A DNA stretch of 64,000 nt, from the NCBI GenBank assembly GCA_045644305.1, contig JAZRGS010000031.1, positions 3,722-67,721 of the forward strand. Reading direction: 5' to 3'. Source of the DNA: Eubacteriales bacterium (lineage in GTDB: Bacteria; Bacillota; Clostridia; Oscillospirales; CAG-382). Each line of letters starts with the position of its first letter. Position 1 is the first letter of the stretch. This document shows, in pieces, positions 1 through 64,000 of this stretch. The notes under the pieces are model-generated. The model had not been told where the DNA came from and made no database searches. It worked only from the letters and a program-made list of their open reading frames with translations. The position numbers and the translations under genes were made by a program.

Positions 1-747
1 TGCTGTCAGGTCTACCACGGACTTTACCGCATGAGCGATGAAAACAACGCCATCGTTGATGCGACGCGCGGACTTTTCTGTGCATACAACGGCGCGCCGA
101 TCATGGTGCTTTACCACAACTCCAACGGCGGCGCAAGCTGCTCGTCGGTTGCGGCTTGGGGCGGTGAAGAGGTTCCTTATCTCACAACCGTGTTCCAGGA
201 GGAATACGACGAGGGCGACAAGTGGAACCGCGTTTACACAAAGACCGAATTTTTCGATTATTTGCGCTCGCGCAACAGCTTTTCGGGCTTGAAGGACGAT
301 GAAATCTCGATGCAGATTCTCGCGAAGGACCCCTACGGCTCGGATTATATCACGGTTCTTTCGGTCAGCGACGGAAGCGGCAACAGCATCCAAATCGAAA
401 CGAGCGAGGACATCCGCTCGGCTTGCGGCTTCAACAGCGCAAACTTCACGCTTGAATATTCGACCGAAATCGAGGTTCTCACCTCCGAAGGTAAGGTTGA
501 AAAGCGCAAGGTCGCCGGCATCCTCACCGAGGACGGCTATAAGCCCTTTAACGGCTTCGGCGAAAGCTATAAAACCACGCAAGGCCTTGAAATTGCACCC
601 GACAAGGTAACTGTTAACGGTATGGGCGCAGGCCACGGCGTCGGATTCTCGGCAACGGGCAGCGAAAAGCTCGCGAAGGACGGTTACAGCTACAAATATA
701 TCCTTTCCTTCTTCTTCAACGGCACCACGCTCGAGCTCGCTCACTAA
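1..747 (+). CDS. SpoIID/LytB-domain protein, 5'-truncated by the window edge
   Basis: The frame of ORF 31..747 stays open back to nt 1 (CCQVYHGLYR...). The motif NSNGGASCSSVAAWGGEEVPYL is typical of the SpoIID lytic transglycosylase family. A terminator follows. Confidence 0.7.
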   Translation, partial: CCQVYHGLYRMSDENNAIVDATRGLFCAYNGAPIMVLYHNSNGGASCSSVAAWGGEEVPYLTTVFQEEYDEGDKWNRVYTKTEFFDYLRSRNSFSGLKDDEISMQILAKDPYGSDYITVLSVSDGSGNSIQIETSEDIRSACGFNSANFTLEYSTEIEVLTSEGKVEKRKVAGILTEDGYKPFNGFGESYKTTQGLEIAPDKVTVNGMGAGHGVGFSATGSEKLAKDGYSYKYILSFFFNGTTLELAH

Positions 748-764
748 TAATTGCATAAAAAAAG

Positions 765-806
765 ACTTCACGCGTGATTTTTTGCGCGTGAAGTTTCCTA
801 TTTTTT
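765..806 (+). terminator. Intrinsic terminator after the spoIID-like gene
   Basis: Stem acttcacgcg (765-774) pairs with cgcgtgaagt (785-794), followed by ttcctatttttt. Confidence 0.7.
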
Positions 807-845
807 GAAAAATTATAAAAATTGCGTTAAAATTAATAAATCGAC

Positions 846-874
846 TTTACAAAAGCTTTAAGTTGAATTATAAT
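846..874 (+). promoter_or_regulatory. Sigma-A-like promoter
   Basis: TTTACA (846-851), 17-nt spacer, TATAAT (869-874). It lies about 40 nt upstream of the GGAGG-ATG at 912. Confidence 0.5.
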
Positions 875-911
875 ATCTTTTGCTATAAAAAAACATCAAG
901 GGAGGAAATTT

Positions 912-1733
912 ATGCGTTCGTCAAAGCTTCGTGTGGTCTTCATTGTCGCCATTTCGGTTATTATGTCAGCGCTCCGTACCTTTATCATCGCAAACAATAT
1001 GGAAAACAGCGCGAAAGACGCATATTATCTCCCCGAAAGCCTTGAAGTCACTGCGTTTTCGGTAGTGTCTGCATTGATTCTCTGCATCTGCCTTTATCTG
1101 GCGTTCGCCTTCGGCAGAAATAAAACGGTAAAGCTCGACCGCGCCTTTTCGGCAGTCCCCGCGGGCTCGCTCGTCCTCGCTTTTTCACTGATTTTCGCGG
1201 TTGCGACCTTTATTAACGACTTTATCAAGGCGGAAGTCAAGCAGGCTTCTGCGATGGACGTCATCGTAATTCTGCTCTCGGTGCTTACCGCTGTGAAATT
1301 TCTCTGGTCAGGTTTGTTCTACAATTACAAGGTCAAGAACGAAAGCGCTCACGCAGTTGCCGCGCTTTTGCCCATCTTCCTTTCGATTTTCAGAATATTA
1401 AGCGACTTTGTCCGCGCAAGCGCCGCTCCGACAGCATCCTCGGGCGCATACCACATCCTCGGGCTCGTCTCGGTGCTCCTTTATTTCCTCGTCGAGGGAA
1501 GCTCCTTCGTTAAAAAGGCGAACGGAACGCTCTATTACGCGCTCGGATATATTTCGGTATACCTCCTCTTGGTTTACGCGCTTCCGAACCTTATTTTGCA
1601 TTGCTTCGTATTCTGCTTCAACCCTCAAACCTCCTTCTCTATCGTCGACATCGGCATCGCCATCTACGTCGCCTCTCGCCTCTCCTCGGCTCAGCTTTTG
1701 GACAAGGAAGATTTGGACAGGGAAGAGGAATAA
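912..1733 (+). CDS. Polytopic membrane protein, function unknown
   Basis: 273-aa ORF with AGGGAGG 8 nt upstream of the ATG and multiple hydrophobic segments. No motif was recognised. Confidence 0.6.
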   Translation: MRSSKLRVVFIVAISVIMSALRTFIIANNMENSAKDAYYLPESLEVTAFSVVSALILCICLYLAFAFGRNKTVKLDRAFSAVPAGSLVLAFSLIFAVATFINDFIKAEVKQASAMDVIVILLSVLTAVKFLWSGLFYNYKVKNESAHAVAALLPIFLSIFRILSDFVRASAAPTASSGAYHILGLVSVLLYFLVEGSSFVKKANGTLYYALGYISVYLLLVYALPNLILHCFVFCFNPQTSFSIVDIGIAIYVASRLSSAQLLDKEDLDREEE

Positions 1734-1754
1734 AACAAAAAACGCCACTCCAAA

Positions 1755-1789
1755 ACAAAAAACCTCGATTACTCGAGGTTTTTTCTTTT
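1755..1789. terminator. Bidirectional terminator between convergent genes
   Basis: Hairpin aacctcga-ttac-tcgaggtt, flanked by an A-run and a T-run. Confidence 0.75.
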
Positions 1790-1809
1790 CCGTTTTTGTT
1801 GTTACAGAA

Positions 1810-2619
1810 TTACTCCAACTCGCCGAGAAGCGCGCCTTCATAGAATTCGAGCGTGCCGTTATCGCAAAGACGAGCGAGGTTGGGGTCGATAGGAAGCTTT
1901 GCAACCTTTTCGATGCCGTGCTCTGCCGCGACAGCGTCGACGTTGCCCTCGCCGTAGATAAAGTGCTTCTTGTTGCAGTCGGGGCACTGGAAGTAGGAAT
2001 AGTTTTCAACGAGACCGAGAATGGGAATGTTCATAAGCTCAGCCATACGTACCGCCTTGCCGACGATCATCGAAACAAGGTCCTGAGGGCTGGTTACGAT
2101 AATCATGCCGTCGACGGGGAGCGACTGGAACACGGTAAGCGGTACGTCGCCGGTTCCCGGAGGCATATCGATATACATAACGTCGTTTTCGCCCCAGTTA
2201 ACGTCGGTCCAGAACTGCTTTACACAGCCTGCGATGACGGGACCGCGCCATGCGACGGGGTCGGATTCGTTGGGGAGCAAGAGGTTGAGCGACATAACCT
2301 TAATGCCGGTCTTGCTTTCGGGGGGGATCATAGCCTCGCCGTCGCTTACAACGCCGCCGTTGACGCCGAATATCTTGGGAATCGAAGGGCCGGTGATGTC
2401 TGCGTCGAGGATCGCGACCTTCTTGCCGCTTCTCTGCGCGTTTATCGCAAGCAACGAGGTGCAAAGCGATTTGCCAACGCCGCCCTTGCCGCTTACAACT
2501 GCGATTACTTTGCCGATCTTGCTTCCGTCACGGAGCTTCTCGATCATGCTTTCCTTGGTTTTTTCTCTACTCGAGCAGTTTGCGCTACAAGTAGAGCAAT
2601 CATGCGTACATTCACTCAT
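1810..2619 (-). CDS. Mrp/NBP35 (ApbC-like) P-loop ATPase, Fe-S cluster carrier
   Basis: Deviant Walker A VSGKGGVGKS, a Cys-rich N-terminus, and a CPDC motif near the C-terminus. Confidence 0.85.
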   Translation of the reverse strand: MSECTHDCSTCSANCSSREKTKESMIEKLRDGSKIGKVIAVVSGKGGVGKSLCTSLLAINAQRSGKKVAILDADITGPSIPKIFGVNGGVVSDGEAMIPPESKTGIKVMSLNLLLPNESDPVAWRGPVIAGCVKQFWTDVNWGENDVMYIDMPPGTGDVPLTVFQSLPVDGMIIVTSPQDLVSMIVGKAVRMAELMNIPILGLVENYSYFQCPDCNKKHFIYGEGNVDAVAAEHGIEKVAKLPIDPNLARLCDNGTLEFYEGALLGELE

Positions 2620-2870
2620 CTTTTTTCACAGTCGCGATAGACCATGCAACAAATTTGTTGACGTCTCTCCGCGAATCCTTTCAATAATTTGTAACCCTCG
2701 ACGGGGTTCTATTATTTGTTACAATTCACTTTATAAGTTCTTTTTCTTCGCCGCGAAGAGTAGAACCATCGTCCACGCGGGGAGAATGCTTTATTTATAG
2801 CCGCCTCTACCGCGGGAACTACTTGGCGGATTATCCGCCCGCGGGAACTACTTGGTGCGTTACGCACCCT
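2620..2870 (-). repeat. Intergenic mosaic repeat, copy A (long variant)
   Basis: Shares ordered modules with 3684-4062, 5281-5805 and 6975-7160. Contains the 27-nt invariant core attatttgttacaattcactttataag and hairpins at 2825-2839 and 2854-2868. Confidence 0.9.
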
Positions 2871-3683
2871 TTACAGGGTTTTCAAGTAGGTTATGCTTAA
2901 TTTTGCACATTCCATGCGAGATTTATTCATCGAGGGATAGTCCTGCTCAACGATAAACCATTCAACGCCGCATTTTTCAGCCTTTTCGATAATCGGCGCG
3001 AAGTTTTGCACGCCGTATCCGACGGGGCGGAACTCAAATTCCTGCTTTACGGTTTCTTTCGGTTTGCTCTCGATGCCGATAAGCTCGTACATATTGTCGC
3101 TCTTTTGACCGACGTAGTCCTTCAAGTGGAGAAGCGGGCAACGGTTTGCGTACTTGTCGAGGTAGTGAATCGGGTCCTGACCCGCAACCGATACCCAGCA
3201 GGTGTCCATTTGCATCTTCAAAAGCTCGGCAGGGGTGGTGTCGTAAAGGTTGTCGAAGCCTGTTTCGCCGCTTTCAAGCAGAACGAAATCGAATTCGTGG
3301 TTGTGGTAGCTCAGCGACATTCCTGCGTCGTGCACAGCTTCGCCGATCTTGACAATCGCGTCGCGTGTCGCCAAGTAGTTTGCGCCGCCGGGACGGTCGT
3401 CTTCGCCGAGCCAAGGAATAACGATGTGCTTGCAACCGACGGTTTTGTATGTGTTGATAACGCCTGCGGTGTCACGGAGCAGGTCGGGAAGCGAAACGTG
3501 TGCCGAAATCGGTGTAAGACCGATTTTTTCGACAAGCGCCTTCATCTCCTCGGGCGTTTTTCCGTAAAGTCCTGCGAACTCGACGCCCTCGTAGCCGTAT
3601 TCCTTAAGCGCCGTTAAGGTCGCTTCAATATCTCTTTCGGCATCGTCTCTTACCGAATATAACTGTATAGCAATAGGTTTCAT
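2871..3683 (-). CDS. Sugar phosphate isomerase/epimerase (xylose-isomerase-like TIM barrel)
   Basis: 270-aa ORF. The pattern IQLYSVRD...GYEGVEF...HNHEFDF is typical of the AP-endonuclease-2/TIM-barrel family. Confidence 0.75.
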   Translation of the reverse strand: MKPIAIQLYSVRDDAERDIEATLTALKEYGYEGVEFAGLYGKTPEEMKALVEKIGLTPISAHVSLPDLLRDTAGVINTYKTVGCKHIVIPWLGEDDRPGGANYLATRDAIVKIGEAVHDAGMSLSYHNHEFDFVLLESGETGFDNLYDTTPAELLKMQMDTCWVSVAGQDPIHYLDKYANRCPLLHLKDYVGQKSDNMYELIGIESKPKETVKQEFEFRPVGYGVQNFAPIIEKAEKCGVEWFIVEQDYPSMNKSRMECAKLSITYLKTL

Positions 3684-4062
3684 TTCTTTTCAATTTCGCG
3701 GGCGCGTGACGCGCCGAGCAGTTTCGCGATGAGCCTTTCAACAAGCTCATAATGCTCTCTCCGCGATACCCTTCAATATTTTGTTGCCCTCGACTCCACG
3801 CGGAGTGAGGTTTTTCTGCTTTGTTAGGGTTTACCGCGGGCTTTACTTGGTGCATTATGCACCCGCGATACCCTTCTATATTTTGTAAGCCTCAATTGGA
3901 TTCTATTATTTGTTACAATTCACTTTATAAGTTCTAACCCCTCGTTACGAAGAGTAGAACCGTCGTCCACGCGGGTGGAAGGCTTTATTTATAGCCGCCT
4001 CTACCGCGGAACTGAAAAGGCGGGTTACCCGCCCGCGGGAACTACTTGGTGCATTATGCACC
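3684..4062 (-). repeat. Intergenic mosaic repeat, copy B (short unit plus long unit)
   Basis: About 83 nt (3688-3770) match 6978-7059 with one mismatch. Hairpins lie at 3701-3715, 3849-3863, 4019-4033 and 4048-4062. Confidence 0.9.
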
Positions 4063-5280
4063 CCATTTGCCGTCGACGAAGATGGGGGTAGCGACGCCGT
4101 CCTTGTAGCCGGTGATGCAGAGGTCGTCGGAGCCGATCATAAAGTCAACGTGGATCATCGAGTCGTTAACGCCGAGCGCGTGAAGCTCGTCAAGGGTCAT
4201 GTTTTCGAATCCCTTAACACAGCCGGTGTAGCCCGAGCCGAGAGCAACGTGGCAGGACGCGTTTTCGTCGAAGAGGGTGTTGTAGTAAAGCAATCCGCTT
4301 GCCGCGATGGGGGAGTCCTTGGGGACGAGCGCAAGCTCGCCGAGCATTCTGCTTCCCTCGTCGGTGGTGATAATCTTACCGAGCGCTTCCTCGCCCTTTT
4401 CGGCGTGCCAAGCAACAGCCTTGCCGTCCTCGAAGTCGATATAGAAGTTTTCGATAAGTGTGCCGCGTGCCGAAAGCGGCATCGCAGAAACGAGTCTGCC
4501 GCTGCATTTGCCCTTCATCGGGGTGGTGAAGATCTCCTCGGTCGGCATATTCGGGTTGTAGAATACACCCTGAAGCGTGTATTCGCCGCCGCCGCACCAA
4601 ACGCTTTCCTTCATAAGCTCGCACTTGAAGTCGGTGCCGTTTTTGGAGGTATAGTGGAGATAATCGAACTGCATTTTGTTGAGCCATTCGCTCTTTTCGC
4701 GGAACGCCTGATTCTTTCTGTCCCAAGCCGCGATAGCGTCGTTGGTTTCGTCGCATTCGACGGTCGCAAGGATTGCCTCCCAAAGCTTTTCAACGGCAAC
4801 GCTTGTGCGTTCGTTGGGGAACACCTTCTTCGCCCACGCCTTGCCGGGGATAGCGCAAACCAGCCACTGGTGCTTGTTGTCCATCGCGTCGCGGTAGGGC
4901 TTGATAAGCTTCGAAGCGGCGATGCTTGCCTTCGCGAGCTTTTCCTGATTAACAGAAGCGAGCCCGTCGGGGTCCTCGCAGATAAGACGGATGCGAGCGG
5001 GGAGAATTTCGGAATCGTGCTTAACGCGCTCGACCTGCCAAGCGGGAACGTCGCAAAGCGAACGGGTGGTGCGGTGTCTGTAAGCAAGCTTGGTGAGCTG
5101 GGTCATCGACCAGTCAACGCGAACGTTGCCCGCGCCTGCACGGTATGCCTCTTCGGCAAGGATTGCGACGAAATCCGCCGCCTCGACGTCAGCGCCGATG
5201 TTCAACTGCTGACCCTTCTGGATGTTTACGCCCTGCTTGATAAGAAGCTTCGCGTATTTTCTCATTACACTTTTCTTCAT
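4054..5280 (-). CDS. M29-family aminopeptidase (AmpS/PepS-like)
   Basis: The N-terminus MKKSVMRKYAKLLIKQGVNIQKGQ and overall length fit aminopeptidase II/T. I prefer the ATG at 5280 over the ORF-track start at 5304, which lies inside the repeat. Confidence 0.8.
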   Translation of the reverse strand: MKKSVMRKYAKLLIKQGVNIQKGQQLNIGADVEAADFVAILAEEAYRAGAGNVRVDWSMTQLTKLAYRHRTTRSLCDVPAWQVERVKHDSEILPARIRLICEDPDGLASVNQEKLAKASIAASKLIKPYRDAMDNKHQWLVCAIPGKAWAKKVFPNERTSVAVEKLWEAILATVECDETNDAIAAWDRKNQAFREKSEWLNKMQFDYLHYTSKNGTDFKCELMKESVWCGGGEYTLQGVFYNPNMPTEEIFTTPMKGKCSGRLVSAMPLSARGTLIENFYIDFEDGKAVAWHAEKGEEALGKIITTDEGSRMLGELALVPKDSPIAASGLLYYNTLFDENASCHVALGSGYTGCVKGFENMTLDELHALGVNDSMIHVDFMIGSDDLCITGYKDGVATPIFVDGKWGA

Positions 5281-5805
5281 TTTTTTAGTTTCGCGATGAG
5301 CCATACAACAAGATTGTTAACTCTTCATCGCGATTCCTTTCTGGTATTTGTTAACCTCGACTCCACGCGGACTGAGGTTTTTCTGCTTTGTTAAGGTTTA
5401 CCGCGGGCTTTACTTGGTGCATTATGCACCCGCGATACCTTTGGCGCGTGACGCGCCGCACAGTTTCGCGATGTGTCGGTCAACAAGCTCATAATGCTCT
5501 CTCCGCGATTCCTTTCTGGTGCTTGTAACCCTCAATTGGGTTCCATTATTTGTTACAATTCACTTTATAAGCTCTAACCCTTCGCCACGAAGAGTAGAAC
5601 CATTATCCACGCGGGTGGAAGGCTGTTTTAAATTTCAAACTTTACCGCGGGAACTGAAAAGGTGTGTTACACACCACGCGGGTATAGCGTTACATTATTT
5701 TGCCGCCTTTATCGCGGGAATTGCTTGGGGCGTCACGCCCCCCCGCGGGAGCTGAAATAAATGCGAGACCTCTGTTGAAAGAAGTCTCGCAAGGCAGCTC
5801 GATAA
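5281..5805 (-). repeat. Intergenic mosaic repeat, copy C (module set present twice)
   Basis: Same modules as copies A, B and D. Hairpins lie at 5416-5430, 5443-5457, 5661-5675 and 5727-5741, and the invariant core at about 5545-5571. Confidence 0.9.
5750..5792 (-). terminator. Intrinsic terminator after yajC
   Basis: On the minus strand, stem gcgagac/gtctcgc (5763-5769 with 5784-5790) is followed by atttatttc. Confidence 0.6.
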
Positions 5806-6183
5806 TTACTTTTTCATTTTCACGTTGCTGTCGACTTTGGAATCCTTGACTTCCTTAACCGCGGGCTCGTTAGCCTTTTCGAGAACCGAGTGGACCGCCC
5901 ACTTCTGGATCTGGATCTTGGTTCTGTTGCCGCTGGTTTCAACGAGAAGCATGTCCTCGGTGATCTTAACGACCATAGCCACGATGCCGCCGGTGGTGCA
6001 GATAACGTCGCCAAGCTCGATCGAATTGCGCATATCCGCGGTTTCCTTTTCCTGCTTCTTCTGAGGACGGTAGATGAAGAAATAGAAGACCAAAACGAGC
6101 GGAACGAGAGTGATGAGAAGCGAAATCGCGCCGCCGCCTGCGGGTGCGGTTTCTTCAAGCATCAAAAGATTTGTAAGATTCAT
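5806..6183 (-). CDS. yajC: Preprotein translocase subunit YajC
   Basis: Single N-terminal TM segment, then YRPQKKQEKE...GDVICTTGGIVAMV, the YajC signature. Confidence 0.85.
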   Translation of the reverse strand: MNLTNLLMLEETAPAGGGAISLLITLVPLVLVFYFFIYRPQKKQEKETADMRNSIELGDVICTTGGIVAMVVKITEDMLLVETSGNRTKIQIQKWAVHSVLEKANEPAVKEVKDSKVDSNVKMKK

Positions 6184-6974
6184 TTTAAGTTACCTTCGCT
6201 GTATTTTATTCTTTTTACGTTTGTGCAATAAAGCGTGCTTTCGTCGATTTCGAAGACCGCGCCGGTAAGCGCGATATTCTTCTTTTCGGGGATGCCCTTC
6301 ATGCGGACGTTCTTTGTAAAGCACGATATCGCGGTGTTGTAGGATACACCGATGATCGAATCTGTGCTTCCGCACATCCCGATGTCGCTGATATAACCGC
6401 TTCCGCGGTCGGTGAGCCGTTCGTCGGCTGTCTGCACGTGGGTGTGCGTGCCGAACACCGCTTGAATCCGTCCGTCGAAGATATGCATGAACGCCTGCTT
6501 TTCGCTGGTTGCCTCGCCGTGGAAATCGCAGATAGCAATGTCGTAATTGCCCTTTTGGCGCTCAAGCAGACGCTCGACCGCGTGGAACGGCGAATCGACC
6601 GGGTCCATAAAGACCTGACCGCAAACCGAAATAACCATCGCGCGAAGCCCGTTTTTTATCGGAACGATGCAATAGCCCTCGCCCGGCGAATCGGGCGGGA
6701 AGTTGAGCGGACGAAGCACCGTCGGCTCGTCCTCGAGCAGGTCGAAAATCGCGTATCTGCGGAAGGAATGGTTGCCGCCCGTGAGGACGTCGGCGCCGCT
6801 TTCAAACAAAATGTCGGCGTCGTATTTCTCCAAACCGCTTCCTTCGTGAGCGTTTTCGGCATTTACGATAACCAAGTCGGCGTTTTCCGCGTTCTTGATC
6901 CTTCGCAAGTTTTTCCGCACAAATTCCAAGCCGGGGGTTCCGAAAACATCTCCCACCGCAAGAATTCTAACCAT
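6180..6974 (-). CDS. ymdB: YmdB-family metallophosphoesterase (2',3'-cyclic-nucleotide phosphodiesterase)
   Basis: MVRILAVGDVFG...GNH...GTHTHVQTADE, and it lies directly downstream of rny as in Bacillus. Confidence 0.85.
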   Translation of the reverse strand: MVRILAVGDVFGTPGLEFVRKNLRRIKNAENADLVIVNAENAHEGSGLEKYDADILFESGADVLTGGNHSFRRYAIFDLLEDEPTVLRPLNFPPDSPGEGYCIVPIKNGLRAMVISVCGQVFMDPVDSPFHAVERLLERQKGNYDIAICDFHGEATSEKQAFMHIFDGRIQAVFGTHTHVQTADERLTDRGSGYISDIGMCGSTDSIIGVSYNTAISCFTKNVRMKGIPEKKNIALTGAVFEIDESTLYCTNVKRIKYSEGNLK

Positions 6975-7160
6975 TTTTTCAATTTCGCGGGCGCGTGACG
7001 CGCCGAACAGTTTCGCGATGAGCCTTTCAACAAGCTCATAATGCTCTCTCCGCGATACCTTTCTGGTATTTGTTAACCTCGACTCACGCGGAGTGAGGTT
7101 TTTCTGCTTTGTTAAGGTTTACCGCGGGAACTACTTGGCGGATTATCCGCCCCGCGATAC
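6975..7160 (-). repeat. Intergenic mosaic repeat, copy D (short variant, no AT-rich core)
   Basis: Near-identical to the first half of copy B. Hairpins lie at 6990-7004 and 7137-7151. Confidence 0.9.
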
Positions 7161-7272
7161 CCTTTCTTTTTTCAAAGTCACGATAAACGAAACAATATGC
7201 TTGTTACCGTTTCGCCGTGAAATTTTATTTAAATACAACTTACCCGAAAAGCGTTCAGAGCAGATGCAGATT

Positions 7273-7326
7273 GGACAAACAGAACCCGAAGCTGTAGTAA
7301 TCTACTGCGAGCGGTTCTGTTTGTTC
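7273..7326 (-). other. Long stem-loop 3' of rny, without a canonical U-tract
   Basis: acaaacagaacc (7275-7286) pairs perfectly with ggttctgtttgt (7313-7324), and the inner part pairs partially. No T-run follows on the minus strand. Confidence 0.4.
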
Positions 7327-7361
7327 AAAACAAAGTATTCTGCGCTGCTATGGACGGTTTT

Positions 7362-8897
7362 CTATTTCGCGTAATCGACCTGACGCATCTCACGAATAAC
7401 GTTTATCTTGATCTGACCGGGATATTCAAGCTCCTCTTCGATCTTGCGAGCGATATCCCTTGCGATAAACACCATTTCGTCGTCGTTCACCTCGTCGGGC
7501 TTGACCATAATGCGAACCTCGCGGCCTGCCTGAATAGCAAAAGACTTTTCAACGCCGGTGAAGGAGGTTGCGATTTCCTCAAGCTTCTGGAGACGCTTGA
7601 TATAGGTTTCGAGATTTTCACGTCTTGCACCGGGGCGTGCAGCAGAAAAAGCGTCTGCCGCCTGAACGATCATAGCGACAAGCGTGTTGGGCTCAACGTC
7701 GCCGTGGTGTGCCTCGATAGCGTGAACGATTTCGCGGCTTTCCTTGTACTTGCGCGCAAGATCGACACCGATCTGTACGTGCGAGCCGTCGATTTCGTGA
7801 GTCATTGCCTTACCGATGTCGTGAAGCAGACCCGCGCGCTTTGCCTGAGCAACGTCAACGCCGAGCTCGGAAGCGATCATGCCTGCGATGTGCGAAACCT
7901 CGATAGAGTGCTTAAGCACGTTCTGACCGTAGCTTGTACGGTATTTAAGACGACCGAGCAGCTTAACAAGCTCGGGATTGATGCCGTGAACACCGGTTTC
8001 GTAGGTAGCCTGCTCGCCTTCCTTCTTGATGACGGCTTCGACTTCCTTGCGGGACTTTTCGACGGTTTCTTCGATTCTCGAGGGGTGGATACGTCCGTCG
8101 GAGATGAGCTTTTCGAGCGTCATTCTCACAACCTCTCTGCGAACAGGGTCGAAGGTCGAAATAGCAATAGCTTCGGGGGTGTCGTCGATGATAAGGTCGA
8201 CGCCGGTGAGGGTTTCGATCGCGCGGATGTTTCTGCCCTCGCGGCCGATGATTCTGCCCTTCATTTCGTCGTTGGGAAGGTCGACGACCGATACGGTAGC
8301 TTCGGCAACACTGTCTGCCGCACAGCGCTGGATAGCGAGTGCGATTATGTTCTTGGCTTCTTCCTCTGCCTTGTCCTTGCATTCCTGCTCGACCTCAAGC
8401 AGCTTCATAGCCATTTCGTGTCTTGCTTCGCTTTCGACACGCTCCATAAGTACGGCGCGTGCGTCCTCCGCGGTCATGCCGGAGATCTTCTGAAGAAGCT
8501 CCTCCTGCTGTGCGACGATTTCTTCAGCCTTAAGCTTCAATGCGTCGTTTTCGCGGATCTTGTTGTTCAAAACCTCTTCCTTCTTTTCGAGGTTTTCATA
8601 CTTTTTGTCGAGATTTTCTTCCTTCTGCATCGCACGTCTTTCCATGCGCTGAAGGTCGTTTCTTCTCTCCTTCAATTCGCGCTCGGTTTCGTTCTTGATC
8701 TTGAGCGCTTCTTCCTTAGCTTCTACAAGCTTTTCCTTTTTTGCCGTTTCAGCGGCCTTTGCAGCATCTTCAAGGATTCTCTTCGCTTCTGCTTCCGCGC
8801 TGCCGATCTTCTTTTCGGCAATCGCCTTGCGGATGAGCATACCAACGATGAGACCTACGACGATACCACCGATGGCGGCGAGTACGTAGTACAACAA
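7362..8897 (-). CDS. rny: Ribonuclease Y
   Basis: N-terminal TM segment, coiled coil, KH domain ([12 protein letters not shown]) and HD domain (HDIGK...HH). Start reassigned to the TTG at 8897, 9 nt after AGGAGG (8907-8912), giving 511 aa. Confidence 0.9.
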
Positions 8898-9247
8898 AAT
8901 TTTGTGCCTCCTAAAATTTATTTTATCCCGAGGCGTCTCCCTTGCCCGACTGATAAGTTTTATATTTCGTTTTGAAAATATATCGTTATTTCGCCGTGCG
9001 GAGCTGATTTTTCGGCTTTGCGCGCGTTTCGCTCCGACTGACAAGGCATAGGCATCGGTATTCAAAGTAATTATACATATTTTTTCTTGTCTTGTAAACC
9101 CCCTACATATAAATATATGAAAATTTTTAACAATTATTTCGCGAAAAAAGAGCCTCTTTCGACAAAAGCGGCTTTGCGAGAGTTAAAATCGTTGACTATT
9201 TGCTTTAAAAGGGGTATAATGTAAAAAATATCGTAAAATGGTGAAGT

Positions 9248-10369
9248 ATGATATATTTCGACTCGGCGGCGACGACCGCTCCGTTTCAAACCGCGATCGA
9301 CGCGGCAAATAACGCCTTTTCCTGCTTCGGCAACCCATCCTCGCTTCATTCGGCGGGCATAAACGCGAAGAAAATGCTCGATCTTGCACGCAAAACCATC
9401 GCGAATTCGCTTTATTGCAAGCCCGACGAGGTTATTTTCACAAGCGGCGGAAGCGAAAGCAACAATCAGGCGATATTCGGACTTGCGAATCTTCGAATCC
9501 GCCGTTCAAAGCGCATCATCACGACCGACAGCGAGCACCCGTCGGTTTTGAATCCGCTTGCGCGACTTGAAGCCGAGGGCTTCGAAATTGTAAAAATACC
9601 GACCGTAAGCGGCAAGCTCGATATAGAATACCTCGAAAACGCGCTTAAGGACGGCGCGGCGTTCGTCACGGTGATGCTCGCGAATAACGAAACCGGCGCG
9701 AAATATGACCTTGCCGCGGTCAGACGCGCTATCGACCGAAGCGGATGCGGCGCGTTGCTCCATTGTGACGCGGTTCAGGGCTTTTTGAAGCTCAAAAATC
9801 CGCGTGAAATTTCGAAATATTGCGATCTTGCAAGCGTTTCGGCGCACAAGATCGGCGGATTAAAGGGTGTCGGCGCGCTTTATTGCAAGTCGGGCATCAA
9901 AATCCAGCCCTTTATCCACGGCGGCGGACAGGAAAAAAATCTGCGCTCGGGCACCGAAAACGTCGCGGGTATCTCGGCATTTGCCGCCGCCTGCGAGGAG
10001 TTCCCGAAGCATATTTCGCACATCTCGGCTTTGTACGACCGCGCGGTCGCGCTTTTGTCACAGCATCCCGAAATAATCAAGCTTAACCTACCCGAAAGCC
10101 ACATCGACAGCATCCTTTCCATCTCTGTCAAGGGCGTTCGCAGCGAGGTTTTGCTCAACGCGCTCGACCTTAAAGGGGTGTGCATCTCGGCAGGCAGTGC
10201 CTGCTCGGCAAGAAAGGGACCCAGCGGTGCGCTGACCGCTTTCGGGCTTTCCAAGGAGGAAATCGACGGCACCGTCCGCATCAGCTTCGGCGCATTCAAT
10301 ACGCAAGAAGAGGTCGACTCGCTCGTCGAAAGTATTCTCGACACGATAAACGCGCTATCGAGAAAATAA
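9248..10369 (+). CDS. Cysteine desulfurase (class V aminotransferase, NifS/IscS-like)
   Basis: PLP-lysine context SVSAHKIGG and catalytic Cys loop SAGSACS. It lies upstream of thiI. Confidence 0.85.
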   Translation: MIYFDSAATTAPFQTAIDAANNAFSCFGNPSSLHSAGINAKKMLDLARKTIANSLYCKPDEVIFTSGGSESNNQAIFGLANLRIRRSKRIITTDSEHPSVLNPLARLEAEGFEIVKIPTVSGKLDIEYLENALKDGAAFVTVMLANNETGAKYDLAAVRRAIDRSGCGALLHCDAVQGFLKLKNPREISKYCDLASVSAHKIGGLKGVGALYCKSGIKIQPFIHGGGQEKNLRSGTENVAGISAFAAACEEFPKHISHISALYDRAVALLSQHPEIIKLNLPESHIDSILSISVKGVRSEVLLNALDLKGVCISAGSACSARKGPSGALTAFGLSKEEIDGTVRISFGAFNTQEEVDSLVESILDTINALSRK

Positions 10370-10466
10370 TCTCGGGCAGATTTTGCAGGAAAATAATCAA
10401 ATCGATAAATTTAAAAAGTTTTGAAGGGCAGGGGAAACCCATAAAGCGGTTTCCGAAAACAAAAAC

Positions 10467-11633
10467 ATGGAAGTATTGCTTTTAAAATACGGTGAAATAG
10501 TTTTGAAGGGGCTCAATCGCGGCTACTTCAATACCATGCTCGAAAGCAGGGTAAAGCGCGCTTTGAAGAGCGTGCAGGGCGAATTTTATTACGATTACGC
10601 GCAATCGACGCTTTGCGTCTGGGGCTCGGACGACGCCGATATGGACACCGCCTACGAAAAGGTCAAAAAGGTGTTCGGTATCGCAACCGTCTGCCGCGGC
10701 ATAGCCTGCGAAAAGGACATGGACGAGATCAAGCAAAAGCTTGCGGAAAATATCGACGACCTGCTCGGAAACGCACGCACCTTTAAGTGCGACGCGAAGC
10801 GAAGCGATAAGAAATTTGCGTTGAAATCTCCCGAAATCTGCGCAATTTGCGGCGGAACCGTGCTTGAATCGCGCCCCGACATGAAGGTCGACGTCATAAA
10901 TCCCGATCAGGTCATCACTATCGAGATTCGCGACAGAAAGGCGTTCATCCACGGCAGAGGCGAAAAGGGCGCGGGCGGTGTTCCCGTTGGCTCGGGCGGC
11001 AGAGCGATGCTTATGCTTTCGGGCGGTATCGACAGCCCCGTTGCAGGCCACATGATCGCGCGCAGAGGTGCGGCGATCGACGCGGTTTACTTTGAAACTC
11101 CGCCTTACACGGGCGAAGCGGCGGCGATGAAGGTCCGCACGCTTGCCGAAAAATTAACCGAATATTGCGGCGAAATATATCTTCATTCGGTGTCCTTGAC
11201 CGAGGTTCAGGAAACCCTCGTTGCCAACTGCAAGGAAAAGCTTTTCACGCTTCTTTTGAGAAGATTTATGGTGCGCTGTGCCTGCAGAATTGCCGAAAAA
11301 TACGGCGCGGGCTGCCTTGTCACGGGCGAAAGCCTTAGTCAGGTTGCGAGCCAGACGATGCTGTCGCTCGGCGTGACCGACGCGGTCGCAACTCTTCCGA
11401 TTTTGCGTCCCTGCATCGGGCTTGATAAGGAGGAAATCGTTGTCCGCGCAAGGGAAATCGACACCTTCGAGACATCTATTCTTCCTTATGAGGACTGCTG
11501 TACCGTATTCACACCGAAGCACCCCGACACCCGCCCCGACATCGCCGAAATCTTGGAGGAAGAGGCGAAAATCGACGTCGAGGGACTTGTCGAGCGCGCT
11601 CTCGCAACCGACCATTTTGTAAGATTGGGGTAA
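10467..11633 (+). CDS. thiI: tRNA 4-thiouridine synthase ThiI
   Basis: THUMP-like N-terminus and PP-loop motif LSGGIDSPVA. Confidence 0.85.
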   Translation: MEVLLLKYGEIVLKGLNRGYFNTMLESRVKRALKSVQGEFYYDYAQSTLCVWGSDDADMDTAYEKVKKVFGIATVCRGIACEKDMDEIKQKLAENIDDLLGNARTFKCDAKRSDKKFALKSPEICAICGGTVLESRPDMKVDVINPDQVITIEIRDRKAFIHGRGEKGAGGVPVGSGGRAMLMLSGGIDSPVAGHMIARRGAAIDAVYFETPPYTGEAAAMKVRTLAEKLTEYCGEIYLHSVSLTEVQETLVANCKEKLFTLLLRRFMVRCACRIAEKYGAGCLVTGESLSQVASQTMLSLGVTDAVATLPILRPCIGLDKEEIVVRAREIDTFETSILPYEDCCTVFTPKHPDTRPDIAEILEEEAKIDVEGLVERALATDHFVRLG

Positions 11634-11637
11634 ACCG

Positions 11638-12141
11638 ATGAAGGCTTTGATAAACCGCCTTAAAAGGCAGGGAAAACAGATATCCTGCGCCGAGTCCTGT
11701 ACGGGTGGGCTCGTCGCGAAGATGATAACCGACGTTTCGGGCGCGAGCAGCGTTTTTCAGTGCGGAATCGTCACCTATTCGAACGAAATGAAGCAAAATC
11801 TGCTCGGCGTTTCGGAAAAAACCTTGTGCGAATTCGGCGCCGTTTCCGAGGAGATCGCGCGTGAAATGGCTTTGGGCGTTTTGGAAAAGTCGGGCTCGGA
11901 TATCGCGGTTTCGGTAACCGGACTTGCAGGCCCCGAGGGCGACGGCTCCGGCAAGCCTGTCGGCACGGTTTGCATCGGCATAGCGACGGCGGAAAAATGC
12001 TATGCGACCACCTTTGTTTTCGCAGGTAAGCGCAACGAAATAAGACGCCGCGCCGCAAAAATGGCGCTCAATATGGCATACGATGAGCTGGCTTTGCAAA
12101 AATCCGAAAAGCCGAAAAGAAAACGCAAAATCAAGGAATAA
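11638..12141 (+). CDS. CinA-family protein (PncC-like nicotinamide-nucleotide amidohydrolase domain)
   Basis: Contains SCAESCTGGLVA...IVTYSNE.K...LGV, the CinA C-terminal domain signature. Confidence 0.8.
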   Translation: MKALINRLKRQGKQISCAESCTGGLVAKMITDVSGASSVFQCGIVTYSNEMKQNLLGVSEKTLCEFGAVSEEIAREMALGVLEKSGSDIAVSVTGLAGPEGDGSGKPVGTVCIGIATAEKCYATTFVFAGKRNEIRRRAAKMALNMAYDELALQKSEKPKRKRKIKE

Positions 12142-12144
12142 TAT

Positions 12145-12175
12145 AAAAAAAGAGGGTAACCCCTCTTTTTGTTTT
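12145..12175. terminator. Bidirectional terminator
   Basis: Hairpin agaggg-taac-ccctct, flanked by A-runs and T-runs between convergent genes. Confidence 0.75.
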
Positions 12176-12187
12176 GCGCGAAAGACT

Positions 12188-12358
12188 TCAGTCGCGTTCA
12201 AGCCTATTTAAAATCTCTTGCCGTTTTGCCTTTAAAATCTCGTCGTCGATATCGACGTAAATACAGTTTTCGCAGCAACCGCATACATCGAGCGAAATTT
12301 CGTCAAGCTTGCAAATGCTTTTATCCCAATAAATGCAAAAAATGTTGTCGCAACGCAT
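12188..12358 (-). CDS. Small Cys-rich protein (56 aa), below the ORF-track length cut-off
   Basis: GGAGGGA lies 4 nt upstream of the ATG. Translation: MRCDNIFCIYWDKSICKLDEISLDVCGCCENCIYVDIDDEILKAKRQEILNRLERD (7 Cys). Divergent from an XRE gene. Confidence 0.5.
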   Translation of the reverse strand: MRCDNIFCIYWDKSICKLDEISLDVCGCCENCIYVDIDDEILKAKRQEILNRLERD

Positions 12359-12400
12359 ACGTCCCTCCCGTTTTTGTAATTATATCAAAAAATAGGGATA

Positions 12401-12466
12401 ATATCAAGTACTCGAAGTATAAAAACTTGTCGGCAACCTATACTGATATCAAGTAACCGAAGTATA
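12401..12466. promoter_or_regulatory. Pair of 21-bp direct repeats (candidate XRE operator)
   Basis: atatcaagtactcgaagtata (12401-12421) and atatcaagtaaccgaagtata (12446-12466) match at 19 of 21 positions. They lie in the divergent promoter region. Confidence 0.45.
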
Positions 12467-12476
12467 GGAGATTGCG

Positions 12477-12716
12477 ATGAAGTTAAATGAAGCGATTGCC
12501 GCGAGAATCCGCGAGCTGTGCAACGAAAAGGGGCTTTCACAGTACGGACTGTCGATGAAAAGCGGAGTTCCTCAGTCGACGCTCAGCACCATAACGAACT
12601 GTACCTTTCAAAGCATGAAGGTTCGCATTATATACGAAATCTGCGAAGGGCTCGAAATGAGCATCGCCGACTTTTTCGATTCGCCGCTTTTCGATAGAGA
12701 AAAAATTATCGATTAA
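12477..12716 (+). CDS. XRE-family helix-turn-helix regulator
   Basis: 79 aa with ...KGLSQYGLSMKSGVPQSTLSTI..., an HTH_3-like motif. Confidence 0.75.
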   Translation: MKLNEAIAARIRELCNEKGLSQYGLSMKSGVPQSTLSTITNCTFQSMKVRIIYEICEGLEMSIADFFDSPLFDREKIID

Positions 12717-12798
12717 AATTAAAAAGAAAAACAGACAGGTTAATCCTGTCTGTTCTGTTTTTTGTATAAAGGCTACGAAAAAGATTTTTTTGCGTCAA

Positions 12799-13587
12799 TT
12801 AATAAGGTTTCGAACTCAAACGGTTTTTATTAATTTTTCGTACTCCCATAATAACGATATGTACTATAATTTCTACCGCAAAAAAGATAATAATATTTAA
12901 AAACGGCATTACAAATGGTGCTATCAACTCAGGAATTGCGTAAAATGGATCTCGTACGACAAAAAACCAATTAAAAAAGTGAGAATATCCATCAGAAGTG
13001 CCGTTGTAGGCATAATTTCCGATCAATGCCCATATGGTCATAAATACGATTGCGCCTAAATCACGATAACACTTTTTGATATTATATTTATCGTATTCAA
13101 AGATCAATGTCAATAATCCGTAAACTGTCATTATGCTATGAAAAATGAGCGTTTGTATCACACGATAAGAAATCGGGTGCACCGCATGCCACATAACGCC
13201 TGCGGGATAAATGAGATAGACAAGATTGGAAATAAAGCCAAGCAATACAAATGAAAGCCTATACTTTTCAAGAAACCGATTATGATAGCTTAAAAAGCAC
13301 AACACACACATGGCGGTACAGACATGGAACGGTAATTTTTCAATGTCAATCTCACCGTATGCCAAAGGCATCAAAAAGAAATCCAATATGTATAAACCAA
13401 ATGCGATGTCAATAAAGATTTGAGCTGTTCTTTTTTTAAAATCATTGCCTTTGTTTTTGAGCAAAAGCAAAATAACGACTACTGCAACAATCGTCAGCAC
13501 GATGTAGAAAAAATGCCATACTCCAAATAGGGTGAAAATCTCGCCGCCTTTTTTATCAGACAAAAGGTTATTAAAAAAACGATACAT
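12799..13587 (-). CDS. Integral membrane protein (YwaF/TIGR02206-like)
   Basis: 262 aa with about 7 TM segments and an LPFHVC motif. The gene is visibly AT-rich compared with its flanks. Confidence 0.45.
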   Translation of the reverse strand: MYRFFNNLLSDKKGGEIFTLFGVWHFFYIVLTIVAVVVILLLLKNKGNDFKKRTAQIFIDIAFGLYILDFFLMPLAYGEIDIEKLPFHVCTAMCVLCFLSYHNRFLEKYRLSFVLLGFISNLVYLIYPAGVMWHAVHPISYRVIQTLIFHSIMTVYGLLTLIFEYDKYNIKKCYRDLGAIVFMTIWALIGNYAYNGTSDGYSHFFNWFFVVRDPFYAIPELIAPFVMPFLNIIIFFAVEIIVHIVIMGVRKINKNRLSSKPY

Positions 13588-13650
13588 GCCATCACCGCCT
13601 TTCTGGGATTATAGCATATTTTACAAAGCAATTCAAGAACTTTTCGCATT

Positions 13651-13846
13651 CTCACATCTCAATCACGCCGAAGGCGTGTATATCATCCGCAACTTGTTGC
13701 GGTATATCATCAACACGGAGTGTTGTATATCATCAAGCCGCTGGGAAATGCACGCTAAAGCGTGATGAGATACAAGGGCGGCAAGCCGCCCATGATGATA
13801 TACACCGCACGTTGTGCGGCGATGAGATGCCAAGCCTGCGGCTTGG
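13651..13846. repeat. Array of 7 short hairpins joined by a conserved 9-nt linker (three forward, three inverted)
   Basis: Hairpins lie at 13664-78, 13687-702, 13711-25, 13751-64, 13776-91, 13805-19 and 13830-46. The linker is TATATCATC x3, then its complement GATGAKATR x3. Confidence 0.85.
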
Positions 13847-13891
13847 ATAAAAAAAGAAGCAACTTTTGGTAGACAAAAGTTACTTCTTTTT

Positions 13892-13911
13892 TGGCAGCGG
13901 AATAGGGATTC
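13892..13911 (-). repeat. Duplicated 3' end of tRNA-Gln (att-like scar)
   Basis: tggcagcggaatagggattc is identical to 14080-14099 (24 nt identical if the preceding tttt is included). Confidence 0.85.
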
Positions 13912-14079
13912 TCCGCAGACTTCACGCCTACATACGGCGCTCCGCGCCTCTTTCGCCGCGCGTCTGCTCCCCTGTGGCACTGCAAACGTGTCCCCGACAC
14001 GTTTGCTCGGCTTCGCCGCCGTGCCCTTCGAATCCCTTCAGAACAAAACAAAAAACCACCGTGTGGTGGTTTTTTGTTT

Positions 14080-14154
14080 TGGCAGCGGAATAGGGATTCG
14101 AACCCCAACAAACAGAGTCAGAGTCTGTCGTGCTAACCGTTACACAATTCCGCT
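14080..14154 (-). tRNA. tRNA-Gln (CTG)
   Basis: Hand-folded cloverleaf: acceptor AGCGGAA/TTCCGCT, anticodon loop CTCTGAC, T-loop TTCGAAT, encoded CCA. A terminator hairpin lies at 14055-14075. Confidence 0.85.
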
Positions 14155-14301
14155 ATATTGGTTCTGCGCTCTTGCGCGTTGACTATTCTATCACTGTTTT
14201 TGACGATTGTCAAGTCTTTTTTGTTTTTTTTGAAATTTTAAGGAGCGAAAACCGCTGTCACTTCAAAGAAAGTGCGAATATACTGTCGAGGGTGATGAAT
14301 T

Positions 14302-15429
14302 ATGTATGAATTTGACACGCTTGCGGTGATCGGAGGGGGAGAGAGCGGGTACGAGGACGCGATTTCGCCTCCGATTTTTCAGACGTCGACCTTCGGAGGC
14401 GGCGAAAAATATTCCTACACGCGGCTTTCGAACCCGACGCGCGAAATTTTGGAGCGCGAATTGGCGACGTTAGAGGGCGGAAAATACGCATTCGCCTTCG
14501 CTTCGGGGCTTGCGGCGGTGAATTCGGTGTTTTCGCTGCTTTCAAGCGGCGACAGAGTGCTTATCTCGGACGACCTCTACGGCGGCAGCTACCGAATGGC
14601 GACGCGCATCTTTGAAAAGTACAAAATCGAGTTCGAATTTATCGACACGACAGATGCACAAAATGTGGAAAACTCCTTGAAAAACGGGGCAAAAATGGTT
14701 TTTATCGAATCGCCTACCAACCCGATGATGAAGATTTCGCCGATAGCCGAAATTGCCTCGCTTTGCAAAAAACATAACGCGATTTTCGTTGTCGACAACA
14801 CCTTTTTAACGCCTTATTTTCAAACCCCTCTCGCGCTTGGCGCCGATATCGTGCTTCATTCCGCCACAAAGTACCTTTCGGGGCATCACGACACCGTCGC
14901 GGGGGCGGTCGTTACAAGCGACGAAAAAATCGCCGAGGAATTGACGCTTTTGACCTCGACCTTGGGCAACGCGCTCTCGCCGTTTGATAGCTGGCTTGTG
15001 CTTCGCGGACTCCGCACGCTCCCGATGCGGATGGAAAAGCACCAAGAAAATGCCGCTTCGGTCGTCGAATTTTTAAATTGCCACGACGGGGTCGATTTTG
15101 TCGTTTATCCCGCAATTTCTTGCCGTTCGGGAGGCGCGCCGTGCTTGAATCAGTGCCGCGGCTTCGGCGGAGTTGTCAGCTTTGCGGTAAAAAGCGAAAA
15201 AAGCGTGAAAAGCCTGATAAAGGGCGGAAAAATCATAAAATTCGCCGAATCCTTGGGTGGGTTCCGAAGCCTGATAACCCACCCGATGACACAGACGCAC
15301 GCATCCGTCCCGAACGAAAAGCGGCTTCGGCTGGGCATAACCGACAAGCTCTTCAGACTGTCCTGCGGACTTGAAAATAAGCGCGATATTATTGCAGATT
15401 TGGAGGAAATGCTCTCTCGCGATTGTTGA
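14302..15429 (+). CDS. Cys/Met-metabolism PLP-dependent enzyme (cystathionine beta-lyase/gamma-synthase family)
   Basis: YTRLSNPT...SATKYLSGH (PLP lysine). Length is 375 aa. Confidence 0.8.
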   Translation: MYEFDTLAVIGGGESGYEDAISPPIFQTSTFGGGEKYSYTRLSNPTREILERELATLEGGKYAFAFASGLAAVNSVFSLLSSGDRVLISDDLYGGSYRMATRIFEKYKIEFEFIDTTDAQNVENSLKNGAKMVFIESPTNPMMKISPIAEIASLCKKHNAIFVVDNTFLTPYFQTPLALGADIVLHSATKYLSGHHDTVAGAVVTSDEKIAEELTLLTSTLGNALSPFDSWLVLRGLRTLPMRMEKHQENAASVVEFLNCHDGVDFVVYPAISCRSGGAPCLNQCRGFGGVVSFAVKSEKSVKSLIKGGKIIKFAESLGGFRSLITHPMTQTHASVPNEKRLRLGITDKLFRLSCGLENKRDIIADLEEMLSRDC

Positions 15430-15482
15430 CATTTTCGAATTATTGATTTATAATGAAGGAAACCAAAAAAAGGAGATTGACA

Positions 15483-16265
15483 ATGAAAAGATTTGCTGCA
15501 CTTTTAATCGCGCTTCTTATGCTTTGCCTTATGGTTCCCACCACCGCACTTGCAGAAGACGCAAAGCCCTTCTGGGTAACCCATTTTAACGACAGCACCG
15601 CCGAAGGTGCAGGCTCCATTTTCACCGAGCCCTATATCTACGGAGGCTGGTGGGTACACTATGCGTTCGCTCCCACCAACGTTGAAGGCGTTTATAAAAT
15701 CGTCGATACCGCCAACGGCCTTTCCGACGGTCTCGCAGTTCCGCTTGAAATTCCCGAAGGCGGCTTCGTTTGGGCGGGCAACTTCGGTAACGACTATATC
15801 AGTCTCGGCATGGGCGACACCGACTTCACCTCCCCCAGCTGCACCGACTGCATCAATGGCGTCGTTGCTGACTGGATGACCGGCACTCTCGTTAAGTTCG
15901 AAGGTCTTGACCTCGATTCTCTTACCGTTCCTACCACCACTCCCGACCTTAAGTGGTACGACGATGCATACGTTTGCACCGCAACCTACACCATTTACGC
16001 AGGCGACGCTGAAGTAGTTGTTCCCGGCGACGAATCGAGCGAGGAACCCACCGAATCGACCGAAGAATCGACCGAATCCACCGAATCAATCGAATCCTCT
16101 GCCGCTTCCACCGAATCGACCGAATCCGACGCTTCCTCTGCTGCTTCCTCCGAATCGAGCGAGGCTGAAGAGGGCGGACTTTCCACCGGCGCTCTTATCG
16201 CGATTATCGCAGCTGCAGTAGTCGTAATCGGCGTTGTAGTTGTCCTCGTCGCTAAGAAAAAGTAA
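15483..16265 (+). CDS. Secreted/anchored surface protein with an acidic Ser/Thr/Glu-rich stalk and C-terminal TM anchor
   Basis: GGAG lies 7 nt before the ATG at 15483. It has a signal peptide (MKRFAALLIALLMLCLMVPTTALA), an (E/S/T)-rich tract and a hydrophobic C-terminus ending in KKK. Confidence 0.6.
   Translation: MKRFAALLIALLMLCLMVPTTALAEDAKPFWVTHFNDSTAEGAGSIFTEPYIYGGWWVHYAFAPTNVEGVYKIVDTANGLSDGLAVPLEIPEGGFVWAGNFGNDYISLGMGDTDFTSPSCTDCINGVVADWMTGTLVKFEGLDLDSLTVPTTTPDLKWYDDAYVCTATYTIYAGDAEVVVPGDESSEEPTESTEESTESTESIESSAASTESTESDASSAASSESSEAEEGGLSTGALIAIIAAAVVVIGVVVVLVAKKK
16029..16172 (+). repeat. In-frame short tandem repeats (accgaatcg-type) encoding ESTESTES...
   Basis: Repeated gaatcgacc/gaatccacc units are visible and translate to EESTESTESIESSAASTESTESDASS. 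Confidence 0.7.
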
Positions 16266-16471
16266 ACATATCTTAAAGTAAAAGCCCTTCGTGTTGGGCG
16301 ATGCGCCACAGTGAGAAAACGGTTTTGTCCTACCGCTTCACCCCGCAACATAGTCAAAAAGCCTTGAAATACGGACGTATTCCTTCGTTTTTTGCCGTCG
16401 TTGCAAGCCAAATCGGATACGGTCAAAACTGCGTATCACCTTAAAACTTGATAGGATATCACAAGACAAAG

Positions 16472-16510
16472 AAAAAACTGCGATATACGAGCGTATATCG
16501 CAGTTTTTTG
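16472..16510. terminator. Bidirectional terminator (a near-copy lies at 35238-35279)
   Basis: aaaaaactgcgatatac-gagc-gtatatcgcagtttttt. Confidence 0.75.
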
Positions 16511-16594
16511 ATGCAGTATTGTGCAAAAATGGCTGTTTTAAGGCGATTTATCACTATGGTGCATCGCCCTTACGAGCGGTTTTTTATATTTAAA

Positions 16595-16963
16595 TTATTC
16601 AGCTTCCTGAACTTCTGCTTCGGGAGCGTTCTTCTTAACGCTTGCGATGCCGTTTTCGCAGCCAGCCTTGGAGGTATAGCCTTCAGAGGTAGCGATAACT
16701 TCGCCGTTCTTTGCCTTAAGACGGAAGCGATATTCGCCTGCCTTGTCCTGATACATTTCGAACTTGGGGTGCTTAACTGCTTCGAAGCCTTCAACGGTCT
16801 GGTCTTCGATTTCGCCTACGCAGTTGTTCTTAACGCTTTCGATACCCTTAAGGCATGCTGCCTTGGAGGAGTATACTTCAGAGGTAGCGATAACTTCGCC
16901 GTTACCTGCCTTGAGGTCAAACTTAACGCCGGTAGCGGTTTCTCTTACAACGAACTTGCCCAT
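16595..16963 (-). CDS. YegP-family (DUF1508) protein, two tandem domains
   Basis: The motif G.YRF.LKA.NGEVIATSEGY.SK..C..GI.SVK occurs twice. Confidence 0.8.
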   Translation of the reverse strand: MGKFVVRETATGVKFDLKAGNGEVIATSEVYSSKAACLKGIESVKNNCVGEIEDQTVEGFEAVKHPKFEMYQDKAGEYRFRLKAKNGEVIATSEGYTSKAGCENGIASVKKNAPEAEVQEAE

Positions 16964-17052
16964 TTTAATAGATTCCTTTCAAATTTCAATTTTTGGTTTT
17001 TAGTATTATAACACGTTTTCGTGCTAAAATCAAGTACTTTTTAAAGTCGCGA

Positions 17053-18039
17053 TTATTTGTTCTTTTTGAAAATTTCCTTGTAGTCAGCAGCCGCGAAGAT
17101 ACTGCAAACGAGTACGATCAAGGCGTAAAGCACCGACATACCGGTAGGAAGCGTTTCCTTGAAGCTGAGCTCGAAAAGCCACATATAAACGGGAATATTG
17201 AAAACCAATGCCCATGCAGCGTAGGTTACGTTCAAAGCCATAGCCTTTGCCGCACCGATTTCGTTAATTGCCTTGTAATAGAAGAGGTAGGAAATAGTAG
17301 CAAACAAGCCTGCGATAACGATAACGGGAATAATCAAGCCGCTTACGCTGAAGTTGAAGAGCTCAGCGGTAATCTTCCAGCCCTCTACCAAGCTGTGGTT
17401 GCCGACACAAAGGCTTACAACGGGGATAAGTATAATGCCGTTAAATAATGCAGAGGTGGTCTGACGAATCTGCAACGCCTGCTCGTCGGTGACCTCGCCG
17501 TCCTTCATGCTCTTTGCAAGGATAACAGCCTCAATGCCCCAACCGAATGCGCAAAGCAACGCGCCGATAAAGCCAAGGAGGAAGTTTTCGGTTGCCATAC
17601 CGTCGGTAATACCGAGCGCGAATACGCCGCAGAGGGTGATTACCAAGAAGATCCACTGATACCACTTCATTCTTTCCTTCAAGAAGAAGTATGCGAGAAC
17701 CGTACCGATTGCAGGGAATATCGCGCTTGCAACAGCGCCCATAATACCCATGTAGTTAAGGCACATAACGTAGCCTGTCATACCGATAGGTCCGCCGATA
17801 ATTGCCGCAATTGCAACCCATTTGCCGCTCTTGGTCTTGAATGCATTCCAAACGTTCTTTATATTTCCGCGAACGCCGTTATAGGCAGTTGCGAAGATAG
17901 CCGAACAAAGGTCGTGAAGAAAGGTTGCAACCAACGGTGCGAGAAATGCGAAATCCGCCAACGGAGAAAGCGAAAGCGCGCCCCATAAGAGTGCGGTTTC
18001 TACTGCCCAGGTAATACCTGCGATAATGCCGGGAAACAT
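17053..18039 (-). CDS. DMT-superfamily permease, LicB-like putative choline transporter
   Basis: About 10 TM segments in 328 aa. It lies immediately downstream of the licA/licC-like genes. The substrate is inferred from context only. Confidence 0.5.
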   Translation of the reverse strand: MFPGIIAGITWAVETALLWGALSLSPLADFAFLAPLVATFLHDLCSAIFATAYNGVRGNIKNVWNAFKTKSGKWVAIAAIIGGPIGMTGYVMCLNYMGIMGAVASAIFPAIGTVLAYFFLKERMKWYQWIFLVITLCGVFALGITDGMATENFLLGFIGALLCAFGWGIEAVILAKSMKDGEVTDEQALQIRQTTSALFNGIILIPVVSLCVGNHSLVEGWKITAELFNFSVSGLIIPVIVIAGLFATISYLFYYKAINEIGAAKAMALNVTYAAWALVFNIPVYMWLFELSFKETLPTGMSVLYALIVLVCSIFAAADYKEIFKKNK

Positions 18040-18074
18040 ACTGTGTACCTCCGAATTTAATATTTTTTTGGATT

Positions 18075-18971
18075 TTAAAGTGTGTTAAACGCCGCCAAAT
18101 TGTCCTTAAGTCTTGCATAACGCTCGACCGCCCAATCCTCCATAGGCTGTCCGTCGTAAGGCACGCGCGCCTTCGCCCAAAGAGTCCAGAGATAGTCGAC
18201 GTAGATCTTGTTCGCGAGGAAATGCTTCATATCGGTCAACGTGGGGGTTCTGCCGAGGTATTCGGTAAGCAAGAGCTTGTCCTGCTCATCACCGAAGCCT
18301 GCTTCGATCGAAACGTCTGCAACGTCCCACATACCGTCGTTCATGCCCGCATATTCCCAGTCGATAAGGTACATTTTGCCGTTACCCTCAACCCAGTTTT
18401 CACAAAGCGGGTCGTTGTGACAGGGCACGCTTTTGGGGTTAACGAGTGTGTCGATTTCCTTCTTGATCTCCATAACCCTTGCCTTGCTTTCGGCATAGTC
18501 GTCGAACATCGGAACATTCATGTCGCTAATGATCTTTTCATAGCCCGCCGCCATATCGAACACCTCGAAGGGTACGCCGGTATCGACGCCGCAGCTGTGA
18601 ATCACCTTGTAAACCTCAGCAACCTGCTTGATATGCTCGGGCTGATGAAGCAGCTCGGAATTCATCGTAATCGCGTTGGGGATGTATTCGGTCACCTTCG
18701 AGCCATCGTCGCCGAAGTAAAGCATCTTCGCATCGATTCCGAGGTCGCAGGCAAGAGCCGTGCTCACCTTTTCATCGCTTCTGACGATAAGCTCCTCGGT
18801 GCCTTCGCCGGGGATTCTTACGACGTATTCCCTGCCGTCTTCAAGGGTTACGTGATAGGTATGGTTGGTCAAGCCGCCCATTCTTTCGACGTTTTTGTAG
18901 CAGTCAACGCCCAAAACGTCATTTAGGAGTCGTTTGATTTCGGATAAATCTTTTTCGATGATTTCTCTCAT
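18075..18971 (-). CDS. Choline/ethanolamine kinase-like phosphotransferase (LicA-like)
   Basis: Brenner/APH motif HNDPLCENW and LIDWEYAGMND. Confidence 0.7.
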   Translation of the reverse strand: MREIIEKDLSEIKRLLNDVLGVDCYKNVERMGGLTNHTYHVTLEDGREYVVRIPGEGTEELIVRSDEKVSTALACDLGIDAKMLYFGDDGSKVTEYIPNAITMNSELLHQPEHIKQVAEVYKVIHSCGVDTGVPFEVFDMAAGYEKIISDMNVPMFDDYAESKARVMEIKKEIDTLVNPKSVPCHNDPLCENWVEGNGKMYLIDWEYAGMNDGMWDVADVSIEAGFGDEQDKLLLTEYLGRTPTLTDMKHFLANKIYVDYLWTLWAKARVPYDGQPMEDWAVERYARLKDNLAAFNTL

Positions 18972-19843
18972 GCATAAACCTCCTTTAATTCTTTACTGTT
19001 GTAATTGTATTCGTAATTTTTGTCTTTTACGGTAAATCTGACGCCCGCCGCGGCGTTGTCCTTGTCCTTGTAAGCCGTAACGTTTACGATTTCGGATTCA
19101 AGGCAGGAAAGCCTTGAGGCTGCGCCTTTAAGAATTTCCGAACGGGTATTTGAAATATAGCTTTCGTCGAAAAGCCTTAATTCGTCAAGCGTGTCGAATT
19201 CGAAAATCACGTCGCTTGCGTACTTGCGGATTCTCATCTTGAGCTCGTCGAGATGCTCCATATAAATCGATTCCCACAAAAGGTTCGCCGTTTCGGGCAA
19301 ATCGTAAATCTCGTCGAGAATCTTCAAAAAGCCCTTCGAAAATTCCTCATCCCAGAAGGTGTGTCCGAGCATAAACCAAGCATCTCTGCCGCCAACGGTC
19401 ACGTTGTTGATAAAGCCGTCCTCTGATTCGGTCATGCACCATTCCTTGGTTTCGCCGTCGGCATAAATCGCGGCGTAATAAGCCGAATCCACCTCGGATT
19501 CAAAGGGATTTTGCGAAAAATAGTTGTCCGACGAGCAAATATAGCTGTTTTTGAGGTATTCCCTCGCGACGTAAATGCTCGCGTTGTTGTTACGCGTGAG
19601 GTAATCGTCGTTGACGACAATCTTTACGCCGAATTTTTCCTCGAGATACATAAAGCATTCCTTCATGTATCCGACGACAACGATGATTTCGTCGATGCCC
19701 GCCTCGCGCAGCTGACGTATTTGTCGCTCGATAAGCACCTCGCCCTTGACCTCGATAAGCGCCTTGGGGCGCTCGAAGGAAAGCGGTGCAAATCGGCTCG
19801 CGGTGCCTGCCGCCATAATAATGGCGTTATCTACTTTAAACAT
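18968..19843 (-). CDS. Nucleotidyltransferase (LicC-like CTP:phosphocholine cytidylyltransferase) with extra C-terminal domain
   Basis: The N-terminus AIIMAAGTASRF...PKALIEV is an NTP-transferase signature. A 4-nt overlap with the kinase gene suggests coupling. Confidence 0.65.
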   Translation of the reverse strand: MFKVDNAIIMAAGTASRFAPLSFERPKALIEVKGEVLIERQIRQLREAGIDEIIVVVGYMKECFMYLEEKFGVKIVVNDDYLTRNNNASIYVAREYLKNSYICSSDNYFSQNPFESEVDSAYYAAIYADGETKEWCMTESEDGFINNVTVGGRDAWFMLGHTFWDEEFSKGFLKILDEIYDLPETANLLWESIYMEHLDELKMRIRKYASDVIFEFDTLDELRLFDESYISNTRSEILKGAASRLSCLESEIVNVTAYKDKDNAAAGVRFTVKDKNYEYNYNSKELKEVYA

Positions 19844-19876
19844 AAAATTTTCTACCTTTTAAGCGATTTTGCCAAA

Positions 19877-22630
19877 TCAAGGCAATTCATGCTCCTTGAG
19901 CACGATCGAAGAACCGTAAATTTCCCAGTCGTTTCTGTCCCAAATGTCGTTGGTGATTGCCGCCCAACGTCCCGCCTTAAAGGTGTTTCCGTTATTCTTT
20001 GCGGGGTTCCATTCGTGCGAAAGCATGATCATCTGGTCGTGAGCATACTTTTCGTCGCTCGTGATAAGCTTACCGGTGAAGGGATTTACGGGGTTTGCAA
20101 TCGTGCCGTCAGTCGCGATGGTCGGAACGTCGGCGTTCGTCATAAACTCGTTAGAGGTGGTAAATGCACCGTTCGAGTTGAAATCCTTAACCATAAACAA
20201 CGGGAAGAAGTTAGACATATCGTCGCTTCCGTGAATAAGCTCTTTTGTCTGATTGAGATAATAGCCGTGGTCGGAAACGATTATGATCTTGGTGTTGTCG
20301 TAAACGCCCTCCTCGCGGAGCCAATCGAACCAATTGCCGAGCTCAACCAAGCTCGCGGCGTTGGACTGATAATGTGTAAGCTGTTCCTCATTCTTAATGT
20401 TGATCTTCTTACCGTTTAAGGTAAATCTGTCGGGATTCGACTTTTCGTATTCGGTATTATCGACATTACCCGAGGGAACAAACTGAGGCTCCTGCATCAT
20501 CATAGGCTCGTGCGGAGCATCGTTGTAAAGGAAGAAGAAATTCTTGGAATCGTCCTTCTTTATCTGAGCGATGTTATCCAGGTTACGAAGCACCTCAAAA
20601 GGCTCCATAAAGTTCTGCTTATAGCCCTGCGAGGTAGTCATACTCGTGACAACGTAGCTTGTGTATTCGCTGACGGTTGTTTCGTGGTAGCCGCCGCCGC
20701 CGTAAACCGCCTGCTGCATGAACAGCGGAAGCGTTTTCATATAAGCAAATGCAAACATATTGCGGTTATTACTGGTGATATAAGCTTCCTTCATATCGGA
20801 ATTACCGTAAGCACCCTCTGTCAAATAGGTCGAAATGCCTTCATAATCATCGTAAATCGACATATCGGGGATGTTCTGATAATTCGCATAGGGCGCGTCG
20901 CAAACGGTTACGTCAAAGCCGTTTTGCGAGAAAAGAACCGGCATAACAAGAAGCGATTCGTTATGCTTCTTCACAAGCTCCTCTGCATCGCGCTTGTTCA
21001 ATTCAACGGGGGTGTATTCATAACCGCCCATAAGTGCGGGCACCGCCATATTCGTATGGCCGCCGAAGGAAATAGTGTTGTTATAGAAGGTAAAGCCTTG
21101 ATATTTTTTATCAAGTCCCTCAACCTCGTTAAATATGTAGGGGACGTATTCCGCCATACCGCGGTCGAGCATAATTACGACGACGTTCTGACCGTTTTTG
21201 CTGAGATTGAACTTAGCAGCCGCGTCATCGATTTGACCGACCTTGACCGCCTTTACGGTTCTTCCGATAGCGATGCCGTTGATGCTCGCCATTACGAACA
21301 CCGCAAGCACGCCGGTAATAAGCACGGTTTTAACCTGCTTCGTCCATTTTGTGACGATAAAGAAAAGCAGGTAGGAAAGCGCAAGGATGACGATAAAGTT
21401 AATCGTTTGCTGCTTCATCGTGAAGTTAAAGCCGCTTAAATACTGAAGCTTGTTTGTAAGCATACCGAGCTTCGTGCCAAAGAACATATAGTTCACTACC
21501 GCACAGATGCTCATTATGAAGAGGGTACGCTCGAAAACAACCTTACCGTTGTCGCTCGCGAGCCAATAAAAGACGTTGAACCAAATAAGGAAGGTGCCTG
21601 CCGCAAAGGCAAACGCCGAAATCATAAACCAAAGCGGATGATAGAAATAGGTAATGTCGATATAATCGGTCGGAGACGCGTTGATAACGTTCGAAGGTAT
21701 CAGCAAGCCGATAACAACGGTCAGCAAGAGCGCCGAAAGAATAAACAGCTTCTTATCGGGCTTTGCGGTCGTAGGCTTGAATTCAAGCTTTAAGGTCTTG
21801 ACCAACAGCTTCCAAATCCAAGGGAGCTGAAGCGCAAATCCTATGATCCAAAGCGCCGATTTCGCCATCTCGTAGGCTTCGTTTTCGATAAGCAGGCTGC
21901 CCAAGATCGCACAGACACCCAAAGCCGCAACGAGCACAAGAATAACCTTTTTCGGGTTCTTAAGCTTGTAAAATACGTTCTTAATAAGCGAGAAAACGTT
22001 GTTAAGAGTCCAATAAAATACCAAGCCCGCGGGGGAATTATAAAGGAAAACGAGGAAGAAGATTGCAATGCCGTAAAGCTGAATCTTCGTCTTCAAGGGG
22101 AATCCCTTAAGATAAATAGCGCTCGAAATGACGTTGATAAGCGTCATAAGTATCGGCAAAAGGTTAAGAGCGATTCCGCCGATAAACAAAAGTCCGTCGG
22201 GGTCACCCAAATCGGCAATAGGGCCTAATTTCGCACCCTTCAACGCGGGAAGAGTCGATAAGAACTGATAAGCCGCCATAAAGAAGGGGATTTCAAGAAG
22301 AAGCGAAACCGAGCCCTTGAGCACGTCGGTCGGCTTATAGTTGTTTTGGCGATAATAGGTCTGAAGCATCATCATGCGTTCATCGCCCGAAAAGGTCTTC
22401 TTTATGTGGTCGACGCCGTCGCGAAGCTTTTCCTCGACGTCGCGCGCCTGCTCCTGCATCGCGTCAGCGCGGCGGTAAAGCGGAAGAACCAAAAGGTTCA
22501 TCGCGAGGGACAGCATTATAATCGCAATCGCAGGGTTGCCGGTGATATAATGCGCAAAGGTGAAAATATATTCAAAAACAAGCTTTAACGGACCGATAAG
22601 CAAGGTTTCGAGAATCTTAAAAAACGGCAT
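19877..22630 (-). CDS. Fusion protein: YidC/Oxa1-like insertase domain, polytopic segment and extracytoplasmic sulfatase/LtaS-like domain
   Basis: Residues 1-225 align by eye with SpoIIIJ/YidC (GNPAIAII...LPL..., SPAGLVFYWTLNNVFSLIKN). Residues ~490-917 resemble the alkaline-phosphatase superfamily (VVVIMLDRG, GGHTN, IIVSDHG). Confidence 0.6.
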   Translation of the reverse strand: MPFFKILETLLIGPLKLVFEYIFTFAHYITGNPAIAIIMLSLAMNLLVLPLYRRADAMQEQARDVEEKLRDGVDHIKKTFSGDERMMMLQTYYRQNNYKPTDVLKGSVSLLLEIPFFMAAYQFLSTLPALKGAKLGPIADLGDPDGLLFIGGIALNLLPILMTLINVISSAIYLKGFPLKTKIQLYGIAIFFLVFLYNSPAGLVFYWTLNNVFSLIKNVFYKLKNPKKVILVLVAALGVCAILGSLLIENEAYEMAKSALWIIGFALQLPWIWKLLVKTLKLEFKPTTAKPDKKLFILSALLLTVVIGLLIPSNVINASPTDYIDITYFYHPLWFMISAFAFAAGTFLIWFNVFYWLASDNGKVVFERTLFIMSICAVVNYMFFGTKLGMLTNKLQYLSGFNFTMKQQTINFIVILALSYLLFFIVTKWTKQVKTVLITGVLAVFVMASINGIAIGRTVKAVKVGQIDDAAAKFNLSKNGQNVVVIMLDRGMAEYVPYIFNEVEGLDKKYQGFTFYNNTISFGGHTNMAVPALMGGYEYTPVELNKRDAEELVKKHNESLLVMPVLFSQNGFDVTVCDAPYANYQNIPDMSIYDDYEGISTYLTEGAYGNSDMKEAYITSNNRNMFAFAYMKTLPLFMQQAVYGGGGYHETTVSEYTSYVVTSMTTSQGYKQNFMEPFEVLRNLDNIAQIKKDDSKNFFFLYNDAPHEPMMMQEPQFVPSGNVDNTEYEKSNPDRFTLNGKKINIKNEEQLTHYQSNAASLVELGNWFDWLREEGVYDNTKIIIVSDHGYYLNQTKELIHGSDDMSNFFPLFMVKDFNSNGAFTTSNEFMTNADVPTIATDGTIANPVNPFTGKLITSDEKYAHDQMIMLSHEWNPAKNNGNTFKAGRWAAITNDIWDRNDWEIYGSSIVLKEHELP

Positions 22631-23862
22631 TATTTCTTTTCTCCCTTCTTGCGAATCTGTTCGTATTTTTTAACCAAATAATCAACGCATCTTTCGGCAC
22701 CGTTCGAGAAATGCTCCCAGGTTTCTGCCTTCGCCTGCGCTCTGCCTGCGGCATACTTGGGGTCCTCAAGACATTCGTCGATAAGCTGCTTTATGTTGCC
22801 CATGCTTTCGTCTGTAAGCTTGCAGCCGATTTTGGGCAGGGTTTCGGTCGTCCAAAGCGGCTTGTTAAGCCACCAAGCGTCATAGGGGCTCAAATCAAAG
22901 TTCGGGTCGGTGTAAATAACAGGCTTGTCGTAAACAAGCGTAAAGTCGAAAATAACACCCGAAAAGTCGGAAATAAGAATATCCGAGCGATTAAGGACGT
23001 CGAAATTATCGGTATCGCGGTTCCATTCGAGATTTTCGGAATCGGGATACTGCTTCATGATCTTTTCGATCATATCCTTTTCGGAAATAAAGGTTTGCGG
23101 GTGGGGACGGACGATAATGTGGTATCCTGTCTTTAAAAGCTCGTCAAGAATCTTGGTTCCGTAGGTGTTGAAAATCGCACTCGGACCCCACGAGGGAGCG
23201 AGCAATACCGTGCGGGGATGCGGTGACGCCTTGCCTTCCCTTTCAAGCCTTTTCGCCATTACGTCCATATAGGGAATGCCGATTTTGTAAAGCTCCTTTT
23301 CGGGAAGATTGCGCATTTCCTCCATCAAGCGGATGTCCTGCGCCTGATATTCGCCCGAAAGAAGAACCGCGTCGTAATAGTCGATACCGAACATACGGTA
23401 AAGGCAAATATCGCTTGCCGCGTGCGGAATATGCACGTAATAATCGACCTGCTTCGAGCGCTTCCACTGATAAACCTCAAGACCGGGGGTGGTGGAAAGC
23501 AAAACCGACGCGTTAAGGAAATTAAGACGGGTATACATCTTATTTCCCTCGCCGATAAATTCCGCTTTTACATGCTTCAAGCCGCAATCCAACGCCTTAT
23601 CGTCGGGCGACGCGGTGAGATAAAGCACGTCGATTCCCCTTTTGTCGAATTCGCGACAGATAGGCTCAAAAATCGACCAATAGCGCTTATTATCCGAAAA
23701 AATCGCGAACGGCACCTTTTTATCGTCGATCTGCACCTTGCCGCCGCTGATTTTCTGCTTCAGCTTCATAAAAAAGGTTCTTGCGGAATACACACCGGCA
23801 CCCAAAACGCCCACCAAAACGGTGAAAAGCATACTGCCTGTGCCGGGATCTATATACATCAT
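22630..23862 (-). CDS. CDP-glycerol glycerophosphotransferase (TagB/TagF family)
   Basis: LLAPSWG...IIVRPHPQ...SDFSGVIFDF. Start moved to the ATG at 23862, preceded by AAGGAG. Confidence 0.75.
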   Translation of the reverse strand: MMYIDPGTGSMLFTVLVGVLGAGVYSARTFFMKLKQKISGGKVQIDDKKVPFAIFSDNKRYWSIFEPICREFDKRGIDVLYLTASPDDKALDCGLKHVKAEFIGEGNKMYTRLNFLNASVLLSTTPGLEVYQWKRSKQVDYYVHIPHAASDICLYRMFGIDYYDAVLLSGEYQAQDIRLMEEMRNLPEKELYKIGIPYMDVMAKRLEREGKASPHPRTVLLAPSWGPSAIFNTYGTKILDELLKTGYHIIVRPHPQTFISEKDMIEKIMKQYPDSENLEWNRDTDNFDVLNRSDILISDFSGVIFDFTLVYDKPVIYTDPNFDLSPYDAWWLNKPLWTTETLPKIGCKLTDESMGNIKQLIDECLEDPKYAAGRAQAKAETWEHFSNGAERCVDYLVKKYEQIRKKGEKK

Positions 23863-24026
23863 AATTTTCTCCTTAACAAAGAGGTTTCGAATCGGCATAC
23901 CTGCCCTAATTTTAACTTATATTATATCACGAATTTTACTTAAAATCAATAGCAATTTAGTTGGTTATATTATTAATATGTAAACAAATATAAAAGGACG
24001 GCTTCCCGTCCTTTCGTTTGTTGTTA

Positions 24027-24734
24027 TTAATATCCGGTAACGAGTATAGCCGCAATAGCATCGACCCCGTGCACGCCCTTTGAAAGCGTTGTAAACGCGG
24101 TGGCATCCTTATCGACAAGCTCTGTGGCAGTCTCGATAAGCTCGTAAGCGTTATCGCTGTATTTATCCCAATCGATTATCGCCGAGCAAATAATGCATTT
24201 AGCGCCATTGATTGCGGTAAACGCCTCCATTTCTGCCTTCACCGAAGCCATATCGCCCTCAAAGCGTTTGAAATTCGCCTTGCCGCAATTGCTCAAAAGT
24301 CCGCTTATATCCTCCATATCCGCACCGATGAGTGATTCGGTGTACATCGGCTGCATAATACATTCCGCGACGCTTTTTGCCTCGCACTCGCTTTCTGTAT
24401 TAACCACACAATCGCAAGCAGACGTTATCTTGTCAACGCTGCCCTTGACCAAGGCAACCGTCGTTTTCTTTTCCTTTTTCGCAACAGAAGCGATCGAATT
24501 GACGGCGTCCAAGCCCTCCTCGGAATCGGCAACGACGATGATAAGCTGAGTATTGTTAAGCAGCGCCTTCGTCACAAAATCCGAAACCTTAACGTCGGAC
24601 ATAACGAATTTCAATCGATCCTCGCCCGAAAATCCATCGATTTCGGAATATAGATTCGCGGAGATGTATTTAACCGCCTGCGCGCCGTAATTGCCGACGC
24701 CGATAATTTTTGTGTTTTGAGAAATCTGTTCCAT
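24027..24734 (-). CDS. Hypothetical protein with a degenerate FtsZ/tubulin-like (Rossmann-type) N-terminus
   Basis: KIIGVGNYGAQAVKYI resembles FtsZ IGVGGGGxNAV. Downstream blocks are collinear with FtsZ, but the GGGTGTG (T4) signature is absent (ADSEEGLDA instead). Confidence 0.35.
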   Translation of the reverse strand: MEQISQNTKIIGVGNYGAQAVKYISANLYSEIDGFSGEDRLKFVMSDVKVSDFVTKALLNNTQLIIVVADSEEGLDAVNSIASVAKKEKKTTVALVKGSVDKITSACDCVVNTESECEAKSVAECIMQPMYTESLIGADMEDISGLLSNCGKANFKRFEGDMASVKAEMEAFTAINGAKCIICSAIIDWDKYSDNAYELIETATELVDKDATAFTTLSKGVHGVDAIAAILVTGY

Positions 24735-24786
24735 TTTGTTGCCTCTTTAAAGAAGCTGTTGCGTAAAACGCAACAGCTTACTTTTA

Positions 24787-25926
24787 TTATAAAAATCTGT
24801 TCTTCAAGATGGTTACTGCGATGAGCACGATAAGGAAGGAGGTATTGACAAGCGTGAACTTGATCATATACTTCTTCAAGCCGCCGGGCTGATGCTTCAA
24901 AAATTCCTTCAAGGTGATAAGGCTTGCAAGCGAAGAAATAATGATACCGAGCGAGCCGATATTTACCGCAACAAGCAAATCGCTGTAATTGTTCGTAAAC
25001 TTCGAAAGGAATATCGCAGTCGGTACGTTACTGATAAACTGACAGGAAACGATACCCGCAACGAGCGTGTTGTTTTGAACGATATCCGCGATAAAGTTCT
25101 GAATAGCGGGGATTCTCGCCATATTGCCCGAGAAGACAAAGAATACGCAGAAGGTAGCCAAAAGCGCATAGTCAACCTGCGCAAAGCGCTTTCTGTCGAC
25201 GATAAGCACGGTGAGAATTACCGCAGCCAGCGTGATAAGGTGAGGAATCACGCGGAAAATACTCAAAATAACGATTACGAAAAGAACAATGTAAAACGAA
25301 AGCTCTTTTTTCTTGATGTCGAACTTCTCGTCGTTCTTCAAGACAAGTGTTTCGTTCTTGATGAAAAGTCTTACACAAAGGAAAAGACCGAGTGCAACGG
25401 TGACCATCTGCAGGAAGAGAACGCCGCAGAATTCAAGCGTCGGAACGTTGTAGAAATTGTAAATGTACATGTTCTGGGGGTTACCGTGAGGTGTAACCAT
25501 ACCGCCCATGTTTGCCGCGATAGTCTGCATAATAAAGGTTATTGCAAGATATTTATCGTTGCCCGTCGAGTGAAGCACGATAAAGGTAAGCGGCAGGAAG
25601 GTGATAAGCGACATATCGTTCGCAACGATCATATCGAACAAAAAGGTTCCGTAAATCAATGCGTAAACGACAGCGCGTCTTGTTTTAAAGAGGCCGATCA
25701 TGGTTCTCGAAACAAGCTCAAAGACGTTGGTATTCTTCAAACCCGCAACAACCGCGAGCATACAGAAGAGAAGAACGAGCGTCTTAACCTCAAAATAATT
25801 GAGATATTCTGCGTCGGGGGGAATTATGAAGCAGGTCACGATCATAAAAACGATAGCGATCGATAAAACGACCTCTTTCTTCATAAAGCCCCAAACGGCG
25901 TTTTTAATCTTTGCAAATGAACTCAT
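24787..25926 (-). CDS. ArsB/NhaD-superfamily (CitMHS-like) anion permease
   Basis: About 10-11 TM segments and a GNPQN motif. GGAGG lies 5 nt before the ATG at 25926, which is 20 nt downstream of the TIR-LRR stop codon. Confidence 0.6.
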   Translation of the reverse strand: MSSFAKIKNAVWGFMKKEVVLSIAIVFMIVTCFIIPPDAEYLNYFEVKTLVLLFCMLAVVAGLKNTNVFELVSRTMIGLFKTRRAVVYALIYGTFLFDMIVANDMSLITFLPLTFIVLHSTGNDKYLAITFIMQTIAANMGGMVTPHGNPQNMYIYNFYNVPTLEFCGVLFLQMVTVALGLFLCVRLFIKNETLVLKNDEKFDIKKKELSFYIVLFVIVILSIFRVIPHLITLAAVILTVLIVDRKRFAQVDYALLATFCVFFVFSGNMARIPAIQNFIADIVQNNTLVAGIVSCQFISNVPTAIFLSKFTNNYSDLLVAVNIGSLGIIISSLASLITLKEFLKHQPGGLKKYMIKFTLVNTSFLIVLIAVTILKNRFL

Positions 25927-25946
25927 CTTTTCCTCCAAAAAGCCGA

Positions 25947-27599
25947 TCAGTCGTCGACCTTTTCACCGATTCTCGCTTCCTTGATGCCGTTGCGGCGGCA
26001 GTATTCCTGAGCAAGAGAGCCTTCGTTACAGTAAACCACGACCTTGTCCTCGCATCCGTCGAACATACCCCAGCCCATGTCCTTGACCGAGTCGGGAATG
26101 ATAACGGTGTCAAGGCTGGTACAGCCTCTGAACGCGCAGTCGTCGATCTTGGTTACGCTATCGGGAATTTCGATTTCGTCGAGAAGCGTACAGTTGCAGA
26201 ACGCACCTTCACCGATTTCGTTAACGCTGTCGGGCATGGTGATTCTGTTAAGCTTCTTACTGTCGCAGAATGCCCAGTCGCTGATAACGGTTACGCTGTC
26301 GGGAATGTCATACTGAACCTCACGGCTGTTCGCGGGGTATGCAATAAGCGTCGATTTGTTCTTGTTGAAAAGAACGTAGTCGTTACCGTCGCGCTTGTTG
26401 GGTTCGGACTTGTAGTGCATATTCTTGGGCTCAACACGAATCGACTTCATGTTTTCACAGCCTCTGAAGGGAGCGTCGGAGATAGAGATAACCGATGCGG
26501 GAATGGTTACGTTGGTAAGCGATTTGCAGTTCTTGAACGCGCTCTTACCGATCTTGCGCAAGCCTGCGGGAAGCTCGATGGAAGCAAGGCTGATGCAGCC
26601 GTTGAACACAAGGTCGTCGATCTTGGTTACGTTCGAGGGAATTACAACCTTTTCAAGACCTACACAGTCGGAGAATGCGTTTTCACCGATAATCGTAAGT
26701 CTTTCGGGGAGCTTGATCGATTTCAAGCTCTTACAGGAGTTAAATACACCGCCGTAGAGCTCGGTAAGTCCGTCGGGAAGGGTTACGTCCTCAAGCGTTG
26801 CGCAGTTTTCAAACGCGCGCTCGCCGATCTTGATAAAATCGTTTTCAACAACAAGCTTGGTCATCGCAACACAGTCGCGATATGCGCTTTCGCCGACTCT
26901 GCCGGTCTTTGCGGGGATGCGCATTTCCTTAAGCTTGTTACAGCCTCTGAATGCCTCCTCCTCGATTTCCTCCAAGGATTCGGGAAGAGTGATGTTCTTC
27001 AATTGGGTTCTCGACTTAAATGCACCCGCACAAATTACGCGCACGCCCTCGTCAACGTCGATAGTTTCGCCGTTGTCCTCACACTTTGTAAGTCTGCCCT
27101 CGTCAAGCGTGAGTCTGTCCATCGCTTCGGCAGGAAGATCGCGCACCATCGACTTGATAAGCTTATCCATGTCGTCGGCGTTGCTGTGGTGGGTGTTGTT
27201 AAGGAGAATTTCAAACGCAGGAGGAACAGCGGTTTCGGAATCGAGGAAGATCGGATAAAGACGCTTGCCGTTTTCGCGTGCGCAGATGATTTCCATACCG
27301 CAGAAAGGCGAATTCATCGATGCATCGGATACGAAAAGCACGACAGCCGAGCAGTTTTCGATTCTCTTGCGAAGCTCATCTCTGAAGTCGTTGCCGTTTT
27401 CGCAGGATTCATCATACCAGATGCGGTACTTTCTGTCGTGCAACGCATCAAGAATGGGATAAACCTGCGCTGTATCTCTGTGAGAATAGGAAATAAACAA
27501 ATAGGGTTCGGTGCCGTTGTATGCCTCGAACTTGGTGAATACCAAAGGAAATTCATCATTTACGGTTTTGGTGGTCTTCTTAACGGTTTGATTTGCCAT
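25947..27599 (-). CDS. Cytoplasmic TIR-domain protein fused to about 12 BspA-type leucine-rich repeats
   Basis: AGGAGG lies 8 nt before the ATG at 27599. TIR motifs: YLFISYSHRD...RIWYDE...VVLFVS..S..SPFCGMEI. These are followed by repeated IP.SV..I...AF..C..L units. No signal peptide. Confidence 0.8.
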   Translation of the reverse strand: MANQTVKKTTKTVNDEFPLVFTKFEAYNGTEPYLFISYSHRDTAQVYPILDALHDRKYRIWYDESCENGNDFRDELRKRIENCSAVVLFVSDASMNSPFCGMEIICARENGKRLYPIFLDSETAVPPAFEILLNNTHHSNADDMDKLIKSMVRDLPAEAMDRLTLDEGRLTKCEDNGETIDVDEGVRVICAGAFKSRTQLKNITLPESLEEIEEEAFRGCNKLKEMRIPAKTGRVGESAYRDCVAMTKLVVENDFIKIGERAFENCATLEDVTLPDGLTELYGGVFNSCKSLKSIKLPERLTIIGENAFSDCVGLEKVVIPSNVTKIDDLVFNGCISLASIELPAGLRKIGKSAFKNCKSLTNVTIPASVISISDAPFRGCENMKSIRVEPKNMHYKSEPNKRDGNDYVLFNKNKSTLIAYPANSREVQYDIPDSVTVISDWAFCDSKKLNRITMPDSVNEIGEGAFCNCTLLDEIEIPDSVTKIDDCAFRGCTSLDTVIIPDSVKDMGWGMFDGCEDKVVVYCNEGSLAQEYCRRNGIKEARIGEKVDD

Positions 27600-27886
27600 T
27601 GCGGTAACCTCCTGAAAATTTATAAGAATGCGCCTTACGCCTTTTATTAATGATACATTATAACACTTTGCCCCTCGGTTGTCAATCAATTATAACCCTT
27701 TTTTGTCATTTTTTGTACATATTAAATACAATTCCCACGCCTTTTGCACCCTTTGTACCCCTTTAACCGCGACACAACCAACGGTAGAGCGTTTTTGCTT
27801 GACTTCAGCCGTCCCAAGTGATAAAATAAAAACAACGAACGACTGCAGGCGTTTGTTGTAAATCAATACGAAAGGAGGGGCAGTAT

Positions 27887-27946
27887 ATGATTTTTGCACT
27901 GATTATTGACAGTGCCGTATTGCTCGCCCCGAAGAAAAGCCGTTAA
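27887..27946 (+). CDS. Candidate 19-aa hydrophobic micropeptide
   Basis: GGAGGGG lies 7 nt before the ATG. Translation: MIFALIIDSAVLLAPKKSR. An imperfect hairpin follows at about 27969-28002. Confidence 0.25.
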   Translation: MIFALIIDSAVLLAPKKSR

Positions 27947-28052
27947 GGCTTTTAAAGCGAGTAATAACAACGAGGGGTCGATATTCGGCCCCCTGTTGTC
28001 ATGTTCAAAGCGTGCGGCACTCCATCAAAATTAAGGAGGAACACGCTCAAAT

Positions 28053-28256
28053 ATGATTCTGCCCATCGGCGAAAACATCAAAGCCTTAAGAATCGAAGCG
28101 GGGTTGACTCAACGCGCGCTCGCACATAAATTATGTGTCAGCATGCAAGCGGTTTCAAAATGGGAAATAGGCACTTCCTACCCCGATATCACCCTGCTCC
28201 CGCAAATCGCAAATCTGTTTTCGGTCACGGTAGATAGGCTGTTTACAGAAAAATAG
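28053..28256 (+). CDS. XRE-family helix-turn-helix regulator
   Basis: AGGAGG lies upstream, and LTQRALAHKLCVSMQAVSKWE is an HTH motif. Confidence 0.75.
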   Translation: MILPIGENIKALRIEAGLTQRALAHKLCVSMQAVSKWEIGTSYPDITLLPQIANLFSVTVDRLFTEK

Positions 28257-28314
28257 CGGTTGACGCACAAAAGCAAAATCGAGCCCTTTGAGCTCGATTT
28301 TCTTTTATTTTCTT

Positions 28315-29187
28315 TTACAAATTATGCTTTTTCTGAATATAAAGCCTGTCGGCAAGAAAATCGCGTCGGTATAAATCGTAATGCTTATCGAACTTGTTGT
28401 GATAATGATAAACAAACGCCGTTACGTCGGAAGCCGCGACGATGACGCCCGCCGCGCGAAGGAAAAATTCGTGATGATCGATCATGCGGATGTTGTCGTC
28501 GTAGCCGAGCGATTTATATTTTTCGGTTCTTATCAAAAAGCTGTTCGGCGTCTTGCCAAGAACGTAATGACGCTCGTCGATTTTGGTTTTGTGCGGAATC
28601 TTAAGCGGCTTTTCAGCCTCGCTCATATCAAAGCGAAGATATTCGGAAGCGACCGCCTCGGGAGGCAGAAGCTTAGGCGCGCTGCACGCCTGAATCGCGC
28701 ATAAATCGACGTCCTCATAGCTTTTAAGAAAGGCAAGCTGACGCTCGAGCTTCGAAAAGGGAGTCAGCAGCATATCGTCGTCGAGCCTCATCGTAAACGG
28801 CGTTTCCACCCTCTTGATAGCCTCATTCAAGCCGCGGCTGATCCCGACGTTGAAATTGAGATTGACGATCTCCAAATTCCTACCCTTGATGCGCAAAGGC
28901 CTTTTGCTGTCGTCGGCGATAATAACCCTCGCGTTGCCGTAATAGCGCCGTATGTTGCGGTAAAGCCGCTTCGCCATCGACTGACGCTCGAAGGACTTAA
29001 AAATAAAGGTCACTTCCCTCTCAACGTCGCGTCTTGCCTCCTTCGAGGGCATTTTCGCCCCCTTCAAACGCCATTTAAGCGACAAAAACCAATAAAGCGC
29101 GATATTGAATGCGCCGTATAACAGCTTAAAAAGCCCACAAAACGGCGAGTCGTATATGATTTTTCTAAGCTTTTTCAATCTTTCCAT
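28315..29187 (-). CDS. Glycosyltransferase (GT2-like)
   Basis: VIIADDS...GISRGLNEAI...RLDDDM, a DxD-type GT-A pattern. Confidence 0.5.
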   Translation of the reverse strand: MERLKKLRKIIYDSPFCGLFKLLYGAFNIALYWFLSLKWRLKGAKMPSKEARRDVEREVTFIFKSFERQSMAKRLYRNIRRYYGNARVIIADDSKRPLRIKGRNLEIVNLNFNVGISRGLNEAIKRVETPFTMRLDDDMLLTPFSKLERQLAFLKSYEDVDLCAIQACSAPKLLPPEAVASEYLRFDMSEAEKPLKIPHKTKIDERHYVLGKTPNSFLIRTEKYKSLGYDDNIRMIDHHEFFLRAAGVIVAASDVTAFVYHYHNKFDKHYDLYRRDFLADRLYIQKKHNL

Positions 29188-29209
29188 GCTTCACCGTTTT
29201 GGCTTTGAA

Positions 29210-30262
29210 TTAAATGATTTCCAAGGCGTTCGCGTCGGGAAACTCGGGATACACGTCGCACAAATTGTCCGAATACCAATAAGCAACCGACGAAATATCG
29301 TCCTGCAAGGGCAGATAACGGTTGCCGCTTCGCCAGCCGAGCGCCTGAATAGTAACCCTTAAGTCCTTTTCGAAATAAATGGGGTCTGTAATATGCCAAC
29401 GGTAAAGATTAAAATAACGCTGGCTCTTGTAAAGGCCGTCGGTTTTGCTTATCTTGTGCATCCCTGCATAGGGTGTGCAGAATTCCTTGTATTCGCCCTC
29501 GACGTCGAAATTATAGGCGCCGCAGAAGTAATCCTCTGTGCCGGTTCCGCAAATAGTCGGAAATTCGCCGTCGCCGTCGATGTAAAACTTAATTTCGCCT
29601 TCGCCCCACCAGCCGTTATTTTTCACACCCCAATTCATATAGGTGCCGACGTAATGTCCCCTGCCGGTTACGTTATCGAGAATAACGTAGGGCTCCTTAT
29701 AGGGAAGCGGATTTACGCGGCGGAATTGCGCGTGGAAATAAAGGCTGTCTCGATCAAGCTGCTTTTCCTCGCAATCGATTTGGTAATAAATATTACATTC
29801 ACCGCCGAGGTTTTCAAGCTCGATTTTGAATCCCTTGAAAAACGGCATTTCGAAATAACAGTTAAGCCCCTTCGCGGGATTTACGCACATCGCAAGGCTC
29901 GAAAGCTGACGGTATTCCCTGTAATCGGCATTGCAAAAGAAATCGGAAAGAGGACATTCGACGTTCGGCTTCGCTTGACCGTCAAAATATATGCGCAAAA
30001 TAAGCTGACGCGGTGCGAAAGCACAGTCGGTCATCCAAATATGCTTGATCGCGCCCTGACCCTTGTAGTCGGCAAGAATCAGCTTGCCAAAGGCGGGCAC
30101 CTTCAAATAGGGATTGACCTTCCAGCCCAAGCCCAGCTCGCGCGACGCTTCCGACGCCGAGCCGATTTCGGCTCTTCCCCCGCCGCCCTTTTCTCCCGTG
30201 AGATTTTCGGGACAGATCGAAAAGCTTTTGATATTCTTTTTTGTCGTCAAGCTTGAAAGCAT
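29210..30262 (-). CDS. DUF2961 / glycoside hydrolase family 172-like protein
   Basis: GQGAIKHIWMT and the overall 350-aa beta-rich composition resemble DUF2961. Confidence 0.5.
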   Translation of the reverse strand: MLSSLTTKKNIKSFSICPENLTGEKGGGGRAEIGSASEASRELGLGWKVNPYLKVPAFGKLILADYKGQGAIKHIWMTDCAFAPRQLILRIYFDGQAKPNVECPLSDFFCNADYREYRQLSSLAMCVNPAKGLNCYFEMPFFKGFKIELENLGGECNIYYQIDCEEKQLDRDSLYFHAQFRRVNPLPYKEPYVILDNVTGRGHYVGTYMNWGVKNNGWWGEGEIKFYIDGDGEFPTICGTGTEDYFCGAYNFDVEGEYKEFCTPYAGMHKISKTDGLYKSQRYFNLYRWHITDPIYFEKDLRVTIQALGWRSGNRYLPLQDDISSVAYWYSDNLCDVYPEFPDANALEII

Positions 30263-30406
30263 ATTATTTTCTCCTATTCAAAAGGATTTAAAGATGATCA
30301 TCTTAGATCCGATTGCTTAATTATACCACATTTCACCATACAATGCAATACTGTCTCAAATCTGCCGTTTTCTCACTTTTCTAATGTTTTCATTGCAAAT
30401 ACATTA

Positions 30407-30435
30407 TTGAAATCCTAAACCAATCGTGTTATACT
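30407..30435 (+). promoter_or_regulatory. Sigma-A-like promoter of the GIY-YIG cassette
   Basis: TTGAAA (30407-30412), 17-nt spacer, TATACT (30430-30435). Confidence 0.5.
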
Positions 30436-30474
30436 CATTTCATGGTATAAGTCTATGAAAGGAAAATTCCACTT

Positions 30475-31296
30475 ATGGGTGTCAAAAAGTTTTTAAAAGG
30501 TTCCTTAAAATTCGTCGGCAAGGTCGGTGGAACCGTAATATGCACAGCAACCGGAATGGCTTCTTCGGTAATCGAATACGTCGGAGGAGGCGCATCCAGT
30601 GAAGTATTAGAAAATATTGGACACACATGTAAATCCGCGAGCTTTAATGCTATTCGCAATATGTGGGGAAAAGAATCCAAGGAATATAGCCACTCGGCTG
30701 GTGATGCAGGTCGTAACAATGTAAGCGACTATCAAGCAAAGCAAGCGCGACTTGCAAGAGAAGCCAACAAAAAACTCGAAGAACAAAAGAAGCAATTAAA
30801 CACCGCTTATAAATACGGTCGGATAGATAATTCCACATACAAACAAAAATCAGAATACCTTACCGCACAAACAAATAAACTAAACACCTCTTCGAACAAT
30901 CAGGCAAAATCCGCAAAGCCGCTTTCATCAATAACGGTTGATGAATGGGATACAAAATGGAGATGCATCGGTCCCTTAAAAACGGCAAATTTAACCCCCT
31001 ACAACAGTTGCGTAGGCTTGTATCGTCATGTTATTGACGGCGAAACAAAATATGTAGGTCGTGCCATAGAGCTAAATAACGGCGGTTTCCGCAAAAGATT
31101 AAGCGATTACAGACGGGAAGGCGACAGTGCACGAAAACACACTTCGGGGCGAACCATCAACGCGCATTTGGATGAAATCACAACCTACATTTTAGTTGTC
31201 GGAAACACACAAGAAGCCGTTGCGGTCACCTGCAAACTCGAAGGCGAATTTGTAAAAAGATACAACCCCGAATGGAATAAGCAAATCAATATCTAA
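30475..31296 (+). CDS. GIY-YIG nuclease-domain protein with Gly-rich/coiled-coil N-terminal region
   Basis: C-terminal GLY-x9-YVG, then R (FRKRLSDY), then E/N (KLEGEFVKRYNPEWN). The N-terminal 180 aa are unassigned. Confidence 0.6.
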   Translation: MGVKKFLKGSLKFVGKVGGTVICTATGMASSVIEYVGGGASSEVLENIGHTCKSASFNAIRNMWGKESKEYSHSAGDAGRNNVSDYQAKQARLAREANKKLEEQKKQLNTAYKYGRIDNSTYKQKSEYLTAQTNKLNTSSNNQAKSAKPLSSITVDEWDTKWRCIGPLKTANLTPYNSCVGLYRHVIDGETKYVGRAIELNNGGFRKRLSDYRREGDSARKHTSGRTINAHLDEITTYILVVGNTQEAVAVTCKLEGEFVKRYNPEWNKQINI

Positions 31297-31359
31297 ACAA
31301 ATACATCAAATCATGTTTTGCGATTTTGCGTTAAAATATTTAAAAAAGGAGGCTTGCAG

Positions 31360-31575
31360 ATGGAAAACAAAAGCACCGTCGCGCTTGAGTACAACACTCA
31401 AAACTGCGATGACATCGGAATTCTTTTTTACATCCGCTATACCTGTCCTCACTGCGGCGAAATCAACTCGGATCAAGGGTTAACGACTTACGACGACCTT
31501 TCGGGCTATTACAAGTTGCCCGCATACTGCAAAAAATGCAATAACACCTGCACCGTCCACAACCCGAATAAATAA
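31360..31575 (+). CDS. Small zinc-ribbon protein (71 aa)
   Basis: GGAGG lies 8 nt before the ATG at 31360. The CPHC...CKKC pairs form a ribbon-type motif. Confidence 0.5.
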   Translation: MENKSTVALEYNTQNCDDIGILFYIRYTCPHCGEINSDQGLTTYDDLSGYYKLPAYCKKCNNTCTVHNPNK

Positions 31576-31663
31576 TCGAATCGCTCGTTTTATCAGCATT
31601 TTCATCAATAAAAGGCTAATTATCTTTTATCGCAAAGGCAACCGCAAGGCTTAACAAAAACAG

Positions 31664-31701
31664 CAAAACCCGACAGAACTGAAAATCTGTCGGGTTTTTA
31701 A
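31664..31701. terminator. Bidirectional terminator
   Basis: acccgacag-aactgaaaat-ctgtcgggt followed by ttttt. Confidence 0.75.
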
Positions 31702-31724
31702 GTTAATGCATGAAATTTTTAGGT

Positions 31725-32366
31725 TTATTTAGTACCGAAAAGTCTATCGCCCGCATCGCCCAAGCCGGGGAGAATATAGCCGTTCTCGTTTAGGCATCTG
31801 TCAAGCGTAGAAACGTAAATACTTACGTCGGGATGCGCTTCGGCAACCTTGGTGACCCCTTCGGGCGCGCCGATTATTGCCATGAACTTGATATGCTTAC
31901 AGCCCTTGTCCTTCAAAAGCTGAATAGCATCGCAGGCGCTTCCGCCCGTCGCAAGCATCGGGTCGACGACCAAAACGAGCTTTTCCTCGATGCCGACGGG
32001 GAGCTTGCAGTAATAGGTTTCGGGCTTAAGCGTTTCCTCGTTGCGGTACATACCGATGTGACCGACCCTTGCAGAGGGGAAAAGCGCGTGGATGCCGTTA
32101 ACCATACCCAAGCCTGCGCGAAGTATCGGCACGATAACGACCGAGTTATCGGCAACGACCGTCTGCGTGCAGGTTTCGAGAGGGGTCTTGACCGTGATTT
32201 CGGTGGTAAGCACCTCGTCCTTCAAGCTTTCGTAGGTCATAAGCGTAGTGATTTCCTCGACAAGCTCGCGGAATTCCTTCATGCTGGTGCGCTCGTCGCG
32301 CAAAATCGCTATTTTATGACGAATCAGAGGATGGTTGAAAATTGTTACGTTATCAAAATTTTTCAT
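31725..32366 (-). CDS. upp: Uracil phosphoribosyltransferase
   Basis: 213 aa with VVDPMLATGGS (PRPP motif) and YI.PGLGDAGDR. Confidence 0.9.
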   Translation of the reverse strand: MKNFDNVTIFNHPLIRHKIAILRDERTSMKEFRELVEEITTLMTYESLKDEVLTTEITVKTPLETCTQTVVADNSVVIVPILRAGLGMVNGIHALFPSARVGHIGMYRNEETLKPETYYCKLPVGIEEKLVLVVDPMLATGGSACDAIQLLKDKGCKHIKFMAIIGAPEGVTKVAEAHPDVSIYVSTLDRCLNENGYILPGLGDAGDRLFGTK

Positions 32367-32376
32367 TATTTCACCT

Positions 32377-33777
32377 TTAGTCTTTGGGGTCTGCCTTTTT
32401 GACTTTATTTAAGAGGATATTTACGATAATGCCGAGAATCAACGCGCAAGCGATAGAGGTAACGGTAACCTTACCGAAGGAAACGGTCAAGCCGCCGATA
32501 CCGGGGATAAGTATAGACGAAACGACAAAGAGGTTTCTGCTTTCGTTGAGATCCACCTTCTGAATCATCTTAAGACCCGAAACCGCGATAAATCCGTAAA
32601 GTGCTACGCAAACACCGCCCATTACGCAGTTGGGGATAGAGGAAAGAAGGGTTACGAAGGGACCGAAGAAGGAAATAACCATACACATAACGGCAGTGGT
32701 GGTAATGGTAACCACCGACGCGTTACGGGTGATAGCTACGCATCCGACAGATTCGCCGTAGGTGGTGTTGGGGCATCCGCCGAAGAATGCGCCCGCGATC
32801 GAGCCTACGCCGTCACCGAGAAGGGTGCGGTGAAGACCGGGTTCCTCAAGAAGGTCCTGATCGATAATCGAAGAAAGGTTCTTGTGGTCAGCGATATGCT
32901 CTGCGAATACAACGAACGCAACCGGAACGTAAGCAACCGCGACGGTAGCAAAGAAGGCGCCGTCGATTTCCTTAACGCCCTTAATTGCTTCAAGGAAGCT
33001 GAAAGCGGGGATTTCGAATATAGTCATATCCGCGAATGCCGAGAAGTTAATAACCTGAAGAGCTATATTATCGGTCGCGATGCCGATAACGGTAAAGATC
33101 GATGCGACTGCGTAGCCGACAACGATACCGAGAACGAACGGGATAAGCTTAGCCATCTTCTTTCCGTAAACCGAGAACAAGAAAATGGAAATCAAGGTAA
33201 CGAGACCGCAAATCAATGCAACATGGGGGCTGCATCCCGAAACCAAAGCGACCTGTTCTTCGATAGCGCCGTCTACGATAACCTGATTGGTGGTTTCAAC
33301 CATAACCTTACCGACGCTTAAATCGTTAACCGCATTAACTGCAAGAGAAAGACCGATAAGCGCAACGGTGGGGCCTATAACTACGGTAGGCATAAGCTTG
33401 TTGATCCAAGCGACGCCCGCACACTTTACGATGATTGCAATAACAACGTAAACAAGACCTGCAAGTATCGCGCCGAGAATAATTCCCGCATAACCTGCGC
33501 CGGAAGAAGCTGCTCCGCCGAAAGCGGCAAGCATAGAGCCGATAAATGCGAAAGACGAGCCAAGGAAAACAGGGCTCTTAAACTTGGTGAAGAGCTGATA
33601 GATGAGCGTACCCACACCTGCGCCGAACAGCGCTGCGGACTGACTCATACCGTTGCCGATAATTGCGGGAACAAGAATGGTCGCCGCCATAATCGCAAGC
33701 AGCTGCTGAATCGCGAATATTATCAGCTGACCGAATTTAGGCTTGTCGTGGATTCCGTAAACAAGATTGTTTGCCAT
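32377..33777 (-). CDS. Uracil/xanthine (NCS2-family) permease
   Basis: Polytopic 466-aa protein with NCS2-like motifs, in an operon with upp. Confidence 0.8.
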   Translation of the reverse strand: MANNLVYGIHDKPKFGQLIIFAIQQLLAIMAATILVPAIIGNGMSQSAALFGAGVGTLIYQLFTKFKSPVFLGSSFAFIGSMLAAFGGAASSGAGYAGIILGAILAGLVYVVIAIIVKCAGVAWINKLMPTVVIGPTVALIGLSLAVNAVNDLSVGKVMVETTNQVIVDGAIEEQVALVSGCSPHVALICGLVTLISIFLFSVYGKKMAKLIPFVLGIVVGYAVASIFTVIGIATDNIALQVINFSAFADMTIFEIPAFSFLEAIKGVKEIDGAFFATVAVAYVPVAFVVFAEHIADHKNLSSIIDQDLLEEPGLHRTLLGDGVGSIAGAFFGGCPNTTYGESVGCVAITRNASVVTITTTAVMCMVISFFGPFVTLLSSIPNCVMGGVCVALYGFIAVSGLKMIQKVDLNESRNLFVVSSILIPGIGGLTVSFGKVTVTSIACALILGIIVNILLNKVKKADPKD

Positions 33778-33877
33778 TTTTTATCTCCTGTCGCTTATTT
33801 TTTTAATGACCCATCGGTCATCCTCTTCATTGTACCACAAAATAAAAAAATGTCAACTTTTGTCGCATAATCCCATA

Positions 33878-33906
33878 TTGACAAATTTCGCGCCGTGTGC
33901 TATACT
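33878..33906 (+). promoter_or_regulatory. Sigma-A promoter
   Basis: TTGACA (33878-33883), 17-nt spacer, TATACT (33901-33906). Confidence 0.65.
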
Positions 33907-33924
33907 GACCGCAAGACAAAAGAA

Positions 33925-34140
33925 TAAACGCAGGTCATCGAACACGTTCGTTGTCCGTCATGCCGAAATCGGTATGTCGGGGGATAAGGAAATCGCGGTG
34001 AAAGTCCGCGGCAACAGCCATTACCGTAACTCTTAATAAGTCAAGTCGGAATGCTTATCGGCCTGTGACGCATAAAGGTCTCTTGGGCAAATTGGGGAGA
34101 CGGCGCAGATAAGGTTAGTGCTTCGGATGTGATCGCTCTG
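33925..34140 (+). promoter_or_regulatory. Probable cobalamin riboswitch
   Basis: gggataaggaaatcgcggtgaaagtccgcggc...gccattaccgtaa resembles the GGGAA..GGTGAAA.TCC...GCCACTG core. Downstream genes are a DUF4430 lipoprotein and an ECF S component. Confidence 0.55.
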
Positions 34141-34236
34141 GCTTTTTTCGGTATGGCAGGATACCGTTTTTTGTGCAGTACCCCAATGAAGGGTACTTTT
34201 ATTTTATCCTTTTGCAAAAATGAAAGGATCAAAAAA

Positions 34237-34662
34237 ATGCAAAAACTCAAATCATCAATCTCTGTCTTACTCGCAATCATCTTCCTCTTCTCGCTTACCG
34301 CCTGCGGCAAAACCGTCGATAAAGAGGGCTTGTGGGAAAACGCAACCTACCGCAAGGACACCTCCTTTGGCAAAGGAGAAAAAACCATCGAGGTCGAGGT
34401 AAAGGCTGGCGAGGATTCGGTCACCTTTACGATCAAAACCGACAAAAAAACCGTCGGCGAAGCCCTTATCGAGCATGACCTCATCTCGGGCGACGAGGGT
34501 CCTTTTGGACTTTACGTTAAGGTCGTCAACGGAATCACAGCCGATTTCGACGTCGATCAAAGCTATTGGGGCTTCTATATTGACGGCGAGCTCTCGATGA
34601 CCGGCGTTGATACAACCGAAATCAAAGAAGGCGCTAAATATCTGCTTGAATACACAAAATAA
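34237..34662 (+). CDS. DUF4430-domain lipoprotein (transcobalamin-like fold)
   Basis: Lipobox LTAC. The C-terminus YWGFYIDGE....G.....I..G is typical of DUF4430. Start taken at the ATG at 34237. Confidence 0.65.
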   Translation: MQKLKSSISVLLAIIFLFSLTACGKTVDKEGLWENATYRKDTSFGKGEKTIEVEVKAGEDSVTFTIKTDKKTVGEALIEHDLISGDEGPFGLYVKVVNGITADFDVDQSYWGFYIDGELSMTGVDTTEIKEGAKYLLEYTK

Positions 34663-34696
34663 TTTCACGACAAACAAACGAAACGGCAAATTAAGC

Positions 34697-35206
34697 GTGC
34701 GCGAGCTCGTCGTGTTCGCCATGCTCGGCACCGTGATGTTCATTTCGAAAATACTTATGGAGGCGCTTCCCAACATTCACCTGCTCGGAATGTTGACGAT
34801 GGTTTACACCATTATCTTTCGTAAAAAAGCGCTTATACCGATCTACCTTTACGTTTTTCTCAACGGCGTTTATGCAGGCTTTAACCTGTGGTGGTTCCCC
34901 TACCTTTATATTTGGCCGCTTCTTTGGGGGGTAACCATGTTGTTGCCGAAAAATATGTCCAAAAGGGTCGCTCGCGTCGTATATCCCATCGTTTGCGCCG
35001 CACACGGCCTCTTATTCGGCATACTTTACGCCCCCGCACAGGCGTTGATGTTTCACCTGAGCTTTAAGCAAATGCTCCTTTGGATATTGGGAGGCGTACC
35101 CTTTGACATTCTGCAAACGGTCGGCAATTTCTGCGCAGGCTTGCTTGTATTTCCGTTAAGCGAAGCCTTGAAAAGGGTTTTCAAAGCCCAAGCAAAAGAG
35201 GTATAA
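34697..35206 (+). CDS. ECF-transporter S (substrate-capture) component-like membrane protein
   Basis: About 6 TM segments. The start is ambiguous: GTG at 34697 or the later ATG at 34727. No EcfA or EcfT genes are adjacent. Confidence 0.5.
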   Translation: MRELVVFAMLGTVMFISKILMEALPNIHLLGMLTMVYTIIFRKKALIPIYLYVFLNGVYAGFNLWWFPYLYIWPLLWGVTMLLPKNMSKRVARVVYPIVCAAHGLLFGILYAPAQALMFHLSFKQMLLWILGGVPFDILQTVGNFCAGLLVFPLSEALKRVFKAQAKEV

Positions 35207-35237
35207 CCTCGATTCCATTGTTAAAAAGCATTTCATC

Positions 35238-35279
35238 AAAAAACTGCGATATACAAAACGTATACTCGCAGTTTTTTCT
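35238..35279. terminator. Bidirectional terminator (near-copy of 16472-16510)
   Basis: aaaaaactgcgatatac-aaaac-gtatactcgcagtttttt. Confidence 0.7.
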
Positions 35280-35311
35280 TTGACTTTGTTTTGGGATTTT
35301 TTAGTCAATTT

Positions 35312-35977
35312 TCAGGATATCTTGTCACAATACACCGTCACACGGGTCGCACCGCCGTAGGTGCAGGTAAACAACGTCAGATCAAAAGCACCATCGGTTA
35401 TTTCTTCCACCGCAGTCGGCTCTAAAATATCCTTGGCAACCACCTTATAGCTTGTGGTTACGCCATCCATATCCGTAAAGGAAATACTATCGCCGATATT
35501 CAGCTGCGAAAGCCTTCCGAAATGGCTTTTGTAATTATGTGCCATAAGCACCAAATCTTCTCCGCGAACGCTTCCGTTATAACGGCAAGGCGCAATTTTA
35601 AGCTGAGGATAGCTCCAGTCGCTCATTATCGGCAGCTCCAAATCAAGCGCAGGGATAGACAAATATCCGATATAAGCATAACCGTCGATCTCTATCTCGG
35701 TCATTTTCTTATCCTCTTCGGTCAGCAGGTCCACGGGAATTTGCAGATCTAAATCCAACTCTCCCTCTTTCTCGGGGACGGTCGGCTCCTTGACGGTATT
35801 TTCCCGTATCTGCTCGACAAGCTGCGGAAGCACGTCGGCGGCGGCATTTCCCGCTTCGGCATCCTGATGCATATTGAAAAGCACCAAGAATGACGTGCCT
35901 AACAAAAGTAACGTGCCGAGAATTATGCAAATAACTCCTATTTTACTTTTCACGTTCGCATCTCTTTCTGCCCGCAC
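35312..35977 (-). CDS. Sortase (second sortase of the pilus operon)
   Basis: N-terminal TM segment, LVLMAHN (His), TLFTCT (catalytic Cys) and RVTVYC (Arg). Confidence 0.8.
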   Translation of the reverse strand: MRAERDANVKSKIGVICIILGTLLLLGTSFLVLFNMHQDAEAGNAAADVLPQLVEQIRENTVKEPTVPEKEGELDLDLQIPVDLLTEEDKKMTEIEIDGYAYIGYLSIPALDLELPIMSDWSYPQLKIAPCRYNGSVRGEDLVLMAHNYKSHFGRLSQLNIGDSISFTDMDGVTTSYKVVAKDILEPTAVEEITDGAFDLTLFTCTYGGATRVTVYCDKIS

Positions 35978-36641
35978 ACAAGATCCAACCCACTATCAGC
36001 AAAACCGCACCTGTAATCGCCATTACGGGAACCGGCCAATTAAGCTGACCCGTTTGGGGTATATCGGGAGGTGGAGGTGGTGGCGGCGGTGTTGGAGGCG
36101 TCGGTTCGGTCTCAAAGGGGACCTTGGGATCGGCTTCGACGTCGAACAGATAACGATCGTTTTCCCACTTGGGGATAGAGATCAAGAACGGCGCGATAGC
36201 ATCATAGCCCTCGGATGCGTCCTCGCTGCCCTGCCAAACCAAATACAAGCCTGCATCCAAATCGGCAAAGCGAACCTCGCCATCCTCAATAGGCTTTGAT
36301 AAATATTCGTCAAAAACGCCTTGCGCGCAATCTAATAATTTTTTCACCTGATCAACGTCGTTCAAATTATCCGTGTCAAGCGTCGCGCCCTCAAGGGCAA
36401 GCGCGTCCAAAAGCTTGAAATCGTAGTTCTGTTCCGATACGCGCTCAATTGTCGCCACGTAATACAAATTAAGGTTGCCGTTATCCAAGGGCACGCCCTC
36501 TGCGTCCATGGTAAAGGTCAAGCTTCCCTTTTGGGTCAAATCGGGCAAGGTCGATAGGTCTTCCTCTATCGCGGAGGCGCCGACTGCAAAGACAAATAGC
36601 AGGCTCAATGCCAGAAAAGCAACAAATATTCGTTTGTTCAT
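35943..36641 (-). CDS. Minor (basal-type) pilin with IPQTG sorting signal
   Basis: Signal peptide, Pro-rich PTPPTPPPPPPPPD, then IPQTG, a hydrophobic segment and RKR. Confidence 0.7.
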   Translation of the reverse strand: MNKRIFVAFLALSLLFVFAVGASAIEEDLSTLPDLTQKGSLTFTMDAEGVPLDNGNLNLYYVATIERVSEQNYDFKLLDALALEGATLDTDNLNDVDQVKKLLDCAQGVFDEYLSKPIEDGEVRFADLDAGLYLVWQGSEDASEGYDAIAPFLISIPKWENDRYLFDVEADPKVPFETEPTPPTPPPPPPPPDIPQTGQLNWPVPVMAITGAVLLIVGWILCAGRKRCEREK

Positions 36642-37468
36642 CAGTCGTTCCTCCTTTTTTTGGATTTGGGTATCAGCATAGCGATCAACAGCAAAAGCAA
36701 CATGGGAATAGCCAGCATAGGCGCAACGATAACCGGTCTGATTTGGGTCGCATCGGCGGTTGCGCGAACAACTATCGCCTCTTCCTGATTCTCGACACGG
36801 TGACCGCGAACCAGCAATCGATGCGAATTAACGCCGTAAGGAGTACAGGTGAGAAGAGTGCAAAGATCCTCTCCCTCTACTATTTGAAGCGGGTCCGTCT
36901 CATGAGGCGAAACGATCGAAATTTGATCCACCTCATAGGTAAGCACCTCGTCAAGCACACGAAGGACAAATACGTCGCCCTCTGTCATCTTATCCAAGTC
37001 GGTAAACAATCTGGCGCTCGGAAGTCCGCGGTGACCCGAGATAACGCAATGGGTGCTTTCGCCGCCTATGGGCAGACTCGTCCACTCCAAATGTCCCACG
37101 GTTACCTGCAAAATAGATTCGTTTGTGCCGTGATATATAGGCAGAACAACACCGATCGAGGGTACCTCGATATAGCCCATAATACCAAGACCGCCAATAT
37201 CCAAAACCTGATAATATGCGTTTCTTTGCTCCTCGCTTAGCACATACTTATTGTCTCGCAGGTTCAAGGATCTGTTATATTCCTCCGCCTCGTTCCAAAG
37301 GTGTGCATATTGCTCATCGTCGATTTGTGCCACAGCTTCCACGTAGGAAGCAACGGCACGCGATTGGGTCATGTTGTTCCACCAGTTGGAAACCGTTGGG
37401 TACAGCATTAAGGACAAACCTACGATCAACACCAGCAGCAATATGACGGTTGTACCGCGTTTTTTCAT
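36641..37468 (-). CDS. Class C (pilin-polymerising) sortase
   Basis: ISGHRG...TLLTCTPYG...RLLVRG, plus a C-terminal TM anchor. Confidence 0.85.
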   Translation of the reverse strand: MKKRGTTVILLLVLIVGLSLMLYPTVSNWWNNMTQSRAVASYVEAVAQIDDEQYAHLWNEAEEYNRSLNLRDNKYVLSEEQRNAYYQVLDIGGLGIMGYIEVPSIGVVLPIYHGTNESILQVTVGHLEWTSLPIGGESTHCVISGHRGLPSARLFTDLDKMTEGDVFVLRVLDEVLTYEVDQISIVSPHETDPLQIVEGEDLCTLLTCTPYGVNSHRLLVRGHRVENQEEAIVVRATADATQIRPVIVAPMLAIPMLLLLLIAMLIPKSKKRRND

Positions 37469-37539
37469 AGGTCTCTCCTTAAGACTGTTCCTTGATGGGA
37501 GGGGTTTTAAGCCCCTCCCACGTTAGATATAAAGATCAA

Positions 37540-39114
37540 TTAGTCAGCGTTGGACATACGCTTCTTGGTAACAAGAAGAATAACTGCGCCAACTGCGAGC
37601 AAGCCACCTACGATGTAGAAGATGGTGGTACCGATGCCGCCGGTTTCGGGAAGCTCAATACCGCTCTTGTTGATAACGTCGGTATCGATGATACCGGTAT
37701 CCTTGAACTCGCCGGTAGCAAGGTCGCCGCCGGTAAGGCTGGTAAGCTTAGGATCGTCAGCTTCGATATCGTGCTCTGCGGTGATTTCGAATTCAACTGC
37801 ATCCCATGCATTGTAGCCATCGGGAATAGTGGTTTCAACGAGAACGTAAATGCCGTCGTCGATGCCCTCGAAGCCGAAGGTGTCGCCCTCAGCGTCGGTC
37901 TTAACCTCGCAAGCAACAACGTAATATTTGTCGTCAGCCAATGCGGTTGCCTTTACCTTTTCGCCAAGGGTAGCCTTGATTTCTGCGCCGGTCAAAGCAC
38001 CCTCGGTGTCCGCGAGAACTTCCTTATAAAGGGTAAAGCCTGCGCCGGTAAGCTCGTTGCCTTCAAGAACCTCTTCCTTATACTTGTCAACGTTTACCTT
38101 GTAGGTAAATACGATAACTCTGTCCTTGGGGGTTTCAGAGGTGCCGTCGCCGTAAGGATTGTTCGAGAATTCGATGGTCATTTCGTTGGGGTTGCCGGTT
38201 GCGCCGAACTGCGCGCTTTCATTCAAGGTAGAGGTGTAGTTGAAAACGATCTTGTCGCCTGCTTCAAGGGTGATGCCTGCAGCGGTTGCAGCAGCGATGA
38301 TATCGTCGCACTGGATGTGGAAGGTGCAGCCATTAGCGCAAGCGTTTTCTTCGGTGATTGCGGTGTAAACGAAGTCGTCGGTAAGATCCATTTCTTCGTC
38401 GCCGTTTACGGTAACTACAAGGTCGTTATTGTAGGTAAGACCCTCGCACTGAATATCGTGGATGCCTACGAAATAGGTTTCGTATTCGTCAAAGTCGCCG
38501 GGAAGAACGAAGGTGATCTGGAAAGGAACTTCGTCGCCGATATCGTGGTCGGCAGAATCCTGCCATTCGGTATAATCGTCATCAGTGCTGTCGTTGATGT
38601 CCTTAACCTTCTTTTCGGACCAGGGAAGATCTTCCTTGGTATTTACGGTGATTTCATCCTGACCTGCGGTGTCGAGCATAACGAGAGAGTAGGTGTCCTC
38701 ATCAAAGCCTTCAGCAGAACCAAGCTTGGTTTCAACGATGAGGTAATAGCCCTGATCAACGTCTTCAAACTTGTTGGTGTCGGTTTCGTAATCGGGATCC
38801 ATGTTCTTAACGTTTTCGTAGACAGCGTCTGCGAAAACCTGAGTTGCGTCACCGGTCTGTTCTGCCATGTACGCGATGATTTCTTCATCGGTCGCGCCTT
38901 CGCCAACTACAGCCTGAAGTGCTGCACGGTAGGTTTCGTTTACGGTGTAGATAAATTTGCCGTCGCCGACGTCGGTGGCGCTCAAGAGCTTGTAAGCGCC
39001 GTATTCTGCGCCCTCGATGTCTTTGTCATCAACGATGATGGTTGCGGCAAATGCGGTTGTTGCCATAGCAAGCATAAGAGCAACTGCCATAGCTAATGCG
39101 AATAGTTTTTTCAT
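37540..39114 (-). CDS. Major pilin (backbone fimbrial subunit), LPETG
   Basis: Signal peptide, E-box YVLVETTIPDGY, then LPETGG, a TM segment and KKR. Confidence 0.8.
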   Translation of the reverse strand: MKKLFALAMAVALMLAMATTAFAATIIVDDKDIEGAEYGAYKLLSATDVGDGKFIYTVNETYRAALQAVVGEGATDEEIIAYMAEQTGDATQVFADAVYENVKNMDPDYETDTNKFEDVDQGYYLIVETKLGSAEGFDEDTYSLVMLDTAGQDEITVNTKEDLPWSEKKVKDINDSTDDDYTEWQDSADHDIGDEVPFQITFVLPGDFDEYETYFVGIHDIQCEGLTYNNDLVVTVNGDEEMDLTDDFVYTAITEENACANGCTFHIQCDDIIAAATAAGITLEAGDKIVFNYTSTLNESAQFGATGNPNEMTIEFSNNPYGDGTSETPKDRVIVFTYKVNVDKYKEEVLEGNELTGAGFTLYKEVLADTEGALTGAEIKATLGEKVKATALADDKYYVVACEVKTDAEGDTFGFEGIDDGIYVLVETTIPDGYNAWDAVEFEITAEHDIEADDPKLTSLTGGDLATGEFKDTGIIDTDVINKSGIELPETGGIGTTIFYIVGGLLAVGAVILLVTKKRMSNAD

Positions 39115-39181
39115 GTTTTTTGCTTCCTTTTTATTTTTTTCTTTTTTTCTTTTTTAAACATTGGTAGAAACTTGAATCGAT

Positions 39182-42100
39182 TCAGGAGAATTCGTAATCC
39201 TCCCTTCTGTCGTTCCTTTTATACATCAAGAGAATTGCCGCCGTGAGCACCAACAGCAAGCCTCCAATGGTGTACCAAGCTGTACCCACGCCACCCGTTC
39301 TCGGCAGCTCGTAGGTTGCCTGATTGTAAATGGGGAGCTCGACCTCTTGTCCGTTTTCAAAAATCAGCTCATAAGGAGCGCTGATCAGGGTCACCTGCCC
39401 CGTCTCTGCCTCTACCGTAAACACGATCGGCTCGCTGAGCCCAACGTAGCCGTCCGGCGCGACCCTTTCGAGCAGATAATAGGTTCCGCTGAAAAGATCC
39501 TCGATCCGATAACCGCCGCTTTCGCTTTGTAAGCCCTCCGAGGTCCAGCTGCCGATTAGCGTTCCGAGCTGATCGGTACCGGGAATCGTTATATCTCCGT
39601 TTTCGGAAAGCATATAGAGCTCAAGCTCTGCGCCTGCTAACACCGTGGGTTCGTTGTTAGAGCCTACCGCATACTTAACAAAGCGGAAGGTGATCGCCGC
39701 AGGTAGCTTCGTATTGGTCACGATGTAATGGGCTTCACCCCAGCCGCCGTCGTTTGAGGAACGCTCATAGACGGTAAACCTTGTCGCGCTCGAGGTACTC
39801 GAGGTAGCAGAAGCCGTACCGTTGCTTCCTATGGTTGAAAAATAACGATAGGAATAGTTGCTTCCCGCACGCAGGTAACGGTTGGTATAGGTAATATCGG
39901 TTCCGCTATTAGACGCGGTAAAGGTATACGTGAAACCCGAACGGCTTTGATAGAGATATTTTCCGTTTCCGTTGCGCAGTTTACTGCTCGAATAGGTCCA
40001 AAGCAGTGAATTATCTGCCGCTTGTCCGTTCGCCAACAGCTCGGAAACGTCGGTCCAAGCGAGGCTTGAGCCGTTGACCGTCAACGCCTTATTATCCGAT
40101 ACAAAAAGATACGTGCCGTTGGATTTAAGGCTGTCAACGGGCGTCCAAATGCTATCGGCATCCTCGGGACCTGCCTCGCGCACTGAGGTTTCATAGCCTC
40201 GGATTTTTGCTTCACGAACGGTATATTCAAGCGTTTCGCCAAGCTTGCCGTAAACCGGCAGGTCGTCCCACTTGTAAAACCAATCGTTTGCTTCGCTAAG
40301 CGTTGCTTCGCCAATCTGCACGCCGTTGCAAAGAAGATAAACGGTTACGCTCTCCGTCGGGTCGCCCTCCCACCGTTTTTCTACCGAAACAGAGGTAAGC
40401 GGGCTTTTGGTGTTGGTGATCTGCCAGGTTTCATCATCCAAAAGAATCCCGTCGTCGGTAATATAATAGCCGTCGGGAACCTCAAGCTCCTTAGCCGTGT
40501 AGGTATATCCCTCGGGAAGATCCAACCACATATATTTCCAATTGTTTTCGGCGTTCAGCTCAACGGGATCATTATATGCTTTTCCGTTCTGTAAGAGCTG
40601 TACCAAAATCGATTTCGGTCGGTCGCCTTCGGTATCGCCGACCCACTTTTTGACTACCTCAAAGCCCTTGGGCGTATTTGTAATGGTGAAGTTTCCTTCG
40701 TTCTCTTCCACGCTTGATTCGAAGCCGGGAACCGCCACCTCTTTGATTGTATATTTGCTTCCTTCAGGCAGGTTGTCTACGTAGACGGTAGGCCAAATTT
40801 CCCTGCCGGATTCGTCAATTGTAGGATAAATGGTAATGGGATCGCCGTAAGCGACGCCGTCTTTATACACCTGAACCGTAATGAATTCGGGGTGCTTTAC
40901 GTTACCGTCGTCGTCCCATACCTTGGTGATGGAAATAGATTCGGTATCCGGATCACCGCCGATCTCGATCGCGCCGTTACAGCCGATGCCGCCACCGTCA
41001 ACACCTGCATGATTGCCCGTGATGATAACCGTAGCCAACGGCAAGCCCGCCTGTACGCTTGCGCTGTTATCGGTAAGTGAGTTATCGTAATAATAGCTCG
41101 ATTTGCTCCAAGAATAGGTACCGCCGCCAAGCATCGTGTTACCTACAATAGATACGTCACCCTGCAGGTACATTTCATTACCGTTTTTGCTTGCGGTATT
41201 TCCGTAGATCAAAGTACCGTCCAACACCACGCTGGCGTTAACCGTACCCGACGAGGTAGAGCAGGTTGCGATACCTCCGCCGTAATAGCCCGCCGTGTTA
41301 TCGGTAATCAGCACACGGTGAATCTTGGCATAACCGGGAACGCCTGCATAATTTCCTCTGCTATCGGTCTGCTTGGCATCCAAATAAATAGCGCCGCCGC
41401 TGAATACCGTCCACGATTTACTGCTGTCTCCCGGCTGATACTCTGTACCGTTTGCGGTGTTGTCGGTAAAATAACCTGCCGAGATTTCGGCAGATCTGCC
41501 TGCCGTTATGTTCAGACCGCCACCCGTAGAGGTTGCCAGATTACCAGTAAAGGTACCGCCTGTCATGTTAAAGAACGTGATGTAAGAAGAAATCGCCGAT
41601 CCGTTATTGCGGTTCAACCAACCAAGCGAAACACCGCCGCCCTCACGGGAGGTTTGGTTATAAGAGATGGTACCGCCACTCATATTCATCGTGACGTAGT
41701 CGCCCACGTAAACGCCGCCACCTGCATTTTTATGGTAGCTTTTGTGGCCCGAATTGGGAACCGGTACTATGTCTCTTGCATAGTTGTAGGTTATCGTACC
41801 GCCGCTTAGATTAAAGGTGATCTGATTGGTGTCGGCGCTTTCTATATAAATACCGCCGCCGCACAAAGCCTCGCAATAGCGGATCGTGCCGCCGTCCATC
41901 GTCAGATTACCCTGACAATAAACAGCACCGCCAAGTCCTATATATCCGCTTTCGGTAAACGTCGAGCCGTTACTACTCGTGTTGGGCTTGTTGGAATTGT
42001 ATTCCAATACCGCCCCTTCGCTGATGTAAAGCGACGCACCGCTTTCCACCACGATAATCGGCGCCTTGGCGCTACCGCTTGCATAGGTGGTATTGGTAGC

Positions 42101-43753
42101 AATATTCGAGCTGCTCGGCGTGCCGCTGCCACCGTTGATAGTGATGTTTTTAAGCGTCAAGCTTCCGCCCGAAACGGTTATCAACGGCCCCGTAAAGCTC
42201 GATTGTCGCTTAATGGTAACGCTGTTGGTCATTTCCCATACCTGAGTATCGCTGACCGTCACCGTTCCCGTAATATAAATAGTTCCGCCCTCTTTGACAA
42301 GCATCAAGGCGCGTTCAAGCGTTTTTACCGCCGCATTTGAGCTTGTGCCCGAATTGCTGTCTTTGCCGCTGCTACCGTTGAGATAAACCGTGGCAGAATT
42401 ACCGTTAGCCGTCAAGGCATAGGTCGAGAAATGGTTGGTTTCAAAGTAAACCGCCGTTTCCTCGCTTTGGGTGTTAACACGCTCGGGCTCTCCCTCCTCG
42501 GGAATATAGAAAACGTTGTAGTTTTCATCCGAATTAGGTGTCCAATCGGGAGGTTGAATACTTACCACAAACGGCTTTTCACCGTCCGTCATTTCAATAA
42601 TGCCGCCGCTTTGATCCACGACGGTGATATCGTAAGCCAGCAGAACGTTCTGTCCCTCCAGCGTACCCTCCTTCAGCGTCACGGGATATGCTCTCGCGGT
42701 TGCACCCTCGGGAAGCAGACCCGTAATCGTGATCACCGTTTCATCATCGGATTTCTGCTGTAGCGTTTCATCGGTATAGATAACCGCCTGAATCGTCTGC
42801 TCTGTAGCTCCCGAAATATCATCGGAGCTGCCCAACTCACGCAATTGTCCTTCGGGAACAATGCCGTATCCGAGCAGACAAGGATCAAGTCTTGCATATT
42901 CCCCGCGTGAAACCGCATTAGATCGATTTCCCTCGATGGTGATTATCGAATCCTCGGTGACGGTTTCTACAATACCCACTTGATCTGCACGTCCGTCCTC
43001 ATCCCAATCGAAAAAGACGATATCGCCGATTTGAGGCTCGTGTTGCTTTGTGCTAAAATAGCTGCCCTTCGCAATAAGCTCGCCGATCCAATTATGGCAG
43101 GATGCCTGAAGCGGCACCTCGGGCACCTGTGCATAATTCAAGCAGAACGAAACGAAGGTAGCGCTCCAATCGCCGTAAGGCTCACCATACCATTCGCCGT
43201 AACGGGTATATCCCGCCTTCGTTCGACCGTCCTCTAAAACGAGGTAATTCTTTTCACTTTCTCGGTATCCCAACTGGGTTCGAGCGATCGCAAGCAAATC
43301 CTCACGATGCAAGCCCGTAAGCTCAACGCCCTTAAGGGTGCGCTCCCATTGAGAAGCGCCCTCGACGTCTGCCGTCGGGTCGGAATAGCATTGCAAGCCG
43401 TGTGTATGCTCTTCCTTACCACAGATGACCTCCAAGCCCTTGCATTCCTCTGTGTGGGTATGCTCCGAGTCGGCGGTGAGAGTGCAAATTAATTCGCCCT
43501 CGTCATCAAAGCAAGCATCAGTATGCACGTAATTCTTGCACAACAGAACCTCACGATAGCATTTCTCGCCGTGAGTATGCTCGGGAATACCGCAGAAGCT
43601 GTTTTTTTCTTTAGTAATTGCAGGAAGGATCAGCATATACGTGGTCCAGAACACAACCAGAATTATCATCACGCTTACGATTTTCTTCCATACGCCCTTG
43701 CGCTTTCGGCGTTTTAGCTTTTTATTAACTTCATTTCTGAATTCCTGTTCCAC
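39182..43753 (-). CDS. Giant pilus tip adhesin: signal anchor, EHTH/Cys repeats, CHAP-like domain, Pmp-type beta-helix repeats, Cna-B-like domains, LPRTG
   Basis: AGGAGG lies 7 nt before the GTG at 43753. Features include GGGIY/GGAVY/GGAIY repeats, E-boxes (YYLLERVAPDGY) and a C-terminal LPRTGG-TM-KR. Confidence 0.8.
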   Translation of the reverse strand: MEQEFRNEVNKKLKRRKRKGVWKKIVSVMIILVVFWTTYMLILPAITKEKNSFCGIPEHTHGEKCYREVLLCKNYVHTDACFDDEGELICTLTADSEHTHTEECKGLEVICGKEEHTHGLQCYSDPTADVEGASQWERTLKGVELTGLHREDLLAIARTQLGYRESEKNYLVLEDGRTKAGYTRYGEWYGEPYGDWSATFVSFCLNYAQVPEVPLQASCHNWIGELIAKGSYFSTKQHEPQIGDIVFFDWDEDGRADQVGIVETVTEDSIITIEGNRSNAVSRGEYARLDPCLLGYGIVPEGQLRELGSSDDISGATEQTIQAVIYTDETLQQKSDDETVITITGLLPEGATARAYPVTLKEGTLEGQNVLLAYDITVVDQSGGIIEMTDGEKPFVVSIQPPDWTPNSDENYNVFYIPEEGEPERVNTQSEETAVYFETNHFSTYALTANGNSATVYLNGSSGKDSNSGTSSNAAVKTLERALMLVKEGGTIYITGTVTVSDTQVWEMTNSVTIKRQSSFTGPLITVSGGSLTLKNITINGGSGTPSSSNIATNTTYASGSAKAPIIVVESGASLYISEGAVLEYNSNKPNTSSNGSTFTESGYIGLGGAVYCQGNLTMDGGTIRYCEALCGGGIYIESADTNQITFNLSGGTITYNYARDIVPVPNSGHKSYHKNAGGGVYVGDYVTMNMSGGTISYNQTSREGGGVSLGWLNRNNGSAISSYITFFNMTGGTFTGNLATSTGGGLNITAGRSAEISAGYFTDNTANGTEYQPGDSSKSWTVFSGGAIYLDAKQTDSRGNYAGVPGYAKIHRVLITDNTAGYYGGGIATCSTSSGTVNASVVLDGTLIYGNTASKNGNEMYLQGDVSIVGNTMLGGGTYSWSKSSYYYDNSLTDNSASVQAGLPLATVIITGNHAGVDGGGIGCNGAIEIGGDPDTESISITKVWDDDGNVKHPEFITVQVYKDGVAYGDPITIYPTIDESGREIWPTVYVDNLPEGSKYTIKEVAVPGFESSVEENEGNFTITNTPKGFEVVKKWVGDTEGDRPKSILVQLLQNGKAYNDPVELNAENNWKYMWLDLPEGYTYTAKELEVPDGYYITDDGILLDDETWQITNTKSPLTSVSVEKRWEGDPTESVTVYLLCNGVQIGEATLSEANDWFYKWDDLPVYGKLGETLEYTVREAKIRGYETSVREAGPEDADSIWTPVDSLKSNGTYLFVSDNKALTVNGSSLAWTDVSELLANGQAADNSLLWTYSSSKLRNGNGKYLYQSRSGFTYTFTASNSGTDITYTNRYLRAGSNYSYRYFSTIGSNGTASATSSTSSATRFTVYERSSNDGGWGEAHYIVTNTKLPAAITFRFVKYAVGSNNEPTVLAGAELELYMLSENGDITIPGTDQLGTLIGSWTSEGLQSESGGYRIEDLFSGTYYLLERVAPDGYVGLSEPIVFTVEAETGQVTLISAPYELIFENGQEVELPIYNQATYELPRTGGVGTAWYTIGGLLLVLTAAILLMYKRNDRREDYEFS

Positions 43754-43792
43754 ATGCCGTCCTCCTTTCTTCAATAATTTACAGAGACGCCA

Positions 43793-44389
43793 TTATTCGA
43801 TAGAACCGATCATTTTAAAAGGCCAGACACGGAAAATCAGCTTTCCTACCATCTGCTCTTCGCCAACACAGCCAACGGCGGTGTTTCGCGAATCCACCGA
43901 TACGCTTCGGTGGTCACCCATAACGAAATATCGCGCCTCGGGAACCTGATAAGGAAATTCGATGTTACAATCACCCAAAGCCTTATCGGTTACATAGCTT
44001 TCCTCGAGCAGCTGCATATCCGTGCTGGTTTTTCCCACGTATACGTCCCCCTCGGGGGTAATATTAATCCATTCGCCCGATTGAGCGATGACACGTTTGA
44101 CCAAAACCTTATTGTTGTAATAGAACGCAACCACGTCGCCCGTCTTAAATTCGCGCTGCTTGATAGATATCACGATGTCCTTATCCGTCAACGTCGGGCT
44201 CATCGAATTACTGTAAATCTGCAACACGGGCAACAGCAAGGTCGCCATAAGAACCGCAATCGCCGCGACGGTAATAAGCGTATAGACGGTGCTCTTAAGC
44301 ACTCTGCGATAGCGTGCACGGTATTTTGTACGAGCAAGCTCGGCTTCTATCAGCTCGATGTCGGGCTGTGTCAATTTATCTTTTTTCAT
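43793..44389 (-). CDS. Type I signal peptidase
   Basis: SNSMSPTL (Ser box), KRV (Lys box) and GDHRSVSVDSR. Confidence 0.85.
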   Translation of the reverse strand: MKKDKLTQPDIELIEAELARTKYRARYRRVLKSTVYTLITVAAIAVLMATLLLPVLQIYSNSMSPTLTDKDIVISIKQREFKTGDVVAFYYNNKVLVKRVIAQSGEWINITPEGDVYVGKTSTDMQLLEESYVTDKALGDCNIEFPYQVPEARYFVMGDHRSVSVDSRNTAVGCVGEEQMVGKLIFRVWPFKMIGSIE

Positions 44390-44865
44390 TTTTCAAACAT
44401 TCTTCCGTTAATTTGACCGGAGCCTTCTCCGGGCTTACGCTTGAACGAGGCGTATAAATCCATCACCTGCTGAAGACCGTCGAAGGATTCAACCAATTCT
44501 CTGATCTTTTCCGAACTGTTTTCCCAATATTGCTGTGCCTTCTGCTCTGCCTCTGCAACCATACGATCGCATTTTTCCTTGGTCTCCGCCTCCATCTGAA
44601 GGCATCGCATCACCTGTCTGTCGTTCAAAAGCTTGATGTTTTCCAAGTAAAACTGACAGGAATCCTGCGCCGCCGAGAAAATACCGCTAAGCTGTAAGGA
44701 TGCCTCTGCAAGAGAACCTGCATTTTCGATACTGATGGTGCGATCAGCCAGCTGAGATTGCGTCTCATCCAGAATACGCTTCAATTGCTCATTTTCTTTT
44801 CTTTGAGCCAATAAAAGCTCCAAAAGATCGGTACGACTCAAGCGTCGCAGCTCTCGTTCCGTCAT
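44386..44865 (-). CDS. Coiled-coil protein of unknown function, first gene of the pilus operon
   Basis: 159-aa ORF with a 4-nt overlap with the signal peptidase gene and heptad-rich sequence. No motif was recognised. Confidence 0.5.
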   Translation of the reverse strand: MTERELRRLSRTDLLELLLAQRKENEQLKRILDETQSQLADRTISIENAGSLAEASLQLSGIFSAAQDSCQFYLENIKLLNDRQVMRCLQMEAETKEKCDRMVAEAEQKAQQYWENSSEKIRELVESFDGLQQVMDLYASFKRKPGEGSGQINGRMFEK

Positions 44866-44969
44866 AACTTTTCGCTCCTTTCCCTACTATATCATAATCA
44901 TCGAGCTCGTCGATGAACAGTTATCCAACTTCATAATACAAAAAAATATTGCAATACGCAACAATCGCG

Positions 44970-45001
44970 ACGCAAACGGCAAAAATACAACGCAAACGGC
45001 A
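44970..45001. promoter_or_regulatory. Two perfect 12-bp direct repeats with 20-bp period (candidate LytTR binding site)
   Basis: ACGCAAACGGCA occurs at 44970-44981 and 44990-45001. The pair ends 19 nt upstream of the -35. Confidence 0.5.
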
Positions 45002-45020
45002 TTTTTTTACACCAAAACTA

Positions 45021-45050
45021 TTGACCTGCACCCAAGTAACGTGTTATAAT
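45021..45050 (+). promoter_or_regulatory. Promoter of the LytTR two-component operon
   Basis: TTGACC (45021-45026), 18-nt spacer, then an extended -10 TGTTATAAT (45042-45050). Confidence 0.6.
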
Positions 45051-45094
45051 GATAGCCTGTACTAATGTGAAAATATGAAAAAGGAGGAACCGCT

Positions 45095-45823
45095 GTGAAA
45101 ATTGCTTTGGTAGACGACGAGATCACCCATCTTTCAAATATAAAGAATTTGCTGACTGCACAGCTTCAGGAATATACTCCCGACGCCACACATACCATCG
45201 ATACCTATCTCAGCGGCAAATCCTTCCTTAATCACTGGTCAGCAGGGCAATATGACGTAATCATATTGGATATCTTCATGGGCGGTCTTACAGGTGTCGA
45301 GGTGGCAAAGGAAATTCGCCGCACGGATATGAACGTAAACCTCGTGTTTTGCTCTCACAGCAACGAATTTGCCACCGAAAGCTACGAGGTCAACGCCCAA
45401 TATTATCTGCTCAAGCCTGCCACACAAGGCTCTGTCGTCAGTATGCTCCGCCGCCTGAACGTCGATCTGATCCAGCGCAAGCAATTCGTGACGCTGCCCG
45501 ATGGTCACGACGTGGTATTGCGAGATATTTTGTACACGCAATATTATAACCACGTTGTCACCATTCATCTGAAAAATAAAGAAACCTATCGCATTCGCAC
45601 CAATCATGCGATCATAGAAGAACTGCTCGCTCCCTGCGGCTTTATCTGTTGCTCCTGCAAGGGGATTTTGGTGAATTTCTATGAGGTCGCCAATTCCTCC
45701 GACAACAGCTTCACGATGACCGATGGCACAATTTTGCCCATCTCTCGCAGAAGACAAAAGGAAATTCAGAGCGCCTACATCCAATTCCGTTTCCAAAAGA
45801 TGCGCTTGGAGGTGGAGCCATGA
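45095..45823 (+). CDS. LytTR-family response regulator
   Basis: GGAGG then a GTG start. The receiver domain has DD..., D in ILDIFM, and K. The C-terminal LytTR domain shows ...I.Y....H.V.IH. Confidence 0.85.
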   Translation: MKIALVDDEITHLSNIKNLLTAQLQEYTPDATHTIDTYLSGKSFLNHWSAGQYDVIILDIFMGGLTGVEVAKEIRRTDMNVNLVFCSHSNEFATESYEVNAQYYLLKPATQGSVVSMLRRLNVDLIQRKQFVTLPDGHDVVLRDILYTQYYNHVVTIHLKNKETYRIRTNHAIIEELLAPCGFICCSCKGILVNFYEVANSSDNSFTMTDGTILPISRRRQKEIQSAYIQFRFQKMRLEVEP

Positions 45824-47145
45824 TCCCCTTTTTTCGTTTCGTCGAGGTAACGGTGTATTCCATATTGAATGTGATGCCCTTTTTACTGCTTGCGCTTTAT
45901 CTCTTCCGCAGGTCGCTGCGCTTCCCCCGACCCGTTACAGCAGCGATGCTTGTGGCTATGGTTATCGTCCAGATCGGCTTGGGATATCTAACGGCGTTTT
46001 CCTTTGTCAGCTCCGAGGTAATGTCTCTGGCAAGTACCGTTATATATGCCGGCTTTCTTTTCCTCGTGATCAAGGACCGTGTCGGTCGAATCACCTTTGT
46101 TCTGCTGGTGCTTGCAAACATCGGTAACCTCGTAAGCATCTGTGCAAAATGCATGGAGGGTATGCTCTTCGGCGATTTAGCGTTGGAAAACTACCGCTGG
46201 TCAATGATTCTGTGTATGCTCGTCATGCACGCACTCATCACCATCCCCGTCAGCTTGTATGCAAGCAGATATTTCACAACAAGGCTACCCATTCATAACA
46301 AATATTGGGCATACCTCTGGCTCATCCCCACAACGTTCTACGTGATTTGGTATTACCACCTCTATTTCGCAGGCTACAGTAGCTTGGAAATCGCAATGGA
46401 CCCGATGCACGCGATATTTTTGTTAATAATCAACGCAGGTGCGTTCGTTGTCTATCACTGCGCCATTTTGCTGCTGCTCGCACAGGATGAAAACGCAAAG
46501 CTTACCCAAAACAATTACCTTTTGACCCTGCAGAACATCCAATACGAAAACCTTCAACAGCGTATCGACGAGGCTCGCCGTGCAAAGCACGACGTCCGCC
46601 ACCACGCGCGACTTACGCTCGAATATCTGCGAAGCGGAAAGCTCAATGAGCTCGAAGCCTATCTCGAGCAATACTCAAGCTCCCTGCCCGATGCCGTTCC
46701 CATCGTTTATTGCGAAAATTACGAGGCAAACAGCATATTCAATTATTTTGAACAGCAGGCACAGCAAAACGGCATCACCTTGGACGTCCTCATCAGCCTC
46801 CCTCAGGATATCGCTCTTAGCGAAACCACCATCACGCTTGTGCTCGGCAACCTGCTGGAAAACGCCACCGATGCCTGCAAGGAAATCACAAGCGGCGAAA
46901 AGAAGATCACGGTTCGAGGCAAGGCAAGCGACGGATACGTCTACTTCGAGATTTCTAACAACTACGCCGGCAAGCTTACCAAGACGAAATACGGTAGCTT
47001 CGTAACCACCAAAAAGAACGGCAAGGGGCTCGGACTTCAATCGGTAGCCCATCTTGTCAAGCTTCACGAGGGCGTCTTCGAAATCGAAGATAAGGATAAC
47101 GTCTTCCGTGCTTCGGTTATGCTTAAGGAATTGCCCCGCATCTAA
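45820..47145 (+). CDS. Sensor histidine kinase (AgrC/LytS-like, GHKL ATPase)
   Basis: 6-7 N-terminal TM segments, an H-box RRAKHDVRHH, an N-box LGNLLENA and a G-box KGLGLQSV. It overlaps the RR gene by 4 nt. Confidence 0.85.
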   Translation: MIPFFRFVEVTVYSILNVMPFLLLALYLFRRSLRFPRPVTAAMLVAMVIVQIGLGYLTAFSFVSSEVMSLASTVIYAGFLFLVIKDRVGRITFVLLVLANIGNLVSICAKCMEGMLFGDLALENYRWSMILCMLVMHALITIPVSLYASRYFTTRLPIHNKYWAYLWLIPTTFYVIWYYHLYFAGYSSLEIAMDPMHAIFLLIINAGAFVVYHCAILLLLAQDENAKLTQNNYLLTLQNIQYENLQQRIDEARRAKHDVRHHARLTLEYLRSGKLNELEAYLEQYSSSLPDAVPIVYCENYEANSIFNYFEQQAQQNGITLDVLISLPQDIALSETTITLVLGNLLENATDACKEITSGEKKITVRGKASDGYVYFEISNNYAGKLTKTKYGSFVTTKKNGKGLGLQSVAHLVKLHEGVFEIEDKDNVFRASVMLKELPRI

Positions 47146-47159
47146 TCCGCTTTAACCAT

Positions 47160-47197
47160 AAAAATCCTCACTCCATAATCGGAACGAGGATTTTTTG
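47160..47197 (+). terminator. Intrinsic terminator after the kinase gene
   Basis: aatcctc...gaggatt followed by ttttt. Confidence 0.7.
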
Positions 47198-47469
47198 CTT
47201 TATTTACCACTTTAAGGTATCTGCCAAGGCGTATATCCTTTACTTCTTCAAAACTTTTTAAACCAAGTACGTTTGTTGCATTTATTCTTGAAACCTAGAA
47301 TAAAGTAAAAAGTACATAGCGGAGGCTTGCGAAAATACCTCTTCACTATATAACGGTGACAGTTTGGTGTATTCGCTAAAGGACGGAACATAGATGACGA
47401 TTGAGCTTTAAAAGAGAATAGAAGTCCCCGAATAGCACTTTGGGCGATGCTGTTCGGGGATTTTTGGGA

Positions 47470-49308
47470 TTATTTAAGTTCTTCAAATATGCGATTAATA
47501 CTTGCTGAAATGGTGCGCCAATGAATAGCAAGTATGGAATAATAATTCTTATCTTTCTTCAAATAGTTCGTGGCATTCAACGAAGTATCATATGCCGATG
47601 CCATCAAAAAGCTTGTTATTCCCGCGTCTATTATGACATTAAATAGCTTGTTAAGCACATCATCACATCGATCCTTTTCATTGAAAATCTCAGGTGGAAT
47701 AAAGTATGACACATTATCTATGTTAGCGAAAATATCGTAAAGTCTGGAATCGGATGCGCTATCTGTACGGGCAACGGCAAAAATTGTGTTCAAATCATTG
47801 TTGGAAATATTGCCACAATAGTATCTTGCTGCAAAAGCCACAAAAGCAATACAGATCGTTCTCGCATTGTGAGCAAAAGAGATTCTGTCATTCGCATCAG
47901 GTAAATCAGCATTTTCTCTATCAAATTTCTTTTGGAATGTGTTCTTAAAATAATAATCGATATAAAGCAACTCTTTTGATAGCTTTGCAATTTGCATTTG
48001 ATTTCCATCAAATACCTTGTCATAGTACTGCGGATTATACAGAGCCGACGGCTTAGTTCGACTTGCACATGGCACCTGAAATATTGCTGCCATACACAGC
48101 TTGCCTATCTCAACCAAGGATGAGTTAAGATATGCATCAGCAAACGCTCTGGGCACTGCTTCACCACGCTTGGTTTGATAGAATATTCCTACTTCTCGCA
48201 TTGATTGTGCAAAACGAACCTGTTCAGGAGAATTCGCTTTTAAGTCAACAGGTTTAATAGGTTTCTGTGTATTTGTCGCTTTTGCAATAGAAAGGCTAAA
48301 TGCATTCTTTTCGTCCTCGGTATCCCCCTCGGTTTTAATAATTTTACAGGGCAAAAAGAAATCATTATGTTCATCAATACTTCTGCTCTTGTGAATCATA
48401 TAAGTAGTTTGACCGCCATTGATGATAGAAAAGTCACGAAGTTTGACCTCTCTTCCATCAATCGAGAAATCACCACATACAATGGTTATACCGTTGTTTT
48501 TGTACCAAAAAGATTCTGGATTGTTACGAATAGTCTCATCAATGCCTCTATCAATATCGCGACCTGCAATATGATAGCGAAGATTTCGTGCTAGAAGTTG
48601 AATATTATGTTGTGCATACAAAGCCTTGATTGAAAAGGCAGAAACATTGACTATGGCTGCATTCTCGCCATATATCAGACAGTTGTCAGACTCGTCAATT
48701 TTAATTTTCCCGTGTTCAACAGTTGCGCGACGCGACTCCGATTCTTTGATTTCTTCTACTATATCTTTGCCAAAGAATATAGACACTTCAAATTGACTTG
48801 AATCTTCAAAAAGCTCGCGAAACTTTTTCTCAATACGCGCTTTATTAATACCGGACTGAAGAGCGCTAGTGTAAAATACAAAGTGAATTTTAGACTCTTC
48901 TCCAACTTCAGAAAACAACGAAAGGAATCTTCTTTGAACATTTGAATTAACCTGCTCATAGTGTCCTTGTTGCATATCCTTATAAAATGCAGCCATTTTT
49001 GTCATAGCATTAAATACATCTTCAAAGGAAATAGCTGTGTAATATTTTGACTGAGCAATTACCAAATCGGAACTTTCTGAAGAAGGATCAGTTAGAAGAA
49101 CATCAACGCCACCATCATATTGACCGTCTACAATCATTTCCGCATAATCGTTTTCAGTTACGATCAAAGCTGGATTTTTATAAAGGTGGGATTTGACGCA
49201 CAACGCAGAAAAAACATAATCATCTGCTTTTGAGCGCAAAGAAGGGGTAGCCTCCTTCATTGATTGAATTTTATTTTTTATGAATTCGTATGATACATCA
49301 GCGGGCAT
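47470..49308 (-). CDS. AIPR-family abortive-infection (phage resistance) protein
   Basis: The N-terminal pattern YVFSALCV...DGQYDGGVDVLL...LVIAQSKYY and the ~610-aa length fit AIPR. The gene is strongly AT-rich relative to its flanks. Confidence 0.65.
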   Translation of the reverse strand: MPADVSYEFIKNKIQSMKEATPSLRSKADDYVFSALCVKSHLYKNPALIVTENDYAEMIVDGQYDGGVDVLLTDPSSESSDLVIAQSKYYTAISFEDVFNAMTKMAAFYKDMQQGHYEQVNSNVQRRFLSLFSEVGEESKIHFVFYTSALQSGINKARIEKKFRELFEDSSQFEVSIFFGKDIVEEIKESESRRATVEHGKIKIDESDNCLIYGENAAIVNVSAFSIKALYAQHNIQLLARNLRYHIAGRDIDRGIDETIRNNPESFWYKNNGITIVCGDFSIDGREVKLRDFSIINGGQTTYMIHKSRSIDEHNDFFLPCKIIKTEGDTEDEKNAFSLSIAKATNTQKPIKPVDLKANSPEQVRFAQSMREVGIFYQTKRGEAVPRAFADAYLNSSLVEIGKLCMAAIFQVPCASRTKPSALYNPQYYDKVFDGNQMQIAKLSKELLYIDYYFKNTFQKKFDRENADLPDANDRISFAHNARTICIAFVAFAARYYCGNISNNDLNTIFAVARTDSASDSRLYDIFANIDNVSYFIPPEIFNEKDRCDDVLNKLFNVIIDAGITSFLMASAYDTSLNATNYLKKDKNYYSILAIHWRTISASINRIFEELK

Positions 49309-49450
49309 TGCAGCACCTCGCCTCCTTGCAAAAAGATATATATTTTATTATATCGCATTATATCACATTTTTCGACATCAAACAATATTTTTTTGAAAAT
49401 TTATCCCTTGAACGATTATATCTTGAACGATACCAAATCCGCTATCTCTC

Positions 49451-49497
49451 AAAACCAAAACGAAAAACAGCACCCAATGGTGCTGTTTTCATTTTGG
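49451..49497 (-). terminator. GH43 terminator, a diverged copy of the tRNA-fMet terminator
   Basis: aaaaccaaaacgaaaaac-[cagcacc caat ggtgctg]-ttttcattttgg, compared with 50860-50904 aaaaccaaaacgaaaaac-[cacccgattgggtgg]-ttttcattttgg. Confidence 0.7.
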
Positions 49498-49524
49498 CAA
49501 GTTGCACCGAAAAAGATATCACTT

Positions 49525-50442
49525 TTATATATGATTTTCAAAGCGTTCGGCTGTAATAACACCATCATTTACCGAAAGACGACAAATTCGCGCTGTCCTT
49601 CTTTCAACATACTCGGTTGAGGTTGTGTTTTGGTAATCTCGGGCGTGGTAGATGGCGTAATATTCGTTATCAACCTTTATTACACTATGATGACCGGTGC
49701 CCTCCTCAAAGGAATTTTTTATGATTACGGGTGAAAATTTGTTGCCGTTTTTAACCTTTATAAAGTCCACTTTTTTAAGGTCTTGTTCATCTGTTTTTGC
49801 AACGGCATAACCAATGTGATATGTGTTATCTTGATAACATCCTGCACTATACATAAGATATTGCCAATCACCCTCTTTAAACCAGAACGGTCCTTCTAAG
49901 GTGTACCAATCGCCTTCCTCTGTGCATTGAGGAGTGAATTTTTCTTCATCAAATTCGGACAAAAGCACTTCCTTGGGGTTATTTTCGGGGGTATATGGAT
50001 CTATAAATTTATCTACATAAATTCTCGTGCCCACAAGATCGTGTTCGAGATTGTTTTTGGCATACCAAAGAAAAAGACCGTCATTTGTCTTTACCATATG
50101 TGAGTCGATGGAGAATTGGTCATACAGGCACTTTTCATTTTTGAACGGTCCCAAAGGCGAATCGGCACAGGCCACGTGCATATATTGGAAATTATTATTT
50201 GCGACACAGGATACATACATATAATATTTGTCTTCGAACTTTATAACCGAAGGCGCCCAAAAATCGTACGCGTCTGCAAACGCGGTTACGGTTCCTTTAT
50301 AAATCCATTTTCCTGTAAGAGCTTTGCTTTCGTATGCTTCAACTCCTGCATTCGCAGTTACATAAAGGTAAAAGGTTCCGTTATCCTCAAATATAAACGG
50401 ATCGGGTTGAGTATATTTTGTTTCATTAAACGTTAATTTCAT
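49525..50442 (-). CDS. Glycoside hydrolase family 43
   Basis: QPDPFIFEDNGTFYLYVT...FWAPSVIKFEDKYYMYVS, the typical GH43 five-bladed propeller motifs. The gene is AT-rich. Confidence 0.75.
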   Translation of the reverse strand: MKLTFNETKYTQPDPFIFEDNGTFYLYVTANAGVEAYESKALTGKWIYKGTVTAFADAYDFWAPSVIKFEDKYYMYVSCVANNNFQYMHVACADSPLGPFKNEKCLYDQFSIDSHMVKTNDGLFLWYAKNNLEHDLVGTRIYVDKFIDPYTPENNPKEVLLSEFDEEKFTPQCTEEGDWYTLEGPFWFKEGDWQYLMYSAGCYQDNTYHIGYAVAKTDEQDLKKVDFIKVKNGNKFSPVIIKNSFEEGTGHHSVIKVDNEYYAIYHARDYQNTTSTEYVERRTARICRLSVNDGVITAERFENHI

Positions 50443-50623
50443 AAGTTAACTTCCTATAAGTAGATTATAATATATTATACAGCAAAAGCGAAAAAAAGCA
50501 AGAAATATGCTGTAATAATATTACAGTTTTTGTCCTCGGACACATAACCCGACGATGAAAGTGCAACAGTTTCTCATAACAACAAAAAACAAGGCACACC
50601 GTGTGTGGTGTACCTTGTTTTTT

Positions 50624-50640
50624 TGGTTGCGGGGACAGGA
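50624..50640 (-). repeat. Duplicated 3' end of tRNA-fMet (att-like scar)
   Basis: tggttgcggggacagga is identical to 50902-50918 (21 nt with the preceding tttt). It is preceded by its own terminator hairpin at 50586-50622. Confidence 0.85.
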
Positions 50641-50901
50641 GTATTATGTTATTGTTTTGTCCGGCGTAATCGTTACATGCCACCGCCTTGCGGTGCCCGA
50701 ATTTTCATTCGGCTTCGTTAGTCACTGCGCCGTGAAAATTCGACCGCTGCGGGAAACATTGCTCGCTGTATCCGCCACCGGCGGCGCGAGCCATGTTCCC
50801 CCAACGAGCCACGCTCGTCGGTCTCATAACACGAAAAACGCAAGGCAAAGCCTTGCGCCAAAACCAAAACGAAAAACCACCCGATTGGGTGGTTTTCATT
50901 T

Positions 50902-50977
<76 letters not shown>

Positions 50978-51010
50978 ATATGAAACGGCATATGCCGATT
51001 TTTTTAATTT

Positions 51011-51099
51011 TGGTGCCGGAAACCGGGCTTGAACCGGTACGAGGGGTTAACCTCACTGGATTTTAAGTCCAGGGCGTCTGCCAATTCCGCCACTCCGGC
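51011..51099 (-). tRNA. tRNA-Leu (TAA)
   Basis: GCCGGAGTGGCGGAATTGG..., anticodon loop CTTAAAA, a long variable arm, and encoded CCA. Confidence 0.9.
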
Positions 51100-51258
51100 A
51101 CATACGACCGAAGCTTTCGCTTCAATCAACCCGCCCGAATATATTACCACAAATCAAAGCGCATGTCAATACTTAATTTTAAATTCGTTAATTTTTTTAT
51201 TATTGACTTGCGACAAATTCAGCGTTATAATAAACTATACTAACGTGAGGTGCAGATT

Positions 51259-52122
51259 ATGAAACCGAAGGTATATTTTACACGCGAGCTTAATCCCGAA
51301 CGCGTTATCGAGCTTTACGAGCGCGTCGGAATCGAATTAAAGGGCAACGTAGCGATAAAGCTTCACTCGGGCGAGCCGGGCAACCAAAACTTCTTAGGCC
51401 CCGATTTTTGGGCGCCGATCATCAACAAGGTCGGCGGAACCGCAGTTGAATGTAACACCGCTTACGAGGGTACCCGAAACACCACCGAAAAGCACTTAAA
51501 AACACTCGACGACCACGGCTGGAGCAGACATTTCAAATTCGACCTGCTTGACGCCGAGGGACCCGACCTCGCGCTCGAAATCGAGCAAGGCAGAGTTATC
51601 AAGCAAAATTTCGTCGGTAAAAATATCAAAAATTACGATTCGCTTCTCGTGCTTTCCCACTTCAAGGGTCACCCCATGGGCGGCTACGGCGGAGCGCTTA
51701 AGCAGCTGTCTATCGGCATCGCCTCCTCCTACGGAAAGGCATACATCCACGGTGCGGGCGAGCCCGAAAAGATATGGACCGCCGACCACGATTCCTTCCT
51801 TATGTCGATGGCTGACGCAGCGAAATCGATCGTCGATATGTTCGGCGAAAACAGCGTTTACATCAACGTTATGAAGAATATGTCGGTCGACTGCGACTGC
51901 TGTGCGGTTGCCGAGGACCCCTGCATTGCAGACATAGGAATGCTCGCGTCGAACGACCCCGTCGCAATCGACAAGGCATGTCTCGACCTTGTTTATGCAA
52001 GCAACGACCCCGGAAAAGCGCATCTTATCGAGCGCATCGAATCGCGCAACGGCGTACTTACGATAAACGCCGCCGAAGCTTTAAGCATCGGCTCTACCGA
52101 TTACGAATTGATTGAAATATAA
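51259..52122 (+). CDS. DUF362-domain protein
   Basis: 287 aa with AIKLHSGE and a CDCC cluster region. Start taken at the ATG at 51259, after GAGGTG. Confidence 0.5.
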   Translation: MKPKVYFTRELNPERVIELYERVGIELKGNVAIKLHSGEPGNQNFLGPDFWAPIINKVGGTAVECNTAYEGTRNTTEKHLKTLDDHGWSRHFKFDLLDAEGPDLALEIEQGRVIKQNFVGKNIKNYDSLLVLSHFKGHPMGGYGGALKQLSIGIASSYGKAYIHGAGEPEKIWTADHDSFLMSMADAAKSIVDMFGENSVYINVMKNMSVDCDCCAVAEDPCIADIGMLASNDPVAIDKACLDLVYASNDPGKAHLIERIESRNGVLTINAAEALSIGSTDYELIEI

Positions 52123-52169
52123 AGATAAACCCAACGGACAAAAAGTCTGTTGGGTTTTGTTTTTCACAA

Positions 52170-52385
52170 TTATTTCATTTCCTTCGAAAGCCCCAAAAGA
52201 TAATCGGCGCTTACCTTGAAAAAACGGCAAAATGCGACTATATCCTGCAAGCTCGGCTCGACCTTATTGCACTCGATATACGAAAGCTTGCGCTGTGTTA
52301 TCCCTATCGCCTTTCCGAGTGCAGTTTGATTCAAATTTGCATCCTCGCGAAGATTGCGAATTTTATCGCCGAAGGAAAGTTTCAT
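52170..52385 (-). CDS. XRE-family helix-turn-helix regulator
   Basis: LNQTALGKAIGITQRKLSYIE, an HTH motif. Confidence 0.75.
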   Translation of the reverse strand: MKLSFGDKIRNLREDANLNQTALGKAIGITQRKLSYIECNKVEPSLQDIVAFCRFFKVSADYLLGLSKEMK

Positions 52386-52490
52386 CTTTCATCACCGACA
52401 TTAGTTTACCATAGACGAAAACTTTCTATTGACATTTAGACAATATTCGTCTATACTTGTGCCAAGAACACTTAATATCGGAGAAAAAAT

Positions 52491-53048
52491 ATGGGAAATC
52501 GCTCGCCGAATATCGATAATCTTTATCTGCTTGCGCGGATTGCTCGCGATAGCTCCGACAAAGCAAACGCCCTGCGTTATTACGAAATGCTTATTAATTT
52601 CGCATCCGAAGATTGGGAGCCCGCCTTTTTCGCGGCGTATTTTCGCTGCTCGAGCAGCAAAACCGAAAAGGATTGCGAATTTTTCGCAGAAGCCCTTCAA
52701 GGAGTGTTTTATTCGATTTCGAAAATCGGCAACGAAAGCCAACTGCTCGACGCTGTAAATCTCGTTACATCGTATTCGGCATCGTTTGCGATTTCTGTTA
52801 AAGACGTAGCGGTTATGCGTTACAACGACGCAACCGCGCAGACTCGCGCCGCTTTAAAAGCCGATTACAAGCGCTTGGGGCACAAGGCTGCTGAAATCGT
52901 TATGTTTTTGCTTGATTATTTGCTCCTTTACTTTTCCGAAATGCCCATCGTGATGAACCAATACCGCCCGATTTACAGCGATTTATGCCTTTTTTCGGAT
53001 TTCATCACCGCCGAAGAAAAGTCCCACTATCGCGACAAATTAAAATGA
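52491..53048 (+). CDS. Hypothetical protein (helical, TPR-like N-terminus)
   Basis: 185-aa ORF divergent from the XRE gene. No motif was recognised. Confidence 0.4.
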   Translation: MGNRSPNIDNLYLLARIARDSSDKANALRYYEMLINFASEDWEPAFFAAYFRCSSSKTEKDCEFFAEALQGVFYSISKIGNESQLLDAVNLVTSYSASFAISVKDVAVMRYNDATAQTRAALKADYKRLGHKAAEIVMFLLDYLLLYFSEMPIVMNQYRPIYSDLCLFSDFITAEEKSHYRDKLK

Positions 53049-53101
53049 CAAATCAAGAGAAAAAGCACGCCAACGCGTGCTTTTTTTATACTGTTGTTTA
53101 A

Positions 53102-54112
53102 TTAAATCTCGTTTGAGTAATCCAAAAGAAGGTCTGCAATACGTTCCGAAAGCTTTCCCTTGCTCTTTGGATGAATGTCGTCGGTTTCGCATATATCGCG
53201 CGAAATTACGGTTTTTACGCCGCTTATTCTTGACTGAACGTCTATCTGCGCCTGCTGAACAAGAATCCACCCCTCCTGCTTTCTCGGGATATAATCGGCA
53301 ATTTGTACAACGACAAACCGAAGCGTAGTATCACAAAAAGCCTTTCGCCAGCAACGAACAAGCTCTGCCAGCTCGTCGCAATAAACTTTGCCCTCCGCTT
53401 CAGAGGTGTCGCTTTCGCCTTGATACCATATAACCGACGAAAGAGAATAGGGAATAATCTGAGAAAGCATCACGTTATAAAGCGTTCCGTCGCCGTTCCA
53501 CGCGGAAAATTCCTCGTAGGTATGGTCGAAATACTTCTCATCAATCGTTAAATTTATACCGATTCGTTCAAACGTTCCCTCGGGTACCCAGCTTTCTATA
53601 ACCGAAGCGCCCTGATAACAAACGATAACACCTATCGCTATATCCTTTTTTTCGGAAATGAGTTTAGAGGTCAGATAAGCAATAGCAGACCACTCGCCTA
53701 CCATATCCTTTTCGCATAAAACCCAACCGTCATCTGCTTTGTAGTGCTCGCTTTTTTCAATCTTGTCAGGCGAAAAAAGTCGAAGATACGGATTCGTTTG
53801 ATAAAGCTCGGAAGCAGAATTCGAATCCTTCATTTTAAACTGCATATTCGATTGCCCTGCAAACAAATACACTTCGCCAATATATATATCCTCAAGAATG
53901 AAAGCTTCGTTTTCAAACTCTACGCTCATAGAATAAGGGCCGCCGTAGCTCAAAGCGGGAAATTCAACAACCCACTCGTCATTGTCGGAAAAATGCTTCT
54001 TGGTAATTCCGTTAAAGTTGATTATAACTGAACCGCGCCCCTCTCCGAAAATACGAATAGGCTTGTTCGCCGCCAAAACCATATGTGAAGTAAATATTTT
54101 GTTGAGCTTCAT
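53102..54112 (-). CDS. Sialate O-acetylesterase-like (SASA/SGNH) carbohydrate esterase
   Basis: LFAGQSNM (nucleophile block) and WYQGESD. Start moved to the ATG at 54112. Confidence 0.7.
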   Translation of the reverse strand: MKLNKIFTSHMVLAANKPIRIFGEGRGSVIINFNGITKKHFSDNDEWVVEFPALSYGGPYSMSVEFENEAFILEDIYIGEVYLFAGQSNMQFKMKDSNSASELYQTNPYLRLFSPDKIEKSEHYKADDGWVLCEKDMVGEWSAIAYLTSKLISEKKDIAIGVIVCYQGASVIESWVPEGTFERIGINLTIDEKYFDHTYEEFSAWNGDGTLYNVMLSQIIPYSLSSVIWYQGESDTSEAEGKVYCDELAELVRCWRKAFCDTTLRFVVVQIADYIPRKQEGWILVQQAQIDVQSRISGVKTVISRDICETDDIHPKSKGKLSERIADLLLDYSNEI

Positions 54113-54349
54113 AATATCACCATAAAAGTTCAGTTTATTAATAATAACATAAAAATGCATCCAAATCAATTACTTGCTTGATAATTCGCGAACGCAGTGA
54201 TAAATACTTCTTAGCCCTCAAAACAAACAGAGAAAAGGAAATGACGGACAGTTTAAACTGTCCGTCTTGTATCCAAGACACGCCTTACGCTAAAGCATCC
54301 TTATGAGAAGTAGCGTAAGGCGTCCCTTTTTCTGCTTATTTAAGCCGAT

Positions 54350-55876
54350 TTAGCTATGATTCTTATAGGATTCAACGATTTCCTCGAGGCGCGCCTCGGT
54401 CTTTTCCTCAACTGCGTCGAGTGCCGAAACGAAGGTGCCCTGCTGTGCGGTAATCATACCCGTAACGGTTTTGAACACGTCGAGGTTATACACCTCGGCA
54501 AGCTCGCAGGTGCGGGTCGAGAAGATGATATCGAGCATACGCATCGAATCATCGTCGCGGGCGATCTGATACTGAAGGGTCTGCTCGTAATAAACGGGGG
54601 TGAGCATATCGTTCGAAACCGCAGAAAGCGCTTCGATGAAGATACCGGCAAGCTCAAGATCGGATTCGGGAACGTAGGTGGGAACGACTATGCAGTTTGC
54701 CGACCAGCAGCCGATCTGGGAAACGTAGTCTTCCTGATCATCGTCGTAAAGCGGGCAAGGAAGAACGCCGAAATCGCTTTCCATGTCGCGGATGTTGTCG
54801 AGGTTAAGTATCGCGTCCATGAAGAAAAGGAGTCGGTCTGCCTTAAACTCGGGAACGATTACGTCGGGAACGGGGGTCTGGCTCTGATCGAAGTAATCGT
54901 CAGCGGCGATAAATCCGCTTTGGGGGTCCTTGAAATATTCCTGCGCGTTGTTGATGATCTTGATAGCTCTTTCGTTATTGACCGCGAGCGTGGGATAGCC
55001 GTCCTCGTCGAGATCGACGATCTTTTCACCCGCGCCGGTGAGCATATTATAAATCGCATCGTTCTGACCCGCGATGCCGTTGATATCGCCGGGGTCGCAG
55101 ATATTGTTGCCGTTAAGGTCCTGATAAACCGACTTCGCCATTTCGAAGTATACGTCCTGAGTCCACGCTCTGTCGTCTACCATTTCGTAAAGCGAGTTAT
55201 AGCCGTATTTTTCGACGATGCCGTTCGATTCGAGCATCTTTTTGTTAAATGCAACGAAGAAGGTCGCATCCTTATTTACCGTGCCGATATCGCCGATAGC
55301 GAAATAGGTCTTGCCGTCGATGGTAACAGCCTCGTTGAAGGATTGGCTCCACCATTCGCGGGAAAGGTCGATATAGGGAATATCGTTAAGGTCGTAAAGA
55401 AGTCCCTCGATAGAAAGCATACCCGCTTCGATGGTGCAGGGCATTGCGAAAAGATAATCGCCGGTGCCGCTCATCGCGTCCTTTTGCATTCTCTTATACA
55501 TATCGCCGCCGTAACGGGACCAGGTGTAAACCACCTCTTCCTCAACGGTGATGCCAAGCTGCTCCTCGACAAGTCGAGTACATTCCGCCGCGGTGTTCAT
55601 AACCGCGCTTGCGTTTTCTGCCGAATAAAGGGTGTTGTTTTCGGGCTTGATCTGATGCGTGCTCTTGCCCTGTGCGGTAGAGGTAGTCAATACGCGAACG
55701 GTTCTGCCCGAATAATTGGTGCCCTCGGGAATTTCAAAGCCGAAAAAGCCGCCCTCGGCAGCGTTCGCGCCGTCGTTCGAGCCGTTGTCATCCTTGCCGT
55801 CGCATCCAACAGAGGTTATGCAAACGAAGGCAAGCATCAAAACGATGAGCATTAACGAGAAAACACGTTTTTTCAT
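54350..55876 (-). CDS. ABC-transporter extracellular solute-binding lipoprotein (sugar-type, large family 1)
   Basis: Lipobox VGCDG in a 508-aa protein. No permease or ATPase genes are adjacent. Confidence 0.65.
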   Translation of the reverse strand: MKKRVFSLMLIVLMLAFVCITSVGCDGKDDNGSNDGANAAEGGFFGFEIPEGTNYSGRTVRVLTTSTAQGKSTHQIKPENNTLYSAENASAVMNTAAECTRLVEEQLGITVEEEVVYTWSRYGGDMYKRMQKDAMSGTGDYLFAMPCTIEAGMLSIEGLLYDLNDIPYIDLSREWWSQSFNEAVTIDGKTYFAIGDIGTVNKDATFFVAFNKKMLESNGIVEKYGYNSLYEMVDDRAWTQDVYFEMAKSVYQDLNGNNICDPGDINGIAGQNDAIYNMLTGAGEKIVDLDEDGYPTLAVNNERAIKIINNAQEYFKDPQSGFIAADDYFDQSQTPVPDVIVPEFKADRLLFFMDAILNLDNIRDMESDFGVLPCPLYDDDQEDYVSQIGCWSANCIVVPTYVPESDLELAGIFIEALSAVSNDMLTPVYYEQTLQYQIARDDDSMRMLDIIFSTRTCELAEVYNLDVFKTVTGMITAQQGTFVSALDAVEEKTEARLEEIVESYKNHS

Positions 55877-55893
55877 GGTAATTCTCCTTAAAC

Positions 55894-56436
55894 TTAATTA
55901 AGCATAAGCCTGTTTTTCTTCAAGACGTTTATAATCGGAGGAATCACGATAAGCTGAAGAATTATGCCGGGGATCGAATTGAGCACCGTGCTGCCCCAAA
56001 TAAGACCAAAGCCGATGCTTCCGCTTGCAAGTCCCAAAATGATAAACACGAACATAACCAAGCCCCAAACGATTCTTCCCGCAACCATTGCCGTGAGAAG
56101 CTCGATATAAAACATAAAAAGGTTCTTTTTTAAGCTCTTATAAAGAATACCCGCGATAAAGGCGTAGGTTGCAAGCTCGAAAGCCATCGCGATTGCGGAT
56201 ATCATCGTCGGCTGACCGAAAACTATCGAACGCAAAAGCGGTGCGGCGATGCCGACAGCCATACCCCAGCTCGGTCCGCAGATAAATCCGCAAAGGATAA
56301 CCGGAATATGCATGGGGAGCAACGCTATTCCGAAGGGTCTTATCTGCCCTATCAAAAACGGAAGAAGCATTGCCAGCGCAAGAAACATTGACGAATACAA
56401 AAGCCGCACTACCGCGGTGTTTTTTCCTCTTGCCAT
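55894..56436 (-). CDS. ECF-transporter S component-like membrane protein
   Basis: 6 TM segments with LLPMHIPVILCGFICGP. Start taken at the ATG at 56436, after GAGGA. Confidence 0.55.
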   Translation of the reverse strand: MARGKNTAVVRLLYSSMFLALAMLLPFLIGQIRPFGIALLPMHIPVILCGFICGPSWGMAVGIAAPLLRSIVFGQPTMISAIAMAFELATYAFIAGILYKSLKKNLFMFYIELLTAMVAGRIVWGLVMFVFIILGLASGSIGFGLIWGSTVLNSIPGIILQLIVIPPIINVLKKNRLMLN

Positions 56437-56641
56437 ATATTTGTCCTCACAACTCATAAATATTGGTTTATTATAGCATTTTCGACAGACTTTTGCAAGT
56501 GGTTTTATCTTACTTTTTTAATCGGTTGAAGTTATGAACAAGTTGTTAAAAATCAAAAAGCATTGAAAACGAGCGTTTGATTTGATATAATGAATGTGTA
56601 TGCGTTAAAACCGTACTTCATTTGATAACTCGGAGTTTTTT

Positions 56642-58417
56642 ATGTTATTCGGCAAGCACATAAACAAATATTATTTCAAATACCTGCCGTGGTTTTTGCT
56701 CGGTATTCTCTCGCTCATCGTGGTCGATTATATGCAATTGGTCGTACCCGAAATCTACCGAACCGTCATTAACGGCATGAATAACGGATTCATCGTCGAA
56801 AACGGCGTCGAAATTCCCTTTGATATGAATTTTCTGCTCGATAAGATCTGCAAGCCTCTGCTGTTCGTAATCCTCTTTATGATCATCGGCAGATTTCTTT
56901 GGAGAATCTGCTTCTTCGGTGCGGGTATAAGAATCGAAACCGCATTAAGGAACCGTATGTTCGACCGCTGCCGCGAGCTCGACCAGAATTATTACCACCA
57001 CAACAAGGTCGGCAACCTTATGTCGCTCTTTACGAACGATTTGGAAACGGTTCAGGACTGCTTCGGCATGGGCATTATGATGTTCTTCGACGGCGTCCTT
57101 TTAGGCGTGCTTGCTCTTATCAAGATGTTCAGGATGGACCCGATTTTGACCGGCTTTGCGCTTATCCCGATGACGATTTTGCTCGTCGGCGGATTGATTT
57201 TGGGCAAATACCTTACCATAAAATGGGAAAAGCGTCAGGCGGCGTTTTCTTCGCTTTCTGATTTCTCGCAGGAAAGCTTTGCGGGAATCGCTGTCGTAAA
57301 GGCGTTCGTCAAGGAAGCGAAGGAATTACTCGCGTTCCGCAAGCTCAACAAGGAAAACGAGGACACGAACATCGAATACACCAAGCTTTCGGTCAAGCTC
57401 AACGTCTGCGTCACCCTGCTTGTCGAATCGGTCATCTGCGTAATCCTCGGCTACGGCGGTTATCTGGTTTACGTCGGAAGCTTCGACGCGGGTCAGCTCG
57501 TTGAGTTCATCGGATATTTTTCGGCAATCGTTTGGCCGATAATGGCAATTTCTCAGCTTATCGAAATGAACTCACGCGGTAAGGCATCGCTCAAGCGAAT
57601 CGGCGAGCTTTTGGACGCGCACCCCGAGGTGTTCGACAAGGAAAACCTTATAAATGCTCCCGAAATCAAGGGCGACATCGAATTCAAAAACCTCACCTTC
57701 AGATACCCCTCGGGCGAATACGACGTGCTTGACGGTATGTCGTTCAAAATCAACGCGGGCGAAAACGTCGGCATCGTCGGCAGAACAGGATGCGGAAAAA
57801 CGACGGTCGCGGATCTTATCCTCCGCACCTACAACGTCCCCGACGGAAGCGTCTTTATCGACGGAATCGATATCAACAAAATCCCGATAAAGGCTCTGCG
57901 CGCACACGCCGCATACGTTCCGCAGGACAACTTCCTTTTCAGCGACACCATCGCCGAAAATATCGCGTTTGCCTCGGATAACAACGACATCGGCGAAATC
58001 GAAGCCGCCGCGATTCTTTCCGACGTTCACGATAATATCTCGGAATTCCCGATGGGCTATGAAACCGTACTCGGCGAACGCGGTGTTACCGTTTCGGGCG
58101 GACAGAAGCAGCGTATCTCGATCGCTCGCGCCTTGATGAAGAACGCCGAAATCCTTATTCTCGACGACTCGGTTTCGGCTGTCGACGTCAAGACCGAAAA
58201 GATAATTCTCGATAACCTCAGAAACACCCGCAAGGGCAAAACGACGATACTTATCGCACACAGAATCACCACTATCGAAAATATGGACAAGATAATTTTT
58301 ATCGACGAGGGCAAAACGGTCGACGTAGGCACCCACAAGGAGCTTTACGACCGTTGCGTCGATTACAGAAATATGGTCGAGCTTCAGCGCTTGAACGCGC
58401 TTGAATCGAAGATGTAG
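56642..58417 (+). CDS. ABC exporter, fused permease-ATPase (half transporter 1)
   Basis: 6 TM segments, Walker A GRTGCGKTT, signature VSGGQKQR and Walker B ILILDD. Confidence 0.9.
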   Translation: MLFGKHINKYYFKYLPWFLLGILSLIVVDYMQLVVPEIYRTVINGMNNGFIVENGVEIPFDMNFLLDKICKPLLFVILFMIIGRFLWRICFFGAGIRIETALRNRMFDRCRELDQNYYHHNKVGNLMSLFTNDLETVQDCFGMGIMMFFDGVLLGVLALIKMFRMDPILTGFALIPMTILLVGGLILGKYLTIKWEKRQAAFSSLSDFSQESFAGIAVVKAFVKEAKELLAFRKLNKENEDTNIEYTKLSVKLNVCVTLLVESVICVILGYGGYLVYVGSFDAGQLVEFIGYFSAIVWPIMAISQLIEMNSRGKASLKRIGELLDAHPEVFDKENLINAPEIKGDIEFKNLTFRYPSGEYDVLDGMSFKINAGENVGIVGRTGCGKTTVADLILRTYNVPDGSVFIDGIDINKIPIKALRAHAAYVPQDNFLFSDTIAENIAFASDNNDIGEIEAAAILSDVHDNISEFPMGYETVLGERGVTVSGGQKQRISIARALMKNAEILILDDSVSAVDVKTEKIILDNLRNTRKGKTTILIAHRITTIENMDKIIFIDEGKTVDVGTHKELYDRCVDYRNMVELQRLNALESKM

Positions 58418-58429
58418 GAGGTGGACACA

Positions 58430-60313
58430 ATGTACGAATTTTATCCGCTTCTCATCGTCGGCGCCGTCATCGGCGTTATGTCGCTTGTCTTCCTTATCGC
58501 ATTTTTCTCGATAAAGGACCGCAAGGAGGCAATCGGCTTCGACCGAAATATGAAGGACTCGGAAATCATCAAAAGGCTTTTGGTCTATGCCAAGCCCCAC
58601 GCGAAGAGCTTTGTTCTCGTATTCATCATAATGCTCTTTTCGATTTCCTACGACGTAATCTCCCCCACCCTTGTAGGTAATATCACCGAAATGATAAGGG
58701 CGGATTTTGAACTCGCGGCTCTTACCTCTTACGTAATAATCTACGCAGGTATCCTTCTCGTTTCGCTCGTTTGCACCTATTTGCAGGCGATAATCCTTCA
58801 AAAAACGGGACAAAAGATACTTTCGGCGCTTCGCGAGGACCTTTTCTCGCACATCGAATCGCTCTCACACAATCAGCTCCACGCAATGCCGGTCGGTAAG
58901 CTCGTCACACGCGTCACCAACGACACGAACGCGATTTCGATGCTCTTCACCAACATTCTCGTCAACCTCTTTAAGAACGTTTTGGTCATCTTCGGCGTCG
59001 TCGCGGCGATGCTTATGCTTAACTACGCGTTGACGCTTATGGTGCTTTGCTTCGCACCGTTCATCGCGCTTTTCACCTTTATTTTCCGCAAATTCTCACG
59101 CAAGGCGTACAGACAAGTCAAGGACGGCACGACAGATATCAACACCTTCCTTTCCGAAAACCTTTCGGGAATGAAGATAATTCAGATATTCAACCGCGAA
59201 GACCGCAAAATGGAGGAATTCGAGGCGAAAAACGGCAAGCTCAAGTCGGCTAAATTCCGCCAAATATTCGTATTCGGCATCTTCCGTCCGATGGTGTATA
59301 TGCTTTATATCACCTCGGTGCTCTGCCTGTTTTATATCGGCGGACGAGGCTATATCAAGGACACCGTGTTCTTGGGTCAGACGATCACGGCAGGTATTAT
59401 CGTCTCCTTCTATATGTACATCAACAAGTTCTTCAACCCCATCCAATCGCTTGCAGAGCAGTTCAACTGGATGCAATCGGCGTTTGCGTCGGCTGAAAAG
59501 ATCTTTACCGTGTTGGACGTCGCGCCCGAAATCGTCGACGCAGAAAACGCTATCGAATTGAACGAGATCAAGGGCGACATCGAATTCAAAAACGTTTGGT
59601 TCGCCTACAAGGACGAGGATTGGGTATTAAAGGACGTTTCCTTTAAGATAAACTCAGGCGAGACCGTCGCCTTCTGCGGCTCGACGGGGTCGGGAAAGAC
59701 GACCATTCTTTCGCTCATCTGCCGAAATTACGATATTCAGCGCGGACAGATACTTATCGACGGAATCGATATCAAAACCGTTAAGATCGCATCTCTCAGG
59801 CGCCATTTCGGTCAGATGCTTCAGGACGTATTCCTTTTCTCGGGAACCATCCGCTCGGACATAATCCTTCGCGAGGAAAATATAAGCGACGATGAAATCG
59901 AAAGGGCTTGCAAATACGTCAATGCAGATAAGATCATCGACAAGCTTCCCAACCGACTTGACGAAGAGGTTATGGAAAGAGGCGCGAACTTCTCGGCGGG
60001 TCAGCGTCAGCTTATTTCCTTTGCCCGCACGATAATCCACAAGCCCGAAATTATGATACTCGACGAGGCGACCGCAAACATCGACACCGAAACCGAGGTT
60101 TTGATTCAGGATTCGCTCGAAAAATTAATGAGCATCGGCACGCTTTTGATCGTCGCACACAGACTCTCGACTATCCGCAACGCCGACAGAATCATGTATC
60201 TCTCCCACGGCGAAATCATTGAAAGCGGCACCCACGAGGAGCTTTTGCTCCAAAAGGGCAGATATTACGAGCTTTATAAGCTTCAGCAGGATAAGGCACA
60301 GCTCACACACTAA
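58430..60313 (+). CDS. ABC exporter, fused permease-ATPase (half transporter 2)
   Basis: Walker A GSTGSGKTT, signature FSAGQRQL and Walker B IMILDEAT. GGAGG lies before the ATG at 58430. Confidence 0.9.
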   Translation: MYEFYPLLIVGAVIGVMSLVFLIAFFSIKDRKEAIGFDRNMKDSEIIKRLLVYAKPHAKSFVLVFIIMLFSISYDVISPTLVGNITEMIRADFELAALTSYVIIYAGILLVSLVCTYLQAIILQKTGQKILSALREDLFSHIESLSHNQLHAMPVGKLVTRVTNDTNAISMLFTNILVNLFKNVLVIFGVVAAMLMLNYALTLMVLCFAPFIALFTFIFRKFSRKAYRQVKDGTTDINTFLSENLSGMKIIQIFNREDRKMEEFEAKNGKLKSAKFRQIFVFGIFRPMVYMLYITSVLCLFYIGGRGYIKDTVFLGQTITAGIIVSFYMYINKFFNPIQSLAEQFNWMQSAFASAEKIFTVLDVAPEIVDAENAIELNEIKGDIEFKNVWFAYKDEDWVLKDVSFKINSGETVAFCGSTGSGKTTILSLICRNYDIQRGQILIDGIDIKTVKIASLRRHFGQMLQDVFLFSGTIRSDIILREENISDDEIERACKYVNADKIIDKLPNRLDEEVMERGANFSAGQRQLISFARTIIHKPEIMILDEATANIDTETEVLIQDSLEKLMSIGTLLIVAHRLSTIRNADRIMYLSHGEIIESGTHEELLLQKGRYYELYKLQQDKAQLTH

Positions 60314-60329
60314 AAAAGGAGGCAACGGT

Positions 60330-61427
60330 ATGCACAATACGCTGATTTCGCTTGTACGCGAAGCAATTATCGGCGAAAGAGCGACGCTTAAGGATTGCGA
60401 TTTCAAGGCGTTATATTCCCTCTCGGTCAAGCACGATTTGGCGCCTATCGTTGCGTTTGCTCTTGAAAACCACGAAATTCCCGACAAGGACGCGGCATCG
60501 GCATTTACCCACCAAAAGCAATTGGCGATTTACCGCCGCGGCCTGCTCGATTACGATTTTTCGTCGGTTTGCAGCCTTTTCGATTCCGAAAAAATCGATT
60601 ATATCCCCTTAAAGGGCTCGATAGTGAAGTCGCTTTACCCCGAAAGCTATTTAAGAACCTCATGCGATAACGATATCCTTATTCGCATTTCCGATAAGGA
60701 GAGGGCGTTAACCCTTCTTACCGAGCGGTTAAATTACACGACCGACCACGTAAAGGACAAGGATATCTCGCTTATTTCACCCTGCAGAATGAACACCGAG
60801 CTTCATTTTGCGCTCTGCGAAAGCGACAGCAAATATGCAAGCCTGCTTAACAAGGCTTGGGACTTTGCAAGGCTTGATAGCAAATACAGGCACAGCCTTA
60901 CCAACGAATTTTTCGTCCTTTACCATATCGCGCACATGGCTGCGCATATGCACGACGGCGGTTGCGGAATCCGCCCGTTTATCGACCTTTATCTTTTCAA
61001 TTCCAAGGTCGGATGCGATGAAAAAATCCTACTTTCCCTGCTTTCAAGCGTCGGTCTGTGTGAATTTTACAATTCGGTAAACGCGCTTATTTCGGTTTGG
61101 CTTGGCGACAACGAGCATACCGAGCTGACCAAAATGCTTGAAGAATTTATCATTTCGGGCGGAAGCTACGGCACGCGTGAAAATATGGCGTCGGCAAAGC
61201 AGGCGCAAAGCGGAGGACGAGCAAAATATATCCTGTCGCGCATTTTTATGCCGAAAGCAAAGCTTGCAAAGTACTATCCGCAGGTGGAAAAGCATCCAAT
61301 TCTTATACCGTTTTATCAGGTCAAGCGCTGGTGCAGGCTTTTAAAAAGCGACACCCGCAAAATGGCAAAAAGCGAAATCAACGGAGCCGCATCGAGAAAC
61401 GATCTCTTCACGATGATAAACCTTTAA
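60330..61427 (+). CDS. Uncharacterised nucleotidyltransferase-family protein (NTP_transf_5-like)
   Basis: GGAGG lies before the ATG at 60330. The pattern LKG..........R...DNDILI fits that family. Confidence 0.45.
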   Translation: MHNTLISLVREAIIGERATLKDCDFKALYSLSVKHDLAPIVAFALENHEIPDKDAASAFTHQKQLAIYRRGLLDYDFSSVCSLFDSEKIDYIPLKGSIVKSLYPESYLRTSCDNDILIRISDKERALTLLTERLNYTTDHVKDKDISLISPCRMNTELHFALCESDSKYASLLNKAWDFARLDSKYRHSLTNEFFVLYHIAHMAAHMHDGGCGIRPFIDLYLFNSKVGCDEKILLSLLSSVGLCEFYNSVNALISVWLGDNEHTELTKMLEEFIISGGSYGTRENMASAKQAQSGGRAKYILSRIFMPKAKLAKYYPQVEKHPILIPFYQVKRWCRLLKSDTRKMAKSEINGAASRNDLFTMINL

Positions 61428-61507
61428 TATTATAAGCCGAACGCAGAATGTCGTTCGGCTTTTCTTTTGCATAGAATGTATTGATTATTTCAAAAAGGAT
61501 TGATGCT

Positions 61508-63838
61508 ATGCCTTCAGGTAATTTGGTTTTGACGCTTCGAACGGCTAACGGCGCATTACCCGTCAACAACGGCTCGGTCACCGTAAGCGACGCAAGCGGA
61601 AACACGGTATTTTACGAATTTCTCACAAGCGCAGATTCGGGACTTACGAAAACAGTACCCCTCGAAGCGCCGCTCCGTTCGCTTTCGCTCGACAGCGATT
61701 CCCCCGCCCTCCCTTACTCGCTTTACAACGTTGCGATATTTGCCGAGGGGTGGTATCGTATGCAGATTTTGGGGGTTCAGCTTTTCGAGGGAAGCAGTAC
61801 GCTTCTGCCCGTTGAATTGGTACCGCTTCCCGAAGGGGTGGTCTCACCCAACGACGTCGACGCAATAATTATAAGCATCCCCGAGCATATTCTGAGGTCA
61901 ACTCCCCAAAATCCCCCCGCAAGCAGGGCTCCTACGGATTTTCCTCTGCCTACCGTAAATATAATCGGCGGTGTTTACATCCCCGAAACAATCACGGTGC
62001 ATCTCGGCGCGCCCGATGCGAACGCAGAAAACGTGACGGTTTCATTCATCGACTATATAAAAAACGTTGCGAGCAGTGAAATCTACCCGACGTGGCCCAC
62101 AGAATCGCTCACCGCGAACATAATCGCTCAAATTTCGCTTGCCCTAAACCGAATTTATACCGAATGGTACCGAAGTCAGGGCTATAATTTCGACATCACG
62201 AACTCGACCGCATACGACCAAGCCTTTGTATACGGACGAAACCTTTTCGAGGAAACCAGCGTCATCGTCGACGACATCTTCAACAATTATCTCGTCCGTC
62301 CCAACAGCATCGCTCCGCTTTTCGCTTCTTATTGCAACGGCACGACCAGCACCTGCGCGGGGCTTTCTCAATGGGGCACGGTTGCGCTTGCCGAAAGCGG
62401 ACAGACGAGCGAGGAAATACTTGGATTTTACTACGGCGACGTAAGCGTTACCGAAACGAACGATATACGCACCCCCGAGGAATCCTATCCGGGTAATCCG
62501 TTGCGGTTGGGCGATTCAAACGAAAGCGTGCGAATACTTCAGGAGCAATTAAACCGAATCGCGATAAACTTCCCTCGACTTCCGCTAATCGAGGTCAACG
62601 GCGTTTACAACCAGCAGACCGAGGAAACCGTGCGCGAATTTCAACGGCTTTTTATCCTCCCGATAACGGGAATAACCGACAAGGCGACTTGGTACCGCAT
62701 TTCGCAGATATACGCATCGGTCAAGCGGCTTGCAGAAATCACAAGCGAGGGTCAGCGCGCGTCGTATAACAGGCAACAATATCCCGGAAGCCCGATTCAG
62801 CTCTATTCACGCGGGTCGGAGGTTCAAGAAATTCAGTTTTATCTGCAAAGAATCGCAAGGTTCAATCCATTGGTAGAATCGCCCGAGCTCGACGGCATTT
62901 ACGGTGCAAGCACGCAAAGAGCCGTGATTTCCTTCCAAAACGCCTACGGACTTTCTCCCACGGGTGTGATCGATGAAGCCGATTGGGTCCGCTTGGTCGA
63001 GGTTTACAACGGCACGCTTGACAACGTAGACGAGCCAAATAACAACCCGACGCCGATTCCCTTCCCCGATATCAGCCTTCAAATCGGCTCTCGCGGAGAA
63101 TACGTGCGATATATTCAGCAGCTTTTAAATATCATAAACAACGTTTTTCTTACGATTCCGACTATCGAGGAGGACGGAATCTTCGGCAACGCAACGCTCG
63201 GCGCCGTCAATTCCTTTGCCTCGCTTTTCGGCTTTCCGCAAAGCGGGATTGTCGATTCGGCGCTTTGGGAAAGATTGAATTCGATTTATTCAACCGTTGC
63301 GGCGAACTGCATTTTTTCAAGCGGCGACGGAATCGGGCTTCGTCCGTTCGGCGAAGCAGAGCTGCGAATCGGCTCGACAGGAACCGAGGTCACTTACGTA
63401 CAAGAGCGCATCAATGAAATATCTCGGGCGATTCCCTATATAGGCGAGCTTACCGTCGACGGACGCTACGGAAGCGCGACCTCGAACAGCGTTTCGGCGT
63501 TACAACGGGTTTTCGGACTTACCGAAAGCGGAATCGTCGACGAAACAAGCTGGCTTTTGTTAAATTTCATCACAACCGCGATACAGAACGGCTGTCTTAC
63601 AGCCCAAAATCAAGCCGCGCCGACATTATCTCAAGCGATCGAAAGCGAAGCAAAAATCACGAATTTAAAGCAGCTGATGCGCGAAAACGGTATCCTTTGC
63701 GGAGGCGGAAAAATATTCGGATTAAAAAGCCGACGGGCGCTTGCATATTGGCAGGCGATGCACGGTTTGACCCCAACGGGACTTCCCGACGCCGAAACTA
63801 TCAAGCTGCTCATAAAAAAGGCAAACAAAATTAACTGA
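61508..63838 (+). CDS. SleC-like cortex-lytic/peptidoglycan-binding protein with about 5 PG_binding_1 repeats
   Basis: The block VHLGAPD...YIKNVASSEIYPTWP...ALNRIYTEWYRSQGYNFDIT is followed by repeated G..V..[IL]Q..L......DG.[FY]G..T...V..FQ...GL...G. Confidence 0.6.
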   Translation: MPSGNLVLTLRTANGALPVNNGSVTVSDASGNTVFYEFLTSADSGLTKTVPLEAPLRSLSLDSDSPALPYSLYNVAIFAEGWYRMQILGVQLFEGSSTLLPVELVPLPEGVVSPNDVDAIIISIPEHILRSTPQNPPASRAPTDFPLPTVNIIGGVYIPETITVHLGAPDANAENVTVSFIDYIKNVASSEIYPTWPTESLTANIIAQISLALNRIYTEWYRSQGYNFDITNSTAYDQAFVYGRNLFEETSVIVDDIFNNYLVRPNSIAPLFASYCNGTTSTCAGLSQWGTVALAESGQTSEEILGFYYGDVSVTETNDIRTPEESYPGNPLRLGDSNESVRILQEQLNRIAINFPRLPLIEVNGVYNQQTEETVREFQRLFILPITGITDKATWYRISQIYASVKRLAEITSEGQRASYNRQQYPGSPIQLYSRGSEVQEIQFYLQRIARFNPLVESPELDGIYGASTQRAVISFQNAYGLSPTGVIDEADWVRLVEVYNGTLDNVDEPNNNPTPIPFPDISLQIGSRGEYVRYIQQLLNIINNVFLTIPTIEEDGIFGNATLGAVNSFASLFGFPQSGIVDSALWERLNSIYSTVAANCIFSSGDGIGLRPFGEAELRIGSTGTEVTYVQERINEISRAIPYIGELTVDGRYGSATSNSVSALQRVFGLTESGIVDETSWLLLNFITTAIQNGCLTAQNQAAPTLSQAIESEAKITNLKQLMRENGILCGGGKIFGLKSRRALAYWQAMHGLTPTGLPDAETIKLLIKKANKIN

Positions 63839-63875
63839 TTCTTCATAAAAAACCGCTATTTCTAAGGCTTTTTTG

Positions 63876-63904
63876 TTGACAATAAAGCGTGAAAATAGTA
63901 TAAT
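63876..63904 (+). promoter_or_regulatory. Sigma-A promoter
   Basis: TTGACA (63876-63881), 17-nt spacer, TATAAT (63899-63904). Confidence 0.6.
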
Positions 63905-63940
63905 AAAGTTTAATCTCGAAAATTCTGTTCAGGGTGTGGA

Positions 63941-64000
63941 ATGGAAAACAGCTCTAAACTCAAGCACGGCGCGTCGCTAAAACGAAAAAGAGCCGTCGCG
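63941..64000 (+). CDS. Start of an unidentified ORF, truncated by the window end
   Basis: ATG at 63941 (MENSSKLKHGASLKRKRAVA...) downstream of the promoter. It is too short to classify. Confidence 0.25.
   Translation, partial: MENSSKLKHGASLKRKRAVA

Follow-up and report, generated by a model that had tools for sequence, protein, structure and literature searches.

The locus considered here lies in a 64-kb window, the whole stretch of DNA that was analysed, and raises the question of what a protein joining a YidC/Oxa1-like domain to a sulfatase-like ectodomain may be doing beside genes for the activation of choline. The gene (P0001) lies on the minus strand at 19877-22630 and encodes 917 aa, as defined by its open reading frame, by matches to the Pfam families 60KD_IMP and Sulfatase, and by an AF2 model. 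An earlier, sequence-only reading had described it as a YidC-derived module followed by a polytopic segment and an LtaS/EptA-like alkaline phosphatase (AP)-superfamily ectodomain; Pfam, the alignment to a solved YidC (3WO7) and fold comparison agree with that description, and the strings on which it drew (ITGNPAIAIIMLSLAMNLLVLPL, KPTDVLKGSVSLLLEIPFFMAAYQFL, SPAGLVFYWTLNNVFSLIKN, VVVIMLDRG, SFGGHTN and IIVSDHG) are all found in the minus-strand reading frame. As discussed below, we favor the view that this protein belongs to a two-protein machine, of which it forms the membrane and outside half, and that the machine adds a small phosphate-linked amine head group, in this case phosphocholine, to the cell envelope, and we put the probability of this reading at roughly one half.

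Architecture and family of the fusion

The YidC-like module (residues 1-225; 21956..22630, minus strand), assigned from Pfam, the 3WO7 alignment and conservation, has an N-out amphipathic start, five transmembrane (TM) helices and a cytoplasmic hairpin, C1. It is followed by a middle module (residues 226-455; 21266..21955, minus strand) delimited from hydropathy, the positive-inside pattern and the AF2 model; further TM segments had rightly been anticipated here, but about eight were expected, while hydropathy and the AF2 helices give seven. The remainder (residues 456-917; 19880..21265, minus strand) is an extracytoplasmic AP-superfamily domain, recognized from a Pfam Sulfatase match (PF00884; residues 481-801, E 2.2e-9, 37.5 bits against a cut-off of 25), invariant residues and fold comparison. 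With 12 predicted TM helices, an N-out start and positive-inside loops, residues 456-917 are placed outside the cell. The full-length AF2 model has a mean pLDDT of 94.8 and a pTM of 0.90. Conservation, expressed as the mean frequency of the top residue, is highest in the YidC-like module (0.65), followed by the AP domain (0.51), and lowest in the middle TM helices (0.38).

Relatives of the fusion are numerous, with 1419 cluster representatives (50% identity) at E<=1e-30 and a member in at least 597 species genomes, chiefly gut and rumen Clostridia but also Negativicutes. Nearly all of the best 150 among the 1419 representatives are fusions of similar length, and the closest homologues (best 120) are every one 916-944 aa long and carry PF02096. 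The junction at 21.9-22.0 kb, where a frameshift or assembly error had been named as a risk, is covered gap-free by contigs from three independent gut metagenome studies, the longest bridging match extending over 21226-22552; the sole indels listed are intergenic (19865-19873). Given the uniform lengths, the abundance of representatives and species, and the indel-free bridging contigs, we rejected an artefact that joined two genes as vanishingly improbable. The fusion of a modified YidC copy to an outward-facing LtaS/EptA-type phosphotransferase is genuine. Literature searches found no characterised example of, or paper on, a YidC-sulfatase fusion, as the sequence-only reading had supposed.

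The label that databases give to members of the family, "YidC/Oxa1 family membrane protein insertase", is probably misleading. Among strains in culture, the family is carried by Hydrogeniiclostridium mannosilyticum ASD2818, Acetatifactor aquisgranensis DSM 110981, Schwartzia succinivorans DSM 10502, Butyrivibrio sp. MB2005 and [Clostridium] aminophilum DSM 10710.

The YidC-like module and the extracytoplasmic domain

A profile search of the N-terminus recovers 60KD_IMP (PF02096) over residues 35-221 (E 5.9e-22, 78.8 bits against a cut-off of 35), with profile positions 3-161 of 163 covered, and the alignment to B. halodurans YidC2 (3WO7; E 1.3e-7) runs over residues 22-230 and includes all five TM helices, as does that to E. 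coli YidC. The module thus shares with YidC/SpoIIIJ/Oxa1 the five-TM core and the C1 hairpin, and exceeds the Pfam cut-off, whereas it falls below that of the NCBIfam model TIGR03592 (76.2 bits against 84.3) and far under the respective cut-offs of all equivalog models. The most telling departure is in the groove, where Asn45 (codon 22496..22498, minus strand) aligns exactly, in comparisons with both BhYidC2 and EcYidC, with the groove arginine (R72 and R366, respectively), just as had been read by eye. Among 151 family representatives this column holds N in 128 (85%), S in 14, Q in 5, C in 2, G in 1 and one gap, and Arg or Lys at this one position in none. PMC8920935 calls the positive charge of the groove strictly conserved in all homologues. 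The polar residues that lie in the TM helices of the module are themselves well kept (S41, N45, N156, T163, N166, Q184, Y206, N210 and S214, each at 88% or more), and those of the groove are identical among loci whose head-group genes differ.

The C1 hairpin (residues 53-100; 22331..22474, minus strand), drawn from the AF2 helices and from complex prediction, is modelled as a cytoplasmic coiled-coil between TM1 and TM2, with helices at 33-79, 82-95 and 100-125 and a pLDDT of 89-97 over residues 51-100. A canonical yidC followed by jag is found elsewhere in the same genome, a check that the sequence-only reading had proposed, and the YidC part of the fusion is therefore not the cell's insertase. 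Consistent with our favored reading, and at the same even odds, this part would be a derived and repurposed module that has lost the groove arginine and retained a strictly conserved polar groove. The phrase "YidC-derived membrane scaffold" holds in its first half; a mere scaffold is not what the data suggest for the most conserved region of the protein, which is predicted, moreover, to dock another enzyme. In vitro, purified E. coli YidC acts as a scramblase for glycerophospholipids, and simulations show the same activity for B. subtilis MisCB (PMC11047089).

The middle module is modelled with a pLDDT of 92, and when folded alone it has no significant match among solved folds (best Foldseek E 0.71; best VIA-wide Z 7.0 over 54 residues). 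For the AP domain, sequence comparison with solved LtaS and EptA gave no match, and weak matches to sulfatases were confined to the surroundings of the DHG motif. The top Foldseek matches are PbgA (1.1e-7), full-length MCR-1 (1.3e-7), EptA (2.4e-7) and LtaP (3.0e-7), a set of membrane-anchored enzymes of lipid head groups and their relatives. In VIA comparisons, the PbgA alignment covers model residues 289-915 at an rmsd of 15 Å, and residues 479-917 give Z 18-21 to sulfatases, phosphonate monoester hydrolases, PbgA, LtaP, EptC and LtaS, the highest being phosphonate monoester hydrolases and choline sulfatase (20.4-20.9), with LtaS and EptC at 18.4-19.2; this range is an effective tie, in which the fold does not separate phosphotransferases from sulfatases or phosphonate monoester hydrolases. 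Residues D489, T526, H707 and D787-H788 are invariant (over 120 sequences for D489, D787 and H788), and in the AF2 model D489 and D787-H788 stand at the ends of strands 482-488 and 780-785. T526 (codon 21053-21055, minus strand) lies beyond strand 513-520 as the first residue of helix 526-535, and the sequence continues as xxxxPALMGG; the Cys/Ser-x-Pro-x-Arg formylglycine motif is absent from the sequence at this position, and by fold position we take T526 to be the equivalent of LtaS T300 and EptA T280.

Two groups of enzymes offer the closest comparison. Like EptA, MCR-1, EptC and Neisseria PptA, the fusion places an extracytoplasmic AP-superfamily domain, with a Thr nucleophile and a D/E plus D-H metal site, after a polytopic N-terminal membrane domain, and full-length MCR-1 and EptA are within its top three Foldseek matches. 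What these enzymes transfer is a small phospho head group that bears an amine, and the recipient is a surface molecule; we propose the same for the fusion. However, the fusion has no significant sequence match to EptA, MCR-1 or EptC, its catalytic domain is ~100 aa larger, and it has twelve TM helices, including a YidC core, where they have five; furthermore, their head group comes from an ordinary phospholipid of the membrane and they need no cytoplasmic partner, whereas the fusion is paired with a TagF-like enzyme and genes for CDP-choline. LtaS, LtaP and GacH/SccH likewise combine a membrane anchor with an outside Thr-nucleophile AP domain, which takes a phospho head group off a lipid and adds it to a wall polymer, and both LtaP and LtaS are among the structural matches of the fusion. 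GacH reportedly decorates a wall polysaccharide at a late stage and outside the cell, which makes it a precedent. Unlike the fusion, these proteins use phosphatidylglycerol and have neither a YidC module nor a TagF-like partner; the LtaS/GacH class moves glycerol-phosphate, while the lic genes beside the fusion point to phosphocholine.

The TagF-like partner and the head-group genes

Upstream of the fusion lies a gene for a TagF-like CDP-alcohol phosphotransferase-type enzyme with one N-terminal TM helix (22630..23898, minus strand; assigned from PF04464, its conserved N-terminus and its neighbourhood), the TAA of which overlaps the ATG of the fusion as TAATG. Its true start is probably Met13 (23862). 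The PF04464 match (49.8 bits against a cut-off of 22.1) takes in residues 189-339 alone, aligned to positions 146-299 of the 367 in the profile. Against the PDB, a profile search returned TarL 8VA1 as the sole match (E 0.015), and a search of NCBIfam returned none. Judged from these profile matches, the enzyme is a distant branch of the TagF/TarF/TarL family. Its N-terminal motif YIDPGTG is invariant in 60 orthologues. Of 80 related loci, 74 have a TagF-like gene close by, and in most of these it ends where the fusion starts; the pair is the conserved unit. Further upstream, a terminator-like hairpin (24015-23992) and then a promoter-like site (23949-23921) mark a possible operon boundary at 23921..24015 (minus strand), although the consensus scan that found them gave counts no higher than in shuffled sequence.

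Complex prediction for the TagF-like enzyme and the fusion gave ipSAE values of 0.73, 0.73 and 0.72, against 0.01 for the best control, with at least 75% of contacts in agreement between runs and a partner pLDDT of at least 81. The ipSAE mark is reached by 58 of 80 solved complexes and by 2 of 110 mismatched pairs, a calibration that is a rough one here, with our own alignments in use, and these values express the confidence of a model as opposed to a measurement. The TagF-like enzyme is predicted to dock on the YidC-like cytoplasmic hairpin, fusion residues 75-95 meeting TagF-like residues 129-132, 157-161, 184-186 and 325-330; the confident contacts are made by the catalytic domain, not by the TM helix. 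Interface residues are more conserved than the remainder of C1 (0.81 against 0.62).

Three further genes lie downstream of the fusion, all on the minus strand. The LicC-like CTP:phosphocholine cytidylyltransferase (18968..19843; Pfam NTP_transf_3) has S. pneumoniae LicC (PDB 1JYK) as its best PDB match, at E 4.7e-45 against 8e-9 for the next best, and the LicA-like choline kinase (18075..18971; Pfam Choline_kinase, 76 bits) best matches S. pneumoniae choline kinase 4R77 (E 4.8e-42). The last is a LicB-type transporter of the EamA family (17053..18039; Pfam EamA, 49.2 bits), a putative choline importer with an orthologue in the cassette at 21 of 80 loci. These assignments bear out the licB/licA/licC-like and tagF-like flanks that had been proposed. 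The wider claim of a lic/tag cell-wall locus stands for these neighbours but not beyond them, as no further teichoic-acid locus was found within the 64-kb window outside the five-gene cassette, and the identical five-gene set recurs as a self-contained cassette amid unrelated neighbourhoods.

The company that the pair keeps varies between loci. Beside it we observe a choline-kinase fusion and a BCCT transporter in Acetatifactor; a PEP mutase, a TPP decarboxylase, an aminotransferase and an NTP transferase in Schwartzia; and an NTP transferase fused to a Ser/Thr-phosphate-decarboxylase-like domain in Butyrivibrio. The lic genes are one of several interchangeable head-group modules, with aminoethylphosphonate or Ser/Thr-phosphate-decarboxylase genes in their place elsewhere. 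As the module at this locus is the lic set, phosphocholine is favored over glycerol-phosphate, the two having previously been offered as alternatives for transfer onto teichoic acid, which is a candidate acceptor.

With the LicD-dependent decoration encoded by the lic loci of S. pneumoniae and H. influenzae this cassette shares homologues of LicA, LicC and the LicB-type transporter, with CDP-choline as the presumed donor, but it lacks LicD and has the TagF-like enzyme and the fusion instead; furthermore, the final transfer is cytoplasmic in the LicD route and is predicted to be outside the cell here. A search for LicD (PF04991) gave no match in this MAG, though at 70% completeness the gene may have been missed, and 4 of 5 further genomes that carry the cassette likewise gave none. 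In H. mannosilyticum two LicD genes lie away from the fusion, and a LicD gene lies beside the fusion in the Schwartzia and Butyrivibrio loci; as such, the route is not always LicD-free.

A proposed relay and its alternatives

Taken with its TagF-like neighbour and the choline-activating genes, the fusion probably serves to decorate the cell surface with phosphocholine, by a pathway not previously studied. To judge from homology, choline would be imported by the EamA transporter, phosphorylated by LicA and converted by LicC to CDP-choline. From this point onward we infer the scheme throughout, that is, the lipid, its flipping, the donor and the acceptor alike. The TagF-like enzyme, anchored by its N-terminal TM helix, would dock on the C1 hairpin as modelled and may move phosphocholine from CDP-choline to a membrane lipid, attaching it to a hydroxyl group where the YidC-like groove opens. 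The YidC-like module, with its conserved polar groove, might then carry the head group of this lipid across to the outer leaflet, in a manner analogous to the scrambling of lipids by YidC. Last, Thr526 of the outside AP domain would attack the phosphodiester, with D489, D787 and H788 as the putative metal site and a contribution from H707 suggested by residue conservation, and a polymer or glycolipid of the surface may then receive the head group, in the manner of LtaS, GacH and EptA. A comparable logic is found in GtrB/GtrA/GtrC and CsbB/GtcA/YfhO, in which a lipid carrier is charged by an enzyme in the cytoplasm and flipped by a small membrane protein, after which a further enzyme, outside the cell, hands the cargo on to a polymer; those systems move sugars on undecaprenyl phosphate, however, their proteins are unrelated to the ones described here, and the flipper and outside transferase would in our case be a single polypeptide. 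In its full form, the proposal is that the YidC fold has been repurposed from insertion to the movement of a lipid-linked head group, and that TagF-like enzyme, groove and Thr ectodomain form one physically coupled, LicD-free machine for the synthesis, flipping and transfer of surface phosphocholine, and elsewhere of aminoethylphosphonate or phosphoethanolamine-like groups; we advance this tentatively, as it is somewhat more apt to prove wrong than right.

It is possible, if in our estimation unlikely, that there are two separate steps instead, in which the TagF-like enzyme takes on the task of LicD and, on the cytoplasmic side, attaches phosphocholine directly to the lipid-linked precursor of a glycopolymer, the AP domain carries out some other outside reaction, such as ligation or the transfer of glycerol-phosphate or phosphoethanolamine from an ordinary phospholipid, and the YidC-like module does no more than bring the TagF-like enzyme to the membrane and position it there. 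Known enzymes of the TagF family do act on lipid-linked polymers, which suits the PF04464 match, and we know of none that makes simple lipid donors; moreover, the predicted interface is at the cytoplasmic hairpin and not at the groove, the groove residues are invariant across head-group types, and LicD, not found in most cassette genomes, would need some replacement. Yet the pair is accompanied by different head-group genes at different loci and forms a self-contained cassette in unrelated neighbourhoods, which fits poorly with dependence upon an unrelated housekeeping lipid, and a pure docking platform would have no need of conserved polar residues in its TM helices.

A continued role of the YidC-like module as an insertase or chaperone, in cis for the seven TM helices of the fusion or in trans for the N-terminal anchor of the TagF-like enzyme, with an ordinary LtaS/EptA-like transferase for the AP domain, we regard as improbable. 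The positive charge that is missing from the arginine position of the groove in all 151 representatives, the score below the NCBIfam threshold, the canonical YidC in the genome and the confident contacts with the catalytic domain in preference to the TM helix all weigh against it, despite the full five-TM core above the Pfam cut-off and an anchor which, with its invariant Y-I-D-P-G-T-G and TM helix and its short acidic N-out tail, resembles a classic YidC substrate. Also in its favor, E. coli YidC tolerates loss of the groove arginine. A hydrolytic AP domain, which would trim or remodel surface head groups as a phosphodiesterase, phosphonate monoester hydrolase or sulfatase, is very improbable: its size (~440 aa) is that of a sulfatase and its top VIA scores are to hydrolases, but the Z differences lie within ~2 units and are mostly ties, Thr526 occupies the nucleophile position as in LtaS and EptA without a formylglycine motif, and a polytopic membrane fusion beside head-group activating genes argues for synthesis over removal.

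Phosphocholine and other zwitterionic head groups on bacterial surfaces shape recognition by the host, including C-reactive protein, natural antibodies and antimicrobial peptides, and to our knowledge the LicD route is the only well-studied bacterial path to phosphocholine decoration. The fusion family points to a route other than LicD and suggests a new use of the universal YidC fold, one that ties in with the scrambling of lipids by insertases. If the proposal in its full form is correct, it would represent a new path to phosphocholine-bearing surfaces in gut and rumen bacteria, and the first Oxa1-superfamily module with a dedicated role outside protein insertion.

The fusion gene and its relatives

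A single open reading frame (917 aa) on the minus strand (19877-22630) fills the region in which the sequence-only reading had placed a YidC/Oxa1-like insertase domain fused to a polytopic segment and an alkaline-phosphatase-superfamily ectodomain, and all of the motifs quoted in that reading are found in its product. Pfam profiles bear out the identity proposed for both ends: residues 35-221 match 60KD_IMP with 78.8 bits (E 5.9e-22), against a cut-off of 35, and residues 481-801 match Sulfatase with 37.5 bits (E 2.2e-9), against one of 25. With the YidC domain model of NCBIfam, whose cut-off is 84.3 bits, the protein reaches 76.2. The five core helices of B. halodurans YidC2 (3WO7, E 1.3e-7) and of E. 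coli YidC are all matched by the N-terminal part.

It had been cautioned that a sequencing or assembly frameshift might have joined two genes. The gene was compared with metagenomic contigs from four independent studies of animal guts (all DNA, from related strains at roughly 90-99% identity, with no RNA data set listed and no contig covering the whole stretch). In three of the four studies, contigs run ungapped across the junction between the YidC-like and transmembrane segments at 21.9-22.0 kb, and the longest of them spans 21226-22552; the sole indels listed are intergenic, at 19865-19873. Of 8000 candidates scored in a word-index search, 3793 were homologues; the top 120 all measure 916-944 aa and carry PF02096, most with PF00884 as well, and source databases name them "YidC/Oxa1 family membrane protein insertase". 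When representatives at 50% identity were searched exhaustively, 6752 matched at E<=1e-3, of which 1419 also reached E<=1e-30; nearly all of the top 150 are fusions of 820-1006 aa (the single exception has 689 aa), and relatives are encoded in at least 597 species-representative genomes. These homologues, together with the contigs that bridge the junction, rule out an assembly or frameshift artefact.

Even sampling of 300 genomes from the same class turned up a full-length copy in 8 of them, from 4 of 178 genera, often as two copies. Protein-atlas clusters with the fusion architecture are mostly from Bacillota, with one labelled mainly Pseudomonadota; for a weaker match, with PF02096 alone and a score of 0.89, the main label is Spirochaetota. 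Some relatives form a subfamily of about 850-880 aa (the proteins P0138, P0143 and P0146 and some 40 others of the best 150, with members in genomes G217 and G243) that matches the fusion over the YidC part and again from residue ~290 onward, without some 45 residues, or about two helices, of the middle transmembrane module.

Topology, groove and external domain

The full-length AF2 model has a mean pLDDT of 94.8 and a pTM of 0.90, and its layout agrees with hydropathy and the positive-inside pattern: an N-out amphipathic start is followed by the five YidC helices, with helices 33-79 and 82-95 of the model forming the C1 cytoplasmic hairpin. The polytopic segment that had been proposed to follow is confirmed, although both hydropathy and the model give seven helices (residues ~226-461) where about eight had been counted, and a 460-residue domain is predicted to lie beyond the membrane. 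Taken alone, the middle seven-helix module (pLDDT 92) has no significant Foldseek match (best E 0.71), such that no fold can be assigned to it, and this should not be read as a sign of a new fold; the best VIA-wide match has a Z of 7.0 and is to a 54-residue helical hairpin.

As the sequence-only reading had noted, the groove arginine of YidC is replaced by asparagine, with Asn45 aligning onto R72 of BhYidC2 and R366 of the E. coli protein. Among 151 representatives, 128 have N at this position, 14 have S, 5 Q, 2 C and 1 G, one has a gap and none has R or K. A JBC paper describes a positive residue there as strictly conserved in all YidC homologues (PMC8920935). The groove residues are identical across loci with different head-group genes, and the role of the YidC-like module is therefore generic; an adaptation of Asn45 specific to choline is as such unsupported. 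A canonical yidC, followed by jag, is present at a separate locus of the same genome. This housekeeping protein (432 aa; L001:1432-2730, contig C60 of this genome, followed by a jag/R3H gene) itself has Glu in place of the supposedly strictly conserved groove Arg (aligned with R72 of 3WO7, E 4.5e-22). Its TM2 and TM3 are separated by an insertion of ~150 aa, and the charge might have moved to a Lys in the TM4 region.

Within the external domain, whose superfamily the Pfam match and the AF2/Foldseek fold both support, 120-151 diverse family members share, with few or no exceptions, D489 at the end of strand 1, H707, the pair D787-H788 and T526, which begins a helix. The CxPxR formylglycine motif is absent, and T526 stands at the nucleophile position, an equivalence that we take from its place in the fold and from the literature on LtaS and EptA. 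This combination marks phosphotransferases with a Thr nucleophile, LtaS and EptA among them, and not sulfatases.

The TagF-like partner and neighbouring genes

The gene immediately upstream (22633-23862, minus strand) encodes a distant member of the TagF family (PF04464, 49.8 bits), the stop codon of which overlaps the start of the fusion (TAATG). Orthologues of this gene flank 74 of 80 related loci, most ending exactly at the fusion start, and are the more conserved of the two (53-74% identity vs 42-66% for the fusion). A Y-I-D-P-G-T-G motif, invariant in 60 orthologues, lies at the N-terminus and is followed by one transmembrane helix and a basic stretch, an arrangement that places the catalytic domain in the cytoplasm. 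The tail bearing this motif is reminiscent of the short, acidic, outward-facing N-terminus of a YidC substrate, and is not confidently located in the predicted complex.

Complex prediction with residues 1-470 of the fusion gave ipSAE values of 0.73, 0.73 and 0.72, the best control reaching 0.01; of 80 solved complexes 58 attain this mark, as do 2 of 110 mismatched pairs, counts which are only rough because the alignments were our own. At least 75% of contacts are shared between the runs, with a partner pLDDT of at least 81, and the confident interface brings residues 75-95 of the C1 hairpin against 129-132, 157-161, 184-186 and 325-330 of the TagF-like protein. In both proteins these residues are better conserved than those around them (0.81 vs 0.62, and 0.85 vs 0.73). 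As we know of no solved YidC-TagF complex, recall by the predictor is unlikely. The TagF-like protein is thus predicted to dock on the C1 hairpin, the values cited being model confidence and not measurement.

Downstream of the fusion in the window lie homologues of LicC (1JYK, E 4.7e-45) and LicA (4R77, E 4.8e-42) and a LicB-type EamA transporter. The lic and tag genes reported for this locus do therefore adjoin the fusion, but no wider teichoic-acid locus was found within the 64-kb window, where the other neighbours encode a GT2 protein, a TIR-LRR protein, a CitMHS transporter, a DUF2961 protein and metabolic enzymes. Promoter and terminator scans gave site counts no higher than those of shuffles, and the operon boundary is accordingly only suggestive. 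A 235-aa reading frame (24027-24734, minus strand) belongs to no Pfam family, has an N-terminus (IIGVGNYGAQAV) resembling a degenerate FtsZ/tubulin-type glycine-rich motif and is followed by a strong terminator-like hairpin (24015-23992). Two genes upstream of the cassette, the 580-aa TIR-LRR protein (25947-27689, minus strand) combines TIR_2 (68 bits) with BspA-type repeats (LRR_5, 270 bits), and is possibly of a defence or NADase type.

The five-gene cassette recurs in differing order within otherwise unrelated neighbourhoods, and strong lic orthologues accompany the pair in about a quarter of the 80 loci. In Acetatifactor the pair lies beside a choline-kinase/nucleotidyltransferase fusion and a BCCT transporter; [Clostridium] aminophilum has the same kinase/nucleotidyltransferase fusion, with no BCCT gene seen at the locus, and in strain DSM 10710 two tandem YidC fusions (L073:8001-10895, 964 aa, and L073:11046-14171, 1041 aa, in the coordinates of that locus) follow one TagF-like gene. 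The neighbours in Schwartzia (PEP mutase, TPP decarboxylase, class-V aminotransferase and nucleotidyltransferase) make up a 2-aminoethylphosphonate route, and in Butyrivibrio the pair adjoins a nucleotidyltransferase fused to a Ser/Thr-phosphate-decarboxylase-like domain. What these loci have in common is a small amine phosph(on)ate activated by a cytidylyl group. A search for LicD gave nothing in this metagenome-assembled genome, which is 70% complete, or in four of five further genomes with the cassette; some relatives do have it.

A proposed relay and its alternatives

The most economical reading is a relay by the TagF-like enzyme, the YidC-like groove and the Thr526 domain. For it we infer a lipid intermediate, its flipping, the chemistry of the transfer and the acceptor, whereas the domain identities, the topology prediction, the conservation, the linkage of the genes and the docking prediction are results of the present analysis. 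The cytoplasmic enzyme, seated on the C1 hairpin, would load a membrane lipid from CDP-choline, and the polar, Arg-free groove would then flip it; YidC scrambles phospholipids in vitro (PMC11047089). Outside, the Thr526 domain may transfer phosphocholine to an acceptor, whether a surface polymer or a glycolipid. EptA, LtaS and GacH perform analogous transfers outside the membrane, from ordinary phospholipids.

It could instead be postulated that the TagF-like enzyme modifies the polymer directly, with the YidC-like module a mere platform for it, or that the module retains an insertase role. The module is the most conserved part of the protein (mean top-residue frequency 0.65; catalytic domain 0.51, middle helices 0.38), and its transmembrane helices hold fixed polar residues at S41, N45, N156, T163, N166, Q184, Y206, N210 and S214, which together argue against a decayed anchor; we consider it functional but altered. 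The remaining alternative is that the external domain is a hydrolase. The best Foldseek matches of the full model are PbgA (1.1e-7), full-length MCR-1 (1.3e-7), EptA (2.4e-7) and LtaP (3.0e-7). A second aligner applied to the domain gave Z scores of 18-21 against sulfatases, phosphonate-monoester hydrolases, PbgA, LtaS and EptC, essentially tied, and the fold alone therefore cannot separate transferase from hydrolase. In a sequence search of solved structures with residues 225-917, LtaS and EptA gave no match, and sulfatases matched weakly around the DHG motif.

No paper describing a fusion of YidC with an alkaline-phosphatase-superfamily domain was found in the literature searched, the coverage of which is incomplete. 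The protein is best filed with the head-group transferases of the LtaS/EptA type, as one that carries a repurposed YidC module.

Follow-up and report, generated by a model that had tools for sequence, protein, structure and literature searches.

A miniaturised FtsZ paralogue encoded beside TIR-LRR and permease genes in an uncultured gut Clostridia bacterium

Three consecutive genes on the minus strand were examined in a window (the whole stretch of DNA analysed, 64,000 nucleotides) from an uncultured gut Clostridia bacterium. They encode a TIR-LRR protein, a permease and a protein of 235 residues, designated mini-FtsZ here, whose gene is the third and last of a probable small operon (Table 1). 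The locus is surrounded by a teichoic-acid/choline-type cell-envelope cluster, with no defence island and no division genes. The stop codon of the TIR-LRR gene (TGA, 25949-25947) and the ATG of the permease gene (25926) are separated by exactly 20 nt, TCGGCTTTTTGGAGGAAAAG, which contain a GGAGG Shine-Dalgarno sequence, precisely as the original prediction had stated. A gap of exactly 52 nt lies between the permease stop codon (24789-24787) and the mini-FtsZ ATG (24734). The other coordinates of that prediction were also confirmed, and the hairpin without a U-tract predicted for this spacer is present.

The arms of this intercistronic stem are AAGCUGUUGCG and CGCAACAGCUU. The predicted folding energy is -20.9 kcal/mol (z -4.95), and equally good folds were obtained in 0 of 200 shuffles. 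As the sequence directly after the hairpin is CUUUAAAG, there is no real U-tract. Compared with the related locus L003, the stem is identical at 22 of 22 nt and the loop is different. The hairpin is distinct from the repeat families known from this genome; it occurs once in the 1.53-Mb assembly. A separate Shine-Dalgarno sequence precedes mini-FtsZ, and a terminator-like hairpin, whose stem is kept in L003, follows it. The three-gene unit begins with one strong promoter, no internal promoter was found in it, and a terminator is present only after the third gene. The promoter, the spacing and the terminator fit the probable co-transcription of the TIR-LRR and permease genes put forward in the original prediction, and on the same sequence signals mini-FtsZ is likely to be transcribed together with both.

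Table 1. Features of the locus, with positions in the window
Feature	Position	Strand	Description	Basis
Promoter-like site	27657..27685	-	TTGACA-17 nt-(TG)TATAAT, 5' of the TIR-LRR gene	12/12 consensus positions and extended -10 TG
TIR-LRR gene	25947..27599	-	550 aa, TIR_2 and BspA-type LRR_5 repeats, no signal peptide noted	Pfam
Permease gene	24787..25926	-	CitMHS-type, 379 aa	Pfam PF03600, 3.5e-28, 99.1 bits (cut-off 31.9)
Intercistronic hairpin	24753..24779	-	11-bp stem, 5-nt loop, no U-tract	dG, shuffles, comparison with L003
mini-FtsZ gene	24027..24734	-	235-aa FtsZ homologue without nucleotide pocket	hhalign, AF2, Foldseek, VIA-align, dN/dS
T1 loop remnant	24684..24701	-	GVGNYG (GxGxxG), GVGGGG in FtsZ	hhalign
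Tubulin-signature site (T4)	24513..24527	-	acidic DSEEG in place of GMGGGTGTG	hhalign
T7 loop	24309..24326	-	GADMED, aligned to FtsZ NLDFAD	hhalign
Intrinsic terminator-like hairpin	23992..24015	-	hairpin and UUUUAUAUUUG, directly 3' of the mini-FtsZ stop codon	dG -16.1, z -6.61

Concerning the first gene, Pfam identified TIR_2 (1.4e-18, 68 bits) and LRR_5 (3.2e-81), and the ThsB_TIR profile scored 22.9 bits, just over its cut-off of 21.2. PADLOC also returned TIR-class matches. In weak PDB matches (E 0.016-0.07), Glu103 falls opposite the Glu of WCxxEL in the TIR chains of RPV1 and AT1G72930 and opposite a Glu of AbTIR, residues that are catalytic in those proteins. The start codon is most likely ATG 27599 and not TTG 27689, as AGGAGG lies 8 nt upstream of the ATG and a promoter matching the consensus at 12 of 12 positions lies at 27685-27657. 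Other TIR paralogues of the host's taxonomic family, inspected at three loci, have no permease gene beside them. The permease had been called ArsB/NhaD-type. Pfam files it under CitMHS, with a match covering 288 residues; CitMHS and ArsB/NhaD transporters belong to one superfamily.

We then turned to the 235-residue protein. All five peptide blocks on which an FtsZ/tubulin-like fold had been proposed were found in this open reading frame, and the fold itself was borne out by profile and structure comparisons. With hhalign, the protein matched an alignment of 11 FtsZ sequences at 98.4% (E 6.1e-15) over 225 columns, with query positions 6-237 aligned to FtsZ 13-314, and the genome's own FtsZ alone at 92.4% (E 5e-7). 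A profile of nine family sequences retrieved genuine FtsZ proteins with E-values of 1e-11 to 1e-2; when 7126 candidates were searched, the 98 matches consisted of 7 family members, 1 intermediate (P0010) and 90 proteins with both PF00091 and PF12327. An AF2 model built from 14 sequences reached a pLDDT of 87.2 and a pTM of 0.88. An earlier model, built from 5 closely related sequences, was of low quality (pLDDT 56.7), and FtsZ was still its top match (E 2.7e-4). The best 50 Foldseek matches listed from the PDB were all FtsZ (top E 1.2e-12, TM 0.78-0.80), and the matches listed included 1ofu, the SulA:FtsZ structure. A VIA-align comparison with 48,161 chains placed the FtsZ chain 2vaw_A at the top (Z 23.2, rmsd 2.6 Å, 224 of 235 residues aligned), followed by CetZ (Z 16.8), tubulins (14-15) and TubZ/PhuZ (13-14). 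Matches in a viral structure library were confined to full-size phage FtsZ, tubulin and PhuZ (TM 0.56-0.62).

A PDB sequence search with a 5-sequence profile gave one chance-level match only (E 0.38), and neither PF00091 nor PF12327 matched any of the nine family members, even at E-values up to 10. Tubulin_2 appeared in 5 of the 9 (E 0.018-0.13), below its cut-off (11.9 bits, where 27 are required). The two-domain architecture is kept: a Rossmann-like sheet at the N-terminus, core helix H7 and a C-terminal domain. Taken together, the fold is almost certainly derived from FtsZ, and we conclude that mini-FtsZ is a miniaturised bacterial FtsZ paralogue. A separate protein of 1199 residues with a Tubulin_2 domain is encoded in the same genome.

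Other origins were also considered. Sub-threshold matches to the SIS domain (PF01380) occurred in 5 of the 9 members and were confined to a 67-residue beta-alpha-beta stretch; an origin from this domain was rejected, as the score was 16.9 bits (cut-off 25) and hhalign gave 0.8% to the genome's own SIS protein. The Rossmann/SLOG-like sensor offered as an alternative in the original prediction was discarded on similar grounds, as the match extends over the whole two-domain FtsZ core, and the SIS/Rossmann control gave 0.8% against the 92-98% obtained for FtsZ. Weak matches to TrkA_N (2.3e-4) and to a NAD-binding domain (2.5e-3) were each seen in a single member.

The elements lost from FtsZ and those retained were then compared. 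Over the aligned core, mini-FtsZ is about 76 residues shorter than FtsZ. This net difference is distributed over four deletions in the hhalign alignment, of about 29 residues (T2-H2-T3), 2 (T4), 15 (T5) and 24 (T6-H6-start of H7), and not, as had been estimated, over a gap of some 50 residues in the T2-T3 region. In FtsZ, the T2/T3, T5 and T6-H7 loops contact the phosphate, ribose and base. In T1, which reads GVGNYGAQ, the canonical GGGGxN is absent; just three glycines remain (G12, G14 and G17), the Asn is gone, and the position of the fourth glycine is occupied by an aromatic residue or Val in 9 of 9 members. The GGGTG(S/T)G motif was found in none of the nine. With DSEEG at T4 and the nucleotide loops deleted, the reported loss of GGGTGTG holds and the pseudo-GTPase reading is supported, and canonical GTP binding is very likely absent, as far as can be judged from the sequence. 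All nine members share the three T1 glycines and D70 without exception, and the remodelled pocket, instead of being dead, might accommodate some ligand.

In the T7 loop, all nine members have D142 and eight of them D139. The Asn of NxDxxD (N208 in FtsZ) is replaced in all nine, by Gly in seven, Ala in one and Glu in one. The final residue of mini-FtsZ aligns to FtsZ 314, where the last strand finishes; neither the disordered linker nor the C-terminal peptide is present.

The mini-FtsZ family comprises nine sequence clusters, with one 337-residue intermediate beside them, all of them metagenomic. The distant members share 22-55% identity, and those at 22-30% identity keep the length (233-246 residues), the deletions and the invariant residues. 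Samples of the class, order and phylum (399, 401 and 401 genomes) contained no family member outside the genome from which the window comes; three further matches in the class sample, in frames of 364-401 residues, are presumably FtsZ itself. Two pattern searches of metagenome contigs (A1, A5) gave no relative, a search of genome contigs gave one related locus (L003), and tblastn against phages and plasmids gave no match. With an enlarged alignment (A4), no new member was obtained, the 44 matches being 6 family members, P0010 and 37 FtsZ proteins. The nearest clusters in the ESM Atlas (221-241 residues, 62-105 members, scores 0.92-0.94) are from Bacillota and are annotated automatically, for example as 'putative cell division protein FtsZ'. 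Short FtsZ-like proteins may outnumber those reached by HMMER; we use the Atlas as a lead only.

Comparison with L003 gave a dN/dS of 0.147 for mini-FtsZ and 0.05-0.10 for seven neighbouring genes, with the 235-residue frame intact in both genomes. Mini-FtsZ thus evolves under purifying selection. No gene of the locus has diverged more, however: its identity is 71.5%, where its neighbours reach 84-98%. Such divergence would be equally compatible with relaxed constraint, an arms race or a housekeeping regulator.

In FtsZ, the T7 loop extends into the next subunit's GTP site. In mini-FtsZ, the loops that hold GTP have been lost and the loop that acts on the neighbour has been kept, apart from its Asn, which suggests that the protein is probably a regulator, and not a builder, of division filaments. 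Such a protein would be unable to bind GTP or to polymerise by itself, and its T7 face could still attach to a genuine FtsZ subunit on the side that carries GTP. As a one-sided partner, mini-FtsZ would cap the filament end or trigger hydrolysis, and in either role might tune or block Z-ring dynamics. The intercistronic hairpin would hold its dose low relative to the products of the upstream genes. We propose the role of a one-sided FtsZ regulator or cap tentatively, at somewhat less than an even chance; that mini-FtsZ acts directly on FtsZ at all is held with the same caution or slightly more. The surroundings, with TIR-LRR, permease and envelope genes and not division genes, weigh against it, as do the invariance of the T1 glycines and D70, the loss of the T7 Asn and the strong divergence of the gene. 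A predicted complex of the genome's own FtsZ core, GTP, Mg and mini-FtsZ scored 0.01, the mark being 0.32, and was weighed neither way.

Taking into account that mini-FtsZ probably shares a transcription unit with the TIR-LRR gene, we considered whether it receives a signal from the TIR protein or serves as its effector. A cue sensed by the LRRs would lead to a NAD-derived nucleotide, this would occupy the GxGxxG pocket, and mini-FtsZ would act in turn on, for example, FtsZ or the permease. The ThsB_TIR score, the PADLOC matches, the (weakly matched) alignment of Glu103, the invariance of GxGxxG and D70, and the TrkA_N and NAD-binding matches in single members are all in line with such a role. 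Nevertheless, we regard it as unlikely. PADLOC found no match for mini-FtsZ or the permease, none of the 12 neighbouring proteins scanned contained SIR2, Macro, SLOG or another known Thoeris effector domain, and the genes around are those of a cell-envelope locus and not of a defence island. Among loci with a visible neighbourhood, the trio is confined to near relatives, namely L003 and contigs from runs X2 and X3. In genus g224 (genome G840), a broken TIR-LRR gene lies directly before an intact permease gene, and no mini-FtsZ is present within the 9 kb covered. The neighbourhood conservation raised in the original prediction thus extends to near relatives and fails in g224, which weakens a working link between mini-FtsZ and the TIR protein. 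A broader proposal, that the operon is a new conflict module in which the cytoplasmic TIR-LRR protein senses an invader, a NAD-derived signal is received by the GxGxxG pocket of mini-FtsZ and its T7 face caps FtsZ to arrest division, seems very improbable to us. If it were true, the cell's own division protein would have been made into an abortive-infection effector.

Encoded by the next gene after the permease in the probable transcription unit, and with a GxGxxG motif and a weak TrkA_N match in one family member, mini-FtsZ would also suit the role of a cytoplasmic permease subunit, a metabolite-binding Rossmann-like protein gating transport in the manner of RCK/TrkA. Of the 61 genomes of the host's taxonomic family, however, 41 carry relatives of the permease, mostly solitary or beside a two-component system, and at none of the eight loci inspected did a mini-FtsZ-like gene adjoin them; the recurring partner was a divergent two-component system (two of the eight, and L003). 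The two genes are moreover separated by a conserved hairpin, and the retained FtsZ C-terminal domain and T7 aspartates would serve nothing in a gating subunit. We consider this role improbable as well. The rapid evolution of mini-FtsZ and the small, sporadic family, found in no sampled genome but its own, could point to a decaying or functionless FtsZ duplicate riding in a variable locus. The low dN/dS and intact frames, the common length, deletions and invariant residues of the distant members, the confident AF2 model and the dedicated Shine-Dalgarno sequence and terminator all speak against decay, which we consider hardly credible.

FtsZ-family proteins are defined by GTP-dependent polymerisation. 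If mini-FtsZ is indeed a one-sided FtsZ regulator, it would be a natural 'half-subunit', from which the pocket has been cut out and in which the face activating the neighbour's GTP has been kept. It would provide a ready-made probe for filament polarity, capping and treadmilling, and would represent a new control of division by bacteria or by elements inside them. Domain-based surveys probably miss the family, because none of the nine members matches PF00091 or PF12327. In the literature searched, mainly outside subscription journals and including the accessible text of a 2023 family survey (PMC9871819), no such protein is described.

Among known systems, Thoeris (ThsB TIR plus the ThsA effector) resembles the locus in having a TIR gene, here with a ThsB_TIR match, and further genes in the same unit. 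The TIR domain here is fused to BspA-type LRRs, however, and a ThsA-type effector was not found among the 12 neighbours. With canonical FtsZ (PF00091 Tubulin and PF12327 FtsZ_C), mini-FtsZ shares the fold, the collinear core, the T7 aspartates and the C-terminal domain, but it falls below every Pfam tubulin/FtsZ threshold and carries a Tyr in T1. The nearest protein outside the nine clusters is the metagenomic P0010 (337 residues, E 1e-11 to the family profile), which likewise lacks T4 and has a GxGxYG T1. It is less reduced than mini-FtsZ; the T5-H5 length is kept, the C-terminal domain is 32% identical to that of FtsZ, GLDFADV and FtsZ_C are retained, the tail SPAFIRP resembles the PxFLRR of the FtsZ alignment, and the match to FtsZ is 99.3%.

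FtsZl1 and FtsZl2, according to the accessible text of Makarova and Koonin (2010, PMC2875224), keep GGGTG(S/T)G and carry a long C-terminal coiled-coil or an extra domain, FtsZl1 having no recognisable T6-H7 or FtsZ C-terminal domain. Like mini-FtsZ, they appear there as divergent, sporadic members of the FtsZ-tubulin superfamily overlooked by ordinary annotation. On that account the loss is the opposite one, as mini-FtsZ lacks the signature, keeps the T7 aspartates and the C-terminal domain, and has no extension. In Agrobacterium (Hyphomicrobiales), FtsZ1 and FtsZ3 are described in the portion available of another report (PMC13732431) as truncated paralogues, one of which inhibits division if expressed continuously, a precedent for the role proposed here. 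They are termed 'FtsZ GTPase' duplications there, implying that the GTPase domain is retained. As far as that portion goes, the likeness lies in additional FtsZ copies whose C-terminal part is incomplete and whose role is regulatory, not structural; mini-FtsZ differs in lacking the nucleotide loops, in being far smaller and in occurring in Clostridia. SulA and MipZ, which bind FtsZ ends or inhibit FtsZ, would by analogy share with mini-FtsZ the proposed mode of action, in which a single longitudinal face or one end of FtsZ is taken up. Their folds are unrelated to FtsZ, whereas the cap proposed here would itself be FtsZ-derived.

Concerning mini-FtsZ, the 235-aa product of the last gene of the trio TIR-LRR/CitMHS-type permease/mini-FtsZ, a single-sequence search of 5.8 billion clusters yielded 500 candidates, of which five had E <= 1e-3, its own sequence included. 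HMMER, run in full against 1.84 billion representatives, gave five at 28-55% identity. The profile of the nine-sequence family reached genuine FtsZ, with 98 matches at E <= 0.01 among 7126 candidates; seven were family members, 90 carried both Tubulin and FtsZ_C, and one, the 337-aa metagenomic protein P0010, carried FtsZ_C only. In a profile-profile comparison (hhalign), the family matched an alignment of 11 FtsZ sequences with 98.4% probability (E 6.1e-15, 225 columns), family residues 6-237 pairing with FtsZ 13-314, the entire globular core. Against the FtsZ of its own genome alone, the probability was 92.4%. As Pfam SIS gave sub-threshold matches in five of the nine members, a SIS-domain protein of the same genome was needed as a control, and it scored 0.8%. 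With only five close sequences as input, AlphaFold gave a poor model (pLDDT 56.7), and a model from 14 sequences reached a pLDDT of 87.2 and a pTM of 0.88. With the latter, all 50 PDB matches listed by Foldseek were FtsZ (best E 1.2e-12, TM 0.78-0.80). The independent program VIA-align 2 ranked FtsZ first among 48,161 chains (Z 23.2, rmsd 2.6 A, 224 of 235 residues aligned), well ahead of CetZ (Z 16.8), tubulins (14-15) and TubZ/PhuZ (13-14). The FtsZ/tubulin fold proposed in the original prediction was thus confirmed by hhalign, the AlphaFold model, Foldseek and VIA-align 2, and the profile-profile and structural matches establish that mini-FtsZ is derived from FtsZ proper.

The loops T1-T7, whose names and roles in FtsZ are well established, were then compared in the hhalign alignment and column by column across the family. 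T1 has changed from GVGGGGGN in FtsZ to GVGNYGAQ; its three glycines are invariant in all nine members, and the fourth position is aromatic or Val throughout. Approximately 29 residues are gone from T2-H2-T3, 15 from T5, and 24 from the stretch that runs from T6 through H6 into the start of H7. The T4 signature GMGGGTGTG is replaced by DSEEG and occurs in none of the nine members, and Asp70 at this place is invariant. The aligned core is approximately 76 residues shorter than that of FtsZ, and the chain ends at the last strand, so that linker and C-terminal peptide are lacking. On the other hand, the C-terminal domain is entire and confidently modelled by AlphaFold, and T7 (NLDFAD in FtsZ, GADMED here) retains Asp142 in nine and Asp139 in eight of the nine members. 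The earlier suggestion of a pseudo-GTPase is supported by this loss of the GTP-loop signature GGGTGTG and of the nucleotide loops from an FtsZ fold. In P0010, T1 reads GxGxYG as in the family and the T4 signature is lacking. Its T7 is intact (GLDFADV), its C-terminal domain strongly resembles that of FtsZ (32% identity, 99.3% probability), and its tail, SPAFIRP, is similar to the PxFLRR with which the FtsZ alignment ends. P0010 appears to be a less-reduced relative and is a possible evolutionary intermediate.

This FtsZ fold, without the nucleotide loops and tail of FtsZ and with conserved T7 aspartates, is clearly under purifying selection, as its dN/dS against L003, the syntenic locus of a close relative (Clostridia MAG record JAFXDO010000027.1), was 0.147. 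Values for seven neighbours were 0.05-0.10, approximately 1.5 to 3 times lower. No other protein of the locus has diverged as far from L003 as mini-FtsZ (71.5% identity; TIR-LRR 92.2%, permease 92.6%, envelope genes 84-98%), and in contigs of two gut metagenome runs its gene likewise showed more differences than the neighbours. Even at 22-30% identity, family members agree in length (233-246 aa), in the deletions and in the invariant residues.

Nine clusters at 90% identity, together with P0010, make up the family; organism labels, where given, read 'Clostridia bacterium' MAG. An enlarged-alignment search added no further member, and no match was found in phage and plasmid collections. The family profile found only the window's own genome among 399 scored genomes of the class, apart from three weaker matches in FtsZ-sized frames, and again only this genome among 401 genomes of the order, which included 8 from its genus and 26 from its family, and 401 of the phylum; these sets are samples, and the result applies to the genomes searched. 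In the ESM Atlas, we found Bacillota clusters of 221-241-aa proteins with automatic FtsZ-like names (scores 0.92-0.94), which hints that short FtsZ-like proteins may be more numerous than these sequence searches could show.

Genes of the trio and nearby transcription signals in the window
Feature	Position	Strand	Remarks
TIR-LRR gene	25947-27599	-	Pfam TIR_2 1.4e-18; BspA-type LRR_5 3.2e-81
CitMHS-type permease gene	24787-25926	-	PF03600 3.5e-28
mini-FtsZ gene, 235 aa	24027-24734	-	No Pfam family above threshold
Full-consensus promoter TTGACA-17-(TG)TATAAT	27685-27657	-	Upstream of AGGAGG and TIR-LRR ATG 27599
Weak promoter-like site	27439-27411	-	9/12 match, within TIR-LRR
Weak promoter-like site	25655-25628	-	9/12 match, within permease
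Terminator-like hairpin with U-run	24015-23992	-	Directly 3' of mini-FtsZ gene

All three genes are on the minus strand, in head-to-tail order. The spacings first reported proved exact: 20 nt from the TIR-LRR stop to the permease ATG, with GGAGG inside, and 52 nt from the permease stop to the mini-FtsZ ATG. From the order of full-consensus promoter, AGGAGG and ATG, the TIR-LRR most likely has 550 aa, not 580. Between 27657 and the mini-FtsZ gene, the minus strand holds no promoter-like site beyond the two weak matches, and the gene beyond the terminator-like hairpin has a promoter-like site of its own. The 52-nt spacer contains an 11-bp hairpin (dG -20.9 kcal/mol, z -4.95), whose stability was equalled by none of 200 shuffles, followed by CUUU only. 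All 22 stem positions are identical in L003 and the loop differs, even though the flanking genes have a synonymous divergence of 0.6-1.1 per site. The hairpin is present once in the 1.53-Mb assembly. From these signals, we read the trio as a probable single transcription unit, in which a selected RNA structure, presumably non-terminating or partly terminating, precedes mini-FtsZ.

The neighbouring envelope genes include a 917-aa fusion (19877-22630, minus strand; 90% identity in L003) of a YidC/60KD_IMP insertase domain (35-221) and a sulfatase-type domain (481-801). The fusion gene is part of a teichoic-acid/choline-type cluster with Glyphos_transf, then choline kinase, nucleotidyl transferase and EamA transporter, the last three of which we take to be licA, licC and licB. 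The EamA gene (17053-18039, minus strand) is 98.5% identical to L003:14695-15681 with a dS of 0.13 (adjacent genes 0.6-1.1), which suggests recent recombination or exchange at that end of the locus.

Conservation of the trio, put forward in the original prediction as a check on a functional link, held only among close relatives. The full arrangement was present again in L003, and contigs of two gut metagenome runs (X2 and X3) bridged envelope gene, mini-FtsZ and permease, and permease, TIR-LRR and upstream region; as these are close relatives, synteny by descent explains their agreement. Relatives of the permease occurred in 41 of 61 genomes of the family-rank taxon (44-50% identity, one at 33%). 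At none of eight such loci inspected did a TIR gene or mini-FtsZ adjoin the permease; at two of them the neighbour was a two-component system in divergent orientation, at one it was an LRR_5 protein, convergent and lacking a TIR domain, and the others had unrelated neighbours. A TIR-domain search of 121 genomes of this taxon matched in 11, with ortholog grade only in G840, a genome of another genus. Here the TIR-LRR is broken (L048:425-1304, contig C38), with residues 3-89 in one frame (60% identity), 355-550 in another (73%) and approximately 265 residues missing. The stop of the remnant overlaps the ATG of the adjoining permease, which is intact, and mini-FtsZ was not found in the 9 kb examined. 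The TIR-LRR/permease junction is thus older than the species group, but the permease persists without a working TIR-LRR in G840. Mini-FtsZ is an addition, observed in a single narrow lineage only.

Some regulatory genes also lie at these loci. An OmpR-type response regulator and histidine kinase diverge from the permease or TIR-LRR/permease unit in L003:2173-3905 and at another permease locus, L030:3108-4854 (both minus strand); the regulator upstream in L003 is 48% identical to the permease-side one of L030. At a further permease locus, a response regulator near the permease (L032:4119-4793, minus strand) adjoins a 362-aa ORF. The two-component system is absent from the corresponding place in the window, where approximately 4 kb of L003, this system included, is represented by a 67-aa XRE-type HTH gene (28053-28256, plus strand), upstream of the TIR-LRR promoter and divergent from TIR-LRR. 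The window's genome also carries a second TIR-domain gene (L047, contig C61:5584-5913, minus strand), in a 349-aa frame with 39% identity to the TIR domain of the window.

The T7 aspartates of FtsZ work exclusively in trans, their target being the GTP bound by the neighbouring subunit. Taking into account that mini-FtsZ has kept them without a nucleotide site of its own, the simplest partner would be genuine GTP-bound FtsZ. We tentatively propose, at rather less than an even chance, that mini-FtsZ is a one-sided FtsZ subunit acting on FtsZ filaments. Docked on monomers or at one end of a filament, it could not be extended and would therefore cap filaments, destabilise them or provoke hydrolysis. 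Its dose would be kept low by the conserved hairpin and by the distal position of its gene. FtsZ copies can take regulatory roles, as one report describes division inhibition by a truncated FtsZ paralogue of Agrobacterium (PMC13732431).

Other roles would tie mini-FtsZ to its operon partners. It might use the remodelled GxGxxG pocket to sense a nucleotide made by the TIR protein, a role we consider improbable; a functional tie between these two proteins, unproven as it stands, is somewhat weakened by the gene-neighbourhood survey. It is likewise unlikely to be a regulatory subunit of the permease, whose real regulatory partner may be the OmpR-type two-component system. That it is a decaying duplicate is very improbable, and the gene is not a pseudogene. 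The remaining probability falls to roles outside the one-sided subunit and these three alternatives.

By fold and homology, mini-FtsZ belongs to the FtsZ/tubulin superfamily, and it lacks the sequence features that define canonical FtsZ: the T4 signature, the T1 loop, scores above the Pfam thresholds and the C-terminal peptide. In the literature searched, mostly open-access main text and including passages from a 2023 survey of the family (PMC9871819), we met with no account of a comparable FtsZ without its pocket. The pattern of loss is the reverse of that in FtsZl1 and FtsZl2, which keep the GTP loop, FtsZl1 being without recognisable T6-H7 and C-terminal domain (PMC2875224). An FtsZl1-type architecture is present in the same genome, in a 1199-aa protein (L035:956-4555, contig C75, minus strand) with N-terminal Tubulin_2 (PF13809, 1.2e-54) and PF00091 below cut-off. 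With FtsZ, this protein and mini-FtsZ, the small genome thus harbours three genes of the FtsZ superfamily.
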